Shown here in pieces: positions 1 through 64,000 of a stretch of DNA of 64,000 nt. The translations under genes and the position numbers were made by a program. The DNA lies in contig OZ219747.1 of assembly GCA_964291265.2 (NCBI GenBank), positions 3,296,001-3,360,000 on the forward strand, in the 5' to 3' direction. The stretch is from Alphaproteobacteria bacterium. GTDB taxonomy: Bacteria > Pseudomonadota > Alphaproteobacteria > SP197. Below the pieces are notes generated by a model. The model was not told the DNA's origin. It worked only from the letters and a program-made list of their open reading frames with translations, and searched no databases. Positions within the stretch are counted from its first letter, which is position 1. Every line of letters starts with the position of its first letter.

Positions 1-1985
1 ACCCGAGGGGCCTCCAGGTCCGCCGCTGCGATGGCCCAGGGCGCCCCGGTGCAGACCTGCCGTGCGGGCAGGATGCCCGTCCGGATCAGCCGGCGCACGA
101 CCGAGGGATCGACGCCGAGCTGCGCCGAGGCCTCGCTGAGGGACAGTTCGCCGCGCTCCTGGCGTTCGCCCTCACGGTATACCGGAATGCCGCGACGGGA
201 ACGGAAGACGCGCACCCGAACCCGGTTCCAGCCGTTGCCCTTGGTCGTCTTGCGGCCCATGAGGTTGAGAAGCCGGGCCATCTGCTCGTCGGGCAGCTGC
301 CGGGCCAGTCCGGCGACCAGGTCCTCGACCTCCTTGTCGGACGTATAGCGATGCTCGCCGGTACGGAAGCGCTTCACCTCGATCTCGGTATGGTCGCCGC
401 CGCGCCAGTGCAGAAGCAGGTGCACCGTGTCCTGTCGCATGCTGGCGGTGATATCCACCAGGGTCGCGCGCAGGATGTTCTTGCGCAGCTGCGGCGTTGC
501 GGCCTCATGGGACCATGCGCGCTCCAGGTCGGCCCCCAGAGCCAGAAAGGCGTCACGGTCTGCGCACCCCGCTTCTCGCGCCTCGCGGGTCGCCTCGAGC
601 GCCCGAAGCTGCTCTTCGCGCTCGCAGACCTCGGCCAGGCAGGCCTCCCACCGCGCCGCCAGGTTGTGGAGAATGTTGTGGTTGCCGGGATCAACCGCGT
701 CAAACTGTGCCTGCGCACGACCGGCCTTGTACCGGGCTTCCTCCAGCGCCGAGGCGGCGAGGCGGATCCGCGCCGACGTATCGTCGCCGCGCCGCTCGAA
801 CGCCTCCAGCGCGGCAGCCACGCCAAGGGGTTGCGCCGCAGCGAGAACGGCCGCGCTCACGGCCCCGTCGACCCGCACGCCGCCGAAGCCAATGCAGGTG
901 CTGCCCCCCGTGACGACGTCACCCGGACATTGGTAGCGGTGCGACGTGCCGTTGTCCGCAATCTGCATCCGCCGGCCGCAGCAGCCGCAGCGCACAAGGC
1001 CGGCCAGAAGCGCCTTGCCGGCCCGCGGCGCCCCCCGGTTCCCCACGGTGTTCGCCTCGATCACCCTCCGGTTCCTCTCGTACTCGTCCCAGCCGATGTA
1101 GCCCTCGTGGCGGTCGCGCAACAGAACCGACCATGCGGCCTCGGGCTTCATGATCCCTCGGCGTACCTTCCTGGTCCCGCCAGCGTCAACCGTCACCTCC
1201 TGGCGCCGGCGCCCGTACACATAGGCGCCGGCGTAGAGCGGGTTGCTGAGCATCAAGGCCAGCGTCGAGTTCTGCGGCACCCGCCACGCGATCCCGCCAC
1301 CCTTGGGGTCGCGAACCGGGATCCTGATGTCGCGCTTGCGGAACCAGAGATGGACCTGACGGATGCTGCGCAGTTCGCGGAACTTCCGGAACACCAGGTC
1401 GATCGCGTCGCGCTGGTGCTGGTCCGGCGTCTTCTCGATGCCGTGACGGTCGACCTTCTCGAAGCCGGCCGGCAGGTGCAGGAACAACTCCCCGCGCTCG
1501 GCCAGCGCCTGGCGGCTCTCCAGGGACCGCTGGCGGAACACCGCAAGCTCCATGTCCGCAAACTGGCCCTTGAGACCCAGAAAGGCCCGGTCGTCGACCA
1601 TCGCTGGATCGTGGATCCGCTCGCGGTCGCCGACCAGGCAGCCGACGACGGCGCAGATCTCCAGAAGCGCGTGCCAGTCCCGACCATTGCGCGCCAGACG
1701 CGAGGCCTCAAGGGCCAGGACAAGGCCGACCGTGCCGCTGCACACGGCCTGCAGAAGGCGCTCGAAGCCCGGACGCCTCACCCCGCCGCCCGAGACGCCA
1801 AGATCGTCGTCGATCACCTCGACCCTCGCAAAGCCCAGCCCCCGGGCATGGTCCTCGAGGGCGTACTGCAGCTTGCGCCGCTCGACGTGGTTGCGCACCT
1901 GCATCTCGCTCGACTGGCGGATGTACACGATCGCCGAGCGCGCCAGGTGGCCGGCGGTCAGCCGCGCGTCACGCATCACCGTCAT
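1..1985 (-). CDS. Large serine recombinase (resolvase + recombinase + Zn-ribbon + C-terminal HTH), runs off window start
   Basis: Manual translation from ATG 1985: MTVMRDARLTAGHLARSAIVYIRQSSEMQV...VIDDDLGVSG...RPGFERLL...LEASRLARNGRDW. Contains the YxRxS catalytic motif and SRLAR; later LLRCGRC Zn-ribbon. Missing from the ORF track because no stop lies in the window. Confidence 0.93.
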   Translation of the reverse strand, partial: MTVMRDARLTAGHLARSAIVYIRQSSEMQVRNHVERRKLQYALEDHARGLGFARVEVIDDDLGVSGGGVRRPGFERLLQAVCSGTVGLVLALEASRLARNGRDWHALLEICAVVGCLVGDRERIHDPAMVDDRAFLGLKGQFADMELAVFRQRSLESRQALAERGELFLHLPAGFEKVDRHGIEKTPDQHQRDAIDLVFRKFRELRSIRQVHLWFRKRDIRIPVRDPKGGGIAWRVPQNSTLALMLSNPLYAGAYVYGRRRQEVTVDAGGTRKVRRGIMKPEAAWSVLLRDRHEGYIGWDEYERNRRVIEANTVGNRGAPRAGKALLAGLVRCGCCGRRMQIADNGTSHRYQCPGDVVTGGSTCIGFGGVRVDGAVSAAVLAAAQPLGVAAALEAFERRGDDTSARIRLAASALEEARYKAGRAQAQFDAVDPGNHNILHNLAARWEACLAEVCEREEQLRALEATREAREAGCADRDAFLALGADLERAWSHEAATPQLRKNILRATLVDITASMRQDTVHLLLHWRGGDHTEIEVKRFRTGEHRYTSDKEVEDLVAGLARQLPDEQMARLLNLMGRKTTKGNGWNRVRVRVFRSRRGIPVYREGERQERGELSLSEASAQLGVDPSVVRRLIRTGILPARQVCTGAPWAIAAADLEAPR

Positions 1986-2142
1986 CGCCCGCCCCCTCCC
2001 GCAACGCCGCCATCACATGCTCGATCAGCGCCGCGACTGCCGGCTGCAGGGCCCGCCTCAGGTGCGGCCTGTGCCAGACCAATGGCGTCTTCTGGAACAG
2101 GTCCGTCCGGAACACCAGCGGTTCCGCGAGATTGTCCTTCAT
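1969..2142 (-). CDS. Small (57 aa) recombinase-associated hypothetical protein
   Basis: Strong RBS GAGGAGG before ATG 2142 (MKDNLAEPLV...). Stop overlaps the recombinase start. Confidence 0.55.
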   Translation of the reverse strand: MKDNLAEPLVFRTDLFQKTPLVWHRPHLRRALQPAVAALIEHVMAALREGAGDDGDA

Positions 2143-2398
2143 CGAGTTCCTCCTCTGTCTTCCGCAAGGAACCCAGGAAGGATGTCGCGAGATCATGCAG
2201 GTCCGCCAGCGCATCCAGGGACAGCCTCGGTGCCGCGCGAAGCTCGTAGCGCGCGGACTCCGGCAATATCATCCATTCCGCAAGCCGGTGCCGCTTACCT
2301 TGGGAATCAACGACTACGAGAACCGGACGACCGTGAAGCGACCGCCTCACCCGGCATGTCACGCGCTGCCCGGCCAGAGGATGAAAGCGGTAATGCAC
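1982..2398 (-). CDS. Y4bD/DUF5372-like accessory protein of serine-recombinase element
   Basis: VHYRFHPLAGQRV...LAEWM...PRLSLDALADL motif, which I recall as typical of ORFs upstream of Y4bA-like recombinases. Start uncertain (GTG). Confidence 0.6.
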   Translation of the reverse strand: MHYRFHPLAGQRVTCRVRRSLHGRPVLVVVDSQGKRHRLAEWMILPESARYELRAAPRLSLDALADLHDLATSFLGSLRKTEEELDEGQSRGTAGVPDGPVPEDAIGLAQAAPEAGPAAGSRGADRACDGGVAGGGGR

Positions 2399-2442
2399 CG
2401 TGATCTCCGCGCCAGGCGCAATGTGGGGATTCGCCGGGTAGC

Positions 2443-2730
2443 CAGCCCTGGATTTCTATCGCCAACCTTGGGTCCCACATCCTCGCCGTCATGCGACGCC
2501 GACTGTCCGATGACTGGACCAGACGCTACAACACCACACCGGTCCTCATCGAAACCTTCGTCCAGACACCGCGCTACACAGGCACCGTCTACAAGGCGTC
2601 AGGATGGATCCATGTCGGCACCACCAAAGGACGCGGACGCTACGATACGCACAAGAAATTCGACAAGCCCAAAAAGGACATCTGGCTGAGGCCTCTCCGC
2701 AAGGACTGGAAACGCATCCTCAACCGGTGA
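2443..2730 (+). pseudogene. 3' fragment of DUF4338 (DruA-like) domain gene, truncated by the recombinase element
   Basis: PWISIANLGSHIL...DDWTRRYNTTPVLIETFV...YTGTVYKASGWIHVGTTKGRGRYD...KDIWLRPL. Homology starts abruptly at ~2443. Confidence 0.82.
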
Positions 2731-2752
2731 ATATCACCAACAATCACCGCGC

Positions 2753-2766
2753 GACCGAACGCTTAC
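2753..2766 (-). mobile_element. IS66-type terminal inverted repeat (GTAAGCGTTCGGTC on minus strand)
   Basis: gaccgaacgcttac 22 bp after the DUF4338 stop. Same sequence as the outer end of the MITE at 27751 and one base different from that at 33400. Confidence 0.65.
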
Positions 2767-3301
2767 GCGGCGGACGCTTCAACGACATGCCAAGGCCAAC
2801 AGGCATGACGCCGCCCGCGCCCAGAACACACGCGACGAGACCCTTGTCCCGCCCGGCGGATGGACCGTCGCTCTTCACCCCCGCGCGATGCGCAGGGAAC
2901 GTTCCGCCGAACGACGCAACAGGGCAGCCGTGCCCGAATACTCCGAAAAGCGTGCCTGAACAGGCATGATGCACCAGCAGTGGTCACTGAAACCGGCACG
3001 TTGAGAACCCGGGTCGCCTCAAGCATGCTCGGCCCCTGCCACATCGGCACTCCAAGCCCGAAATGGTCCTGGGGTCCGGGCGCGTATGTTGAACCAGGCC
3101 TCCGGATGGGTTATGGGTTGGTCTGTCAGGTTCCAGGTTCGCTGGGGCTTGGCCTTGCGGGCGCGGTGGCGGTCCGGATTCGCGACGGGAGAAGGGTCAT
3201 GATGGGGGCATTGGGCGAAGTCCAGGTGCATGACTTGTCGCTGCTGACCGGGACGGGTGTGAGTGCGAGTGCTTCGCGTGCGCGAACTCACAGGCTTTGT
3301 A

Positions 3302-3316
3302 CCCCCCCCCCCCCCC
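3302..3316. repeat. C15 homopolymer
   Basis: Directly visible run of 15 C. Confidence 0.9.
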
Positions 3317-3339
3317 GGACGAGCCCGGGGACTGAGCCG

Positions 3340-3633
3340 GAGGGCGCCTTCGGGAAGACCGCCCGCCCCCTGATCGCGGCATTCGCCACCTTCGCCGAAT
3401 TCGGGAGCGGCCTGAAAAATCCGCACCCGCGGGGGCATGGCGCCGTCCGCGCGAAGGGGAAACTTCGCAGCAGGAAGCCGAAGCTCTCGGACCGGCAGGT
3501 CCGGCAACTGCGACGCCTGCACGACACTGACGACTGCAACGTGAACGGCCTCGGCGAGGTGTTTCCTGTCTCCCGGCCTGCCGTATGTCGTACTCTTCAG
3601 CGAGCAACTGTTCCTGCTCGACCGGACCTTTGA
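3340..3633 (+). pseudogene. Degraded resolvase/invertase C-terminal part
   Basis: FATFAEF...RAKGKLRSRKPKLSDRQ...EVFPVSRPAVCRTL, i.e. resolvase C-terminal arm + HTH. N-terminus missing. Confidence 0.7.
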
Positions 3634-3647
3634 ACGGAGAACCACAT

Positions 3648-4763
3648 ATGCTGCGCTTCTGGACGACCTTCCTCATGCTTCTCCTCGCTCCGCTCGCGTC
3701 GACCGGGGCCGAGGTGCTGAAGCCGAAATTCGGCGACATCGACGGCGTCTTCTACGCGGATGTCTCCGGGGACCGCGAAGCCTGTCGACAGACGGTCAAG
3801 AGGATGGTGGTGCACTGTCTCCAGAACACGACCTTCATCAGCAACACGCTGAACCGGGAGTACCCGGAGTGCCTGCCGATCTTCACGGAGCAGTCGCAAT
3901 GGTGCGCGGACCATTTTCGTAACCAGACGTTCAAATGCGATGGTTCCGGCGAGGTTCGCATCGACGGCTTCACCGACTTTGCCTGCACGGTGACGGTCGT
4001 GGAGGAGGGCGAGGAGCCGGAGGACACACCCGGCATTGCCCCGGCCGACCGCTGGATGCAGGCGCGGACCCGGACGAATGTGCGCAGCGGCCCCGGCACC
4101 GACCACGCCCGTGTCGGGCTGCTGGAGGTCGGCGAGCGGGTCCATGTCACGGGCGAGGCCGGCGAGTGGCTGCGCATCGAGGTTCCGGACGGCAGTATGG
4201 CCTTCGTTCACGGCTCGCTGTTGACGGAGATGGCACCCGAGGCGGCGGATCAGGCGGAGGTCAAGGCCACGCCGGAGAGTCGGGACGCGACCGCCGCCCT
4301 ATCGCCGAAATGCGTCGGGATGAGCGAGGGCGCCGAATGCTGGATTGAACTCGCCGACCGGCCCGGCTGTTTTGTTTTCAGTCTCTACTACTCTCCCCCC
4401 GAGACGGCGACCTGGTCCGGCGAATGCCAGGACGGCCTCGCCGTTGGGCAGGGAACCTTGGGGCGGGAGTGGGAGTCCGCCTCCAGATCCGTCCAGGCCA
4501 CGGGCACGTTGGTGCGGGGCAAGGAGCACGGACACTGGGTCTTGCGCTGGGCTGACGAAGGCTGGGCTGACGGAGACATCTGGGAAGGTCCTTTTGTGGA
4601 CGGCAAGCTGCACGGCCACTGGGTCTTGCGCTACGCTGACGGAGGCGGCCAGGAAGGCCCTTATGTGGACAGCAAGCGGCACGGCCACTGGATCATGCGC
4701 TACGCTGACGGGTCCTCTGAGGAATGGGAGTATCGCAACGGCGAGCTTCTTCCACGTAACTGA
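3648..4763 (+). CDS. Secreted protein: Cys-rich N-domain + bacterial SH3 + MORN-like repeats (paralog 1)
   Basis: RBS GGAGA at 3636; signal peptide MLRFWTTFLMLLLAPLASTGA; SH3b NVRSGPGT...GEWLRI...AFVHGSLL; repeats GKxHGHWVLRYADG..EGPYVD. Confidence 0.85.
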   Translation: MLRFWTTFLMLLLAPLASTGAEVLKPKFGDIDGVFYADVSGDREACRQTVKRMVVHCLQNTTFISNTLNREYPECLPIFTEQSQWCADHFRNQTFKCDGSGEVRIDGFTDFACTVTVVEEGEEPEDTPGIAPADRWMQARTRTNVRSGPGTDHARVGLLEVGERVHVTGEAGEWLRIEVPDGSMAFVHGSLLTEMAPEAADQAEVKATPESRDATAALSPKCVGMSEGAECWIELADRPGCFVFSLYYSPPETATWSGECQDGLAVGQGTLGREWESASRSVQATGTLVRGKEHGHWVLRWADEGWADGDIWEGPFVDGKLHGHWVLRYADGGGQEGPYVDSKRHGHWIMRYADGSSEEWEYRNGELLPRN

Positions 4764-4859
4764 TGATGCCCTTGATCAGGCAATTTGCTGTGAAACATTT
4801 CTGATCCCTCCGCCACCTTTTGTTGAACAGGGCGCGAGCGACCTGTCGGTCAGGTGCAT

Positions 4860-5775
4860 GCCTGACCGCCTGCATGCCTGGCTGTTGCGGGGGGTGCGCA
4901 GCAATGCGCATCCCTACCGCGACGTCTTCCGGCCACAAGTCGTTCGTTGTCCTGAACAACCGGCACGGTTCCTCGAAACGCCGGACGCTGGGTCCCGTGA
5001 CACGCATGTCTGTCGAGGAAGCGCGCTCCCGGTGTCTCGCCATCCAGTCCGGCGACATGGAACCGCTGGTGGACACTCCCCTGGTTCCCGTACCTCTCTT
5101 CGGCGACTTTGTTGCAGATGTCTGGCGGCCCGAGTGTTTCGACCGCTTCAAGCCGTCCGCCCCCGGTGGCCCATAAGGAGCCAACTCAAGACTCAACTTC
5201 TGCCAGCCTTCGGTGCCATGCCGCTTGATCGAATCACACGCAAGGAAGTGATGGCATGGTTCGACCACTACAGCAGGACGGCGCCAGGCGGCGCCAACCA
5301 TGCTCTCGATACGTTGGGCCAGATCCTCAATCATGCCAAGGTCCACGGCCATAGGTGGTCCGAAGTCGGCGCCGACACCCTCGATCTTGCCGACAGCAAG
5401 ACCGGACCACGGAAAGTCTACCTCAACAGCAAGGCCAGCCGGATCATCGCTCGTCAGCCCAGGAAAGGCAGCGATCATGTCTTCCCGTCACCCTGCGATC
5501 CGACCGTACCCACATCGAGCGTGCGGCAACTGTGGTACACCCTTCGCAAACGGGTCGGCATCGAGGATGTACGTCTGCATGACCTGCGACACAACTTCGC
5601 CAGTCAGGCTGTGCTGAACGGTGTGCCGCTTCCGACAGTGGCGAGACTCCTCGGTCATCGCCAGGTTTCGATGACCCTGCGCTATGCCCACGTTGCGGAC
5701 AGGGATGTCGAGACTGCGGCGGAACGGGTCGGGAATGCGATCACACAGATCATGACTTCAGGCGTTGCATCCTGA
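4860..5775 (+). pseudogene. Phage-type tyrosine integrase, frameshifted and internally deleted
   Basis: Arm-binding-like KSFVV...KRRTLG in one frame; DSKTG and HDLRHNFAS...LLGH...TLRYAH in another. The first catalytic Arg box is absent (HAKVHGH fused to RWSEV). Confidence 0.8.
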
Positions 5776-5924
5776 GAGCTCGCTCAGGGCCGGTCCAACC
5801 CGGTTTCGTTCGACCACGATGCGTGCTGGACACCGGTGCGCGATCCGGCCCTCGGGCAAGGCTGCCTCGAAGGTGACACACACCTCAGGTCGTCGTCGAG
5901 TCTGCCCGGCCCGGCGTTCTCCGC

Positions 5925-6455
5925 TCAACTTGGCAGTCTCACGGGAACGTTCTGGTCCGGCTTCACGCCGAGCGGCTGGAAAGCTCGTTTCTGGACCGGG
6001 GTCGGCGCGATTACGACGGACAGCAGGCTTTCGCCGTGGACCGGCAGGCGCGGCTGGTTCAGCGCCATGCCCGAGAGACCGTCAAGCAGGGTGCGGAAGC
6101 TGTGCACGGACAGCCCGTCGGGGGTGAGCCTGGTGTTGGCCCTGACCTTCGCACTCTTCGAGACCGTGGCCCACCTTTCCACCGACGAGTTCCACCGCGC
6201 CCGAGCACCTTCGCGGTCGTCGTCCTCGGACAGCATCGGCGCGAGGCGCTGAGCGCATGTGCCATTCACCATGCCGGGCCAGCATGCACAGGACCATGTG
6301 GGCACGGACGTGATCCGGCGAACAGACGTAGACCGGACGGATCCGGAGGTGGCTCCTGGCGTTCCGGAACGCGCGCTCCACGCCTGCGAGGCTCTTGGTG
6401 AACCTCCACCGCCTCATCGCGGCCGATCGTCTCCGGACCGAGACTGAGCAGGGAT
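5925..6455 (-). pseudogene. IS1634-family transposase C-terminal remnant
   Basis: KSLAGVERAFR...LRIRPVY...VRAHMVLCMLA...LAPML...DGLSVHSFRTLL...PTPVQKRAF, spread over frameshifts. Confidence 0.82.
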
Positions 6456-6538
6456 GCGCATTGTCTCGATGGCAGGTAAACTCTTCGTTCGGACATGGAG
6501 ACCGCCCACCGGGTGGGGCAGCCCAAGACAGGGGAGAT

Positions 6539-8197
6539 ATGAGAATGCGAGTGATGTTGATCGTCGGGGCGCTGACCTTCGCGACAGTGGCCGGGAGCAC
6601 GGCTGCGGAGGCAGACGAGGCGTGGATCGATAGCTTCGCGTTCGCCTGCACGACGCCGGAGGGCGAGACCCTGAAGCCGAAGTTTGGAGACATCGACGGG
6701 ATCTTCTACCCGGACCTCCCGGCGCAGCGGGAGCAGTGCCTGGAGACGATCCAGCGCAAGATCGTGCACTGTCGCGATAACGTGGACTTCGGATCCAACA
6801 CGAAGAACGAGACGTATGCGCCCTGCCTGCCGATCTTCGCCGAGCAGGCCGAGGCCTGCGTCGGGCACTTCACCTTCGAGCGGAGCAAGTGCGACGCCGG
6901 CGGGTACGGCACGGAGGCGGCGGGTCAGGCGGAAGACGAGGCGGCGCCGGAGGAGTCCCATTCGGTGGCGACGCTGGATGAGACGATGGAAGTGACGACA
7001 CGCGCCAACGTGCGTTCAGGTCCCGGTACCGGCTACGACGTGCTCGGCACGCTGGATGCGGGCGTCGGCGTACGGGTGACGGGCGTTGTCGAGGGCGGCA
7101 AGTGGATGCGCGTGGACCTGCGCGAGGACGGAGGGCCAGCCTTCATCCACACCTCGTTGCTGAAGGAGGTGGCGCCCGAGGCGGTGGATCAGGCGGAGGT
7201 CGTGGACACGCCGGAGAGTCAGGACGCGACCGCCGCCCTATCGCCAAAATGCACCGGGTCAGTACTCCCGGTCTACGGATGCTGGTTTGAATTCGACGAC
7301 CCGCCCGGCTGTTATGCCTTCACTCCCTATTATACTCCCGAGGAGACGGGGACCTGGTCCGGCGTATGCCAAGACGGCCTCGCCGTCGGGCAGGGAACTT
7401 GGGAGGAGACGACGGGTTACTATTCTAATGGCCAGGCTACGGGTACGCTGGTGCGGGGCAAGATGCACGGCCCCTGGGTTTGGCGCTCCGATTCAGTCGT
7501 TCAGGAAGGCCCTTATGTCGATGGCAAGATGCACGGCTGCTGGGTCATTCGCTGGCTTTATGGTGACAAATCCGTCGAGGAAGGTCCTTTTGTTGACGAC
7601 AAGAGGCACGGCCGCTGGGTCTTTCGCTTTCCTGATGGCTTCAATGGAATCTTCCGCGATGACAATGATGATGGCTACTTCGATGACCATGAAAGGTACT
7701 ACCGCAACGGTAAGGAGGTCGCGTGGAATGCGTTATCTTCGGATGGTGCCGGATGCGACGATGTTCGGATGGCGCCGCCAGATGCGACGATGGAGGAAAC
7801 GGCACCCGAGGCGTCGGACGCACCGCTCGAGCCCGTCGGGCCGAACTGGATTGTCGCGGAAAACCAGCCCTGCCAACTCCGGAATCCTTATCCCGTGCCT
7901 GACGAGACCGTGACATGGACGGGACCTTGCGTGGATGGCAAGGCTTCGGGTCAAGGGCGGTTTGTCTGGCGCCACAGCGACGGCGTGGACACGTACGAGG
8001 GCAGCATGCGCGACGGTGCGCCCCACGGCCACGGGACCTATACCCAAGGGTTCAACGGCTTCCGTTACGAGGGCGAATGGCGCGATTTCAAGAGGCACGG
8101 CCAAGTGATCCTTACCCTGCCCGACGGCGAAGCCCAGACCTGTGAATGGCGCGATGACGAGAGGGTCGACGGGACCTGCGAATGGCATAGCCGCTGA
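6539..8197 (+). CDS. Secreted protein: Cys-rich N-domain + SH3 + two MORN-like modules (paralog 2)
   Basis: RBS GGGGAG; signal peptide MRMRVMLIVGALTFATVAGSTAA; LKPKFGDIDG domain shared with paralog 1; SH3b NVRSGPGTGY; MORN YEGSMRDGAPHGHGTY / YEGEWRDFKRHGQ. Confidence 0.85.
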   Translation: MRMRVMLIVGALTFATVAGSTAAEADEAWIDSFAFACTTPEGETLKPKFGDIDGIFYPDLPAQREQCLETIQRKIVHCRDNVDFGSNTKNETYAPCLPIFAEQAEACVGHFTFERSKCDAGGYGTEAAGQAEDEAAPEESHSVATLDETMEVTTRANVRSGPGTGYDVLGTLDAGVGVRVTGVVEGGKWMRVDLREDGGPAFIHTSLLKEVAPEAVDQAEVVDTPESQDATAALSPKCTGSVLPVYGCWFEFDDPPGCYAFTPYYTPEETGTWSGVCQDGLAVGQGTWEETTGYYSNGQATGTLVRGKMHGPWVWRSDSVVQEGPYVDGKMHGCWVIRWLYGDKSVEEGPFVDDKRHGRWVFRFPDGFNGIFRDDNDDGYFDDHERYYRNGKEVAWNALSSDGAGCDDVRMAPPDATMEETAPEASDAPLEPVGPNWIVAENQPCQLRNPYPVPDETVTWTGPCVDGKASGQGRFVWRHSDGVDTYEGSMRDGAPHGHGTYTQGFNGFRYEGEWRDFKRHGQVILTLPDGEAQTCEWRDDERVDGTCEWHSR

Positions 8198-8259
8198 ATG
8201 GCCGGGCTGCAGCTTGCCGAGCGACACGCCGCGTTCCCGCTCGACCTGTGATTTCTGCT

Positions 8260-8700
8260 GCCGAGCGCTCAGGCGGAAGCTTGTTCCCGGATGGACGGTC
8301 CTGGTCCGGTTGAGTTCGTCGATCAGCGCCAGCAGTGCTCTTGTCGTTGCGTTGTTGGCCAGGCCCGAGGATGCCGACCCTGAGGATGCCCTTCCTGTGG
8401 TCCGGCTCGATGCCAGCATCGGTGGTCATCGGGCGGCGATGAGGGTGCGGACGGTGTCGGGTCGCGCCCTTCCCCGGATCACAGGGGTCATCATGCGGGT
8501 TTCGGCTTGTCGTTGTCGGCGAGCTCGCCGACACGGACATGGCTGGCCAGGGTCGAGCGGCGCTCCTCGAGTTCGGCGAGGGTCTCCTCGACGGTGACGG
8601 CGTCGAAGGCGAGGTACGTGAACTCATCGTCGGCGCAGTCGAGCCAGCGATCCTTGATCCGGGTCCCGATCTTCAACGTCAGCGCATACTCACCCAGTGG
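8260..8700 (-). pseudogene. Degraded putative transposase C-terminal remnant
   Basis: Fragments LEERRSTLASHVRVGEL...; IEPDHRKGILRV...LANNATTRALLALIDELNRTRTVHPGT.FRL resemble the C-terminus of a putative transposase family. Multiple frameshifts. Confidence 0.5.
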
Positions 8701-10268
8701 CCTGCGGGTTGTCCTCCTCATCGTGGCCTTCAGCGTCTGCATGATCGCTTCCGGCGCCTTCGACGCATTTGCGGAAACAGGCGACGATGGATCGGCGGGT
8801 GGCGCGTCACCCTCCTGCGCGGAGTGGAACACCTTCGGTTTCTTCGAACACGCCGAGATAATGGATGTCTCCCGCTGCCTCGACGTCGGCGCCGACCCGA
8901 ATGAGCGGGATGAGGATGGATGGATGCCCCTGCACTACGCGGTGGCGTACATTGACACTCCGGCGATTGTCGAGGTGTTGCTCAACGCCGGCGCCGACCT
9001 GAATGCGCGGGGTGGCTTAGGTGGATGGACGCCCCTGCACGGGGCGGCGGCATTAGGCCGAAGTTCCAGGGCTGATCAGGCGCAAGTATATGATAGGAAT
9101 GACATTCGATGGATCTCAGAGGCGTCTGACTGGGTACACTACGGCTTTACGCCGAGGAGTTTGAGTGTTCTTCTCTGGAGCGGCGTGGGCCGCGTAGTGA
9201 CCTTGAAGGGCCCGGCGCCCGGCGAAGTGGAGCGCCACGGTGTTGCGGGTGATGGTGCGCTTCTTGACCTTTCCGACTTCGCGCCGGGGGCTCGTGGAGC
9301 ATGATGACGGGTGGGGGGGACTGGTTGAGGAGGGCTTTGATGCACATGGCTACCGTGCATGGGCGTACCGTGGACGTATGTCAAGCACAAGGTGCATTCA
9401 TACATGGGTACACTGTGAAGCCTGATGAATCAAACAAAGAACGCAAAATCAGTGAGTTGTTGTGAAGATCAGCAGGAAATCGTCCGGAACTTCGGATTAG
9501 GTGACACCCCGGCGGTTGTCGAGGCGCTCCTCGCTGCCGGCGCCGACCTGAATGCGCGGAATGAGGATGGATGGACGCCCCTGCACGGGGCGGCGGCCAA
9601 CAACGACACCCCGGCGGTCGCCGCTGCACCACGCGACGGCAAGATTCATTCGTCGAGACCGCGACATCGACCTCGACACTCCGGCGGTCGTCGAGGTATT
9701 GCTCAACGCGGGCGCCGACCCGAATGCGAGGGATGATGAGGGATGGACGCCTCTGCACAGGGCGGTATTCAACGGCATCCCGGTGGTTGTCGAAGTGTTC
9801 ATCAATGCAGGTGCCGATCTGAATGCGCAGGACCAGTTCGAATTCACGCCTCTGCACAGGGCGGTATTTGAAGTCGGCTACCTATCGGAAACCGCCGAGC
9901 ACTTGGCGGCTATCGAGCTGTTGCTCGACGCCGGCGCCGACCCGAATGTGCGGGATTATGAGGCATCGACGCCCCTGTACATCGCGGCAGGAGACCAAGG
10001 CGACGACAGCTTGGCGGCTCTCGAGCTGTTGCTCAACGCCGGTGCCGACCCGAATGCGCGGGGTAGGAAAGGATGGACGCCCCTGCACGCGGCGGGAATC
10101 CAAAACAACCCGGCGGCTTTCGCCCCGTTGCTAAACGCCAGTGCCGACCCAAATGCGCCGGATGATAAGGGAAATCTTCCCTGGGCGTCGTTCGACAACC
10201 GCCCGACGATTGCCGAGCTGTTGTGCAACGCTGGCTCCGAACATGTCCTTTGCGAGGCTCAACACTAA
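8700..10268 (+). pseudogene. Secreted ankyrin-repeat protein, disrupted by mini-IS and a frameshifting deletion
   Basis: Repeated LLNAGADPNARDxxGWTPLH units; N-cap CAEWNTFGFF...VSRCLDVGADPN. Split by the element at 9058-9495 and a frame change near 9620. Confidence 0.88.
9058..9495 (-). mobile_element. 438-bp internally deleted IS1634 derivative (MITE-like)
   Basis: Terminal IRs CCGAAGTTCC (9058-9067) / GGAACTTCGG (9486-9495); 6-bp direct repeat ATTAGG (9052-9057, 9496-9501). Encodes IS1634 N-terminal (GKVKKRT) and C-terminal (TRPTPLQRRTLKLLGV) remnants only. Confidence 0.88.
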
Positions 10269-10277
10269 TGTCACTAA

Positions 10278-11939
10278 GGGTGCAGTTCTCGTATGGCGAA
10301 GCCAAGTCATTGATTTATCGCGGTTGTACGGTCGCGATGGAGCGGCGAAAACGGGGTTTCGTGACAATTGCCCGTTTCAGGACCGGATTTTGTCACGATG
10401 GCAGGGCTTGGCGGTGGATGCGGGAACGCTCCGCACCGCAAGATGCGATATGATGCTAGCTTGAAACCACAACATCAGGAGCGCTCCCATGTCAGTGTCA
10501 CAGCTTCGGCCTTCCGCGTCCATCGATCTTTCCGGCTTGCCGCCTCGGGTTGTCGAAGCGGTCACGCAAGTGACCGCGGTGTGTCATCGACAGCTTGGTT
10601 CAGAGCGCTCTGCCGAGGCCTTCGAGGAAGCGGAGCGGCGGGTGCTTGAGAGCGTGCACGCGCTTGGCTGCGAGATCCTGGGTGCCTGTGCCGAGGCTCG
10701 GGACGACGGTGCGCCCCGGATCGAGCGGGACGGGCAGAACTGGTTCCGTGTGGCGCCGACGCCGAAGACGATCATGACCTCGCTCGGCCCGGTGACCTTT
10801 CGGCGTGCGCGCTACCGCACCGGCGGGCACCGCCGGTCGCTGATGCCGGTGGACGAAAGCCTGGGCCTCGTCGACGACTACCTGACACGGCCGGCGGCTC
10901 AGCTTGGGCTGATGATGATGGTCCACTGCACGGCGCGGGAAGCGGAGGCGTTCTTCGGCAAGCTCGGCGCCATGACGCCGTCTGTGAGCACCTTGCAGCG
11001 CTTGAGCCTGACCATGCAGGAGCGCTGGGAACGTCTCGGCCCGCAGGCCCTGGATGGCATCCGGGAAGCCGAGGACATTCCGCAGGACGCGGTCACCGCC
11101 TCGGTCTCGCTCGACGGCGTCATGGTGGCGCTGCGGGCCGGCGAGGACGGCCGTAGCGAGGCCTGCTGGCGCGAGGCGGCCTGTGGCACAGTCTCCTTCC
11201 ACGATGCCGACGGTGAGCGCCTGAAGACCGTCTATCTCGGCCGCATGCCCGAGCGCGGCAAGTGCACGCTGAAGGCGCAGCTGGCAAGCGAGGTCGCGCA
11301 TATCAGGCGCGAGCGTCCCGAGATCAGGATCAGCGCCATCGCCGACGCCGCCGCTGACAACTGGACCTTCCTCTCTGATCTTGATCCCGAAACCGAGGTG
11401 ATCGACTTCTGGCATGCCTGCGAGCATCTGCGCGTGGCGGCCGATCATGCAGCGGCGCCCCACTGGTTCGAGAAGTACCGCGAGATCCTGCGTCACGACC
11501 CCCGCGGCATCGACAGGGTGATCCGGGCGCTGCGCCACCTTCGCGACACCGCCAAGCCGGCGGGCCGAGCCGACATCGACAGGGAACTGGCCTTCTTCCG
11601 CAAGCATCGCCACCGCATGCGCTACCACGCACTGAAGCAACAGGGGATCGCCATCGGCTCGGGAGTTGTCGAGGCAGCCAACAAGACCCTCGTCACACAG
11701 CGCATGAAGCGCTCCGGCATGCGCTGGCGCATCGTCGGCGGACAAGCCGTTCTCACCTTCCGCGCCCTCATCAAATCCGGCCGCTTCGAAAGCGCGTGGA
11801 CAGCCATGATCGGGGCAGACGACGCACCAGCCAACGACAACATCAACCCACATCACACCCAGGCGCTGGCAGCATAAGATGAAACAATGGAATTAAGCCC
11901 ATAACTTAAAAGCATAACTGCCATACTAGACTCACACCC
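10278..11939 (+). mobile_element. ISKra4-like insertion sequence, apparently complete
   Basis: Imperfect IRs GGGTGCAGTTCTCGTATGGC / GCCATACTAGACTCACACCC; flanking direct repeat CACTAA (10272-10277, 11940-11945). Confidence 0.8.
10489..11877 (+). CDS. ISKra4/UPF0236-type DDE transposase
   Basis: SLDG, ADAAADNW, IDFWHACEHL, IGSGVVEAANK...RMKRSGMRW motifs; intact 462-aa ORF. Confidence 0.88.
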   Translation: MSVSQLRPSASIDLSGLPPRVVEAVTQVTAVCHRQLGSERSAEAFEEAERRVLESVHALGCEILGACAEARDDGAPRIERDGQNWFRVAPTPKTIMTSLGPVTFRRARYRTGGHRRSLMPVDESLGLVDDYLTRPAAQLGLMMMVHCTAREAEAFFGKLGAMTPSVSTLQRLSLTMQERWERLGPQALDGIREAEDIPQDAVTASVSLDGVMVALRAGEDGRSEACWREAACGTVSFHDADGERLKTVYLGRMPERGKCTLKAQLASEVAHIRRERPEIRISAIADAAADNWTFLSDLDPETEVIDFWHACEHLRVAADHAAAPHWFEKYREILRHDPRGIDRVIRALRHLRDTAKPAGRADIDRELAFFRKHRHRMRYHALKQQGIAIGSGVVEAANKTLVTQRMKRSGMRWRIVGGQAVLTFRALIKSGRFESAWTAMIGADDAPANDNINPHHTQALAA

Positions 11940-11945
11940 CACTAA

Positions 11946-12094
11946 TGAGGCTATGCCTCAGACCGACGAGAGACGTCGCGGAAGGGAAAGGACTCCGCCC
12001 GCTGTTCCGCTCTGCGGTGACCCGCCTGATACAGCCCGAGGGCTGGGTTGGTTATGATAACCATGTGGGGAACCCATCGTTCGGAGTCCAGAAG
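11946..12094 (+). other. Densely structured ~150-nt leader (candidate ncRNA or ssDNA structure)
   Basis: Hairpins at 11946-11960, 11964-11978, 12014-12025, 12032-12045, 12049-12063. Long-range pair GGACTCCG (11990-11997) / CGGAGTCC (12082-12089) covers the RBS. Confidence 0.5.
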
Positions 12095-13832
12095 ATGACG
12101 ATAGCACGGTCTGTTGGCGAGGTCCTTGAGAATCACGTGACGCTGGAGCTTGAGTGTCTGGACCGGCTGTATCTCAACGCCTATGTGCCAATGCTGCAGA
12201 CGGGTGGTGGCGCGGCCTGGTTCTTTCGGGAGGTCCGGGGCAATCCTGTTCCGTCATCGGCTCTGATGGCGCCGATGACGCGGCGCTTTGTGACGCGCCT
12301 GGAGCGGTTTGCCCGGGACCAGGGTGTCGACCTTGTCAGCTTCAGGAAGGGGGAGCGCAAGGATGATGTGACACAGAAGTATCTTCGCCTGTGGTCTGGC
12401 GGTGAAGGTGTCCTTTACGTCGGCAAGGCCCAGGAGAAGGCCCGTGTCCTGCGTACGCAGAAGCGCGTTGATCCGGCGACCGGCAGAGCGTCCTGCGAAT
12501 TGGTTCACAGCACGGCGATGGTCAATGCCTGGTACATCTACATCGTGGACGACGACTTCGGTCCCTGCTTCATCAAGTTCTGTTCCTACTTCCCGTACAA
12601 CGCCAAGCTGTGCCTCAACGGTCACGAATACCTGAAGCGTCAGCTGAGCAAGCGCGGGGTGGCCTTCGAGGCTCTCGACAACGGCATCTGGAGTTGTGCC
12701 GATCCTCGGATCATGCAGGCCGTGGCCGGGGAGATCGATGCCTCACGGATCGACGCGCTGTTCCGCAAGTGGACGGCATGTCTTCCCCATCCCTTCACCG
12801 ACGAGGACGCGATGAGGGGCATCCGCTACGACCTGTCGATTCTCCAGGCGGAGTGTGCGCTCACACAGGTGTTTGACCGTCCTCTTCACGGCCGGATTCT
12901 GTTCGAGGAGATCATGCGCGAGAACCTCGACATCGGCCGTCCTGACCATGTGCAGTTGATCTTCAACCGCCGTATCACACGGCGGACCACCTCGCGGTTC
13001 AGAACCCGCGTCATCACCGACGGCGTGCAGCCGTCGCTGCATGTGGATTACAAGCATTCGCGTATCAAGCAGTACTTCAAGGAAGGCCGTGCCCTGCGAA
13101 CGCAGAAGGTGATCAACAACACGTATGACTTCGGCATCAAGCGCAGACTGATCAACCTCGATGACCTCAAAGCCGTCGCTGCATGTGGATGACAAGCATT
13201 CGCGTATCAAGCAGTACTTCAAGGAAGGCCGTGCCCTGCGAACGCAGAAGGTGATCAACAACACGTATGACTTCGGCATCAAGCGCAGACTGATCAACCT
13301 CGATGACCTCAAGGAGGTCGGCTTCGACGCCACCCGACGTCTTCTCGACGTCCAACGCATCAGTCACGACTGTCCGATCGGAGCAGCCACTTTCGATGCC
13401 CTGCATCAACCTGTCGTCGTCGACGAACGTCGGGTATCCGCCCTGCGCTTCGGTGATCCACGCATCCAGGCAGTCCTCGCAGCCATCCTGCTGCATGTCT
13501 TCCTCCCCATGGGCTTCAACAACCGCCAGATGAGACAAGGCCGTTGCCGATCTCCTGTCGACCGATACCTATGGCTCACGTCAGGCCACCTATGATCTGC
13601 GGCGCCTGCGCCTGCGGGGCCTCATCGAGAGGATACCGTCATCCCATCGCTATCGTCTGACGCAAGAGGGCAGAGGATCGCTCTTGCCTATTGCCGCATC
13701 CACCGGCGGACACTCAGCCCTGCCCTGGCGGCGGCCTTCGATGACAAGGCGCCATCCAGGCTCGGACGCATCCTCCACTCGCTCGATGACGAGGTCAGCA
13801 AACTCTGGGAGGGACAGACCCTTGCCGCCTGA
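12095..13832 (+). pseudogene. Putative transposase of the family often annotated 'MarR family regulator' (C-terminal wHTH), frameshifted
   Basis: HVTLELECLDRLYLN...DFGPCFIKFCSYFPYNAKLCLNGHEY...RIKQYFKEGRALRT...LRFGDPR...YDLRRLRLRGLIERI. Broken by a 142-bp duplication and later frameshifts. Confidence 0.72.
13029..13312. repeat. 142-bp tandem duplication
   Basis: agccgtcgctgcatgtggat...gatgacctcaa at 13029-13170 and 13171-13312; one mismatch seen (gattac/gatgac). Confidence 0.92.
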
Positions 13833-14022
13833 ATATGTCCGTGATGAAAACTTGGCTCATCTGTGCACTATTGCCTTCATTCAAGGAATCTAGTGTGGTA
13901 GACTCTACTCTTCAGTCAATGGCCTGCTACGGAGGTAACGATGGCCGGTAACACCAAAGAACTGCAGTTTTGTTCATGCGCGCCCATAAGCAACTCCACA
14001 TTCTGGTGATCGAGACAACGCC

Positions 14023-14478
14023 ATGACCAGCATCGCCGAACACTACTGTGGCAAAATTCCTACTGGGTGTGTTGGAGGTCCGCCGAAGTGTCCGACGCCA
14101 GGCATGGACGTAGAGTTCTCGAATGTTTGCCACAGACATGTCCGAATTCCACAATGGACAATCATAACCTGTTCAGCAGCATCTATTTTTATTGGTTTCG
14201 TGATGAGCGTATTGTTGTTCTGGGTCACCTACGCGGAACAACAGAACATTGACAAAAAATGGGTGTTTTTTAGCCAGAGATTTGAAGCGTTTTTGTCGGA
14301 TACTGGAAATTTCCCAATTTTACTTCTTGTTGTGTTCGTTGTCATTTGGCATTTGGCAACAGTGGTTGCATGCCATAGAAAATATACATCTATTTCAGAC
14401 TATATTGTCGTCACTTTCGCTGTTCCCATGACAGGCATGACGGTTTTCGCAACGGTAGTACGGAGCATTATTGAGTAA
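14023..14478 (+). CDS. Hypothetical membrane protein (3 TM, Cys/His-rich N-terminus), AT-rich
   Basis: 151-aa ORF with three hydrophobic stretches; no family recognised. Confidence 0.6.
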   Translation: MTSIAEHYCGKIPTGCVGGPPKCPTPGMDVEFSNVCHRHVRIPQWTIITCSAASIFIGFVMSVLLFWVTYAEQQNIDKKWVFFSQRFEAFLSDTGNFPILLLVVFVVIWHLATVVACHRKYTSISDYIVVTFAVPMTGMTVFATVVRSIIE

Positions 14479-14530
14479 AACGATACGAAGTACTATTGAA
14501 TACAGCGTAAATAATGTAAGGAGGTTTGCA

Positions 14531-15091
14531 ATGCGCACAAGACATCTGACATTGGCTTTGCTATTCGGAATGGCAAGCGGCAGCAGTGCTGTCGTTGGTC
14601 AAGATTGCGTGTATGTCGAACCACACAATTGGAGGAGTGAAATGAAATTGGGCTTCGCCTATATTTTTAACCCTAAGCTTGCAGCAGAGGCAGAGGTTTT
14701 TCACATCTACAGTAATGAGAGTATATCCGGTCTATTTAAATCGGACGGTTCCCAGCTTAGTGAGCAGGACGGCTATGATGGCAATGAGGGACCGAATTTG
14801 ATGGTTTCGTGGGTGAATCCAGATACCGAACACGCTCTGATCTTGAGCGACCCCGCTTCACGTGGTGTCGCCAATGGCAACGAGATGGAACATGGAACAT
14901 GGGATGGTACTCTAGGTGGCCCTGAGGCGACGCAGTTCAGCGAGTGGCCGGTGTACTGGGCAGCTCAGGAAGAGTTGGAAGGAACCAATGTAGTGCCAGA
15001 GTACATGCTGATTCACTGGCCTGATGAGCATTCAATATCAACGACGGACTGGGACGAACTGATCGAAAAAGTTTGTAGTGCGTCGGAGTAA
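14531..15091 (+). CDS. Hypothetical secreted acidic protein, AT-rich
   Basis: RBS AAGGAGG at ~14518; signal-like MRTRHLTLALLFGMASGSSAVVG; no family recognised. Confidence 0.68.
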   Translation: MRTRHLTLALLFGMASGSSAVVGQDCVYVEPHNWRSEMKLGFAYIFNPKLAAEAEVFHIYSNESISGLFKSDGSQLSEQDGYDGNEGPNLMVSWVNPDTEHALILSDPASRGVANGNEMEHGTWDGTLGGPEATQFSEWPVYWAAQEELEGTNVVPEYMLIHWPDEHSISTTDWDELIEKVCSASE

Positions 15092-15282
15092 CTTCACAAC
15101 TTCGATTTGGACGAAGGCCGCTTCGCGGCCATGGGTGCTTGTGATCGAGCACTGTGCTGAGCGATCGATGTGAGTGGTTGTGTTGAGAGATCGCCGTTCC
15201 TGATGTTTCGATGATCTGATCGAGGCACCACACTTCCTGGTCTCCCGACTGTTCGGGAGGACCATCAACCAGGGAGTGAGAG

Positions 15283-16141
15283 ATGAAGGCAAAGGAAGTT
15301 TCGCCTCTGCGCCAGAAGACGATCGATGTGATGACGATGAAGGGTCTGTCGTCTGGCACGCAGGAGAACTATCTGCGTGAGATGACGATGTTCGACCTCC
15401 ATACCGGACATCAGCTGGAGAGTCAGACGGGCGAGGCGATCGGGGCCTGGATCCTGGAGCGGATTGGCAAGGGTCTGGCGCCGCGCACGACCAACGTCAC
15501 GGTGACGGCGATCCGCCTGTTCTATGATAGTGTGCTCGGTCAGCCCGAGAAGGTCGAACATCTGCGTTGTCGCCGGGTTCCCGACCGCCTGCCGCGGACG
15601 ATCCCTTCAAGAGGATGTCGAGCACCTGATCCAGGCGTTCACCGACGTACGCTACCGCACGGCAACCGTTGTTGCCTACGGCGCGGCGCTGCGCATCTCG
15701 GAAGTGGTGTCGCTGCAGGTCACGGACATCCGCCGTGAGCAAGGTCTCCTGCACATCCGCGAGAGCAAGGGCCACCACGAGCGCATGGCCTACCTGCCCG
15801 ACGCCGTGCTCAAGGAACTGGAGCGCTACTGGAAGACCACCTGGCCACGTCCCCAAAGCTGGCTCTTCTACAGCCACACGCCCGATACGCCGATCACCGT
15901 GAAAGGACTGCAGGCCGCCTTCCGAAGGGCCCGTGACCAAGTCGGCCTCGATCACGGGGTCACCTTTCACAGTCTGCGGCACGCGGCCGCAACACATCTT
16001 CTCGAAAGAGGTGCGCCGCAGAGTGTCGTGCAGGACGTCCTGGGACACAAGTCTCCGGAGACAACAAGGGTCTATGCCCGCACCACGGGCATCATGTTCC
16101 GCAAGCTCGACCACCCGGTGAAGGGGTTCCTGGCCGCCTGA
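15283..16141 (+). pseudogene. Tyrosine recombinase (IS91-associated type), single frameshift at ~15608
   Basis: N-terminal SPLRQKTID...GLSSGTQENY; catalytic LRISEV, SKG, HSLRHAAATHLLE, LGH...TTRVY in a second frame. Confidence 0.85.
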
Positions 16142-16145
16142 TCCC

Positions 16146-16330
16146 TTGACCCGTCCCACCCCCGGCGTGGCGGACATCATTCGCCACGCCGGACCCGGCT
16201 TCCGCGTCACCCACGCCGGACGGCTGAACGCGCTCTCGTGCGAGGTGCTTGACCGCATCGCATCCTGCCGCACGGCGGAACTCGGCGGTCACCTCTACCA
16301 GTGCACCCGCTGCGAGCGCTTCCATGTCGC
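16146..16330 (+). pseudogene. IS91-family transposase N-terminal Zn-binding fragment
   Basis: VADIIR...IASCRTAELGGHLYQCTRC, directly after the integrase; truncated. Confidence 0.8.
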
Positions 16331-16458
16331 ACCCGAAAGTTCTCTCCGTTCCGCCTCGTCCAGGGTCACCACGTAGCGTTTCATACTCCGGCCTCCGTCC
16401 CGAATGGACGGACAGTCTAGCACCAAATATACGACATATCATTATTGACATGACACTA
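16330..16458 (-). mobile_element. IS630-family left end and transposase N-terminal fragment
   Basis: TAGTGTCATGTCAATAAT end on minus strand; RBS GGAG; MKRYVVTLDEAERRELS from ATG 16384. Confidence 0.68.
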
Positions 16459-16499
16459 GCGCTGCCATGTCATGATAAATCAGGTCTGAACGTGCTGCT

Positions 16500-16740
16500 T
16501 GGTCTGCGCTGGCTTGCCGCCATGATGGCACGATCCAGCATTCTTCACACTCTGCGCGAGGACGGGGCTGGGCTCGCGTTGCTGCCATCCTGTGGCAGGA
16601 GCAGCACTCCGGCCGTCGGACTGCGAGCCGCCGGGTCTGCGAGGAGTTTTCGTTCCGGGACGCGGCGGGGCGTTGGCAGATGTCGAGTTGTCTGAAGGCC
16701 CTGACCACGTTGGCATTGTCGTATCCGACAGATCCGGCTT
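16500..16740 (+). pseudogene. N-terminal remnant of DUF4338-type (IS4-associated) protein
   Basis: RRVCEEFSFRDAAGRWQMSSCLKAL resembles the N-terminal region of DUF4338-containing proteins. Confidence 0.5.
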
Positions 16741-16759
16741 CCGGCGGCGCAGGCTGCTG

Positions 16760-17383
16760 CCGTGGACAACTCTCCGCGTCTTCTTGACGGAGAAGTGCCG
16801 CTGCCGGTCGGGGTGCCGTCCCGTCTGTCCGGGATGGCGCAGGTGCGGTTGTCGGTGGTGACCGGGGTTTCGGAGGATGCGGTATGGAACACCATCACCC
16901 GGGACAGGCTCGATCTTGCGGATGATCTCCTGCGTCCATGCAAGGGGAATGTCCTTTCTGAACTCATGGCGACGATCCTGCCAATCCGGCCTTCCTCGAT
17001 GGTCTGTTTCGCCATGCGGTAACGCGGATTGCAAAGGCAGACATGCCCCACTTGCAGGATGCCCCGGCCAGAACGCGCTGCATCGGGACTCCGTCTGCAT
17101 TCGCCAAGGTCCATGGCCATCGGCCTTGAACACGTGCTTGCCGGCTTCAAGTGCTGCGCACGCAGGCGCCACTGGGTGACGATGGAAATGGCGTCGATGG
17201 ACGGGTCAGAGATGATCTCGCGACAGTCCGTTGCCGTTATCCCGACGCCGAACTTCTCCGATGTCTCCTGCAGGCGTTCCGGACGCCTGGTGCAAGGGCA
17301 TTCGGAGTCCCTGCGATGATCTCGCAGTGAACGTCGCCAGGTCAGCCGGGTCCGATCACCGCAGTCTTCAGTCCATTCTTCAC
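16760..17383 (-). pseudogene. Gfo/Idh/MocA oxidoreductase, degraded
   Basis: KTAVIGPG...DPSIDAISIVT...KHVF..PMA...LQVGHV...NPRY...IEEGRIGRI, with stops and frameshifts; 3' end lost. Confidence 0.78.
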
Positions 17384-17509
17384 GAACCCCTCCCCTGTTC
17401 TCGCGGATGCAGACTGCCGCCTCGCCTCGCCTCGCACTCCGTCGCCGCCGTTGGCGGCGTGGTTCACAGTTGGTAGTCTGTTGCTGGAAACCTCTGGGGA
17501 GAGTGTCCG

Positions 17510-19087
17510 ATGAAGCAACCGGAACTCGACCGTCGCACACTCATGGGAGCGACCGCGGCAGTGTCGGCGACGGCGTTGGTACAATCGTGGATGGCGCCGG
17601 CACAGGCTTCGGTGACACCTGATCGAGTGCTGCGCATGCGCACCAACCGCACGATCGTGTCGACGGATCCAGGCTACATGGTCGGCGGCATGGAAACCGT
17701 TCTGCAGTACGCCTGCCTGGCTCAGTTGGCGACCCTGAACGAAGGACCGGACTGGTCCTGGTCGCCCAGCGAATTTGTTGCGCATGTCGAGCAGGTTGAT
17801 GCCCGGACCATCGTTTTCGAACTCAAGGCGGGCATCCAGTGGCACGACGGCGCGACACACGAGGTCATCAGTGAACTTGATGCCGAAGACGTCAAGTTTT
17901 CACTCGAACGGATCAAGGAGTCGGAGTGGAAGGACAAGGCGGCTGCGCTTGATCATGTCGAGGTCACGGGTTCTCACTCGGGAGTCATCCACCTCAACCA
18001 GCCATTTGCCCCGGTCTGGTACACGTGGCTGGCCTCCGGTACCGGCACCATCCTGTGCCGAAAGGCGGTGGAGGCGTCCGGCGGCAAGTACGATGGCATG
18101 TTCGGTTTCTACATCGGTCCCTTCCGCATCAAGGACTGGTCGCCCAAGCAGTTCTATGAACTCGAAGCCAATCCGTTCTGGACCGGAACTCCCGCCGGCA
18201 TCAACACCGTGCGGTTCATCGTCATCGAGGACGAGAAGACGGCAGAAATCGCCTATGAGGCCGGCGACGTCGACTTCACCCACATCAGCACCGACACGCT
18301 GGCCCGCTATCAGAGCGACGGGGCGCCGGACAGCACCGTTCTCGAGGTCTACCCGGGACTGTTGTGGACATGGATGGGAATCAATACCGATCATCCCAAA
18401 CTTCGGGACGTCCGCGTGCGCAAGGCCATCCAGCGGGCCATCGATGTCGATACCATCCTCGAGGCCGCTTATGCCGGTGTGGCGCCGAAGTCCCACGGCA
18501 TCGTGCCTCCCGGTGTCCTGGGGCATCGCACGACCAGCCACTACAGCTATGCGCCGGACGAGGCGCGGTCCCTGATCGCCGAGGCTGGCGCCGAGGGCCT
18601 TCAGCTGGAACTCAAGACGATCAACCGTACGGACCGCATGGCAGCCGCCACGGTCATCCAGGCCAACCTGGCGGACGTGGGTATCGAGCTTGATGTCATT
18701 CCGCTGGATCCGGGGCCGTTCTGGAACCTCGGACTGGAATCTTCGGGCGACGACTGGAAGGACCTGCAGTTGTGGATCATGCGTTACGGCGATGCTCCGG
18801 ACCCCAGCCAGATGGCACAGTGGTATGTCGAAGCCCAGGTCGGCGTGTGGAACTGGGAACGCTGGAAGGATGCCGAATTCGACGCGCTGTTCCTCGAAGG
18901 CCTCGGTGAAACCGACGAGGGGCGGCGCGAGGAAATCTATCTGCGCATGCAGGACATCATGGAAGATACCGGCGCCTATGTGTGGATCACGCACGAGCCG
19001 GTCGGCATCATCCATCGTGAAGAACTCTCACCGTCGATCCGGCCGAATGGCTGGCAGTTCTACATGCAGAGGTTCGCCTGGACATGA
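17510..19087 (+). CDS. ABC transporter substrate-binding protein, family 5 (peptide/nickel), Tat signal
   Basis: DRRTLMG Tat motif; LKAGIQWHDG...AEDVKFS; GPF; VRVRKAIQRAID. Confidence 0.92.
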   Translation: MKQPELDRRTLMGATAAVSATALVQSWMAPAQASVTPDRVLRMRTNRTIVSTDPGYMVGGMETVLQYACLAQLATLNEGPDWSWSPSEFVAHVEQVDARTIVFELKAGIQWHDGATHEVISELDAEDVKFSLERIKESEWKDKAAALDHVEVTGSHSGVIHLNQPFAPVWYTWLASGTGTILCRKAVEASGGKYDGMFGFYIGPFRIKDWSPKQFYELEANPFWTGTPAGINTVRFIVIEDEKTAEIAYEAGDVDFTHISTDTLARYQSDGAPDSTVLEVYPGLLWTWMGINTDHPKLRDVRVRKAIQRAIDVDTILEAAYAGVAPKSHGIVPPGVLGHRTTSHYSYAPDEARSLIAEAGAEGLQLELKTINRTDRMAAATVIQANLADVGIELDVIPLDPGPFWNLGLESSGDDWKDLQLWIMRYGDAPDPSQMAQWYVEAQVGVWNWERWKDAEFDALFLEGLGETDEGRREEIYLRMQDIMEDTGAYVWITHEPVGIIHREELSPSIRPNGWQFYMQRFAWT

Positions 19088-19107
19088 TGCAGGAGGGTTG
19101 ACCGGCG

Positions 19108-19917
19108 ATGACTGGCGCAGGCTCCATCACCCGGTTGCACGACATCATGGCGCGTCTGCGTGACCCCGCCAACGGTTGCCCCTGGGACATCGAACAGTCC
19201 TTCGCCTCGATCGCTCCCTACACCATCGAGGAAGCCTATGAGGTGGTCGATGCCATCGACAGGGAAGACTGGCCGGGGCTCAAGACGGAACTCGGCGACC
19301 TTCTCTTCCAGGTGGTGTTTCATGCCCGCATGGCGTGCGAACAGGGCCTCTTCGGGTTTGACGACGTGGTCGAGGCGATCTCGGAGAAGATGGTGCGCCG
19401 TCATCCCCATGTCTTCGCGGATGGAGCGGAAGCCGTCTCGGCGACCGAACAGGCGGTGACATGGGAAGAACTGAAGGCGCAGGAGCGTCAGGACCGGTCC
19501 CGGATCAGCGATATGTCCGCACTCGATGGAATCAGCGCCAATCTTCCGGCCCTCACCCTCACCCGCAAGATCCACGAACGGGCGGCAGGTCAGGGATTCG
19601 GCCTCGCTTCGACAGGCGACGCACTCGAGGACATGATCTCCGAAGTCGATGAGCTTTCACGGGAAATCACAGACGGCTCACCCGAACGCGTTGCCGATGA
19701 ACTCGGCGATGTGCTGTTTGCCGCCGTCAATCTCGCCCGTCATCTCGACGTCGACCCCGAGCGGGCATTGCGCCGCAGCGCCGCCCGGTTCGAGACGCGA
19801 TACCGTTTCATTGAACGCTGCCTCAGCCGCGACAACCGGACGATCAGTGACTGTTCGGTCGAAGAACTCGACGCCCTGTGGACCTCCGCCGAGAACGAGG
19901 AAGCCGCCACCACGTAA
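19108..19917 (+). CDS. mazG: Nucleoside triphosphate pyrophosphohydrolase
   Basis: LRDPANGCPWDIEQ...EEAYEV...ELGDLLFQVVFH; second ELGDVLF. Confidence 0.96.
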   Translation: MTGAGSITRLHDIMARLRDPANGCPWDIEQSFASIAPYTIEEAYEVVDAIDREDWPGLKTELGDLLFQVVFHARMACEQGLFGFDDVVEAISEKMVRRHPHVFADGAEAVSATEQAVTWEELKAQERQDRSRISDMSALDGISANLPALTLTRKIHERAAGQGFGLASTGDALEDMISEVDELSREITDGSPERVADELGDVLFAAVNLARHLDVDPERALRRSAARFETRYRFIERCLSRDNRTISDCSVEELDALWTSAENEEAATT

Positions 19918-20094
19918 CGCTTGGCACCTTCACCATCACCTGTTGCGCCCGTGCATCCTCCGGCCGGGAGTCACTGATTCCCGGACTTCCCCTTCCTGTT
20001 GGTCACGCTGCACCTGATCAGCCGAAAAGTCAGATCCAACACAACGACATGGGAGATCATTCCGTGGTCGCGGCCAGGTGATTCCTGGCGCACG

Positions 20095-21417
20095 TCAGTT
20101 GCCGGCAGGGCATCGGGACGCGGCATGTGGGAAGCGCTTGTGGAACCGGCCGAGATCGCTGTCCTGGATGCGGACCCTGAGACGGATGTCGTGGTCACCA
20201 TCAATGCGTTCGACGATCTCGGCGCAGCGGTAGAGAAAGCCCATGGCAGCGCCGTCCCTGACGGGTACGCTGAGTTCGACGAGGCGTTGTCTGCCGCCCA
20301 GGCGGCAGGTGATGAGACCGACAAGATCGTCGAGCCCCTCTCCAGTCCGGGCCGAGATGGCGGCTGCATCATCCTGGCGCTCGACGATGGCCCGCAGCCG
20401 CGAGGCGGCGTCGTCATCGAGCAGGTCGAGCTTGTTGTAGACGGTGACCACCCTCTCGGACGCATCGAGCTCGTCGATGCCGAGGTTCTCCAGAACAGCC
20501 ATCACATCGCTGGCCTGAAGTTCATGATCGGGGTGGTGCGCATCGCGCACGTGAACGATGAGCGACGCCTCGGTGACCTCTTCGAGGGTGGCGCGAAACG
20601 CGGCAACGAGAGTCTCGGGAAGGTCCGATACGAATCCGACGGTATCGGAGAGAATGGCGCGCTTTCCGCCCTTGAGGTCGACAGCCCGCATGGTCGGGTC
20701 AAGGGTGGCGAACAACCTGTCATCGGCGTAGACGCCAGCTCCGGTCAGCCGATTGAAGAGCGTTGACTTGCCGGCGTTGGTGTACCCCACCAGGGCGACG
20801 GTGGGCCACGGCGCCCTGCGCCGGGCGCTGCGGTGCTGGCCTCGCATGGCGACGACACCATCGAGTTCACGACGAAGTCGGGCAATGCGCTGACCGATCA
20901 GGCGGCGATCGATCTCCAGCTGGGACTCTCCCGGACCACCAACGAATCCCAGTCCACCGCGCTGACGTTCCAGATGGGTCCAGCTCCGCACCAGACGGCT
21001 GCGCTGGTAGGTGAGTGCCGCCATCTCCACCTGCAGCACACCTTCGCGGGTGGCGGCACGGGCACCGAAGATATCAAGAATCAGTCCGGTGCGGTCGATG
21101 ACCTTGGTCTGAAGCTGCTGTTCCAGATTGCGCTGTTGTACCGGCGACAGGGCCGTGTCGACAAAGACAAGATCGATCGCCGACAAGGCGACCTGGAGCC
21201 TGAGCTCCTCGACCTGCCCCCTGCCCAGGAATGTACCCGCCCGGGGGCGCTTCACGGGAAGAACGCGGGCGTCCCGGACTTCGAGATCGATGGCCCTTGC
21301 CAGGCTGACCGCCTCATCCAGGGCTCCAGGGCCCTTGCGTCTGCCCTGTGCGCCACCAAGCGAAGGATGAATGACGCTGGTTCGCGTGGCGGCGGCTTCG
21401 CGCGATGCGTCAGGCAT
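20095..21417 (-). CDS. hflX: GTPase HflX
   Basis: [37 protein letters not shown]; downstream of hfq. Confidence 0.96.
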
Positions 21418-21673
21418 CGTCGGGGGCGTCTCCTTCTCGTTCAACGGCGATCTGCAGATTCACCATGCCCTCCGGCATGACAGTCGACACGGCGTGCTTG
21501 TAGATGAGCTGCGAATGGCCGTCCCGGCGCAGGAGCAGGCAGAAACTGTCGAACCAGGTGATGATGCCCTGCAGTTTCACACCGTTCACGAGATAGACCG
21601 TCACCGGTACCTTCGATTTGCGGATCGCATTGAGGAACGTGTCCTGGAGGCTTTGCTGTCTCGCCTGCGCCAT
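21410..21673 (-). CDS. hfq: RNA chaperone Hfq
   Basis: LQDTFLN...[10 protein letters not shown]...[13 protein letters not shown]. Confidence 0.97.
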
Positions 21674-21742
21674 GATAACGCTATCCCGTATGCTGAGCCT
21701 TGGCACGTGCACCGATCCCGGAAGGGCGCGGCATCTTGCTGT

Positions 21743-22636
21743 TCACTCCAAGACTACACGCGAATGACCGCCAGGAAACCCCGCCTGACGGCGTGCGAAG
21801 TCGAGGTAGGCGTCGAGCAGAAGGCAGGTTACGTGCCCCGGCTGGCCGTTTCCGATGACCGTCTCATCGATGCGCGAGACGGCCTTGACGAGGGAGGTGG
21901 TGCTGGTCAGGAAGGCTTCACGGGCCCGCTTCGCCTCGGTCACGCTGAAAGGACGTTCGACGACCTCGATGGACAACTCGCGTGCCAGGGCCATTACCCG
22001 TTCACGGGTGATGCCCCGCAGGATCCCGTCGGCAACCGGCCGTGTCACGAGACGTCCACCGGAATCGACAATCCAGGCGTTGGAGGCGGCGCATTCGGTC
22101 ACAAGGTCTTCCCTGTCAACGAGCCAGGCCTCGTAAGCCCCCTCGCCTGCCGCCCTCGTGCGCGCCAGGACATTGGGAAGAAGGGAGACGCTCTTGATGT
22201 CGACACGCGTCCATCGCGTGTCGGGCAGCGTGATGACCTCGACCCCTGAAACGTCGCGCGACGTTGCGGGCACGTTCAAACGCCGTGCCGTGCAGACAAC
22301 GCCCGGTGTCAGGGACGCGTTGTCGAAGACGTGGTTGCGGGGCGCCGCACCCCGACTGATCTGGAGATAGACGATGCCGTCCACCACCCTGTTCAGGTGA
22401 ATCGTCCGGTTCAGGATGTGGGTGAGAACGCGCCCGGTCATCGGTCGGGGAATGTCGAGTTCGCAGAGCGAGCGATCCAGACGCCGGAAGTGATCGTCAA
22501 GGTCGACCATGTTGCGGTTGACCACAAGAATGACCTCGTAAACTCCATCGGCAAAGGTATGGGCGCGGTCATCGATGTGAACACTGGCACAGGAATGAGC
22601 GCTGTACCGTCCATTGACATAGGCGATGCGGGACAT
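21743..22636 (-). CDS. dat: D-amino-acid transaminase (PLP class IV)
   Basis: AYVNG...DRAHTFADGVYEV...DIKSVSLLPN...ILRGITR. Confidence 0.9.
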   Translation of the reverse strand: MSRIAYVNGRYSAHSCASVHIDDRAHTFADGVYEVILVVNRNMVDLDDHFRRLDRSLCELDIPRPMTGRVLTHILNRTIHLNRVVDGIVYLQISRGAAPRNHVFDNASLTPGVVCTARRLNVPATSRDVSGVEVITLPDTRWTRVDIKSVSLLPNVLARTRAAGEGAYEAWLVDREDLVTECAASNAWIVDSGGRLVTRPVADGILRGITRERVMALARELSIEVVERPFSVTEAKRAREAFLTSTTSLVKAVSRIDETVIGNGQPGHVTCLLLDAYLDFARRQAGFPGGHSRVVLE

Positions 22637-22637
22637 G

Positions 22638-24014
22638 TCAGAAGAACTCCAGACCCACCGACAGGAGTTTTTCGACCTTGCTCATCAGGTTGGCGCTGGT
22701 GAAGAGAACCACCCGGTCACCGACCTGGATTCGGGAATCGCCGTCGGGAACGATGACCTCGTGGCCGCGAATGATGGAGCCAATGAGGATGCCCTTGGCG
22801 AGGTGAATGTCTCGTATTCTCCGGTTCGTGATCCGGGTCGTCTCGAGAGCTTCGGCCTCGATGAACTCACCAGCTCCCTCGTGAATGCTGTAGACGCTGC
22901 GAACGCGGCCACGGCGTATGTGCTGGAGGATCGTCGAGACCGTGGATCCCCTCGGGTTGACGACCGAATCGACCCCAAGGTCCTCGAGCAGCGGGTCGTA
23001 GCTCTCCGAATTGACCAGCGTGATGGCCCGCTTGGCGCCCAGTCGCTTGGCAAGGAGTGACGAGAGAATGTTGACTTCGTCGTCGTTGGAAACGGCAACC
23101 ACTGTCTCGACGTCTCCGGCGCCTGCCTCTTCGAGGAGCTTGCGTTCCAGTGCATCGCCGAGCAGGACCGTGGTCCGTGTCAGCTGGTCGGCGATCTCCC
23201 GGGCCCGGCCTTCATTGATCTCGATGACCTTGCAGCGCACGTCGGCATGGTGTCTTTCGATCTCGCGGGCAACGTAGAGGCCGATGTTTCCGCCGCCGAT
23301 GATGATGACCCGACGGGCTTCGGGTTCCTCATGTCCCAGGACGGACATCGACCGGTGCATGTGATCGGTCGACGTGACAAAGTAGACAACGTCCCCTGCC
23401 AGCATCTCCGTGCGGCCCGTCGGGATGAACAGTTCGCCGTGGCGCACGATGCCGACCACGAAGACCTTGAGGTTGGGAAAGAGTTCCGCGAGTTCTTCCA
23501 GGGGCGTATCAAGGACCGGGCAATCGGCAAGGCACCGCACGGCAATGGCGCGCACCCGGTCATCGGCCATGGGCACGATATCGAGGGCGCCTGGCACCTC
23601 GAGGCGCCTGACGATGGCGCGGGCCACCTCGATTTCCGGCGAGATGATGACATTGATCGGCATGTGGTCCCGGCTGTAGAGATTGCTCCATGCGAGATCG
23701 AGATAGGACTGGTGGCGCACCCTGGCGATTTTCGTGGGCACGTCGAAGATGGAATGTGCCACCTGGCAGGCGATCATGTTGACCTCGTCGGCATAGGTGA
23801 CGGCAATCAGCATGTCGGCATCTTCGGCGCCGGCACGCTGGAGCACCGGCGGATGGGCGGCGAATCCCACCAGCCCCTTCGCGTCAATGTTCGCCGTCAC
23901 CCTGGCAATGCACGACGCGTCGTTGTCGATCACCGTGACATCGTTGGATTCTGCCGCGAGTCTGCGGGCAATGTTGTAGCCCACCTGCCCGGCTCCACAG
24001 ACAATGACACGCAT
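22638..24014 (-). CDS. trkA: Trk potassium uptake protein TrkA
   Basis: Two GxGxxG RCK domains (GAGQVG, GGGNIG); 458 aa. Confidence 0.96.
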   Translation of the reverse strand: MRVIVCGAGQVGYNIARRLAAESNDVTVIDNDASCIARVTANIDAKGLVGFAAHPPVLQRAGAEDADMLIAVTYADEVNMIACQVAHSIFDVPTKIARVRHQSYLDLAWSNLYSRDHMPINVIISPEIEVARAIVRRLEVPGALDIVPMADDRVRAIAVRCLADCPVLDTPLEELAELFPNLKVFVVGIVRHGELFIPTGRTEMLAGDVVYFVTSTDHMHRSMSVLGHEEPEARRVIIIGGGNIGLYVAREIERHHADVRCKVIEINEGRAREIADQLTRTTVLLGDALERKLLEEAGAGDVETVVAVSNDDEVNILSSLLAKRLGAKRAITLVNSESYDPLLEDLGVDSVVNPRGSTVSTILQHIRRGRVRSVYSIHEGAGEFIEAEALETTRITNRRIRDIHLAKGILIGSIIRGHEVIVPDGDSRIQVGDRVVLFTSANLMSKVEKLLSVGLEFF

Positions 24015-24019
24015 GGCAT

Positions 24020-25411
24020 TCAGCCTCCGGAGTCGCGTTCCGTGACGCTCACACCCAGCGCTCTCAGTTTCCGGTGCAATGCGGACCGCTCCATGCCGAC
24101 TGCCGCGGCCGTCCGCGAAATGTTGTTGCCGAAACGCGCCAGCTGGGTCAACAGGTACGTGCGCTCGAAGGCCGCCCGCGCCTCGCGCATTCCGAGGGAC
24201 ATCACATCGCTGGAATCGTGAAACAGGACCGGAGCCAGGCTAGCCTGCCTCAATTCACCGGGCAGCATGTCTGCCGTGATGGCTCCGTTCTCGCCTTCCG
24301 GCGTCATGATCAGCAGGGATTCGATGACGTTGCGCAACTGCCGAACGTTGCCCGGCCAGTTGGCCATCAGCAGAGCCATCTCGGCGTCTCCCGTCAGTGT
24401 CCGGGCACTGAGACCCTGCTGGCACACGGCGCGCCTGATGAAGTACTGAGACAGTGACGCCACGTCCTCGCGCCTTTCCGAGAGTGCCGGGACATTGATC
24501 GACACGACATTCAGGCGGTAGTAGAGATCCTCACGGAAATGACCCGACCGCACTGCTGCGGCGATGTTGCCGCTTGCGGATGTAAGGACCCGCACATCGG
24601 CCCTGACCGACGTGTCGCCACCCAGTCTCGTGAAGACCTGTTCCTGCAGCGCTCTCAGGATCTTGCCCTGTGTGGCCAGAGGCATGTCCGGAACGTTGTC
24701 GAGGAACAACGTGCCTTCGTTGGCGCGCTCGAACACTCCGTGGGTGATGGCTGGCGATGTCCGGGTCTCCCGCCCGAACAGTTCCTCCTCCACTCTTTCG
24801 GGTTCCATGGTGGCGGCATTGATGGCCACGAAAGGACCGCTGGCGCGCGGCGACTGCTGGTGAATGTGCCGCGCCACCAGTTCCTTGCCCGAACCTGCCG
24901 GACCGGTGATGAGGACCCTGCTCCCAGTGGGCGCAACCCTTGAAATGGCTTCGCGCAGTTGCACCATCGCGCGCGACTCGCCGACGAGATCGTCGAGGAC
25001 ATGGGTAGAACGGCGCAGTTCCGCGTTCTCGCGTCGCAGTCTTGCCTCGTCGAGAGCCCGCTTGACCACCAGGAGCACCTTGTCTGTCTGAAGCGGTTTC
25101 TCGATGAAGTCATAGGCACCGATCCTGGTGCACTTGACTGCCGTGGTGATGGTGCCGTGACCGCTGATCATGATGATGGGCATGAACGGATGATGGACAA
25201 CATAGTCGCACAACAGATCGACGCCATCGCGTCGTGCCCCGCGAAACCAGATATCGAGGATCATCAGGGACGGCACCTGTGCGGCCATGGCTGCATCGGC
25301 GGACTCGGGGTCGGATGCCGTGCGCGCCCGGTAGCCCTCGTCCTCGAGAACATCGGCCAGGGCGCGGCGGATGTCGCGCTCGTCATCGACGATGAGGATG
25401 TCGTGCTGCAT
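24020..25411 (-). CDS. ntrX: Response regulator NtrX (REC-AAA-HTH)
   Basis: ILIVDDE, DIW, GPAGSGKE, no GAFTGA, GNNISRTAAAVGMERSALHRKL; downstream of ntrY. Confidence 0.94.
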   Translation of the reverse strand: MQHDILIVDDERDIRRALADVLEDEGYRARTASDPESADAAMAAQVPSLMILDIWFRGARRDGVDLLCDYVVHHPFMPIIMISGHGTITTAVKCTRIGAYDFIEKPLQTDKVLLVVKRALDEARLRRENAELRRSTHVLDDLVGESRAMVQLREAISRVAPTGSRVLITGPAGSGKELVARHIHQQSPRASGPFVAINAATMEPERVEEELFGRETRTSPAITHGVFERANEGTLFLDNVPDMPLATQGKILRALQEQVFTRLGGDTSVRADVRVLTSASGNIAAAVRSGHFREDLYYRLNVVSINVPALSERREDVASLSQYFIRRAVCQQGLSARTLTGDAEMALLMANWPGNVRQLRNVIESLLIMTPEGENGAITADMLPGELRQASLAPVLFHDSSDVMSLGMREARAAFERTYLLTQLARFGNNISRTAAAVGMERSALHRKLRALGVSVTERDSGG

Positions 25412-27678
25412 CAGCCGTCTCTCCGTTCCAGGGGCAGTGACAGGATCACCGATGCACCGCCTTCCTTCCTGTTCCGCAGCGCAAGGTCTCCACCGTGGTC
25501 CCGGATCGTCGATCGGGCAATCGTCAGACCGAGGCCGTATCCGTCATCCTTGCCATGGGATTCATGCGGTTCGAAGAATGTCTCGGGACGCTCTACGGGA
25601 AAGCCCGGGCCATTGTCCTCGATCCTGACAACACACCATGCACCCTCCTCCGCAACGGTTGCCCTCACGATGTCGCCTTCCGCTCTCTCGACATCGTCCA
25701 TGCGAAAGGCCTCCGCTGCGTTCTTGACGATATTGAAGATGGCGGCGCAGATCATGTCGCCATCACAGCGAATCACCGGCGGAACCTCGGGATAGATGCG
25801 CTCGAAAACGACGCGCGCATCGGAGATCTCCTGAAGCCGGATGGCCTTCTCGACAATGTCGACGGCACTTTCCGGAGACATGCTGAACGTCGGCATCCTC
25901 GCGTGGCGGGAAAACTCGTCGACCACGTGGGTCATGTGCATCGCCTGCCGCTTGATGGTGTCGGTGAGTTCCCGGAAGACCTCGGGCGACTCCCTGATGG
26001 CGCCCGCGAACTTGCGCTCCAGCCGCTCGGCGGAAAGCGTGATGGGTGTCAGGGGGTTCTTGATTTCATGGGCCACCCGCAAGGCCACGTCACTCCACGC
26101 GGCCTTGCGCTGCGCGAGCACGAGTGGCGTGACGTCATCGATGGTCATCACGAAACCGCCGCGCTGCGCGGGTCCTCCCCTGCCACTCTCGACCTTGCCG
26201 ATGCGCACGAAGAGACGACGCAACCCGGCCTCGCTGTCCAGGTCGACGCTGCCTGACGCCGCGCGTGCCTTCATGGCCTGCCCGAGAATTCCGGAAGCTT
26301 CGGGCATGGTGTCGACGAGGTGCTCGCCGACAAGGTCGTTCTCGGTCACATTGAGCAGTTCCAGCGCCCGACGGTTCACCAGTTCGACGATCCCGGCGTC
26401 ATCGAGTCCGATGACGCCGGCACTGACGCCGGAAAGGACCGATTCGGTGAAGCGCCGCCGTCCTTCGAGATCCTCGTTGGCTTCAACCAGGGCATGGCGC
26501 TGTTCGGCAATCCGGTCGGCCATGCGGTTGAAGGCCTGACCGAGCAGGGAGAGCTCATCGGACCGTCCGCTCAGCGACACGCGCACCGACAGATCATCCT
26601 GCCGGATCTTCTCGGCGGCACTGGCCAGGGCCACGACCGGACCCACCAGGCGCGATGCGAGTTGCAGGGCGAACCACACGGCGACAAACAGCAGAAGAAG
26701 GGCAGCGACGGCATAGAAAAGGGAAAAGGTCAGTTGCAGGCTGGTGCGTTCGAGAGCGAGTTTTCTGTAGGACGATGCGGCTACGGAGACCCTTCTGGTG
26801 CTCTCGATGACGTCAGGGTCGACACTGCTTCCCGCCAGGAGGTACGTGCTGCCCCGGTTGAGACTGACGAGTGCGCGCACCCTGTCCCTGGCGCTTGACA
26901 TCAGAATGACGGCATCACCGGCATCGGCACGTTCGACCTCGCGTGCCGTGAGAGTCTCCATGCCGAGACCGGTTGAAAGGGTGCCCTGCATGATGATCTG
27001 ACCAAGACTGCTCATCACGACCCACTCCGAGATACCCCTCACACCCGCCCGGTCCTCGAGGTAGGCCGTGAACTCCTCCATGCTTCCCCCTGATTTCGGC
27101 ACGTAGAGTTGAAAGTCGCGGGCGAGTGCCAGGGCGCTGGAGCCAAGGGCAATGCGATGCTCTTCCAGGTAGGCATCGGCAATCCTGGTTGACTGGGCAA
27201 TGGCCGTCTGGACCCGTTGATTGAACCAGGAGTCAATGCCCATGTTGAAGAAGACAGCGGACGACACGCCGATGAGAACAGCGGGGATGGTCGCCGCCAG
27301 ACCGAAGGTGGCAACCAGCCTTGCCTGCAGCCTAGAACCTGCCATTCCCTCCCGGCGCTGCGACCACATGTCGGCAAGGCGGCGGATGATGATCACGGCA
27401 AAGGCAAGCAGGAGGGCGAGGTCGATGTTCAGGAGAACAATGAGGGTGTTCTGGTCCGGTTCGAACGGTCCCGAGCCCGTGAGCGCCCCGTAGGTCGCAA
27501 GGCCGGACAGCACCGCCGCCACCGCGAGAACCACGTTCACGACCCGGCTGCGCGACCATCGTCCGGTCGGCTTGCGGAACCAGCCGAAAGGCCTGGTCAG
27601 CATCGTCCTGACCGGGTTGCCCGGGGAGTGCACCGCTTCCGGTCGTGGAGCATGGACGCCGGTCGTCTCGAGACTCAT
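25411..27678 (-). CDS. ntrY: Sensor histidine kinase NtrY (HAMP-PAS-HK)
   Basis: GSRLQARLV, HAMP, PAS, AWSDVALRVAHEIKNPLTPI, DNGPG, GLGL. Confidence 0.94.
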   Translation of the reverse strand: MSLETTGVHAPRPEAVHSPGNPVRTMLTRPFGWFRKPTGRWSRSRVVNVVLAVAAVLSGLATYGALTGSGPFEPDQNTLIVLLNIDLALLLAFAVIIIRRLADMWSQRREGMAGSRLQARLVATFGLAATIPAVLIGVSSAVFFNMGIDSWFNQRVQTAIAQSTRIADAYLEEHRIALGSSALALARDFQLYVPKSGGSMEEFTAYLEDRAGVRGISEWVVMSSLGQIIMQGTLSTGLGMETLTAREVERADAGDAVILMSSARDRVRALVSLNRGSTYLLAGSSVDPDVIESTRRVSVAASSYRKLALERTSLQLTFSLFYAVAALLLLFVAVWFALQLASRLVGPVVALASAAEKIRQDDLSVRVSLSGRSDELSLLGQAFNRMADRIAEQRHALVEANEDLEGRRRFTESVLSGVSAGVIGLDDAGIVELVNRRALELLNVTENDLVGEHLVDTMPEASGILGQAMKARAASGSVDLDSEAGLRRLFVRIGKVESGRGGPAQRGGFVMTIDDVTPLVLAQRKAAWSDVALRVAHEIKNPLTPITLSAERLERKFAGAIRESPEVFRELTDTIKRQAMHMTHVVDEFSRHARMPTFSMSPESAVDIVEKAIRLQEISDARVVFERIYPEVPPVIRCDGDMICAAIFNIVKNAAEAFRMDDVERAEGDIVRATVAEEGAWCVVRIEDNGPGFPVERPETFFEPHESHGKDDGYGLGLTIARSTIRDHGGDLALRNRKEGGASVILSLPLERRDG

Positions 27679-27750
27679 GGATTGAGGTAGAGCTCCCGAA
27701 ATCCGCCCTGAGCCATCATACAGACGCCACCCGGAACATGCACCCTGCTA

Positions 27751-27828
27751 GTAAGCGTTCGGTCACCCGGTGATGGGGACGATGACAGCACTGAGCGAAT
27801 AATCTCCACCCTCTGACCGAATGCTCAC
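27751..27828 (+). mobile_element. 78-bp MITE with IS66-type IRs
   Basis: GTAAGCGTTCGGTCA ... TGACCGAATGCTCAC; internal CTGAGCGAAT. Confidence 0.75.
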
Positions 27829-27870
27829 ACTTCGGATGAGCGCCGTGTTGAAGACCTTAACGCGCCTCTC

Positions 27871-30800
27871 CTACCAGTTGAGGGCGCCGCGCAGCATGAG
27901 GCTGTCTTCGCTGACCGGCCCCGGCCGGTGCGCGCCCTCGAGGCCGAGGGAGAGTCCCGCGCCGAGGCGGTAGCGGGCGCCGAGCCGCAGGGTGCGCCCG
28001 CCGGTCTCCGCCAGGCTCAAGCCCGCCCAGGGGGTGAGCACCGCGAGAGGCCCCGGACCGGCAAGGCCGAAGCCGTGGCCCACCTCCGCCTCCAGGCGGC
28101 CCTCTGCCGATGTCGTGTCGGAGACGGCCGCGGGCAGGCCGTGGTCGAACAGTTCTCCCAGATCGCTCTCGGTGCGCCCGTGCGCGGGACCGAAGGCGAG
28201 GAAGGTTCCAAGCCCGTCGGCCCCGGGGGCGAGGCGCACCAGGGCGCTCACACCCCACTCGTCACGGTCCGCCTCGTGGGCCGCCAGGAGCCGCGTGCGC
28301 AGCTCCGCCGTCAGACCCTCCGCCGGGTCCCGCCATGTCACGCTCGCCCCGGCCTCGAGGCCCGCCCCCTCGGCGGCGTCGCCCGCGTCATGGCGCACCC
28401 CCGCCTCCAGGGCCGGGGTCAGCGTCGCACCGCTTGCCAGCGCATGCTCGTGCGACCCCTCCAGCAGCAGCCGCAGGCGGGTCGTCCTCGCCGTCAGTCC
28501 CGCCAGGCCGTCATCGGCCTCCGTGCGCAGGCGCGCCAGCGCGCCCTCGCCCTTGACCGCAAGGCGCGTCATGCCGCCCTCGATGAGGTCCGCATGCTCG
28601 ATGAGGACGCTGCGGGCGCCCGCCGCCGCGCTCCACTGCGCCAGGTCCGTGCTGCGCACCGGCGCCCCCTCCTCGGCAATCCGCACCTCGCCGGTCCCGT
28701 AGCCGAGGCTCGCCCACAGGGTCGAGCCGTCCGCCAGCAACCACGCCGCATAGGGATGCACCGACGTGATCGTGGTCTCGTGGACGCCCTTCACCTGGTC
28801 CGTCTGCGTGTCCAGCTCGCCCCGCACATGGGAGAGCGCCGCCCCGGCCAGAAGGTCGGGGCGCAGGCGCACGTCCGCCCCCAGCTGCGCCGACCACAGG
28901 CCGCCGTCCCACGACACGCCGCCTTGCGAACCCGACAGCGACAGCCACGCGCCCCGGCCCCACACGGCCAGCGGCGGCGCGGAGGCCTCGCCCTCGGCGC
29001 CCGCCGCCAGGGTGAAGGAGGCGCCGTCCAGCACCTCGGCCATGCTCGGGCCGGGCTCCTCCGGGTGCGGCGACGCCCACGCGTCCTCCACCGGTGACGG
29101 CAGGGCGCCGAACTGCACCGTGCCGCCCCCCTCGCCGGAGGCCACCGCCTCGATGCGACCCGTCACCGCCCCCAGGGTCTGCGACATCGCCGCCGCCGCC
29201 ACGTGCGGCAGCACCGCCGCATTCACCCGGTTCGACCTTGCCATGGACCCCGCCGCCCGGTCGCGCAGAACGCCAAGCGCCGTGGCGTCGTTCCCCACCA
29301 CGTAGTCCGCCGCATCGTTCAGCGTGATGCGGTAGGCTTCCGCGCCTTCCGCATCCGCATCGGCCGCCGTCGGGATCGTCACCACGCCCGTTCGCCGCCC
29401 CGCGGCGCCGAACACCGCATCGAACGAACGCGGACCCAGGCCGCCTGGAACGTCCCCGGCATCGAAGCCGCCGCCGTCCCGGGACGCCAGGGTCAGGCTC
29501 ACCCTCAGGCTGCCCGTCAGCGCCCGGTCGGCGCTCACCACGAGGCGGATGGCCTCGCCCTCGGTCACCGCCGCCGGATCCTGCGCCAGGGTCAGCACCG
29601 GCAAGAGCGTTGTGTCCGTCACCGTCACCGCCACCGAATCGATGGTCACCGAAGCGTAGCCGCCGCCGCTCGCACCATGGGTCAGCGTCGCCGTGTCGTC
29701 GGTCGTGTCCTCGTCACGGGCCGCGCGCACCGTCACCCGTTGCGCCGTGTCCCAGTTGGCCGTGGTGAAGGTCAGGCTCGCCGGTTCCACCGTCACCTCG
29801 CCCGAGGCGCCGCCCACCGTCACCGTGACCTCGCCCGAGGGCTCGGTGTCCAGCACCACCGTGTAGGCCGCACTGCTCCCCTCCGCCACCGTCAGCGCGG
29901 TCGGCGTCACCGTCACGCTTGCGTCTGCGGTGGGCGTCGTGCCGCCTCCGCCACCGCCACCGCCGCCTCCGCCGGGCGCCACCGGCGCCGCCGGCGTCGC
30001 CGTCACCGGCGCATCCGGACCGGCGCCGTTGCCGGCCCCGTTCACCGCGCGCACCTCGAACTGGTAGGCAGTGCCGTTCGTCAGACCGCTCACCTCGTAG
30101 CTGGTGGTGCCCGCAGCGGAGCCGGGAATGTCCTCCCACGCGCCCCAGTCGTCGCTGCCGGCCTTCCGCCGCACCTGCCACTTGGTGATGGTCGGATTGT
30201 CCGGGGCGGTCCAGCTCAGCGTCACCGAACCGTTGCCCGCCGCGCCGGCAAGGCCTGTCGGTTTCCCGGGCGCCACATCCTTCTCCGCCACGCTCACCAC
30301 CACAGAGGCGATGGTCACCGAGGCGTAGCCGCCGCCAGACGCGCTGTGGGTCAGCGTTACGGCGGCGTCCGTCGTCGTGTCCGTGTCCGTGCCTGCGTTC
30401 ACCGTCACCGTCTGCGGCTGGTTCCAGTTGGCTCTGGTGAAGGTCAGCGACGCGCCCGTCACCGTCACGTCCCCCGACGCGCCCGCCACCGTGATCGTCA
30501 CATCCGATGTCGGCGGCGTGTTCAGCCGCATCGTGTACGTCCTGCTGCCGCCTTCCGCCACCGTCAGCGCCGCCGTCGACACTGTCACCCCCGGCGTATC
30601 GGCCACCGTCACGTCCACCGTGCCCGCATCGGGAATCGCATCCGCAGAAGCCCCCGTCAGCCGGAAGGCGTGGTTGATCACCGCCGTGCCGTTCGCCACA
30701 CCGGTCACCGTCACCGTCCGCGCCGTGCTGTAGTTGGTGGTGGTGAAGGTCAGGCTCGCCGGACTGACCCGCGCCGCCGCCGTGGCGTCGCTCGTCACCC

Positions 30801-33057
30801 GCAGCGTCCCCGCATAGGCCTTCGTCAGCGCCACCGTGTAGGTCGCCGTGGAACCGGGCGCCACCGTCACCGGCGTCCCGGTCAGCGTGAGCGCCGCCGT
30901 GGTGTCGTCCTTGAAGGTCACCGTACGGATGTTCGACCAGGGACCCTGAAGGTTACCCGTTCCCCCGGCGACCCCCGCCATGCGATAGCCCGTCGCCCGA
31001 ACCCGGACCTCGACCGATGCCCCGTCAGGATAGTTCAGCAGAAGCCGATTGTTGCGAGAGCCCGGATTCTGTCTGGCACTCGCCTGGTTGAGACTGTGAT
31101 CCGTCCAGGTGCTTGCCCCCTTCAGCCGGGTCTGCGCTCTCCACCAATGGAACTTGGCCGCGTCTTTCACATAGTCGTCCGCATCCGATAACTCGTTCGA
31201 GCCGCCGGCATGGGTCCAGGTCAGGTCGATCTGCCCGTTCGTCGTCGAAGTCGCCGCCGTCAGCACCGGGGCCGCCGGATCGGTCTTCGCCGTCACCTGA
31301 TCCGACCACACCGACTGCACACCGGGACTGACCGCCGCGAACAGGCGGAACGTGTAGTCCGTGCCCTTCGTCAGACCCGTCACCCGGACGCTCGTCCTGC
31401 TTGCGCCCGTGAGCGTCGTGGTCGTGTTCCAGCCGCCCGTGCTCTTGTACTGATAGCCCCAGCTCGTGATCGGAATGCCCGTCAAGGCGCTCCAGCTCAG
31501 GGTGACCGAGGCATCGCCCCCCGCCGCCGTCAGAACCGGCTTGGGAACCGTATTCGTCGGCGTCGCCTTCACCTGGTCCGACCACACCGACTGCACCCCG
31601 GGACTGACTGCCGCAAACAGCCGGAACGTGTATTCCGTGCCGATCGTCAGTCCCGTCACCGTGGTGCTCGTCGTGCTGGCGCCCGTGACCGTCCGGGTCC
31701 TGATCCAGCTGCCGCCCGCGGGCTTGTACTGATAGCCCCAGCTCGCTACCGTCACACCCGACAGCGCGCTCCAGCTCAGGGTGACCCTGGCGTAACCCGC
31801 TTCGGCGCTCAGCACCGGCTTGGGAACCGCCGCCGACGCCGACGGCGTCGCCTCCACCACCGCCGACGCGGCGCCGTTGCCGCCGCTGTTCCGCGCCCGG
31901 ATGCGGAAGCGGTACTCGCTGTCGTTGTCCAGACCCGTCACCGTGTGGGTCGTGGTGTCGGCGTCCGAATCGGGAATCGCGGTCCAACTGCCCCAGGCGG
32001 CGCTGCCCTTCCTCTGCTGCACCCGATACCGCGTGATCGAATCGTCGTCCGGATCGTTCCAGGTCAGCTCCACCTCACCGTTGCCCGCCTCCGCCGACAG
32101 GCCCGTCGGCGCCGCGGGGACGGCGACGGCTTCGTCGTCGTCGGTGATGGTCAGGGTGAGTCTGCCGGAGGTCCAACCGGTCACGTACCCAAGCAGCTTG
32201 ATGGTCTCGTTCGGCTCGTCCCGGGTGTCGCCGAGAATGCGCACTTTCATCGTGCCCTGGGTCTCGCCTTCGGCGATGGAGACCGTGACGCTGCCCGGAT
32301 AGCACCAGTCGGTATCCGCCGGGATCAGCGGCGCCGTGCAGGGATCGCGCCCCTTGTTGGAGCCTTTGGCCGTACCACTGGGGCTGTCAGAAGTAACGGT
32401 GATCGAAAAGCCCGCCGGCGCCGCCTCGCCGAGCGTGACGGTCACCGTCACGTCCGTCGAACCGGTGTCGCCCTCGGTGATCGAGGTCGATGTCGCCGAC
32501 AGGGTGATCGTCTTCGTGGAAGCGGCCGCCGTTGGCGTCGCCGTGGCCCCGTTCGAGTACCCTCCCCCACTAGCGAAGACGGAAAAGTTGAGACCGGTAC
32601 CTTCTGCCCTTGCCACCTGGAAGGTATAGGAGGTGCTGGCGGTCAACCCTGTGACCGTGTGGGCTCTGATGGTGGCGCCGCCCGGTATATCGATCCAGTC
32701 GCCGTAACCTCCTCCGGTGACCCCCTGTCGGTAGACCCAATATCCAAATCCAGTGTTGCCGGTACGAGTCCAGGAGAGTGTGACACTGCCGACACCCGCG
32801 GTTGCCGTGAGCGCCGGCTTCGCCTGCGCCTGTGCGTCCTGGGGCGCGAGGGCGGCACCCAGCATGATGAGGAAGAGGGCAGCGAGTCCCGCCTTCAGGC
32901 GGCGGGCGGTTCTCCCGAGGGCGCCCACCGGCTCAGCCCCGCGCCCGGACTCTTGAGGGGGGGGGGTACGAAGTTCTGGGGTTCGCGCGTGCGTGAGGCG
33001 CTCACGCCCGAAGTGCGACAGGTCATGCTCCCCGACATCGTAAGGCGTCCGCGTCAT
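27871..33057 (-). CDS. Autotransporter adhesin with fibronectin type III and Calx-beta/cadherin-like domains
   Basis: RBS GGGAGG before ATG 33057; extended signal ending AQAQA; several FN3 domains (VTLSW...YTFRL/FEVRAVN); LGDTRDEPNETI Calx-beta-like; C-terminal beta-barrel ending LMLRGALNW. Confidence 0.9.
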   Translation of the reverse strand: MTRTPYDVGEHDLSHFGRERLTHARTPELRTPPPQESGRGAEPVGALGRTARRLKAGLAALFLIMLGAALAPQDAQAQAKPALTATAGVGSVTLSWTRTGNTGFGYWVYRQGVTGGGYGDWIDIPGGATIRAHTVTGLTASTSYTFQVARAEGTGLNFSVFASGGGYSNGATATPTAAASTKTITLSATSTSITEGDTGSTDVTVTVTLGEAAPAGFSITVTSDSPSGTAKGSNKGRDPCTAPLIPADTDWCYPGSVTVSIAEGETQGTMKVRILGDTRDEPNETIKLLGYVTGWTSGRLTLTITDDDEAVAVPAAPTGLSAEAGNGEVELTWNDPDDDSITRYRVQQRKGSAAWGSWTAIPDSDADTTTHTVTGLDNDSEYRFRIRARNSGGNGAASAVVEATPSASAAVPKPVLSAEAGYARVTLSWSALSGVTVASWGYQYKPAGGSWIRTRTVTGASTTSTTVTGLTIGTEYTFRLFAAVSPGVQSVWSDQVKATPTNTVPKPVLTAAGGDASVTLSWSALTGIPITSWGYQYKSTGGWNTTTTLTGASRTSVRVTGLTKGTDYTFRLFAAVSPGVQSVWSDQVTAKTDPAAPVLTAATSTTNGQIDLTWTHAGGSNELSDADDYVKDAAKFHWWRAQTRLKGASTWTDHSLNQASARQNPGSRNNRLLLNYPDGASVEVRVRATGYRMAGVAGGTGNLQGPWSNIRTVTFKDDTTAALTLTGTPVTVAPGSTATYTVALTKAYAGTLRVTSDATAAARVSPASLTFTTTNYSTARTVTVTGVANGTAVINHAFRLTGASADAIPDAGTVDVTVADTPGVTVSTAALTVAEGGSRTYTMRLNTPPTSDVTITVAGASGDVTVTGASLTFTRANWNQPQTVTVNAGTDTDTTTDAAVTLTHSASGGGYASVTIASVVVSVAEKDVAPGKPTGLAGAAGNGSVTLSWTAPDNPTITKWQVRRKAGSDDWGAWEDIPGSAAGTTSYEVSGLTNGTAYQFEVRAVNGAGNGAGPDAPVTATPAAPVAPGGGGGGGGGGGTTPTADASVTVTPTALTVAEGSSAAYTVVLDTEPSGEVTVTVGGASGEVTVEPASLTFTTANWDTAQRVTVRAARDEDTTDDTATLTHGASGGGYASVTIDSVAVTVTDTTLLPVLTLAQDPAAVTEGEAIRLVVSADRALTGSLRVSLTLASRDGGGFDAGDVPGGLGPRSFDAVFGAAGRRTGVVTIPTAADADAEGAEAYRITLNDAADYVVGNDATALGVLRDRAAGSMARSNRVNAAVLPHVAAAAMSQTLGAVTGRIEAVASGEGGGTVQFGALPSPVEDAWASPHPEEPGPSMAEVLDGASFTLAAGAEGEASAPPLAVWGRGAWLSLSGSQGGVSWDGGLWSAQLGADVRLRPDLLAGAALSHVRGELDTQTDQVKGVHETTITSVHPYAAWLLADGSTLWASLGYGTGEVRIAEEGAPVRSTDLAQWSAAAGARSVLIEHADLIEGGMTRLAVKGEGALARLRTEADDGLAGLTARTTRLRLLLEGSHEHALASGATLTPALEAGVRHDAGDAAEGAGLEAGASVTWRDPAEGLTAELRTRLLAAHEADRDEWGVSALVRLAPGADGLGTFLAFGPAHGRTESDLGELFDHGLPAAVSDTTSAEGRLEAEVGHGFGLAGPGPLAVLTPWAGLSLAETGGRTLRLGARYRLGAGLSLGLEGAHRPGPVSEDSLMLRGALNW
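31285..31830 (-). repeat. Tandemly duplicated FN3 domains (~270-bp units)
   Basis: VPKPVL..VTLSWSAL.G....SWGYQYK...YTFRLFAAVSPGVQSVWSDQV occurs twice with high DNA identity. Confidence 0.85.
32957..32966 (-). repeat. C10 homopolymer (coding strand) in autotransporter 5' region
   Basis: G10 on + strand, encoding RTPPPQ upstream of the signal peptide H-region. Confidence 0.88.
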
Positions 33058-33290
33058 GACCTTGCCCTCCCGTCCGTCGCGAAATCCGGGCCGCCGCGCC
33101 GGCAACCGACCCGTGGTCATCAGTAACCCATGCCGCAGGCCGGTTTCAAGACGTGTCGCGCCCGAGAGCACCGGGGACCGGATGATCGAGGATGGCCGGG
33201 TCCGTGTCGACGCCGGGCCAATCAGCACAGCGCATCGATCGTCCCGTCATCTCCGGCCGGCCGGTCAGCACATCGTCAAGCAGGCACTCG

Positions 33291-33400
33291 GCAAGCATTC
33301 GGTCAAGGGGCGACGAAGATGGACATGACAGTGCCATACTGCGCATTGTTCCGGTTTTGTCGCCTGCATTCGCTCAGGTCCATAGTGACCGAACGCTTGC
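33291..33400 (-). mobile_element. 110-bp MITE with IS66-type IRs, inverted relative to the 27751 copy
   Basis: GCAAGCATTCGGTCA ... TGACCGAACGCTTGC; ATTCGCTCAG is the reverse complement of the internal CTGAGCGAAT. Confidence 0.75.
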
Positions 33401-33415
33401 CCCTGCTGCCCGTCC

Positions 33416-34207
33416 CTATCCGATGATGACATCCGTGACGAACTTCACTCCGGGATAGGCCAGAGTCATCAGGAGATAGCCGGTCAGCACCAGGCGCGCC
33501 GCCTTGCGGCCCCGCGTTCCCCATAGCTGGCGCGCCGCAAGCAGCATGGCAATGACGGTGAAGGCGGCCACCGTGAAGACGATCTTGTGATTCATGCCGA
33601 TGACGGCATCCGCCGTCGCGGTGGCCGCAAGGCCTGTCGCGATTCCGGCGGCAAGGATGATCTCGCTTGTCACGAGCAGGCGGATCTCAAGTCGCTCGCA
33701 ATCGGCCAGGGATGGCAGCAACGGTGTCAGCCGACCCGGCCTGCGCCGCTTGAGAGCCCGTTCCTGAAGAATGACGGCGAACCCCGCAACCGCCGCCATG
33801 GTCAGGAACACATAGGTCGCGACCGACAGGACCACGTGAAGTCCGATCCACTCGGGGACGAACGCCATTCCCGAAGATCGCGCTGCCTCTGCCTGGCTCC
33901 AGACCAGAGCCAGAACCGCCATGACGAGGATCCAGGGACCGAGGATGGCTCCCAACCGCCAGAACTCCGAGACCAGGAGGGAAAGCACGAGAAACAGCAC
34001 CAGGCAGGTCGAGATCGTCAGCCAGATTGCGGGTCCGAACCCGGTGGACCAGGAGTTGCCGAACTGAGCGGCCGTCCATGCCGTGGCGGCAAGCGCCGCC
34101 AGACCGAAGGCCCCCCAGAAGCGCAGCCCCTTCTCGAATCGGCCCACGAACGGCAGAACTCCTGCCGGAACCAGCAGGACAGGGACCAGGTGAAGCCAGA
34201 AGATCAT
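33416..34207 (-). CDS. Cytochrome c assembly (CcsA/YpjD-like) membrane protein
   Basis: WIGLHVVLSVATY...QERALK...LPSL...HKIVF...WGTRGRKA...LAYPGVKFV. Confidence 0.88.
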   Translation of the reverse strand: MIFWLHLVPVLLVPAGVLPFVGRFEKGLRFWGAFGLAALAATAWTAAQFGNSWSTGFGPAIWLTISTCLVLFLVLSLLVSEFWRLGAILGPWILVMAVLALVWSQAEAARSSGMAFVPEWIGLHVVLSVATYVFLTMAAVAGFAVILQERALKRRRPGRLTPLLPSLADCERLEIRLLVTSEIILAAGIATGLAATATADAVIGMNHKIVFTVAAFTVIAMLLAARQLWGTRGRKAARLVLTGYLLMTLAYPGVKFVTDVIIG

Positions 34208-34314
34208 GGGAGCATCCTCGCCAATTCACCCGATCGCCGCAATCCCGCTCACGCCAGGAGGAACCAGTCGCACAGGCGCTTCTGTGAACGGTGTGAACGC
34301 GCTAGTCTGCCGGC

Positions 34315-35472
34315 ATGGGCAAGTCGTCGCATTCGATTGCTGCTGTCGTCGTGGCGGCCGGCCGGGGTGAGCGCGTGGGCGGGCCGGTTCCCAAGCAGTA
34401 TCGGCCCCTCGGCGGCCGCCCGCTCATCCACTGGTCGCTCAGCCGCCTTGCCGCGCACCCGGCCATTCATCCGCTTCTGGCCGTCATACATCCCAACTTC
34501 GAGGCGCTTCACGGGGAGGCTGTCGCCGGACTCGATCTTCTCCCCGCCGTCCATGGCGGCGCCACGCGCCAGGAGTCGGTTCTGAATGGTCTCGAGGCCC
34601 TGCGCGTTCACGCGCCGGACTATGTTCTCGTTCATGATGCGGCGCGGCCCTTTGTCAGCGAACGCCTTCTCGACGACATCGTGCGGTCTCTCAGGGAACG
34701 CGAGTGTGGCGTCATTCCGGTGACCGCCATCACCGATACAGTGAAGTACCGCTCCGGCGGCGAGGTGACGGGAACCGCCGACAGGGACCGGCTTGTCTGC
34801 GCGCAGACTCCCCAGGGATTTCCCTATGCCGGAATACTCGCGGCCCACGAACAGGCCGCAGGCCGCACGTTCACCGATGACGCCGCCGTTGCCGAAGCTG
34901 CCGGCATGACCGTCGTCGCCGTCGACGGCGACAGGCCCAACATCAAGGTCACGCACGAGGAGGATTTCGCGATGGCCTGCAACCGGACCGAGATCTCGAT
35001 CGGCACGGGCTATGACGCCCATGCGCTCGTGACCGGCGATCATGTCATGCTGTGCGGTGTGCGCATCGACCACGACCGCACCCTCGCAGGCAACACGGAT
35101 GGCGATGTCGGGCTCCACGCCCTTGTCGACGCCATGTTCGGAGCGCTTGGCTGCGGCGACCTCGGGCAGCATTTCCCTGTGGACGACGCCATATGGCGGG
35201 GGCGGCCCTCGGGGGATCTTGTCGATGTCGCACGGCGCCTGATGGCGGAACACTGCGCAACCCTGCTCCATGCCGACATCACCCTGATGTGCCAGAAACC
35301 GCGCCTCGCTCCCCACCAGGGGGCGATGCGCCACAGCGTGGCCGGACTTCTCGATGTCGGAGAGGCGCGGGTCAACATCAAGGTGACGTCGACGGACGGT
35401 CTCGGTTTCCTGGGCCGGTGCGAGGGCATCGCAGCCGCGGCTACCGTCACCGTTCGCCGTCCGTTGTCGTGA
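34315..35472 (+). CDS. ispDF: Bifunctional IspD/IspF
   Basis: AAGRGER, PKQY, VHDAARPF, QTPQGF, TDDA; IspF GYDAH...DGDVGLHA...GDLGQHFP. Confidence 0.95.
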   Translation: MGKSSHSIAAVVVAAGRGERVGGPVPKQYRPLGGRPLIHWSLSRLAAHPAIHPLLAVIHPNFEALHGEAVAGLDLLPAVHGGATRQESVLNGLEALRVHAPDYVLVHDAARPFVSERLLDDIVRSLRERECGVIPVTAITDTVKYRSGGEVTGTADRDRLVCAQTPQGFPYAGILAAHEQAAGRTFTDDAAVAEAAGMTVVAVDGDRPNIKVTHEEDFAMACNRTEISIGTGYDAHALVTGDHVMLCGVRIDHDRTLAGNTDGDVGLHALVDAMFGALGCGDLGQHFPVDDAIWRGRPSGDLVDVARRLMAEHCATLLHADITLMCQKPRLAPHQGAMRHSVAGLLDVGEARVNIKVTSTDGLGFLGRCEGIAAAATVTVRRPLS

Positions 35473-35473
35473 C

Positions 35474-35965
35474 ATGCGTCGCAATCCGGCCATGAAGGGA
35501 CTCGCGCCGTGGGTGGCGACCCTGGGAGGAATCGGGCTCCTTCGTCCGATGCCGGGAACCCTGGGCTCCCTTGCCGCCCTTCCGCCCGCCTTCCTTGTCA
35601 TGCAGTGTGCCGGACCGTGGGCTCTCCTCGCGGCATCCTTCGTCCTTCTCGTGGCGGGACTCGTGGCCGTCAGGCACGTTGCCGCCGCAATGGAGTCGGA
35701 CGCCGACCCGGACCACGGCGCCATCGTCATCGACGAGGCGTGCGGTCAGTTTCTTGCCCTCATGCCGGCCATGCTCTCCCCCGTTCTGTGGATTCTCTCC
35801 TTCCTTCTCTTCCGGCTCTTCGACATCTGGAAACCCGGACCCATTCGCATGATCGAGCGGCGCGTCGCGGGCGCCTGGGGCGTCATGCTCGACGACGTGG
35901 CTGCGGGAACTGCAGCGGCGGCATGTGTCTGGACAATCTCCCGGACAGGGTGGATCGATGTTTGA
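35474..35965 (+). CDS. pgpA: Phosphatidylglycerophosphatase A
   Basis: PGTLGS, IVIDEACG, FRLFDIWKPGPI, GVMLDDVAAG. Confidence 0.94.
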   Translation: MRRNPAMKGLAPWVATLGGIGLLRPMPGTLGSLAALPPAFLVMQCAGPWALLAASFVLLVAGLVAVRHVAAAMESDADPDHGAIVIDEACGQFLALMPAMLSPVLWILSFLLFRLFDIWKPGPIRMIERRVAGAWGVMLDDVAAGTAAAACVWTISRTGWIDV

Positions 35966-36452
35966 AGCGGCGGTCCTCGATGCCGCCGGGCGCGTCCTCG
36001 ACGCCTGCCGGCAACGCGGGATGATGGTCGTCACGGCAGAGTCCTGCACCGGAGGTCTGCTCGCCGGATCGCTGACGGCCGTTGTCGGATCCTCCGACGT
36101 CGTCGATTGCGGATACGTGACCTACTCCTGTTCTGCCAAGACCGCCCTTCTCGGGGTGCCTGCCACCCTCATCGAGGCACATGGCGCGGTCAGCGGAGAG
36201 ATCGCACGCGCCATGGTCGAAGGCATCCGCAACCGCCATCCGGGCCGCGCCGGGATCTCCATCACCGGGGTTGCCGGCCCGGGCAGCGATTCCCGGGCCA
36301 AGCCCGCGGGTCTGGTCTTCATGGCGGCGTCGGCAGGCGGCGAAATCCTGATCACGAAACACCGCTACGGCGACATCGGGCGTCACGCCGTCAGAATGGC
36401 CTCGGTACGCGATGCCCTGATGCTCATGACACGCTGTCTTCGTTCCCGATGA
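35958..36452 (+). CDS. cinA: CinA/PncC-family NMN deamidase
   Basis: TAESCTGGL, GAVS, SITGVAGPG, KPAGLV. Confidence 0.92.
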   Translation: MFEAAVLDAAGRVLDACRQRGMMVVTAESCTGGLLAGSLTAVVGSSDVVDCGYVTYSCSAKTALLGVPATLIEAHGAVSGEIARAMVEGIRNRHPGRAGISITGVAGPGSDSRAKPAGLVFMAASAGGEILITKHRYGDIGRHAVRMASVRDALMLMTRCLRSR

Positions 36453-36885
36453 CCGGCCCGTAGAGGTCGCGGGCCCTGTTTTCGAAGGAATGCACGAGGC
36501 GCCGGGAGGCTTCCAGGTAGAGGGTGCCGATGGTCCGTTGCAGGAGACGCGAGTCGAACTCGAACTCGATCGCGAAGTCGACGAGACACCCTCCGCCGTC
36601 CCGGGGAACGAAACGCCAGCTCCCCTCCATCTTGCGGAACGGGCCCGAGGCGCAAGCCGTATGGATTTCGCGGCCGGGCACCAGGGTCACCCTGGACGTA
36701 TAGCACTCCCGGATGAGGCGAAAGCCGACGACGAGATCGGCCCAGAAGACATTGCCATGGCGCCTTGTCACGCGCGCCGCCACACACCAGGGGAGGAACT
36801 CGGGGTAGCGACCGACATCGGCCACCAGACTGTAGAGTTGTTCAGCCGTCCACGGCAGCAGTTTCCGTTGGCGATGCCGGGCCAC
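36424..36885 (-). CDS. ratA: RatA/PasT/Coq10 START-domain protein
   Basis: LYSLVADVGRYPEFLPWC...GPFRKMEGSWRF...FENRARDLYG; GTG start after lipA. Confidence 0.92.
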   Translation of the reverse strand: MARHRQRKLLPWTAEQLYSLVADVGRYPEFLPWCVAARVTRRHGNVFWADLVVGFRLIRECYTSRVTLVPGREIHTACASGPFRKMEGSWRFVPRDGGGCLVDFAIEFEFDSRLLQRTIGTLYLEASRRLVHSFENRARDLYGPVIGNEDSVS

Positions 36886-36887
36886 GC

Positions 36888-37835
36888 TCAGCCCCCGGCA
36901 TGGCGGCGCGCCTGCATGATGGCAAAGTCCCGGTCGGCATGATGGGACGACCGGGTGAGCGGACTGGCGCTCACCATGAGAAACCCCCTGGCAAGGGCGA
37001 TTGTCTCCAGTTCCTGGAACTCCTCGGGTGTCCAGAAACGGGCGATGGCATGGTGGCGTGGCGTGGGTTGCAGGTACTGTCCGACCGTCAGGAAGTCGAC
37101 ATCCGCCTGGCGCATGTCGTCCATGACCTGCATGACCTCGTCCCTGGTCTCGCCAAGTCCCACCATCAGCCCCGACTTGGTGAAGATCGCCGGATCGATC
37201 TCCTTGACACGCCACAGCAGGTTGAGAGAGGCAAAGTACCGCGAGCCGGGCCTCACCTCGCGATAGAGCCTGGGAATGGTCTCCAGGTTGTGGTTCAAGA
37301 CATCGGGACGCGCCGCGACGACCTGTTCGATCGCCCTCTCCTTGCGCAGGAAATCGGGGGTCAGGACCTCGATGGTCGTGGCCGGAGACAACTTGCGTAT
37401 CTCGTTGATGCAGGCGGTGAACTGTCCTGCCCCACCGTCATCGAGATCGTCCCTGTCCACCGAGGTGATGACCACGTGCTTCAGACCAAGGTCGCGGACG
37501 GCCTGCGCCAGACGCCGTGGCTCGTCTTCATCGACCGGACCGGGCCGGCCCGTGGTGACATTGCAGAATGTGCAGCCCCGGGTGCAGACATCACCGAGGA
37601 TCATGACCGTGACATGCCGTTTCGACCAGCATTCCCCGATGTTGGGACAGGCGGCCTCCTCGCACACTGTCGCCAGCCTTGCCTTGCGGACGAGCTGTCG
37701 CGTCGCGTGGTAGTCCGGTGATCCCGGCGCCCGTGCTCTGATCCACTTCGGTTTGCGAGGGACGGCGACAGGGTCCCGCCAAGCCTTTTCCGGGTGGCGT
37801 TCACGAACGGTCTGGATACGGGAGAGTCTCGTCAT
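36888..37835 (-). CDS. lipA: Lipoyl synthase
   Basis: [26 protein letters not shown]. Confidence 0.97.
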
Positions 37836-37841
37836 GACACG

Positions 37842-39230
37842 TCAGATGTGGAGGGCGCGGCCATAGGCCTGGAGCACCGATTCGCCCATCGTTTCCGAGA
37901 GGGTCGGATGAGGAAAGACCGTGCCCATGAGTTCGGCCTCGGTGGTTTCGAGCGTGCGGGCGATGGCAAATCCATGGATCAGTTCCGTGACTTCGGCACC
38001 GATCATGTGGGCACCGAGAAGTTCGCCGGTGTCGGCGTCAAACACGGTCTTGACCATGCCGTCGGCGTCGCCCAGGGCAATGGCCTTGCCGTTGCCGAGG
38101 AATGGAAAGCGCCCGACGCGGACGGCATGCCCGGCAGCGCGGGCAGCCGCTTCCGTGAGGCCGACGCTGGCAATCTGCGGATGGCAGTAGGTGCAGCTCG
38201 CAATGTTGCCGGCATCGAGTGGTTCGACATGGTCAAGGCCGGCAATCCTCTCGACGGCGATGATGCCCTCGTGACTGGCCTTGTGGGCAAGCCAGGGCGG
38301 ACCGGCAAGATCACCGATGGCGAGAACTCCCTCTTCTCCGGTTTCAAGCCAGCTGTTGACGTCGACATGGCCTCCCGAGACGGTGATCCCGGTGCCCTCG
38401 AGACCGAGGTTTTCCGTGTTGCCGACGATGCCGACGGCGAGGATGACGCGTTCGGTCGAGAGAACGTGCTCCTCGCCCGCCTCATCCGTGACACGCACCG
38501 AAGCGCTGTCCCTTGATGTGGTGATCTCCTGCACCGCACTTCCCGTGTGAATGTCGATGCCCTGTTTCTCGAATGATCTTCGCGCCATGGATGATATCTC
38601 CTCATCTTCAGCAGGAAGAATGCGGTCGACCACCTCGATTACCGTGACCTCGGCCCCCATATCCCGGTAGAAACTGGCAAACTCGATGCCGATGGCGCCC
38701 GAGCCGATGACGACGACCGAAGCGGGCATGGTCTCGGGCATCATGGCCCGGCGATAGGTCCAGATGGTCCTTTCGTCGGCCTTCACGCCGGCGAGTTCAC
38801 GGGGGCGCGCACCCGTGGCAAGAATGACGTGACCGGCCTCGAGCAGGGTCTCGTCGACGCGGACCCGTCCTGGTCCCGCCAGCCGCCCCTCGCCTTCGAT
38901 CACCGCGACGGCGTGCCTGGAAAGCAGGTGCCTCACTCCCCGCGAGAGACGGTCGGCAACCTTGCGACTCCGCCCGACCACGGCACCAATGTCGAAGCGC
39001 GGGCTGTCGATATCGAGGCCAAAGGCGTCGCCATGACGTGCCAGGCGCATCACCTCTGCCGAACGCAGCAGCGCCTTCGTCGGAATGCACCCCCAGTTGA
39101 GGCACACGCCGCCCAGCAGGTCACGCTCGACCACAGCGACCGACATTCCGAGCTGCGCCGCACGGATGGCGGCAACATATCCTCCCGGCCCTCCACCGAG
39201 AACAACGATGTCGTAACGCGACTGTGTCAT
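37842..39230 (-). CDS. lpdA: Dihydrolipoyl dehydrogenase
   Basis: GGGPGG, GGVCLNWGCIPTK, HPTLSE. Confidence 0.97.
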   Translation of the reverse strand: MTQSRYDIVVLGGGPGGYVAAIRAAQLGMSVAVVERDLLGGVCLNWGCIPTKALLRSAEVMRLARHGDAFGLDIDSPRFDIGAVVGRSRKVADRLSRGVRHLLSRHAVAVIEGEGRLAGPGRVRVDETLLEAGHVILATGARPRELAGVKADERTIWTYRRAMMPETMPASVVVIGSGAIGIEFASFYRDMGAEVTVIEVVDRILPAEDEEISSMARRSFEKQGIDIHTGSAVQEITTSRDSASVRVTDEAGEEHVLSTERVILAVGIVGNTENLGLEGTGITVSGGHVDVNSWLETGEEGVLAIGDLAGPPWLAHKASHEGIIAVERIAGLDHVEPLDAGNIASCTYCHPQIASVGLTEAAARAAGHAVRVGRFPFLGNGKAIALGDADGMVKTVFDADTGELLGAHMIGAEVTELIHGFAIARTLETTEAELMGTVFPHPTLSETMGESVLQAYGRALHI

Positions 39231-39241
39231 CAGGTGTTCCT

Positions 39242-40441
39242 CTACAGGATGAGGGAAAGCGGCGATTCGATGAAGTTCCTGAAGGCATTCAGCAGGGTCG
39301 CGCCGACCGCGCCGTCGATGACCCTGTGATCGGCCGAGAGCGTCGTGCTCATCAGGGTTGCCACGGCCAGCGTTCCGTCCCTCGCCACAGGCCGCGCATA
39401 GCCTGAACCGACGGCCAGAATTCCAGCCTGCGGCGGATTGATCACGGCATCGAATTCCCTGACCCCGTACATGCCGAGATTCGACAGGGTGAAGCTCCCG
39501 CCCCGATACTCCTCCGGCATGAGTTTTCCGGCACGGGCGCGATCGACCAGGTCCCGCATGGTGGCGGCGATGTCCAGGAGTCCCCTTGAGGCCGCATCGC
39601 GGATGACCGGGGTCACAAGCCCGCCATCGACGGCAATGGCCACGGCGAGGTCGACGTGCGCAAATCGCCGGATGACATCGCCCCCCCACTGAACATTGGC
39701 GTCCGGAACGTCCCTCAGGGCCAGTGCAAGCGCTCGGACGACGAAGTCGTTCACGGAGACCCGATGCCCCGCGGCATTGATCTCGCGACGCGCCTCGAGC
39801 AGCCGATCGATGTCGCAGTCGAGCGAAAGGTAGAAATGCGGGATGGTCTGTTTCGCCTCCTGCAGGCGCTCGGCGATGACGCGGCGCATGCCGCTCACCC
39901 TGATCTCTTCCCAGGTGCCTGTGGCGACCTGAAGCGGCGCCGGCTTTTCCGCCCTCAGCGCCTGCTCGACGTCGCGCTTGATGATTCGGCCTCCCGGACC
40001 GCTGCCCGTGACATCATCAAGCGACAGCCCTGCTCTGGACGCCATGCTGCGGGCAAGGGGACTAGCGTTCCTTCTCCGGCTGCCGGTGCCGCCTTCCGTG
40101 TCCTCAGTCTGCGGTGGGGAGCCAGCCTCCGCCGATGCTGGAACGGCGGGCTGTGGAGCGGCATCGATGCTGTCGGGTGCATGCTCGGGAGCTTCCTCGC
40201 CCTCCTCCAGGATGAGGGCGATCGCCTGGTTCACCGGAACATTGTCCGTTCCCTCGGCAACCAGGAGGCGGCCGATGGTTCCATCATCGATGGCCTCGAC
40301 CTCCATGGTGGCCTTGTCGGTCTCGATCTCGGCGAGCACATCACCGGACGCGACGCTGTCTCCCTCGCTGACCAGCCAGCGCGCCAACGTGCCCACCTCC
40401 ATGGTGGGTGAGAGCTGCGGCATGGTGATGGTGATCGGCAT
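39242..40441 (-). CDS. pdhC: Pyruvate dehydrogenase E2 dihydrolipoamide acetyltransferase
   Basis: Lipoyl ETDKA; ASPLAR E3-binding; DHRVIDG. Confidence 0.95.
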
Positions 40442-40463
40442 GTCGGTCTCCCCTCAGCCGCGA

Positions 40464-41441
40464 TCAGACATAGCAGACGTCACGCACAGCCCGGATGATC
40501 TGGTCCGCCTGGGGCAGTGCCGCCTGCTCCAGACTGGCAGCATAGGGCAAGGGCGCGTCCGCTGCCGATACCCGTGCGGGCGGTGCATCGAGATGATCGA
40601 AACCCCCGTCACACACGGCAGCGATCACCTCGGCGCCGATCCCGGCGAAGGACCATCCCTCCTCCACCACGACGAGTCGGTTGGTGCGGATGAGGGAATC
40701 GATGATGGTGGCGACGTCAAGGGGACGGATGGTGCGCAGATTGATGACCTCCGCCTCGACACCTTCTTCGGCCAGCATGCCGGCCGCCTCGAGAGCGCGG
40801 CTGACCGTGATGGAGTAGCCGACAATGGTGACATCCCGGCCCGGCCGTTCGATCGCCGCCTGGCCGATCTCGAGGACGACGTCACCGTCACTGACGTCGA
40901 AGGAAGCGCCGTAGAGAATCTCGTTCTCGAGGAAGATCACCGGGTTCGGATCCCGTACAGCGGCCTTCAGGAGCCCCTTGGCATCCGTGGCCGACCATGG
41001 TGCGATGACCTTCAGCCCGGGAACATGGCCAAACCACGATGCGAAGTCCTGGGAGTGCTGGGCAGCCACCCGCGCCGCGGCGCCGTTGGGCCCGCGAAGG
41101 ACGATGGGGCACGCGACCTTGCCGCCAGACATGTAGAGTGTCTTGGCCGCCGAGTTGATGATCTGGTCCATGGCCTGCATGGCGAAGTTGAAGGTCATGA
41201 ACTCGTTGATGGGTCTCAGTCCAGCCATGGCGGCGCCGATGGCCAGACCGGCGAAGCCGTGTTCCGTGATGGGTGTGTCAATGATCCGGCCGGCGCCGAA
41301 TTCCTCGAGCAGGCCCTGGCTCACCTTGTAGGCGCCCTGGTACTCGGCGACCTCCTCGCCGATCAGGAAGACCCGCTCGTCGCGTCGCATTTCCTCGGCC
41401 ATGGCGTCGCGCAGAGCCTGACGCACCGTCATCTCGACCAT
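40464..41441 (-). CDS. pdhB: Pyruvate dehydrogenase E1 beta
   Basis: [28 protein letters not shown]. Confidence 0.96.
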
Positions 41442-42439
41442 CAGGCGCCCCCGCCCGCCGTGTCGACCATGACGTCTGTCATGAGTTCGCCGATGTCGGG
41501 TTCGGGACTTGTCTGAGCGTATTCAGCCGCCTCCGCCACGGTCTTCTTGACGTCCCTGTCGATGGCTTTCAGCTCCGCGTCGTCAATGGCCCCGCCCTCG
41601 ATGAGCCGCACCCGCACCTGTTCGATGGGATCCTGACGCTCACGGACCTTCTGGACCTCGTCCCTGGTCCGGTACTTGACCGGGTCAGACATCGAGTGTC
41701 CCCGGTAGCGATACGTCTGCATCTCGACCAGCATCGGCCCCTCGCCGCCGCGTACCCGCGCCACCAGTTCCCTGGAGACTGCATGAACCGCCACGACATC
41801 CATGCCGTCGACCTGCACGCCGTGGATACCGAAGGCTTCACCGCGATGGCAGAGTTCCGTTCCCGCCTTGGCGCGGCGGATGGCCGTTCCCATGGCATAC
41901 TGATTGTTCTCGATGACGAAGATCGCCGGCAACTTCCACAAGCTTGCCATGTTGAAGGTCTCGTAGACCTGTCCCTGGTTGGCGGCACCCTCACCGAAGA
42001 AGACCAGGGTGACGTTGTCACGCTTTCGGTACTTCTGGGCGAAGGCAATTCCGGCGCCGAGCGGAACCTGGGCGCCGACAATGCCGTGGCCGCCATAGAA
42101 TCCGCGCTCGATGTCGAACATGTGCATGGAACCACCCTTGCCCTTCGACACACCCGTGCCACGACCTGTCAGTTCGGCCATGATGGCCGCGGGCGGGACG
42201 CCACGCACCAGGGCATGGGCGTGACAGCGGTAGCTGGTGATCACGGCATCGTCCGCCCTGATGGCGGCATCCATGCCGACCACCACGGCTTCCTGGCCGA
42301 TGTAGAGATGGCAGAAGCCGCCGATCAGTCCCATGCCGTACATCTGGCCGACCTTTTCCTCGAAACGGCGCACGAGCAGCATGGTGCGATAGAAATCCAC
42401 CAGGAGTGCGGTGTCGTCGGCCGGTGCGGCGTCCATCAT
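41441..42439 (-). CDS. pdhA: Pyruvate dehydrogenase E1 alpha
   Basis: [37 protein letters not shown]. Confidence 0.96.
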
Positions 42440-42484
42440 GCCCTCCCTTGACAGGGCAGGACGGAGCGGTGGCAACGGAGGAGA

Positions 42485-42814
42485 TCAGTCGAAGGCGGCA
42501 TCGTCGCTTCTCATGATCACGAGCTCATGGGGATGCGCCAGATTGAGGGTCCGGCGCGCCTGTTCATCAAGCATGTCCCGGTCAATGCTCGGTGGGTTGA
42601 GAAGCATGACATGGTTCAACAACCTCTGCTCCACGGCGGTGAGCCGCACGTGTTCGGCTTCGGCTCGCTCGATCTGCTGTTCCAGCGACATGGTCGCGAG
42701 AATGCCGTTCTCACCCTGGACGGCATGGTAACCAAAGTAAACGACTGCGAACATGCCAAGAAGGCAGGGCACTGAACGAAAGGTGGAGCGGAAGCGTTCA
42801 TGCAGGCCGCGCAT
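42485..42814 (-). CDS. ftsB: Septum formation initiator (FtsB/DivIC)
   Basis: YFGYHAVQGENG, coiled coil, DMLDEQARRTL; lies between eno and pdhA. Confidence 0.85.
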   Translation of the reverse strand: MRGLHERFRSTFRSVPCLLGMFAVVYFGYHAVQGENGILATMSLEQQIERAEAEHVRLTAVEQRLLNHVMLLNPPSIDRDMLDEQARRTLNLAHPHELVIMRSDDAAFD

Positions 42815-42874
42815 GGCGTCAACAGACCACAACACAGGGGAACATGTCAAGATCGTCCATGGCCGCACTCCCGA

Positions 42875-44146
42875 TCATGGTTGCCCGGACCAGAGGGCTG
42901 CGGAGTCGAGTTCTTCCTCGACCTTCAACAACCTGTTGTACTTCGCGGTGCGATCGGAGCGGGAGAGCGAGCCGGTCTTGATGTGCCGGCATCCCAGGCC
43001 GACGGCAAGATCGGCAATGGTAGTGTCTTCTGTCTCTCCCGAGCGGTGCGACATCACGGTGCGATAACCTCTCTCGTGGGCATGCGCCACTGTCTCCATG
43101 GCTTCGCTCAGCGTTCCCACCTGGTTGACCTTGATGAGGATGGCATTGGCCACGCCATTCCTGATGCCCCGTTCAAGACGGCCTTTGCTCGTCACGAAGA
43201 TGTCGTCACCCACCAGCTGGAGTCTGTCGCCGAGTTCCTGTGTCAACGCCTGCCAGCCTTCCCAGTCATCCTCAGCGAGGCCGTCCTCGATGGAGACGAT
43301 CGGGTAGGATTCCAGGAGCTCTCGGTAGAGGTCGATCATGGCCATCGAATCGAGCTTGCGGCCGTCGGCGCCGAAAACGTAGCGTCCGTCGCGCCACAGC
43401 TCGCTTGCCGCAGGATCAAGGGCAAGAAAGACATCCTCACCCGCACGGTATCCTGTCCCGTCGATGGCCGCCATCAGGAGGTCGAGAGCTTCCCGGGCAT
43501 CCGCGATCTGTGGTGCGAATCCCCCCTCGTCGCCGACATTGGTTGAATGACCCCGGGCCTGAAGCGTGTGCTTCAGCTGATGGAAGATCTCGGCACCGGC
43601 ACGAACCGCTTCCCGGAACGAACTGCAACCGGCGGGCAGGATCATGAATTCCTGGAAATCGAGTGCGTTGTCCGCATGGGCGCCACCATTGATGACGTTC
43701 ATCTGCGGCACCGGAAGCCGCCGCGCCGCGAGGCCGCCGACGTGGCGCCACAGGGGCATGCCGGCCCGGTTTGCCGCGGCATGGGCCACGGCAAGGCTGA
43801 CGCCCACAATGGCGTTGGCGCCAAGGCGCGCCTTGTCCGGGGTTCCGTCGAGCGACGCCAGGCAGTCATCGATCTCGCGCTGACAGCGTACGTCCATGCC
43901 GCGCACGGCATCGAAGATCTCGCCGTTGATTCCGTCGAGGGCCTTCAGCACGCCCCTGCCATGGAAGCGCGCGCGGTCACCATCGCGCATCTCCACGGCT
44001 TCGTGGGATCCCGTCGAGGCTCCGGAGGGAACTGCCGCACCTCCGCTGGTGCCGTCTTCGAGAAGAACATCGACTTCGATTGTCGGATTGCCGCGGCTGT
44101 CAAGGATTTCCCTGCCGCGGACGTCGATGATGGCAGCCATGGTCAT
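42875..44146 (-). CDS. eno: Enolase
   Basis: [28 protein letters not shown]. Confidence 0.97.
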
Positions 44147-44223
44147 CCTCTCGTCGTTTCCGCCGGTGTCGGCGCGGCAGGTTGTACAACCTCTGGTTCC
44201 GCACTGCACCTGGCGGCTTGCCG

Positions 44224-45060
44224 TCAGTGCGCCCTTCCCTTGACCAGCGAGTCGATCGCCTGAAGGCGGTCCAGCAGGGCAGGCATGTCATCAAGCGCCA
44301 TCATGGTGGCTCCATCGGAAGGCGCCCGTTCCGGTTCCTCGTGGGACTCCATGAAGACGGCCGCGACGCCGACGGCAACTGCCGCCCGTGCCAGGAGCGG
44401 CACATGCTCCCGCTCGCCGCCGCTGGCGCTGCCCCTGCCTCCGGGCTGCTGGACCGAGTGGGTGGCATCGAACACCACCGGCGTTCCGCCTTCGGCAAGT
44501 TGTGGAAGGGCGCGCATATCGGACACAAGCGTGTTGTAGCCGAAACTTGTACCGCGTTCCGTTACCATGACATGAGGGTTGCCCGACATCGTGACCTTGT
44601 TCACCACGTGGGCCATGTCCCAGGGCGCCAGGAACTGGCCCTTCTTGACATTGACTGTTCGGCCGGTCCTGGCCGCCGCCACCAGGAGATCCGTCTGCCG
44701 GCATAGGAAAGCGGGAATCTGCAGCACATCAACGGCGCCGGCAACGGCCTCGCATTGGTCGGGCAGGTGAACATCGGTGAGGACCGGGCAACCCAGTCGG
44801 GACCGCAGGTCATCCAGGATCCTCAGTCCCTCGTCCATGCCGGCGCCGCGGGCGCCATCGAGGCTTGTCCTGTTGGCCTTGTCGAAGGAGCTCTTGTAGA
44901 TGAAGCCGAGGCCTCGCCGGGTCGTCATGGTCAACAGCCGCTCCGCCACGAAGAACGCGTGATCGCGATTCTCGATCTGGCAGGGTCCGGATATCAGGAC
45001 GAAGGGAAGATCATTGCCGATCGTGACGGAACCAGCACGCACATGACGGCCGTTCACCAT
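44224..45060 (-). CDS. kdsA: KDO 8-phosphate synthase
   Basis: [27 protein letters not shown]. Confidence 0.97.
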
Positions 45061-45063
45061 GGT

Positions 45064-46773
<1,710 letters not shown>

Positions 46774-46780
46774 TCAGGCG

Positions 46781-47089
46781 TCACTCCGAGGTCGGTACGA
46801 CGGGGATGGACTCGGCCGGCGCCTGTGTCTCGATGTCGTCGACAATCGAGACACTCTCGCCACGGTCCGACACCAGGATGCTGAGTGTCAGGCTGGAGAC
46901 GAAGAAGAGCGCGGCAACAACTGCCGTGGCGCGCGTCATCATGCTTGCCGTGCCGCGTGTGGACATCAGTCCCTGCATGTTGCCGCCTCCGCCCATGCCG
47001 AGGCCGCCGCCCTCACCCCTCTGCAACAGGACGAGTCCGACAATGGCCAGGGCGAAGAGTACATGCAGAATGAGAAGGATGGTCTGCAC
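46781..47089 (-). CDS. secG: Preprotein translocase subunit SecG
   Basis: VLLQRGEGGGLG...TRAT; lies between tpiA and pyrG. Confidence 0.93.
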   Translation of the reverse strand: MQTILLILHVLFALAIVGLVLLQRGEGGGLGMGGGGNMQGLMSTRGTASMMTRATAVVAALFFVSSLTLSILVSDRGESVSIVDDIETQAPAESIPVVPTSE

Positions 47090-47155
47090 GGCAGGCCTCG
47101 CACATGTTCAATGCGCCGCCGATGTAGCACAGCGCCCCCGGCCGTGCCAAACGCT

Positions 47156-47896
47156 TCAGGTCGGTGCGCCGTCGGTGGCGATCTGCCAGAACCCGTCGGG
47201 GTCGAGACTGGCTCCGCCGATGAGCAGGCCATCCACCTGTTCGATGTCGAGAAGTTCGCGAGAATTCGATGGATTGACGGAGCCGCCGTAGAGAAGCCGC
47301 ACGCCTTCGTCCACCAGAGTTATGGATTGCTGTTTGAGAAACCGGTGCATCGCGAGCACGTCTGCCGCCTGTGCGGTGTCGCCGGTTCCGATGGCCCACA
47401 CAGGCTCCCAGGCGATGACGGTGTTGGCTGCCGTGGCGCCGGCCGGCAGCGAACGGGCCAGCTGGTCCGCCACCGTGTCAAGGGCCCTTCCCTCACGCCG
47501 TTCGTTCCGGTTCTCTCCAATGCAGATGATGGCGACAAGACCGGCCTGGTGGGCGGCCATGGCCTTCTTCCTGACATCGTGGCTGCTCTCCCGGTGACAC
47601 GTCCGACGTTCCGAATGCCCCACCAGCACATGGCTGCACCCGAGATCCGCCAGCATGGTGGCAGCGACATCGCCAGTGAACGCGCCATGTGTCTCGTGAT
47701 GGCAGTCCTGGGCGCCCAGGAGGATGCCGGCATCGCGCAGCGGTCCAGCCAGCATGCCGAGCAGTGTCACCGGAGGGCATACGAGGACATCGCATGGCAG
47801 GCCGTTTCTCGAGTTTTCGGCAAGCCGGCGGGCCTGATCACCTGCCCAGGCCACGGTGCCGTGCATCTTCCAGTTGCCTGCAATCAGTGAGCGCAT
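47156..47896 (-). CDS. tpiA: Triosephosphate isomerase
   Basis: AGNWKM, GHSERR, EPVWAIGTG, LYGGSV. Confidence 0.97.
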   Translation of the reverse strand: MRSLIAGNWKMHGTVAWAGDQARRLAENSRNGLPCDVLVCPPVTLLGMLAGPLRDAGILLGAQDCHHETHGAFTGDVAATMLADLGCSHVLVGHSERRTCHRESSHDVRKKAMAAHQAGLVAIICIGENRNERREGRALDTVADQLARSLPAGATAANTVIAWEPVWAIGTGDTAQAADVLAMHRFLKQQSITLVDEGVRLLYGGSVNPSNSRELLDIEQVDGLLIGGASLDPDGFWQIATDGAPT

Positions 47897-47983
47897 GGCA
47901 CCCTCCGTGGTGTGTTCCATCAATAGAGCGATGCCGGTCCCGGTACAAGGTCGCCACGCTGTTCGCACCTCCATGCCGGACAG

Positions 47984-48105
47984 GGGTGCGTCGCATATGT
48001 GAGACTCGCGGTCCTGCCACGACGCGCCGTTTCCGGACATCGTCGAAGCGACTGCTCTCCCCGGCGCATTGCCGTGCGATGAAGGCGTTGGCTCCCTCGA
48101 CGCCC
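47984..48105 (-). mobile_element. ISKra4-like 3' remnant and terminal IR
   Basis: VEGANAFIARQCAGESSRFDD...RR, followed by TCTCACATATGCGACGCACCC end on the minus strand. Confidence 0.62.
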
Positions 48106-48265
48106 CCCACCGCAAACGCCGCATCGGCCCCGTCCGCGCTGCCGCCGGAAAGGCGCCACCCGGTCCGCGCCAGCCGCCCCGCCATCACCATCATGTCCAC
48201 CAGCACGGCCGTCGGCGTCGCCTCGCGCCCGATCCCCGCACAGGTCAATGTCGTCGTGGTCCGAT
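48105..48265 (-). pseudogene. SLOG/DprA-like nucleotide-binding domain fragment
   Basis: CAGIGREATP...LARTGWRLSGGSADGADAAF; truncated by the IS remnant. Confidence 0.6.
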
Positions 48266-48895
48266 CTCCCCGGTTGCGACGGCCGCGACGCCCTCCCGGT
48301 CAACGGCTTCGCTCCCGGACTGCCTTTCTCCACCTGTGCGGCGCGAACGGATCGGCCTCGCTTGCACTGCGGCGCTGCCCGGGGCATCGATCGCGGCATG
48401 GACGGACGGGGATCGATGGTGCGGCACGGGTTCTGACCGCTGGCGATTCTCCGGCTGCCGACGGGACGGTGGCGCAGGCGGCGGTCCGGTTCGGGGCTTC
48501 GGCCGACGCGTTCGCGAACCGGGGGAGAGCTGCTGACGTCGGCGGCATTGCTCGCCTTCCTCGCGCCCTGCGGCCTGCCGCTGCCTGCCCCGGACCCCGA
48601 TCCGGGGCGCTCGGCTGCCGGCGCCTGTGGAGCCTGGGCGCCCGGTATCGGGCTTGGTGCCGCGACGATTCCGGCGATTCCGGCGACGCTGTTCGCGGGC
48701 CTGCTCGGACCGGTGGCGGTGGCGGCCTGCTGGTCCGGATCGCCTGGCCATGGCTCGCGCGGCGCGGTTGATGACACACGACGGCGGGCCGGCAGCAGAG
48801 CATGGCCGCCATGTGCGAGTCCCCATGGGCCGCCGAACGGCACAGGGCCGGCTGCGCAGCAGGACGGGCGTCGGCGATACGGATGGTCGAGCCGC

Positions 48896-49462
48896 TCAGA
48901 TCGCCGTTTCGTGCGAGCGCAGCAGGGATACCGTGCCGGACAGGCCGAGGCGTTCGAGGGCAGCCAAGTAGTCGCCCGCCGACCGGGGCGGATTGCGCAG
49001 CGCCGCCGGGTGACCGTGCACCGCTTCGAGCACGGTTCCGGGGTCGGCATCGAACAGCCCGGCGATGAAGGCGTCTGGATGGTGCGCCGCAATCTTGTGG
49101 GGCGCCAGACGGTCGGCGGGAAAGTCCCGAAGATTGCGGGTCACGATCGTGTCCGTGCGTCCCTGGATCGCCGCTGCCAACACATGGCGGTCGCCGGGGT
49201 CCGGCAGGTCGAGGGCGGCAATGGCTCCGTATCCCGTCACGACGGCATCGGGGAAATGGCCGTCCATGACCGCGCGGGTCCGCTCCAACACGGCTGGGTC
49301 GATATCGGGCCGATCGACCAGAAGGCTGCGCATCCATTCCGCGTGGATGTCGGCGCTCCAGAGCGGCGCATAGAGGTAGCGGTCGGCAAGACGCAACAGC
49401 AGGTCGCGAAGACCGGCCGGATAGAGGACATTGGCGTCGAGCAGCGCCGTCGGGCGGATCAT
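48896..49462 (-). CDS. PIN-domain (VapC-like) toxin
   Basis: LLDANVLYP...LRDLLL...LPDPGDRHVLAAAI...IVTRNLRDFP. Confidence 0.9.
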   Translation of the reverse strand: MIRPTALLDANVLYPAGLRDLLLRLADRYLYAPLWSADIHAEWMRSLLVDRPDIDPAVLERTRAVMDGHFPDAVVTGYGAIAALDLPDPGDRHVLAAAIQGRTDTIVTRNLRDFPADRLAPHKIAAHHPDAFIAGLFDADPGTVLEAVHGHPAALRNPPRSAGDYLAALERLGLSGTVSLLRSHETAI

Positions 49463-49465
49463 CGC

Positions 49466-49909
49466 CTATTGCAGGCCGAGTTCCTGGTCGCGCGCGGTCA
49501 TCCCGTCGAGCGCCTCGCGGCGGCGGATTTCCGTCTCGCGCCGCCAGGCGAGAATGTCCTCGGCGCGAACGCGGCGGTGGGAGCCGACCTTGCGGCAGGG
49601 TATCCGCCCCTCATCGAGAAGCTGGACCAGATGCGTCCGCGACACCTGCAGGAGCTCGGCCGCCTGCCGCGTGGTCAGCTCGGCGTGGAGCGGCGTGAGC
49701 GCAACGCCCTTGCCGTCGGCCATCCGGTCGAGAACCTCCCGGAGCAGGCGCACCGCAGGCGCCGGGAGATCGACGGTCCGGTCTGCGAAGCGCGCCGATA
49801 CCGGCTGCGTCCCGTCGGTCAGGGCCTCCAGCGCCCGGCACGCCCGCCCGGCGAGCGTCGCATCGCGTTCGCTCGGAATGCCGTACGCCGTCGCTGTCTT
49901 CGGTTCCAT
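49466..49909 (-). CDS. Excisionase-type HTH antitoxin
   Basis: ELTTRQAAELLQVSRTHLVQLLDEGRIP.RKVGSHRRV; RBS GGAGG; directly upstream of the PIN gene. Confidence 0.9.
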   Translation of the reverse strand: MEPKTATAYGIPSERDATLAGRACRALEALTDGTQPVSARFADRTVDLPAPAVRLLREVLDRMADGKGVALTPLHAELTTRQAAELLQVSRTHLVQLLDEGRIPCRKVGSHRRVRAEDILAWRRETEIRRREALDGMTARDQELGLQ

Positions 49910-51329
49910 TTCGGCGCCTCCTTCGTCTGGATGAACATGGCTCATGAACGCCGCAAAGGCAACAAGTAACGCAAACGCCAATCCGGCGGTGTCAGCCTGC
50001 GCTCGGCGCGCTGGCCGTGATGGGCGCCGGTCTTCGCCGAGCTGTTCGGCCCCGTGGCCATCATTCTCCACGCGACGGCGTTGAGCTTTCCCGCATGGGG
50101 TGCCTGGCGATGGCTGACCTCTCGCGGACAAGTCCGGATGGCTGCGCAGCAGGGCGGACGGCCGGATGCCGCATCGGAGACGGTACGGTCAGACGGCGTC
50201 GGCGGCGATGCGGAGCTTGCCCCCGGAGGCCGAGCGTGGCTGCCGGGACATGCGCAACACATCCGGCATACGCTCGAGAACACCGCTGCGCCACCAGGCA
50301 TGGAAACAGCTCTGAACCGGGGAAAACGGTGGATCATCAGACGGTATCAGGCGCCACTGGCACCCGATGCCAGCATGAACTGGATTCCATCGAACACCCG
50401 GCGGGGGTCCGTCGTGCGGGGCCGACCATCCGGGCCTGCGCCGAGGTCAGAGGCTCGATGAGTGCTCACTCCTCGTCGCTCGGATCGTCTTGCCGGAAGT
50501 CGTCGCTGCGCCCGTACTTCGCCTGGGTGGCCCCAGTCCAGGCCATGGTAAGCGTTCGATCAAGGGTGACGATGATGAGGATGACAGTGACAACCACGAA
50601 TTGCCCCGGGACTCGCCTGCATTCGCTCAGTGCTGTCATCGCCGCAATCACCGCGTCAACCAACGCTTGCAGGCCATGATACCCTTCAGTTGTGGATTAC
50701 ACACCTGACCGGACTACCATCAGGCGTCCTGACCTCGGCTTCGATGTTTCAAATCAGAGTGATGCTTCTGGGCGGAGTTTGCGTACGTTGTCTGGCAGTC
50801 GAGGGGCTCCAAGTTCGAGAAGGAGACGATCGGTCCGTCTACCTTGGCAAGGGAGAAGCAAGCGGTTCCGATCAGGACGGCTTCAGGCGGGCGCATCGCG
50901 AGCGTGTTCAGGGCCGGGATTATCCCATAATCGGCATCATAGTGTATTGGACCGCAACGCGACTGTGCTGTCACGCACAACACCGGACAAGATTCTGGTT
51001 AGTGACGGCCGAAGCGCCGTCACTAAGCGGGTTTGGACGAAGGCCGCGCCTCCCCGGTGTCGACATGCAGAAAGTGTGAAGGAGGTGTTGTTGACGGACG
51101 CGCGAGGAGGCGTGTTGTCCGACGTCGGGGCGTGATGTTCGGCCTTATATGACGAAGGATGTTGGGCCTGCGGGACGCGGGCGGTCGCCCTGGCATGGGG
51201 TTCCAAATCTTTCATTGTGCTGGGAAAAATGGAGACGAAATGATCAAGTCAGCTCACGAGGTCAGGACGTCTGACCATGGCCCGGGGCCAGCGACTTCGG
51301 GAACAGGCTCTGAGGCGGCTCGGAAGAAC

Positions 51330-51560
51330 GCCCGGTGTTTCTCCCGCAACCGCGCATGACCTGCCCGAAATTCCGCGCGATGGGCTTGTGTATCGCCCAG
51401 CGGTGTAATCGAGAGGGGGCGAGCAGACCGGCATGCGATGGACCATCGAAGGAACCAACGCCATCATCGCGCGGCAATGCGCTGTGGAGAGCAACCGCTT
51501 CGGTGATTTCCGGGAACGACGCGCCGTAGCGAGATCGTGAATCATGTCAGACAACAACGG
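51330..51560 (+). mobile_element. ISKra4-like 3' remnant
   Basis: FSRNR...KFRAMGLCI..SGVIEG...TGMRWTIEGTNAIIARQCAVESNRFGDFRERRA. Confidence 0.68.
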
Positions 51561-51615
51561 TTGTCCGGGCGTGCCGGTCAACCTAGAATGAACCGTTGCA
51601 ATCCGTGATCTCTCC

Positions 51616-53460
51616 ATGCTGACAAGACTGCGTGAAGGTGCCTCGTCGTGGCCCGCCAAGGTGATACTGTGCGTCGTCGCCTTCAGTTTCGTCGGCTGGG
51701 GTGTCGGCGATATCTTCGTCAGCCGCGGAGAGACCAGGGTTGCCGAGGTCGGCGACGCGGCCATCGACGTTCGCGACCTGCAGGTCGCCTACCGCAGTCG
51801 CATCCGCTCCCTGCAGTCGAGCGGCATCCGGATCGACCCTGGCACCGACCCGGCACGCCAGCAGGCCAGGCTGGCTCTCGAACAGCTTGTGCAGGACACG
51901 ATGCTCGACCAGGCGGCACAGACGTTCGGCGTTGCGACGAGTGACGATACCCTGAGGGCGGCAATCGTCAACAACGAGATGTTTCACGACGTGGCCGGCA
52001 ACTTCGACGCCGGTGTCTTTGCCGGCATTCTGTCGATGAACGGACTGACAGAGGAAACCTATCTCGCCGGTCTCGCTCGCGGCATTGCCCGCAACCAGCT
52101 CATCGCCAGCCTGGGCGCCCTGCCCTCCCTGCCCGATGGACTGGTCCGCCGAATCACCCAGTTCCGTCACGAGCAGAGAACAGCGGAACTGGCGGTCATT
52201 CCCAACGACGCCCTGGTTGCCCGGCCCGAGCCTGGGGCAGGAGAGCTTGCGGCGTGGTTTGCCGACCGGAGCGAAGCCTACGATGCGCCGGAATACCGCT
52301 CGGCATCCTATCTGCTGATCTACCCCGAGGATATTGCCGGGACAATCGAGATCGCGCCCGCAGAGATCGCGGCGGCCTATGACGCTGCGCCTGACCGGTG
52401 GACCGTGCCGCAACGCCGCCTGGTCCGGCAGGCCCGGTTCGCTACACGCGACGAGGCTGAGGAAGCGCTCGCCTTGCCCTTTGACGAGGTCGTGTCCGGG
52501 GACGGCGAGGCACGATGGCTGCAGCGCAAGGATCTCCTTGCTGAACTTGCGGACCCGGTGTTCGACGCCGTTGAAGGCGGCATGGCCGGCCCCGTTGAAT
52601 CTCCCCTGGGCGGCTGGCTGATCTACAGCATCGACGTGGTTGAAGATCAGGTCGTGACGCCGCTGGAAGAGGCACATGACATCATTCGCGGCGAATTGGC
52701 TCTCGCGCAGGCACGTTATGCCCTCTTCGATCTCGCTGACAGTCTCGATGATCTCGTTGCGACCGGCGCCTCCCCCGACGAGATGGCGTCGACCCTGGAT
52801 CTCGAACTGAAGACAATCGAAAGGGTGTCGTCGAGCGGTCTGACCGAGAATGCCGGTGCCCTTCAGATCATCCCTGAAACTCCCGAGTTCCTGGAGGAGG
52901 TCTTTCTTGCCCACCTCGATCTTGTCTCGACGGTGCTGGAGACCGACGACGGCGGCCTGCTGGTCCTCGAGGTCACGGAAATCGTGCCGGCCCGTTCGCG
53001 CGACCTCGACGAGGTGCGGAACGAGGTGCTCGGCGACTGGCAAGCTGAACGCCAGGCGGAACTGGCGTCACGTGAAGCCGAACGTCTTGCCGGCGCCGCC
53101 GGTTCGGCGGGTGACCTCGGCGATGTCTTCGGCCTTGCCGATGTCACCTTCGAAGTGACCGAGCCCTTCATGCGTCACTCCATGCCGCCGGTCGCGAACC
53201 TCTCGTTCGCGACGGTGGAGGCCCTCTTCGTCGCGCGTCCAGGCGACACGGTGGTGCGGACTTCCGACGATGGCCGTCATCAGGTGGTGGCCCGCCTTGT
53301 CGACATCATCGATGCGGACCACTCTCCCGAGGTTGCGTCGGCGGTCGGTGAAAGGCTCCGACAGGGCGTCGTTCGCGATATCAGTGCAGGACTGGTCGCC
53401 AGCCTTCGCGATGACATGGCGATCAGCATCAATCACGAGATGATCGATCAGTCATTCTGA
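51616..53460 (+). CDS. ppiD: PpiD/SurA-family periplasmic chaperone
   Basis: MLTRLR...FVGWGVGD SurA N-terminus; PEYRSASY; precedes trpE. Confidence 0.88.
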   Translation: MLTRLREGASSWPAKVILCVVAFSFVGWGVGDIFVSRGETRVAEVGDAAIDVRDLQVAYRSRIRSLQSSGIRIDPGTDPARQQARLALEQLVQDTMLDQAAQTFGVATSDDTLRAAIVNNEMFHDVAGNFDAGVFAGILSMNGLTEETYLAGLARGIARNQLIASLGALPSLPDGLVRRITQFRHEQRTAELAVIPNDALVARPEPGAGELAAWFADRSEAYDAPEYRSASYLLIYPEDIAGTIEIAPAEIAAAYDAAPDRWTVPQRRLVRQARFATRDEAEEALALPFDEVVSGDGEARWLQRKDLLAELADPVFDAVEGGMAGPVESPLGGWLIYSIDVVEDQVVTPLEEAHDIIRGELALAQARYALFDLADSLDDLVATGASPDEMASTLDLELKTIERVSSSGLTENAGALQIIPETPEFLEEVFLAHLDLVSTVLETDDGGLLVLEVTEIVPARSRDLDEVRNEVLGDWQAERQAELASREAERLAGAAGSAGDLGDVFGLADVTFEVTEPFMRHSMPPVANLSFATVEALFVARPGDTVVRTSDDGRHQVVARLVDIIDADHSPEVASAVGERLRQGVVRDISAGLVASLRDDMAISINHEMIDQSF

Positions 53461-53461
53461 G

Positions 53462-54991
53462 ATGACAGGGTACAATCCCGACTATCCGCTGTTCGAGGAA
53501 CACTATCGAAACGCCGCACCCCAGGTCGTGTGGACACGACTCGTGGCCGATCTCGAGACTCCCGTCTCGGCGATGCTCAGGATTGCCGGGTCGCAGACCA
53601 ACACCTTCCTGCTGGAGTCCGTCGAGGGAGGTGAATCGAGAGGGCGGTACTCGATCATCGGCATGCGCCCTGATCTCGTCTGGCGATGCCTTGGCAACCG
53701 GGCGGAAATCAACCGCAGTGCGCGCCATGAACCGGATGCCTTCGTCGAGGACGATGTGGGCGCTATCGAGTCCCTGAAGCGGCTTGTCAGGGAGTGCGCA
53801 ATCCCGTTGCCGGAGACCCTCCCACCCATGGCGTCAGCGCTGGTGGGCTATGTCGGGTACGAGATGGTACGCCTCATGGAGCGCCTGCCAACCATGGCGG
53901 CGAGGGTTCTCGATGTACCCGACGGTCTGCTCGTCCGTCCGACAATCATGGCCATCTTCGACAACGTGGCGGACGAAGTCACCATCGTCACGCCCGTCTG
54001 GCCGACAGCAGACATTCCCGCTCGCGCTGCCTATGCGAGAGCCTGTGAACGACTGTCCGATGTCGTGGCGGACTTCGATCGTCCGCTCCCTGCCAGCGCC
54101 TACACCATCGGCGATGACGCTTGCTCGACGGCGGTTTCCAATACGGCTCACGAACGTTTTCTGGAGATGGTGGAAAAGGCCAAGGACTACATCCATGCGG
54201 GCGATGCCTTCCAGGTCGTGCTGTCCCAGCGCTTTGACCTGCCCTTCACCCTTCCTCCCCTTGCCTATTATCGGGCGCTGAGACGGGTCAATCCTTCACC
54301 ATTTCTCTTCTATCTCAATTTCGACGGCTTTGCGGTCGTCGGATCGAGTCCGGAGATACTCGTGCGGGTGAGAGACCGTCGCGTGACCATCCGCCCGCTC
54401 GCCGGGACCCGTCGGCGGGGAGATGATGCAGCCGAGGACCAACAACTCGGCAACGAGCTGCTGGCGGACGCCAAGGAACGTGCAGAACACCTGATGCTGC
54501 TCGATCTCGGCCGCAACGATGTCGGCCGCGTTGCCAGGATTGGCAGTGTCCAGGTGACCGAGAGCTTCAAGATCGAACGCTACAGCCACGTCATGCACAT
54601 CAGTTCCACCATCGAAGGCGAGATGAAGGATGGATGCGATGCCATCGATGCCCTGGTCGCTGGATTTCCGGCCGGTACGGTAAGCGGTGCTCCCAAGGTG
54701 CGCGCCATGGAAATCATCGACGAACTCGAGACGGACCGCCGGGGCGTCTACGCCGGAGCCATTGGCTACTTCTCCGCAAACGGCGCCATGGACACCTGTA
54801 TCGCGCTGCGCACGGCCATCATCCGAGACAGTGTCCTTCATGTCCAGGCTGGCGCCGGCATCGTCGCGGACAGCGAGCCCGAGGCCGAGCACGTGGAATG
54901 CCGCAACAAGGCGCGGGCGCTCCTGAAGGCGGCCGAGGAAGCGGTGGCGTTCGCCAGCCAGACCCGGGGCTTCAACCCCGGGCAGGCCTGA
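53462..54991 (+). CDS. trpE: Anthranilate synthase component I
   Basis: LLESVEGG, NPSPF, EHLMLLDLGRND, GTVSGAPK. Confidence 0.97.
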   Translation: MTGYNPDYPLFEEHYRNAAPQVVWTRLVADLETPVSAMLRIAGSQTNTFLLESVEGGESRGRYSIIGMRPDLVWRCLGNRAEINRSARHEPDAFVEDDVGAIESLKRLVRECAIPLPETLPPMASALVGYVGYEMVRLMERLPTMAARVLDVPDGLLVRPTIMAIFDNVADEVTIVTPVWPTADIPARAAYARACERLSDVVADFDRPLPASAYTIGDDACSTAVSNTAHERFLEMVEKAKDYIHAGDAFQVVLSQRFDLPFTLPPLAYYRALRRVNPSPFLFYLNFDGFAVVGSSPEILVRVRDRRVTIRPLAGTRRRGDDAAEDQQLGNELLADAKERAEHLMLLDLGRNDVGRVARIGSVQVTESFKIERYSHVMHISSTIEGEMKDGCDAIDALVAGFPAGTVSGAPKVRAMEIIDELETDRRGVYAGAIGYFSANGAMDTCIALRTAIIRDSVLHVQAGAGIVADSEPEAEHVECRNKARALLKAAEEAVAFASQTRGFNPGQA

Positions 54992-55035
54992 CGCATGGTT
55001 CGCCATGATCCGGTGAACCCGGCGGTGAAAGGCTG

Positions 55036-55626
55036 ATGATGCTTGTACTGATCGACAACTACGACAGCTTTACCTACAACCTGCTGCACTTCCTGGGAGA
55101 GCTGGGCGCCGCGTGCGAAGTCCATCGCAACGACGCGGTCAGCGTTGACGAGATCATGGCCGGGCGGCCGCGCGGCATCGTCATTTCTCCCGGGCCGTGT
55201 GATCCCGACCGGGCGGGCATCTGTCTCGAGCTGGTGAGGCGCTCGGCCTGCGAGTCCCTGCCCCTCCTTGGAGTCTGCCTTGGCCACCAGGCGATTGGTC
55301 AGGCCTTTGGCGGCGCCATCGGCCGCGCGCCCCATCCCATGCATGGCAAGCTTTCGCTCATCCGACACGACGGCAACGGCGTGTTCCACGCCATTCCCTC
55401 GCCGCTTCGGGCAACGCGCTACCATTCGCTGACGCTCTGTCCGGGAAGTGTCCCGGAATGCCTCGAGGTCAACTCCCGGACGGACGATGGAATCATCATG
55501 GGCGTGCGCCATCGGGAACTGCCCATTCACGGCGTCCAATTCCACCCCGAGAGCATCGAATCGGAACATGGCCATCGCATTCTCGGGAACTTTGTCGACA
55601 TGCTCGAGACGGGTGAACAGACGTGA
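55036..55626 (+). CDS. trpG: Anthranilate synthase component II
   Basis: IDNYDSFT, SPGP, GVCLGHQ, QFHPES. Confidence 0.96.
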   Translation: MMLVLIDNYDSFTYNLLHFLGELGAACEVHRNDAVSVDEIMAGRPRGIVISPGPCDPDRAGICLELVRRSACESLPLLGVCLGHQAIGQAFGGAIGRAPHPMHGKLSLIRHDGNGVFHAIPSPLRATRYHSLTLCPGSVPECLEVNSRTDDGIIMGVRHRELPIHGVQFHPESIESEHGHRILGNFVDMLETGEQT

Positions 55627-56654
55627 CGGACACGTTCCGAGACCTGAAGCCGTGGATCGCGCGAGTCTCCGCAGGCGCGACCCTTGACGCGGACGAGGCC
55701 TGCCGGGCCTTCGATGTGATCATGTCCGGCGATGCCTCGCCGGCACAGATGGGCGGTTTCCTCATGGCACTCGCGGTCCGCGGCGAGACCGTCGCCGAAC
55801 TGACGGGAGGAGCGCGGTCCCTGCGCTCGCGAATGGTCGGCATGACGGCGCCCGATGGCGCGATGGACATTGTCGGAACCGGAGGCGACGGCAAGGGAAC
55901 ACTCAACATTTCGACGGCCACGGCGTTCGTGGTCGCCGCTTGCGGCGTGACTGTGGCAAAGCACGGGAATCGGGCGACATCGTCGCGCTCGGGCGCGGCG
56001 GACGTTCTTTCGGCGCTCGGTGTCGACCTCACGGCCGATCATGAGACGGTGCAGCGCGCCATTGATGACGCAGGCATCGGCTTCATGCTGGCGCCGCGTC
56101 ATCACGGCGCCATGCGTCACGTCATGCCGACCCGCCAGGAACTTGCCGTGCGCACCATCTTCAATCTCCTCGGGCCCCTGGCCAATCCGGCCCGTGTCGG
56201 TCTCTACCTCGTGGGCGTGGCGGCAGAGGCATGGGCAGAGCCCTTTGCACGCGTGCTGCGGGAACTCGGGGCCAGGAGCGCCTGGGTGGTCCACAGCGCC
56301 GATGGGTGCGACGAACTGACCCTCACGTCGGACAATCACGTGGTGATCCTGGACAACGGGACGATCCGCACGACACGGGTAAGCGCGGCCGATGCGGGCC
56401 TGGAAGCGGCCCCGTTTCATGCCATCGCCGGCGGCTCCCCCGAAGAGAACGCTGCAGCTCTCGCCGGTCTTCTCGAAGGCAGGCATGGCGCATTCCGCGA
56501 CACCGTGCTGTTCAACGCCGCTGCCGCGCTGTGTGTTGCGAAACGGGCCTCCTCGCTGCCGCAGGGAGTGGCGCTGGCACGCGCGTCGATCGACAGCCGC
56601 GACGCCCGGCAGATGCTTGATCGTCTGGTGGCGATTACCGGGGGAAATGCCTGA
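55623..56654 (+). CDS. trpD: Anthranilate phosphoribosyltransferase
   Basis: GTGGDG, KHGNRA, RTIFNLLGPL. Confidence 0.96.
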   Translation: MTDTFRDLKPWIARVSAGATLDADEACRAFDVIMSGDASPAQMGGFLMALAVRGETVAELTGGARSLRSRMVGMTAPDGAMDIVGTGGDGKGTLNISTATAFVVAACGVTVAKHGNRATSSRSGAADVLSALGVDLTADHETVQRAIDDAGIGFMLAPRHHGAMRHVMPTRQELAVRTIFNLLGPLANPARVGLYLVGVAAEAWAEPFARVLRELGARSAWVVHSADGCDELTLTSDNHVVILDNGTIRTTRVSAADAGLEAAPFHAIAGGSPEENAAALAGLLEGRHGAFRDTVLFNAAAALCVAKRASSLPQGVALARASIDSRDARQMLDRLVAITGGNA

Positions 56655-56659
56655 CAACC

Positions 56660-57454
56660 ATGTCGGATGTTCTCGAACGCATCTGTCGTGACAAGCGCGA
56701 CCATGTCGCACGCCGCAAGGCGCGCCGTCCGCTCGCGGATCTCGAGGAGACGATCCGCACCCTGGCTCCACCGGCGGGGTTCGCCGCGGCACTGGCTTCG
56801 CGAGCCGCCGACGGGATCGGACTCATCGCCGAAATCAAGAAAGCGTCGCCCAGTGCCGGGGTGATTCGCGATGACTTCGACGCCCGGGCCATTGCCGAGG
56901 CCTACAGGTCCGCCGGAGTCGCCTGTCTTTCCGTTCTGACCGACGCACCGTGGTTTGATGGATGCGATGACGATCTTGCTGCTGCCCGTGACTCCAGCGG
57001 CCTGCCCTGCCTGCGCAAGGACTTCATGATTGATCCCTACCAGGTGGTCGAATCGAGAGCCATCGGCGCCGATTGCATCCTCGTCATCCTTGCCGCCGTC
57101 GACGATGCGCTCGCTGCGGAACTCGTGGCGGCAGCCAGGGACCATGGTCTCGACGTGCTTGTCGAAGTTCACGATCGTGGTGAACTGGAACGGGCCCTCG
57201 CGCTCGAGGTCAGGCTTGTCGGCATCAACAACCGCAATCTCAGGACGCTGCGTGTGGATCTCAACACGGCTCTTGCCCTCGGCCCCCTCGTGCCGCCGGA
57301 CCGGGAGGTGGTCTGCGAGAGCGGGCTCAGGTCTCACGGAGATCTGGCGACCATGATGCGCGCGGGTATCAGGCGTTTCCTGGCCGGCGAACACCTCATG
57401 CGTCAAGCTGACGTCGCGGCCGCCACGCGTGCCCTTCTCGGCGGCCCGTCATGA
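56660..57454 (+). CDS. trpC: Indole-3-glycerol phosphate synthase
   Basis: [22 protein letters not shown]. Confidence 0.96.
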
Positions 57455-57494
57455 GAAACCACGCATGGCGGCCCTGGCGCAAGGAGTTCATGCT

Positions 57495-57980
57495 ATGAAC
57501 GATTCGCTGACCCATCTCGATTCCGCAGGACGGGCGCACATGGTCGATGTCTCGTCCAAGGAGGTGACCGAGAGGGTGGCGAGCGCCCGCGGCCGCGTGA
57601 CAATGGACCGGCGCACGCTCGATCTTGTCGTCGCCGGCGACGTTCCCAAGGGGGACGTGCTCACCGTGGCCCGAATCGCTGGCATCATGGCGGCCAAGAG
57701 GACATCGGAGATCATTCCGCTGTGCCATCCCCTGGGGTTGACATCGGCAAGCGTTGTGGTCGAACCCGATGCGCTGCAGTCCGCCATCACGATCATGGCT
57801 ACCTGCAGGGTGACGGGCAGGACCGGTGTGGAGATGGAAGCCCTCACAGCTGTTTCGGCGGCGGCATTGACAATCTATGACATGCTGAAGGCCGTTGACC
57901 GACACATGGTGATCGAGGGAGTGCACCTCATCGAGAAGTCGGGCGGACGTTCCGGCGCCTGGCACCATGATCCGCGTTGA
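57495..57980 (+). CDS. moaC: Cyclic pyranopterin monophosphate synthase
   Basis: [28 protein letters not shown]. Confidence 0.96.
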
Positions 57981-59166
57981 CGAAGCCGGAGCGCGCATTC
58001 GAAGACACCTGGCGAGGCTCCCCTTCGAGGAAGTGGCGCTGTCACAGGCCGCCGGCCGGGTTCTGGCTGTCGATGTCGTTTCCAAGGTCACCAAGCCTTC
58101 GGCCGCCGTATCGTCCATGGATGGCTATGCGGTACGGGCCGTCGACACCGCCGCCGCCCCGACCACCCTCGACATCGTTGGCGAGGCGGCGGCCGGCCAT
58201 GCCCTGTCCGGAAGCATCGGACCCGGCGAGGCGGTGCGGATCTTCACCGGCGGCGTGCTGCCGGGCGGGGCCGACAGTGTGGTGATCCAGGAGAACGCAG
58301 TCCGGGATGGCTCAAGGGTGACCGTCCGGGAGTCGGTCCCTGAAGGACGGTTCGTGCGTCAGCGTGGCCTCGACTTTGCCGAAGGAGATGCCGCGGGCCT
58401 GGCCGGACGTCTCCTGGGACCACGCGAGATTGGCCTGATCGCTTCGATGAACGCCTCCTGGGTCCAGGTCGCAAGGCGACCGAGAATTGCCATCATGGGC
58501 ACCGGAGACGAGCTGGTGCGGCCGGGAGATGTGCCGCGTTCCGATCAGGTCGTCAGTTCGAATTCCCTGGTTCTCGGAGCGCTCGTCACCCAGGCAGGCG
58601 GCGAAGCGATCAACCTCGGTATCGCTCGCGACAACAGGCAATCCATCCTGGACTGCCTTCGCCGCGCAGCCGGAAGCGACATTCTTGTCGTGACCGGCGG
58701 CATGTCCGTGGGCGAGCACGATCTGGTCCGCAGGGTCATGGATGAACAGGGCATGGATCTTGATTTCTGGAAGGTCGCCATGCGCCCGGGCAAGCCGTTG
58801 GCTTTCGGCCTCCTGAATTCCATGCCCGTTCTCGGACTTCCCGGCAATCCCGTTTCCACCCTGGTGTGCGGACATCTGTTCCTGCGCCCGGCCATGCACG
58901 TCATGCTCGGCCGCGTCGACAGCGACACAGGTGAGGAAACGGCGATCACCACGACCGATCTGGCGGCCAACGACGAACGGCAGGACTACCTGAGGGCAAC
59001 CCAGGTGCGCGGTGCGTCCGGCCGGCTCGAAGTGACGGCATTCGACAGACAGGACAGTTCCATGGTGGCGGTTCTCGCCTCGGCATCCTGCTTCATCATC
59101 CGGGCCCCCCACGCTCCCGCTGTCGCGGCGGGTGGACACGTGACCGTCCTGAGACTTGACACATAA
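57967..59166 (+). CDS. moeA: Molybdopterin molybdotransferase
   Basis: SMDGYA, TGDEL, GGMSVG, RPGKP, LPGNPVS. Confidence 0.96.
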
Positions 59167-59169
59167 GGC

Positions 59170-59184
59170 GAACCTTCATAGAAC
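59170..59184 (+). promoter_or_regulatory. Alphaproteobacterial LexA (SOS) box GAAC-N7-GAAC
   Basis: GAACcttcataGAAC, 37 bp upstream of the lexA ATG. Confidence 0.88.
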
Positions 59185-59221
59185 ATATGGCAACAACCTT
59201 CCCGCTCCAGGCGATCCCGTC

Positions 59222-59893
59222 ATGCTGACACCCAAACAGCAGGAACTGTTGCTCTACATCAACCACCGTCTGACCAGCGACGGGATCTCGCCCTCCTTCG
59301 AGGAAATGAAGGACGCGGTGGGGATCAGGTCGAAATCTGGAATCCACCGCATGATCAAGGCCCTGGAAGAGCGCCGGTTCCTGCGGCGTCTGCCCTATCG
59401 CGCCCGGGCGCTCGAGGTCCTGAAGATGCCGCCTGGACCACACGACCGGCGGGCCATGCCCGGAAACCTGACAACCGTGTTCGACGACTCCCCTGCAGCG
59501 TCCAACGACAACACCGTGATGTTGCCGCTGCACGGCAGGATCGCGGCCGGCACGCCCATCGAGGCATTGCGTGATCCGACCGGGAATGTCGAGATTCCAC
59601 TTGGCATGGTCGGTGCCGCAAAGTGCTACGCCCTGGAAATCGAGGGTGATTCCATGACCGGCGCCGGTATCCTTGACGGTGATACGGTCATCATCGAGTA
59701 CGTCGAGACAGCAGAGAACGGCACCATCGTCGTCGCCCTGATCGATGAGGCCGAAGCGACACTCAAGCGGCTGCGCCGATGCGGCAGGACAACCGCGCTC
59801 GAGGCGTCCAATCCGGCATACCGCACCCATCACTATGAGTCGGATCGGGTCCGGATCCAGGGCCGACTGGTGGGCTTGTTGCGCCGCTACTGA
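59222..59893 (+). CDS. lexA: SOS repressor LexA
   Basis: MLTPKQ...PSFEEMK...SKSGIHR, IAAG, GDSM, TLKR. Confidence 0.97.
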
Positions 59894-61314
59894 TGCCTTC
59901 CTTGAACATCGTGACACGATTTGCCCCGTCTCCAACGGGGACGCTGCACATAGGCGGCGCCCGCACGGCATTGTTCAACTGGCTCTACGCCCGCCACTGG
60001 CACGGCACATTCCGATTGCGCATCGAGGACACGGATCGCAGGCGATCAACGCAGGAGTCGATCGAGGCCATCTTCGATGCTCTCGGCTGGCTTGGAATCG
60101 ACTGGGATGGAGAACCCGTCTTCCAGTTCGAGCGTTCCCCCCGTCACCGGGAGGTTGCCCGCACCCTGCTTGATTCCGGCCACGCCTATCGATGCTACAT
60201 GACGAGTGAGGAATTGCAGTGCTCCAGGAGACGCGCAAGGGATGAAGGACGCGTCTGGCGTTACGATGGTACCTGGCGTGACAGGGATGCTGGCGATGCC
60301 CCTCATGGCGTCGCTCCCGCGGTGCGCCTGAAGGCCCCGCGCGAGGGGCACACGATCATCAACGATCACGTGCAGGGCGACGTGGCCATTGCCAACGCCG
60401 AACTCGACGACATGGTTCTCCTGCGCGCCGACGGCACCCCGACATACATGCTGTCCGTTGTCGTCGACGATCACGACATGGGTGTCACCCACGTGATTCG
60501 TGGCGACGAGCATCTCGTCAACGCGGCGCGCCAGAGCCAGGTCTACCAGGCCCTCGGTTGGACGGCGCCGGGATTTGCCCATGTCCCCCTCATTCACGGG
60601 GCCGATGGAACGCCGCTGTCGAAACGCCATGGCGCCACCGGCGTCGAACATTACCGCGAAGAAGGATATCTCGCTGACGCCCTCGTCAACCATCTTCTGC
60701 GTCTTGGCTGGAGCCATGGTGATGAGGAAGTGATTGCGAGGGAGAACGCGATTCTCTGGTTCGATCTACCGGCGATCGGCAAATCCCCGGCGCGCTTCGA
60801 TCCGGAGAGGCTCTCCACTCTCAACCGGCACTACGTCAGGAACACCGACGATGCGACGCTCGCGCGCCTTGCTGCCAGACATGTCGTCAGCCGGTTGGAG
60901 CGGTCCATCGATGACGAAGAGGCCGCCTTGCTGCTCAGGGCCATGCCGATACTCAAGGAGAGATCGAAAACCCTGGTTGAACTGGCGCAGAACTCCCTTT
61001 TTCTCTTCCGGCATCGGCCTCTTGGCATCGAGCCCAGCGCCGCGAAGGTCCTCGTTGGTGAAGCCGTCACGCGCCTCTCTGCCCTGGCAGAACGCTTCGA
61101 TCGCCTCGAGGCATGGGACGTGACATCCCTTGAATCGTGTGTGCGTGCGTTCAGCGAGGAGGGCACGATGTCACTCGGCAAGGTAGCCCAACCGCTCAGG
61201 GCAGCCCTGACCGGCAGCACCGTGTCGCCACCCATCTTCGATGTCCTGGCACTTCTCGGCCGCGACGAGTGCCTGGCCAGGATCAAGGACATCACGCAGA
61301 CCGTCCAGTCCTGA
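59893..61314 (+). CDS. gltX: Glutamate--tRNA ligase
   Basis: [27 protein letters not shown]. Confidence 0.97.
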
Positions 61315-61397
61315 TCCACCGCGGTACGTTGTTGCAGTAATCATCGCAATAACATGCATTATCTCCTGCAGATCCTTCGCGGAACTGATATGCATGC

Positions 61398-61427
61398 TTG
61401 ACGGACCGGTCCGCCGCTTGCTAGAAG
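61398..61427 (+). promoter_or_regulatory. Possible sigma70 promoter for gltA
   Basis: TTGACG-N18-TAGAAG in the gltX-gltA spacer. Confidence 0.35.
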
Positions 61428-61499
61428 GGGCGTCCTTGATGGACATGTCAACGGGTTGCGTGACGGGGAGCAGGCGCTCGAACACAGGGGAAGAACGAG

Positions 61500-62834
61500 A
61501 TGTCGGGTTTTGCAACACCTGTCCTGCCCGGACCGACCCGGGATGGCTTCGTCTACCTCGTCGACCCGGGAACCGGAGAGCGCCTCGCAAAGCTGCCTGT
61601 CCTGCGCGGCACCATCGGCCCCGACGTGGTCGACGTGCGCACACTCCATGCCCAGAGCGGCATGTTTTCCTACGATCCCGGCTACATGGCCACGGCGAGC
61701 TGTGAATCCACCATCACCTATGTCGACGGTGACGAGGGCCAATTGCTCTATCGCGGCTATCCCATTGAACAGCTGGCGGAGAAATCCAACTTCCTCGAGG
61801 TCTGCTATCTCATCCTGACCGGCGACCTGCCGGAACGCAAGGCCTTCGAGAAGTTCAACCATGATGTGACCCACCACACCATGCTGCACGAGCAGGTGAG
61901 CTTTCTGTTCCGCGGCTTTCGCAGGGACGCTCATCCCATGGCCCTGATGGTGGGTGTCGTCGGTGCGCTTTCGGCCTTCTACGCGGAGAGCTCCGATGTC
62001 GCGAGCGAAGGCCAGCGCATGATCTCGGCCTACAGGCTTCTCGCCAAGATGCCGACCATTGCGGCCATGGCCTACAAGTGGTCCATCGGCCAACCCTTCA
62101 TGTATCCCATGAACAAGCTGGGTTATGCGGAAAACTTCCTTCACATGATTTTTGCCGTACCGTGCGAGGACTACACGGTCAACCCGGTCCTGGCGCGGGC
62201 CATGGACCTCATCCTCATCCTCCACGCCGATCATGAGCAGAATGCCTCCACGTCAACGGTTCGCCTGACCGGTTCATCGGGCGCCAATCCCTTTGCCAGT
62301 GTCGCATCCGGCATTGCCAGCCTCTGGGGACCTGCACACGGGGGAGCCAACGAGGCCGTGCTTGAGATGCTGGAGGAGATCGGCACATTTGACGGAATCC
62401 CGGAGTTTCTCGAACGGGCGAAGGACCGGGGTGACACGATCCGTCTCATGGGATTCGGGCACCGCGTCTACAAGAACTACGATCCGCGTGCCAGGATCAT
62501 GCGCGAGGCGTGTCATCAGGTCCTCGATGAACTCGACGTGCGTGACGATCCCCATCTCAGGATTGCCATGGAGCTTGAGAGGATCGCTCTGGACGATCCC
62601 TACTTCGTCTCCCGCAACCTCTATCCCAATGTCGATTTCTATTCCGGGATCATTCTCAAGGCGATGGGCATTCCAAGACACCTCTTCACGGCCGTCTTTG
62701 CCGTCGCCCGGACCGTCGGCTGGATCGCACAATGGAACGAGATGCACGTCGACGTGTCGCAGCGGATCGGCCGCCCCCGCCAGATCTACACAGGCAGCCG
62801 GAAGCGCGATTACGTCGACATGGAAGCACGCTGA
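61500..62834 (+). CDS. gltA: Citrate synthase (type II)
   Basis: [43 protein letters not shown]. Confidence 0.97.
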
Positions 62835-62858
62835 AACTCACGCAGGCGAGAAACGGAC

Positions 62859-63278
62859 ATGAAGTACCTCCACACCATGGTGCGGGTCAGGAATCTCGGA
62901 GAGTCGCTCGATTTCTATTGCCGCAAGCTCGGACTCGTCGAAATCGACCGCCATGAGAACAGCGCCGGACGCTTCACGCTGGTCTTTCTGGGTGCCGAGG
63001 ACAACCCCGAAGCACAGCTCGAACTGACGTGGAACTGGGACGACGAGGAATACACCGGCGGGCGCAATTTTGGCCACCTCGCCTACGAGGTGGATGACAT
63101 TCATGCACTGTGCAGCCGGCTGGCCGAACACCGCGTCACCATCAATCGGCCCCCACGTGACGGCAGGATGGCATTCGTGCGTTCGCCCGATGGCATCTCC
63201 ATCGAACTGTTGCAGAAGGGGGAAGCGCTCGAGCCCTGCGAACCCTGGGTTTCGATGCCGAACACGGGCACGTGGTAG
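62859..63278 (+). CDS. gloA: Lactoylglutathione lyase (glyoxalase I)
   Basis: [31 protein letters not shown]. Confidence 0.9.
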
Positions 63279-63309
63279 ATAGGCCGCTCCGCTTGAAGGC
63301 GGATTGTGC

Positions 63310-64000
63310 TCAGGCCGTCACCATCCTCAGGATGTAGCGCAGGAAATCGAGGTTTTCCTTTTCCAGCCAGCTCAGTGGTCCGGGTTCGGCGAGCGGCGCC
63401 TGTACGCCCTCCCAGAGGGTTTCGACCACCACGCGGTCTTCCTCGTTGGTGGCGTCGAGGAAGGCCTTTGCCTCCTGAAGCCGGGAGTCCAGATCCTCCC
63501 GGTCAGCCATGACTTCGGGCGCCAATGCCAGACCGTAGCGCACGTCTATCTCACCTGGAGTCCTGGGCTGCAGGCTCAGGTACCACAGGTGATCGGGGGC
63601 AAGGACGAACATGTGGCAGGGAAAGACCGTCCCCAGAATCGAGGTCGAACGCGCCTTGCCCTGCAGTGTGCGGTTCCGGGAATGGGCCGTTCCCACCGGA
63701 GCATCGGAGGTCTTGGCGAACCACTGGAAGGTGAAGGCCTCATCGTCATCGCCAAAACGTGTCTCTTCGATGGGGAAGTACGCACCCACCGTGCGGCGAT
63801 GCGTGACCGGAAGGTGGTAGCCCTCCATGAAGTTCTCCGTGAGAAGCTTCCAGTTCGTCTTCCAGACATGGTCCTGCCTGTCGACCTCGACATAGTCGGC
63901 CGCATGGTAGTCGGCCATCACGCGTTCGAGTCCCGAGAGCCTCCTCCCCGGTGCCGGAAGGCCGGCATCCAGCGTGATGTAGATCCATCCCTGCCAGACC
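63310..64000 (-). CDS. Rieske ring-hydroxylating oxygenase alpha subunit (choline monooxygenase-like), C-terminal part; runs off window end
   Basis: NWKLLTENFMEGYHLPVTH iron motif; NEED...VQ; WQGWIYI at the window edge. Confidence 0.9.
   Translation of the reverse strand, partial: VWQGWIYITLDAGLPAPGRRLSGLERVMADYHAADYVEVDRQDHVWKTNWKLLTENFMEGYHLPVTHRRTVGAYFPIEETRFGDDDEAFTFQWFAKTSDAPVGTAHSRNRTLQGKARSTSILGTVFPCHMFVLAPDHLWYLSLQPRTPGEIDVRYGLALAPEVMADREDLDSRLQEAKAFLDATNEEDRVVVETLWEGVQAPLAEPGPLSWLEKENLDFLRYILRMVTA

Follow-up and report, generated by a model that had tools for sequence, protein, structure and literature searches.

Within the window, the whole stretch of 64,000 nucleotides analysed here, a broken gene lies behind a densely structured leader, and the preliminary description took the two for a mobile element free of terminal inverted repeats (TIRs). 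The locus raises two questions, namely what kind of enzyme would move such an element and what its folded leader is for. Transposases are classed by catalytic fold as DDE, HUH, tyrosine and serine recombinases, Cas1 and DEDD. The present element lies outside IS91, IS200/IS605, IS110 and PF02486 by the membership criteria of those groups, and no description of it was found in the literature searched (ISfinder and subscription journals aside). On our best reading it represents a new class of rolling-circle-type insertion sequence (IS) with an antisense RNA like RNA-OUT, for which we infer both mechanism and RNA. The narrower claim, that the transposase forms a new class, is highly probable.

Ends, copies and target site

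The insertion sequence proper (AA...CT) occupies 11944–13891 on the forward strand, between the CT and the AG of a CTAG target, and without an internal duplication would measure ~1.8 kb. The junction words are CTAA at 11942 and CTAG at 13893. At the left junction, CT/AA (11942–11945; the slash marks the junction), the word is the same as the Rep_trans/MOBT nick word CT'AA. The right end (13849–13893) follows a conserved pattern, AACTTGGCTCA ... TCAAG-N4-CT/AG, and is presumably terminator-like; it has no conserved hairpin, just CTTGA...TCAAG, 20 nt apart. More probably the element itself runs from 11944 to 13891, and the target supplied the CT and AG outside it. The exact split of CT and AG between element and target would in the simplest partition be flank-CT / AR...CT / AG-flank, without duplication. 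We infer this absence of duplication, since a two-sided empty allele was not found, either when the joined flanks of 51 loci were compared with the genome itself and the related loci or in relatives and plasmids.

The genome itself contains two further near-full copies of ~95–98% identity plus several fragments, and in its copies CTAA starts five of eight left ends and CTAG finishes five of seven right ends. In related loci the left end YYAR-C-hairpin-AGACC was present in 75 of 86 and missing from 11, with the junction words CTAA (47), CTAG (22), TTAG (3), CCAG (2) and TTAA (1). Of 80 loci, 72 had a CTAG ≤110 nt past the gene end and eight lacked it, against a background of 0.65 CTAG per kb. 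Junction-to-junction distances were 1782–1890 nt in 48 related loci, and the ends were conserved together with the gene over a range of 52% to 87% identity.

Five Burkholderiaceae plasmid loci have interiors that are 93–95% or 100% alike and five different left flanks; the copies that are 93–95% alike show sharp boundaries to unrelated left flanks. The empty position homologous to the left junction of one copy reads CTAG in four of five element-free plasmids and TAAG in the fifth, and the fourth left-end base (A or G) moves with the element. In the target flank an A stands at −6, a position outside the fixed search pattern, in 42 of 53 loci. The target logos comprise just those loci in which both ends were found by pattern, and because of this their CT and AG are partly circular. 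Hence the element is real and mobile, with several genome copies, sharp fixed ends, varied flanks, the target A-N-W-N-CT/AG and an empty CTAG at a relative's left junction. As the preliminary description had claimed, it is TIR-less: of the 25 longest inverted pairs listed, none is terminal. The comparison of filled and empty sites which it had proposed was borne out at the left junction by the empty CTAG and yielded no two-sided empty allele.

Two candidates were rejected, a palindromic target beyond CTAG and a junction promoter from the right-end TTGACT, the spacing of which is too long by eye. Among the joints listed from Logan contigs, which drop rare forms, there was no circle or empty-site joint.

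Several loci depart from the common layout. At G000:C2:898161-896097 degenerate left and right ends lie 2 kb apart around unrelated genes, with no transposase; the enclosed genes resemble by eye a toxin-antitoxin pair of HigB/HigA type, and the locus may be a non-autonomous cargo-carrying derivative. Two Rhodococcus copies (L124 and L125) start CT/AC with a doubly changed hairpin stem, and in L125 an IS701-type element begins exactly at the right-end CTAG. Six loci (L038, L041, L043, L057, L068 and L069) keep the structured module and the gene and have no left-end motif within 330 nt. The distant clades L017, L019, L020, L021 and L024 keep the catalytic motifs, with other right ends, no RNA-model match and, where the start is available, a left-end hairpin GCGGC-nnn-GCCGC-AACC.

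The left-end hairpin

The leader begins with a near-invariant left end and continues through a variable spacer into a module of ~100 nt, which ends right before the start codon; it appears to consist of two parts, the conserved left-end hairpin and a covarying, branched structure of ~100 nt on the antisense strand. The left-end hairpin (11947–11970, forward strand) has a 5-bp stem and a 3-nt loop followed by AGACCGACGAG, and is near-invariant in relatives. Stem variants preserve pairing: GAGGC/GCCTC occurs 98 times, GAGGT/ACCTC 4, GGGGC/GCCCC 3, GCGGC/GCCGC 2 and GAGAC/GTCTC 1, in loci that were not de-duplicated. On the bottom strand 60 of the 75 loops read GNA. The nick word CT'AA, found in 47 of 75 left junctions (CTAG in 22), stands beside the hairpin rather than in its loop. 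The hairpin is likely to be the recognition site of the transposase, as an origin-like end.

In five of 75 loci (L083, L084, L087, L088 and L105) an inverted second left end lies 30–50 nt past the first; the two make up a long palindrome, which may have arisen by fold-back or by nested insertion.

The encoded protein

The intact family protein has 531 amino acids and is the sole gene in 1.8 kb. Its broken counterpart in the window (12095–13832, forward strand), with the TBP-fold (Rep_trans-like) domain and C-terminal winged helix predicted for the family, is 92% identical to P0001 over residues 1–362. There are at least 8000 close relatives, and at E ≤ 0.001 the matches comprise 10,974 representatives at 50% identity. 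The preliminary description had taken the family to be usually annotated as MarR or hypothetical, and our searches agree that it is an unannotated one. Plasmid copies are annotated as hypothetical and relatives as hypothetical or transcriptional regulators; six intact members gave no significant match in Pfam, and none to PF02486 or PF25227 at E ≤ 5. No NCBIfam model was matched by the window's two protein pieces, a PDB sequence search gave no significant match, and the ESM Atlas returned unnamed clusters only, one with HTH_5 in 12%. No family member was found in 50,697 phage records. Models of IS91, IS200/IS605 and IS110 in NCBIfam and Pfam were not matched, and an HUH motif was not among the invariant columns.

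The predicted structure has a pLDDT of 88.4 for the full protein and 93.7 for the N-domain. In VIA comparisons residues 1–378 aligned with TBP (1mp9) at Z 9.0 and rmsd 3.9 over 175 of 189 residues, with RepDE (4cwe) at Z 7.4 and rmsd 4.7 over 178 residues, model residue 16 falling at chain start 39, and with RepSTK1 (4cij) at Z 7.1 and rmsd 4.5 over 181. The Rep Z-scores (7.1–7.4, with 177–181 residues aligned) lie under that of TBP and equal those of phosphoglucomutase domains, which cover only part of the model. Foldseek found no PDB match at E ≤ 0.001; RepSTK1 appeared at E 0.006–0.04 with TM 0.28–0.30, and an unrelated cyclase ranked first. A check of the fold against Rep_trans enzymes, which the preliminary description had suggested, was thus positive by VIA, with middling Z-scores for a predicted model, and negative by Foldseek at this threshold. 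One viral Foldseek match (A0A2N9QVX7) is common to this family and Rep-Arvir. Residues 383–500 form a winged helix (Z 9.5, rmsd 2.2, 84 aligned), and a large conserved insert interrupts the TBP fold at about residues 31–245.

D23, Q251, E253, K325, Y327 and R335 are invariant in 25 diverse members, with K329 and E337 at ≥90%. A wider set gave E253 in 101 of 103, Y327 in 99 of 103, K329 in 93 of 102 and E337 in 96 of 102, and the catalytic motifs are also visible in the distant clades at far lower identity. The codons of the predicted active site lie at 12161 (D23), 12851 (E253) and 13073 (Y327). Rep_trans enzymes have a TBP fold, and PMC13107129 gives D46/D142/Y191/E214 as the active site of RepDE and E25/D207/Y283/E303 for RepSNJ2; for RelSt3 the residues given in PMC6499999 are D72/D177/Y252/K254/E280. 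D23, E253, Y327, K329 and E337 follow the active-site order of these three enzymes, an equivalence drawn from motif order and range starts, not superposition. The family motif is KQYxK, and the RIKQYFK...LRT that had first pointed to a tyrosine nickase is present in the sequence. The protein is modelled as a TBP-fold domain with D23, E253 and E337 as predicted metal ligands and Y327 as the predicted active-site tyrosine, and a winged helix that would bind the ends. The left junction is an independent pointer to the enzyme family, for it matches the conserved nick word of Rep_trans origins and MOBT oriTs, CT'AA (PMC9371924), at which cutting is predicted. The earlier proposal of a Rep_trans-like tyrosine enzyme with a C-terminal winged helix gains from the conserved residues, the winged-helix match and the TBP/Rep fold alignments, and judged by these models the single protein is likely to be a Rep_trans-type tyrosine nickase.

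The folded leader module

The hairpins noted in the preliminary description exist (11947–11959, 11965–11977, 12014–12025, 12033–12044, 12050–12062 and 12067–12075), as does its long-range pair GGACTCCG (11990–11997) with CGGAGTCC (12082–12089) over the GGAG. The sequences of its 'competing' pair, GCGGAA (11978–11983) and TTCCGC (12005–12010), are present too; the pair, however, is not conserved, either in the own-genome left ends shown, four of eight of which read GCGTGA, or in close relatives. The conserved partner of GTTCC (12004–12008) is GGAAC (12069–12073). Likewise the hairpin at 11965–11977 is not conserved in the other own-genome copies and close relatives.

As top-strand RNA the 168-nt leader is no stabler than shuffled sequences (z −0.75; −2.59 with DNA parameters). 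The significant folding unit is 11986–12091, with z −2.43 on the top and −3.68 on the bottom strand, and related modules have a mean fold z of −4.3 (68 loci). In a sequence-only alignment of 57 of 77 modules, made without the subclade of the window, L012/L015 and near-duplicates, two helices show two-sided changes in 14 of their 18 pairs. None of 500 shuffles did as well, and pairing was 25–41% when the strands were slid; the covariation that the preliminary description had asked after is thus present.

The strand on which the structure acts was read from several features. In the closing stem the top-strand ratio of A.C to G.T is 64:9 (29:3 in 38 representatives), and this excess of A.C on top means wobble pairs on the bottom strand. 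Tetraloops (n = 45) read UNCG in 15 and GNRA in six cases on the bottom strand against none and two on the top, and across 75 modules there were 25 occurrences of cUUCGg on the bottom strand and none on the top. A bottom-strand TAnnnT lies in codons 2–3 in 78 of 84 loci, compared with a mean of 1.6% and a maximum of 8% in control windows, which lay within the gene and not at gene starts. This −10 box has a TG extension in 48 of 63, and its offset would have transcription start on the outermost base of the closing stem. The stretch after the stem is enriched in U (0.33 versus 0.20). A consensus promoter scan gave no full −35/−10 pair, and Rfam gave no match for the window (one chance match, E 2.6) or for 20 loci. 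Strand energies are equal on average, the top being lower in 19 of 38, and neither helix P2 (A.C:G.T 16:20) nor helix P3 (10:17) is biased towards the bottom strand.

The window's own subclade has a variant fold, which the RNA model from other clades misses. Its members are too invariant for covariation testing, yet the −10 box is kept. Their consensus shows one or two two-sided changes only, with 19 G.T against 6 A.C on the top strand, and in all seven members tested z is lower for the bottom than for the top strand, in two of them by a narrow margin.

These data indicate that a conserved structure, with signatures of RNA, is selected on the strand opposite the mRNA. Hiding of the ribosome-binding site in the mRNA, one of the roles first envisaged, is therefore at most a side effect, although the leader is indeed structured and covarying. 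It follows, too, that the module is unlikely to be a top-strand single-stranded DNA origin, another earlier suggestion; the part that resembles an origin is the left end, which is separate and near-invariant.

From its sequence signatures the folded module is likely to be transcribed from the opposite strand, as a small RNA that would hold the transposase off. This RNA of ~105 nt (11982–12091, reverse strand) is predicted from covariation, strand bias, loops and the bottom-strand fold z of −3.68. Its predicted closing stem pairs 12089–12082 with 11997–11990 and an inner stem 12073–12069 with 12008–12004; predicted hairpins at 12062–12050, 12044–12033 and 12025–12014 are followed by a pyrimidine tail. 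An outward extended −10 promoter, TG-C-TATCGT, is predicted in codons 2–4 of the transposase (12098–12106, reverse strand) with +1 at 12091–12089. The Shine-Dalgarno GGAG of the transposase (12083–12086, forward strand) is conserved in relatives, and the predicted RNA is complementary to it at its 5′ end. IS10 RNA-OUT and IS200 art200 are known cases of an antisense RNA that controls transposase translation (PMC4513863).

Other roles for the leader are less probable. A guide RNA with loops that track the target, as first raised, was rejected: across 53 loci the longest match of leader and flank was 5.72 versus 5.70 in shuffles on the left (97/200) and 5.79 versus 5.82 on the right (132/200), and five copies with one identical leader lie in five unrelated flanks. 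That the leader instead acts in cis, as an mRNA structure hiding the ribosome-binding site or as a top-strand single-strand origin, is quite improbable; the closing stem does form over the GGAG on the top strand as well, with mean energies equal on both strands, and IS200 has such a cis stem (PMC4513863), but wobble bias, UUCG loops and −10 box all indicate the bottom strand. It is distinctly unlikely that the antisense RNA is a transposase-bound cofactor which holds the ends or licenses nicking, in a ribonucleoprotein without a programmable guide. Such a role would account for a four-helix junction and conserved sequence blocks that exceed the needs of antisense pairing, and for the large insert in the TBP fold. 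It sits poorly with distant clades (L017–L022) that have the same catalytic motifs, short leaders and no RNA-model match, and perfect complementarity across the Shine-Dalgarno has a precedent in antisense control (PMC4513863). The combined proposal, of TBP-fold Rep_trans nickase transposons that insert one strand by a rolling circle at A-N-W-N-CT^AG as a ribonucleoprotein with the outward four-helix RNA, we regard as unlikely.

Proposed transposition and repression

We consider it reasonably probable that the locus is a defective multi-copy IS which inserts in CTAG by a rolling-circle route with a Rep_trans-type nickase, and that an antisense RNA from its leader represses translation. In this scheme Y327 would nick the top strand at the left-end CT^AR and remain on the 5′ end, and host replication from the 3′-OH would displace the top strand until transfer is terminated by another nick, at the CT^AG of the right end. 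The displaced strand, directly or via a circle whose junction remakes CT^AR, would be joined, with no duplication, to a target that carries a nick at CT^AG. A missed termination would bring downstream DNA along. The extended −10 promoter in codons 2–4 would give rise to the outward four-helix RNA of ~105 nt, which would pair with the transposase mRNA across its 5′ UTR and Shine-Dalgarno in the manner of IS10 RNA-OUT and IS200 art200.

In plasmid CP003090.1 two copies share 7458 identical bp, which start with the left end's first base and continue to 5.6 kb past the right end. The second copy is joined to a CTAG target, the downstream half of which was not found in that record. This structure is suggestive, as it fits left-end initiation with read-through; recombination between two copies gives the same picture. 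IS91 offers a precedent, being TIR-less with a tetranucleotide target, initiating and terminating ends and one-ended events (PMC13181058). By analogy the element may work like IS91 with a Rep_trans-type enzyme, and CP003090.1 and this precedent together lead us to favour top-strand nicking at CT^AR and rolling-circle transfer.

Three other routes were weighed against this one. IS200/IS605 elements have a hairpin by the cut, no TIRs and an upstream target preference. The present element shares these traits, with its small hairpin beside the left-end cut, and the same enzyme might work by a non-replicative single-strand 'peel and paste', with cuts at both ends on exposed single-stranded DNA, the top strand being circularised and the donor resealed; we think this unlikely, given a right end with only CTTGA...TCAAG, the read-through-like structure in CP003090.1 and the fact that Rep_trans enzymes initiate rolling-circle replication (PMC13107129). 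Cutting of the bottom strand, with a start at the right-end CT^AG and a stop at the left-end YT^AG, would follow the layout of IS91, whose origin lies downstream of the gene (PMC13181058). The palindromic CTAG makes the junctions identical either way and the bottom-strand GNA loops would suit this polarity; nevertheless it is improbable, for at the left end it is the top strand that reads CT'AA, this end is the better conserved of the two, and the CP003090.1 event retains a new left junction and overruns the right end. Finally, since TBP chains outscore Rep chains, the protein could be cargo, TBP-like and serving in DNA binding or replication, while another enzyme moves the element. This is very hard to reconcile with a single gene in 1.8 kb, with ends that are conserved alongside it and with the nick word of this enzyme family at those ends.

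Relationship to known systems

The element recalls IS110/IS1111, which are TIR-less and have a short shared core starting CT and a structured non-coding end; in contrast to these, no DEDD/RuvC fold was seen here, and the leader–flank match was no better than shuffled. Unlike IS200/IS605 it shows no match to a Y1 HUH TnpA, and its conserved hairpin is at the left end only, not both. With Rep_trans enzymes (PF02486: RepC/RepD/RepDE, RepSTK1) and MOBT (RelSt3, NicK) the family shares the predicted TBP fold, the order D, D/E, Y-x-K, E and CT'AA at the cut, which here is a predicted one. It differs from them in having no PF02486 match, a large insert and a C-terminal winged helix; CT'AA lies 5′ of the hairpin here and in the hairpin loop there, and the gene is the only one in a two-ended chromosomal element of multiple copies, whereas theirs has a replicon or conjugation context. 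Rep-Arvir (DUF7845/PF25227, RepSNJ2) likewise fuses a TBP-fold nickase to a MarR-like winged helix, but is an archaeal viral and plasmid replication initiator with the motif KHYYM (PMC13107129); the present family is bacterial and transposing, with KQYxK and no PF25227 match. IS91/ISCR resemble the element in the lack of TIRs and of target duplication (here presumed), the tetranucleotide target and, on the reading proposed here, functionally different ends and one-ended events (PMC13181058). Their enzyme, however, is HUH with an origin downstream of the gene; in the present family no HUH fold came up, the best fold is TBP and the origin-like end is upstream. The predicted RNA is like IS10 RNA-OUT and IS200 art200, small RNAs that are antisense to the 5′ UTR of the transposase and its ribosome-binding site (PMC4513863), and departs from them in its four-helix branched fold, a predicted start upstream of the start codon and no Rfam match.

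If true, a Rep_trans/TBP-fold transposase adds a class to those recognised, and a large one, with the 10,974 representatives counted above. Transposition would be tied to the initiators of plasmids and phages, to MOBT relaxases and to the archaeal Rep-Arvir; read-through could account for gene capture and plasmid fusions, and with its one protein the system would be a compact means of inserting a single strand at a short target. Rfam has no match to the predicted antisense RNA, which would be structured and have a defined predicted promoter.

The window copy and its surroundings

The copy in the window is dead, as the preliminary description had recognised. It carries a frame-shifting tandem duplication of 142 bp (13029–13312, forward strand), the repeat being seen in the sequence, and two further single-base frame changes near 13537 and near 13665. 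The codon at 13103 (position 337) encodes Gln where the family has Glu, a predicted metal ligand, and the local motif is LRTQK where the family reads LRTET. The duplication is absent from contigs of runs X2 and X4 (joint 13049–13192). Contigs of runs X1 and X3 join window position 12053 to 12789, an internally deleted derivative.

A separate ISKra4-family IS adjoins the element on the left (10278–11939, forward strand; NF033572, E 6.9e-46, below its cut-off). Ten full-length genome copies of it were found, most with 8-bp target duplications. Here it is flanked by the direct repeat CACTAA, which takes in the first bases of the element, and it is likely to have inserted afterwards into the element's left junction. 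Further upstream (8507–10268) ankyrin-repeat-like genes are broken by IS remnants. Downstream (15283–16376) lie a tyrosine recombinase and then a short frame which by eye resembles the zinc-binding start of an IS91-type transposase.

Follow-up and report, generated by a model that had tools for sequence, protein, structure and literature searches.

A likely non-autonomous composite transposon in which inverted IS66-type MITEs bracket a predicted FN3-repeat autotransporter adhesin

INTRODUCTION

The closest described systems are the TIME-COMP/IMU units, which consist of two transposase-less miniature elements in direct or inverted orientation around unrelated cargo of ~1 to >10 kb (PMC4133298; PMC13367494). 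One target duplication surrounds the whole, movement by a transposase acting in trans was shown experimentally, and such units form when a second MITE jumps beside the first; those described there have Tn3-family ends and 5- to 6-bp duplications, occur chiefly on plasmids, and bear cargo for resistance, resolvase, or replication (PMC4133298; PMC13367494). In Acinetobacter, class 1 integrons are bracketed by pairs of 439-bp MITEs that keep the same inner junctions from one site to another, and every site has a duplication of its own (PMC3934969; PMC9771954). These pairs are identical direct copies with 5-bp duplications and resistance cargo; their transposase is not known, and the evidence is from sequence (PMC3934969; PMC9771954). 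Members of the ISBst12 group, as described for ISDge4, have a single transposase ORF, imperfect ends starting GTAA or GTGA, and an 8-bp duplication (PMC12898284). The accessible sections of three other sources mention no IS66 composite of MITEs (PMC10969869; PMC6382973; PMC3281130).

Here we describe a MITE-bracketed unit in a window of 64,000 nt (G000:C2:3296001-3360000, from contig OZ219747.1 of Alphaproteobacteria bacterium, SP197; GCA_964291265.2). Positions without a contig prefix are those of the window.

RESULTS

Two inverted MITEs and one outer duplication

The unit comprises 5,650 bp between two reverse-strand host genes, a ccsA-like cytochrome c assembly gene (33416..34207; Pfam Cytochrom_C_asm) and ntrY (25411..27678; Pfam NtrY_N, HAMP, HisKA, and HATPase_c). 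The surroundings are a conserved alphaproteobacterial block (ntrY, ntrX, trkA, ispDF, and others). On the ntrY side lies an internally deleted, 78-bp IS66-type MITE on the forward strand (27751..27828) and on the ccsA side a 110-bp IS66-type MITE on the reverse strand (33291..33400); both are deleted members of a family of ~124 bp. The outer end of the left element matches the IS66 right end at 22/24 positions. A 19-bp deletion cut the outer end of the right element to 16 bp, and for this reason it matches at just 15/24, with the 16-bp core kept. The terminal 15-mers of the left element match at 13/15 and those of the right element at 14/15, and the two outer ends of the unit match each other at 15/16. 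Alignment to full-length family members placed the same arm (arm A, with CTGAGCGAAT) outward on both sides, so the MITEs are inverted. The element sizes, coordinates, inverted repeats, and inverted arrangement given in an earlier note on this DNA all hold. No transposase gene was found within the unit in the ORF list or by Pfam.

One 8-bp target-site duplication surrounds the whole unit. The copy on the ntrY side, CCCTGCTA (27743..27750), and that on the ccsA side, CCCTGCTG (33401..33408), match at 7/8 positions, and the chance that random 8-mer pairs in the genome (G000) match with at most one mismatch is 0.0008. Around either single MITE a duplication is absent (5 and 6 mismatches), confirming the earlier observation that only the whole is flanked by a repeat. 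Three runs from a single study, one of which may be the genome's source sample, yielded contigs that span the junctions of the unit (for example, 27391-27892 in run X2), so the insertion is not an assembly artifact. A contig from run X3 (32979-35500) spans the right junction with 57 differences. The window copy is intact and present in the three runs, and no empty joint of this species, skipping the unit, was seen among the 15 of 100 joints listed.

Empty sites in congeners

The ntrY loci of congeners (n = 11; L012-L022) were compared with the window. In eight of them (L012-L019), the stop codon of the ccsA-like gene is followed by 7 nt, a single 8-mer, and then the ntrY leader, and the 8-mer agrees at 6-7 of 8 positions with a flanking repeat of the unit. 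The 8-mer is kept behind another upstream gene in L020; L021 retains ccsA, with a spacer that has diverged, and in L022 a gene other than ccsA lies upstream. The unit is absent from all 11 loci, with neither adhesin nor MITE present there. Since congeners join the ccsA-like gene to ntrY via one 8-mer, the insertion was exact, and the empty site that the earlier note proposed to seek in relatives is present in 8/11 loci.

A conserved promoter-like motif upstream of ntrY (TGCATG, 16 nt, TATGAT; 27715..27742, reverse strand) starts directly downstream of the target 8-mer, lies wholly outside the insertion, and was kept in 10/10 congener loci aligned. Because the motif is also kept where ccsA is not upstream, ntrY likely retains its own promoter. 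A sigma-70 scan of 27600-27950 predicted neither promoter nor terminator, and transcription of the adhesin gene might possibly read through into ntrY. The suggestion that the insertion alters ntrYX transcription is nevertheless doubtful, because the conserved motif is intact downstream of it.

A second insertion of the same unit

A second MITE-adhesin-MITE unit was found at G000:C2:3486085-3496589, with both inner junctions as in the window unit; the two MITEs and these junctions lie within G000:C2:3488521-3496589. The left 78-bp MITE of the window is 77/78 identical to its counterpart there (G000:C2:3496512-3496589); between the right-hand MITEs there are several changes. An IS4-like element, itself bounded by an 8-bp duplication (7/8), sits in the outer end of the 5′ MITE of the second unit; once this later arrival is set aside, CGCCGTGA flanks the unit on both sides (perfect, 8/8). 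The flanks are joined in 4/5 congeners, and in G013 a single CGCCATGA was recognized by eye in matching context. The second unit has been inactivated: an IS remnant stands in place of its promoter and leader, and another IS interrupts its barrel. Together, the empty sites and the second insertion with its own 8-bp duplication bear out the earlier claim that a transposase-less pair of MITEs and its cargo moved as a unit.

A motif search of G000 for a donor site, that is, a MITE with a duplication of its own inner flank, found none. Locus H (G000:C2:1501115-1501702) was considered as donor and rejected; it has a 5′ MITE only, with no 3′ MITE, and this MITE lacks its own duplication and is internally different. 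The missing donor site, the one mismatch in the window duplication, the agreement of congener 8-mers at 6-7 of 8 positions, and the lack of an empty allele of this species among the joints listed weigh against the composite model.

A different history would begin with a solo MITE, whose insertion made the 8-bp duplication; the adhesin would have followed at a later stage, through gene conversion or through homologous recombination with a circle that bore a MITE. This sequence of events accords with the large number of MITEs, most of them without a duplication, and with the several changes between the right-hand MITEs. Over the 3′ 4.2 kb, identity among the adhesin paralogues is 98%, but their 5′ ends diverge, a pattern that points to gene conversion. 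However, one crossover into a MITE yields direct rather than inverted copies, and two unrelated sites show the same two inner junctions, with a separate duplication and empty site in each case. This history, largely refuted by the inversion of the MITEs and by the second unit, we regard as very unlikely.

The MITE family and its IS66 partner elements

A census of G000 yielded 50 complete copies of the MITE family (78-138 bp) and 164 occurrences of the end motif within one mismatch. Ten of these 50 solo MITEs have their own 8-bp duplication at no more than one mismatch (6 perfect, 4 with one mismatch); the other 40 have none, so rearrangement at MITEs is common in this genome, a point against the composite model. 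Elements of >1 kb that share these ends and are flanked by a perfect duplication numbered 25, and the duplication was 8 bp in 25/25. Twenty of these carry IS66 transposase sequence, and two match a 598-aa ORF in one piece. The candidate 598-aa transposase lies at G000:C2:181806-184069. The IS66 elements of G000 match Pfam DDE_Tnp_IS66 (E 1e-50), and the genome holds 86 matches to the IS66 transposase family.

IS66 inverted repeats begin GTAA, and classical IS66 elements have three genes, tnpA, tnpB, and tnpC. A search for tnpB (PF05717) gave no match in G000, which is 100% complete; the control matched in 3/14 genomes. The lack of a tnpB match fits the single-ORF ISBst12 group and not the classical three-gene IS66. 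The MITEs had been assigned to the IS66 type with 8-bp duplications, and this assignment stands, the ends matching those of single-ORF (ISBst12-type) IS66 elements. The elements of G000 that combine these ends with uninterrupted transposase ORFs are candidates for the source of the cognate transposase. Both outer ends of the window unit are the same arm, and their acceptance by the transposase is presumed, a point that weighs against the composite model. It is mitigated by the two natural ends of the IS66 elements, which are 21/24 alike, and by the Tn3-type precedent, which allows inverted pairs.

MITE pairs within 25 kb of each other were also collected from G000 (n = 19). Two pass the test for a shared duplication, versus 0.015 expected; counting the second unit, which is masked by the later IS, three pairs have one. 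Among them is a pair in direct orientation around an Mrr-family nuclease gene, with a perfect duplication (G000:C1:217609-219144); the earlier note had suggested a scan for such other cargo. Two MITE pairs with 7/8 flanks lying >1.2 Mb apart were rejected as chance matches (0.8 expected in 1,000 pairs).

These counts bear on the simplest alternative, in which two MITEs inserted independently around a resident adhesin gene and the 8-mers match by chance. The match is 7/8 and not perfect, as this alternative would allow. Against it, congeners have neither adhesin nor MITE and exactly one 8-mer, the chance expectation over the 19 close pairs is as low as given above, and the second unit repeats the arrangement. 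The empty sites refute independent insertion, and its probability is negligible.

The cargo

The cargo gene (27871..33057, reverse strand) is intact and encodes a 1,728-aa FN3-repeat autotransporter, a predicted surface adhesin (Pfam fn3, E 6.6e-45). Translation most likely starts at the ATG at 33057, a start common to the paralogues. The passenger is made up of FN3 and other beta-sandwich repeats. A basic-hydrophobic-AQA pattern at residues 48-78, recognized by eye and from hydropathy, is consistent with an extended, signal-peptide-like leader, with cleavage predicted near residue 76-78. The C-terminal part (27874..29250, reverse strand) is predicted by TIGR01414, ESM Atlas, and Foldseek to form a linker helix and an autotransporter beta-barrel that ends in Trp. 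TIGR01414 scored 20.2 bits on the domain alone (cut-off, 16), ESM Atlas assigned the barrel domain to PF03797 clusters at 0.96, and the best Foldseek matches of the barrel model were Hbp, BrkA, and EspP (E 4e-6 to 5e-5). The model used in Foldseek was built from an 8-sequence alignment and had a pLDDT of 51; a single-sequence AlphaFold model had a pLDDT of 39. Pfam PF03797 found no match on the full adhesin protein, and a PDB sequence and profile search found no relative. Some 130 further residues follow the confidently modelled strands.

On the strength of the fn3 repeats and the predicted barrel domain, the cargo is identified as an FN3 autotransporter with a C-terminal barrel, in agreement with the earlier note. 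An adhesin role, with surface display and ligand binding, is suggested by the FN3 repeats and the architecture. The barrel domain ends proteins of widely differing length in 5,128 clusters (E up to 1e-10). The best 150 relatives have 301-6,523 aa, so the adhesin, previously called giant, is mid-sized for its family.

The leader coding region contains an in-frame tract of 10 C (32957..32966, reverse strand), a candidate phase-variation switch; contigs of runs X1 and X2 span it without gaps. Upstream of the gene, a promoter-like motif (TTGAAA, 17-18 nt, TANNGA/T; 33120..33149, reverse strand), found by eye and conserved upstream of adhesin relatives, is likely the adhesin's own promoter, carried inside the unit. 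A consensus promoter scan missed this motif and gave 33210-33182 instead.

Two scraps flank the adhesin within the unit. Between the right MITE and the promoter region lies a 16-codon remnant of a type IA topoisomerase gene (33243..33290, reverse strand; Pfam Topoisom_bac), into which the right MITE inserted. It is 15/16 identical to residues 567-582 of an intact 753-aa topoisomerase (G000:C2:1690809-1693067), which we take to be TopB/TraE-like. On the other side, the 3′ spacer (27829..27870) looks, by eye, like the very end of a tyrosine-integrase gene in antisense orientation, and at the window locus it may be such a tail; a tyrosine-integrase gene follows related adhesin genes (Pfam Phage_integrase on L069). 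The adhesin gene is the one long ORF of the unit, but the earlier description of it as the only cargo passes over the topoisomerase scrap and the integrase-like spacer.

Distribution of the adhesin and the MITE across genomes

Five further close paralogues in G000 lack the MITE pair; in the barrel, copies A, C, E, and G are 98-99% identical and copy B is 85% identical. In a barrel tree, from which copy F and loci L069 and L080-L083 were left out, the window copy, A, C, E, and G formed a clade specific to G000 (100/100), and B grouped with other genomes. The adhesin subfamily is 75-84% identical in distant Alphaproteobacteria (LipA, 63-66%) and 77% identical in a Ca. Binatia genome (LipA, 50%), but congeners reach no more than 44% (LipA, 93% in G013). 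These identities indicate that the subfamily crossed lineages. The distant genomes with the adhesin are presumably those of sponge symbionts, judging from taxon names. By DNA search, the MITE is absent from 22/22 congeners, with short end matches in G012, and it is present in three distant genomes that carry the adhesin subfamily.

Adhesin loci in five other genomes were searched for MITEs within 10 kb, and 0/18 were bracketed. Candidates from two genomes, drawn from 10 regions among the 65 matches listed, were rejected as composites: neither the MITE pairs of G035 (L084 and L085) nor the MITE end near an adhesin in G037 (L086) has a shared outer duplication. Exact-pattern searches of JGI metagenomes for the cassette inner junction and the MITE end returned 0 matches, a result of little weight, as the organism may be absent from these data or withheld.

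The MITE pair might also be the vehicle that carries the adhesin between species sharing a habitat. The contrast between distant lineages and congeners, in both adhesin identity and MITE presence, would agree with such a role. It is countered by the 0/18 bracketed loci, by paralogues A, B, C, E, and G without the pair and a window clade confined to G000, and by the integrase tails and topoisomerase scrap, which indicate integrative elements as carriers. We consider a role between species unlikely, and the earlier picture of a pair that spreads adhesins among symbionts is not upheld by the bracketing data or by the five paralogues. As judged from these comparisons, MITE and adhesin belong to a common gene pool, and the pair is seen as a vehicle only within G000.

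DISCUSSION

With the structure, duplications, empty sites, second copy, and matching IS ends observed, we judge it highly probable that the window unit is a non-autonomous composite transposon in which inverted IS66-type MITEs bracket a predicted adhesin, that it inserted at two sites with 8-bp duplications, and that it was likely moved in trans by the genome's single-ORF IS66 transposase. Such a composite could have arisen as follows. The adhesin would have arrived on an integrative or conjugative element, an origin that we infer from the topoisomerase scrap upstream and the integrase-like tail downstream. One MITE would have inserted into the topoisomerase gene and another directly after the adhesin gene. 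The IS66 transposase might then have acted on the two outer ends as a pair and carried the adhesin, promoter included, away from the decaying element, and the unit would have been cut and pasted or copied by transposase acting in trans. Since neither MITE keeps its own duplication, neither present site would be the birthplace; with a single-MITE duplication at neither site and no donor found, at least two composite jumps are implied. The window copy may possibly have been locked in by its shortened right end.

A wider reading would make the MITE family a general, transposase-free gene-capture system shared by unrelated bacteria of one habitat. It would lift a phase-variable adhesin and a restriction nuclease from decaying integrative elements, duplicate them into core-genome sites, and feed adhesin traffic between Alphaproteobacteria and Binatota. 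We offer this reading as a rather improbable one.

MITE-pair composites have been proven mainly for Tn3-type elements with resistance cargo on plasmids; the present case is chromosomal and involves another transposase family. It is unusually well documented: one unit inserted twice, a duplication and an empty site are known for both insertions, a third MITE pair bears different cargo, and the genome contains a candidate transposase. Elements of 80-120 bp, overlooked by annotation, can evidently move a 5-kb surface-protein gene together with its promoter. The system also offers a way to assay directly the single-ORF IS66 transposases, which have been little studied, and to ask whether two like ends are enough for them.

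A literature search conducted outside most subscription journals and ISfinder found no account of IS66 MITE composites or MITE-borne autotransporters, in line with the earlier statement that no description was known for FN3 autotransporter cargo. The element family and the cargo thus appear undescribed; the mechanism is not new. In build, the window unit is like TIME-COMP, with two miniature elements, cargo, and one outer duplication. It differs in its IS66/ISBst12-type ends, 8-bp duplication, chromosomal location, and 5.2-kb adhesin cargo. Because the ends match IS66 and the duplications are 8 bp, the unit would work like TIME-COMP without being a member. Unlike those of Acinetobacter, the two MITEs are of unequal length, carry deletions, and lie in inverted orientation, and a candidate transposase is present in the same genome. 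The unit shares its type of ends with the ISBst12 group but encodes no transposase. The predicted adhesin, in turn, resembles the type Va autotransporters Hbp, BrkA, and EspP in having a putative signal-peptide-like leader, a passenger, a predicted helix and barrel, and a terminal aromatic residue, and it departs from them in its FN3/beta-sandwich passenger, the ~130 extra residues after the modelled strands, and the poly-C tract in its leader.

Adhesin leaders and variable passenger domains

Sixteen adhesin genes, comprising paralogues in the genome under study (G000) and genes at the fetched loci L067 to L076, have a poly-C tract of 9 to 33 bases in the part that encodes the leader. In the window copy, the FN3-repeat adhesin gene bracketed by inverted MITEs, the tract occupies window positions 32957 to 32966. 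The reading frame is maintained across the tract in 3 of the 14 genes for which frame could be measured, the window copy among them. These data suggest slipped-strand phase variation of a multicopy adhesin family. The frame differences may instead be homopolymer assembly errors, or out-of-frame genes may be translated from a downstream GTG start.

The 3′ 4.2 kb of paralogues A, C, E, and G and of the window copy are 98 to 99% identical, but their promoters and leaders are only ~77 to 84% identical and their N-terminal passenger domains differ. Given this disparity, gene conversion that leaves variable tips is the likely explanation for the sequence pattern. A 6,178-amino-acid protein of the same autotransporter family (G000 C2:3048083-3066619), with a barrel showing 68% identity, has IS genes on its flanks.

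At locus H (L024; C2:1501115-1501702), an adhesin remnant with the 5′ MITE junction, the gene has collapsed by a deletion just past the poly-C tract, and an integrase tail then follows. Window positions 1 to 3400 include the right end of an IS66 element 8 kb long that carries nested insertions and ends at 2766. Next come a degenerate promoter and leader of the adhesin type and a 15-C tract, after which no adhesin follows.

MITEs and IS66-type elements

A second kind of MITE-pair composite (L025; C1:217609-219144) consists of two direct MITEs with a perfect 8-bp duplication and carries a 406-amino-acid Mrr-family nuclease. A solo 123-bp MITE of the adhesin-flanking family is present at window 50548-50670, with the perfect 8-bp duplication AGGCCATG. 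The adhesin genes at L070, L080, and G000 locus B (two genomes) are closely followed on their 3′ side by a short element that is older and has similar ends; at L070 and L080 this element has its own duplication, CGTCATGC.

IS66-type ends with perfect 8-bp duplications also bound four elements lacking an IS66 transposase, at C1:38865-40833, C2:64403-66252, C2:1597656-1601907, and C2:3086228-3092790 (L026). The last, the only one of the four examined, contains four tandem Rpn/YhgA-like genes with internal IS ends between them.

An element encoding a DruA domain and an IS4-like transposase (C2:3486093-3488511), which has about nine relatives, sits in a MITE end. Most 8-bp targets of this group contain CAAGC, GCTTG, or CCTTG, motifs that resemble the MITE/IS66 end and hint at possible IS-on-IS targeting. 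Many G000 IS66 copies (2,883 bp; e.g., L007) share a ~660-bp insertion close to where the transposase gene begins; this insertion resembles, and may be, a group II intron 5′ fragment.
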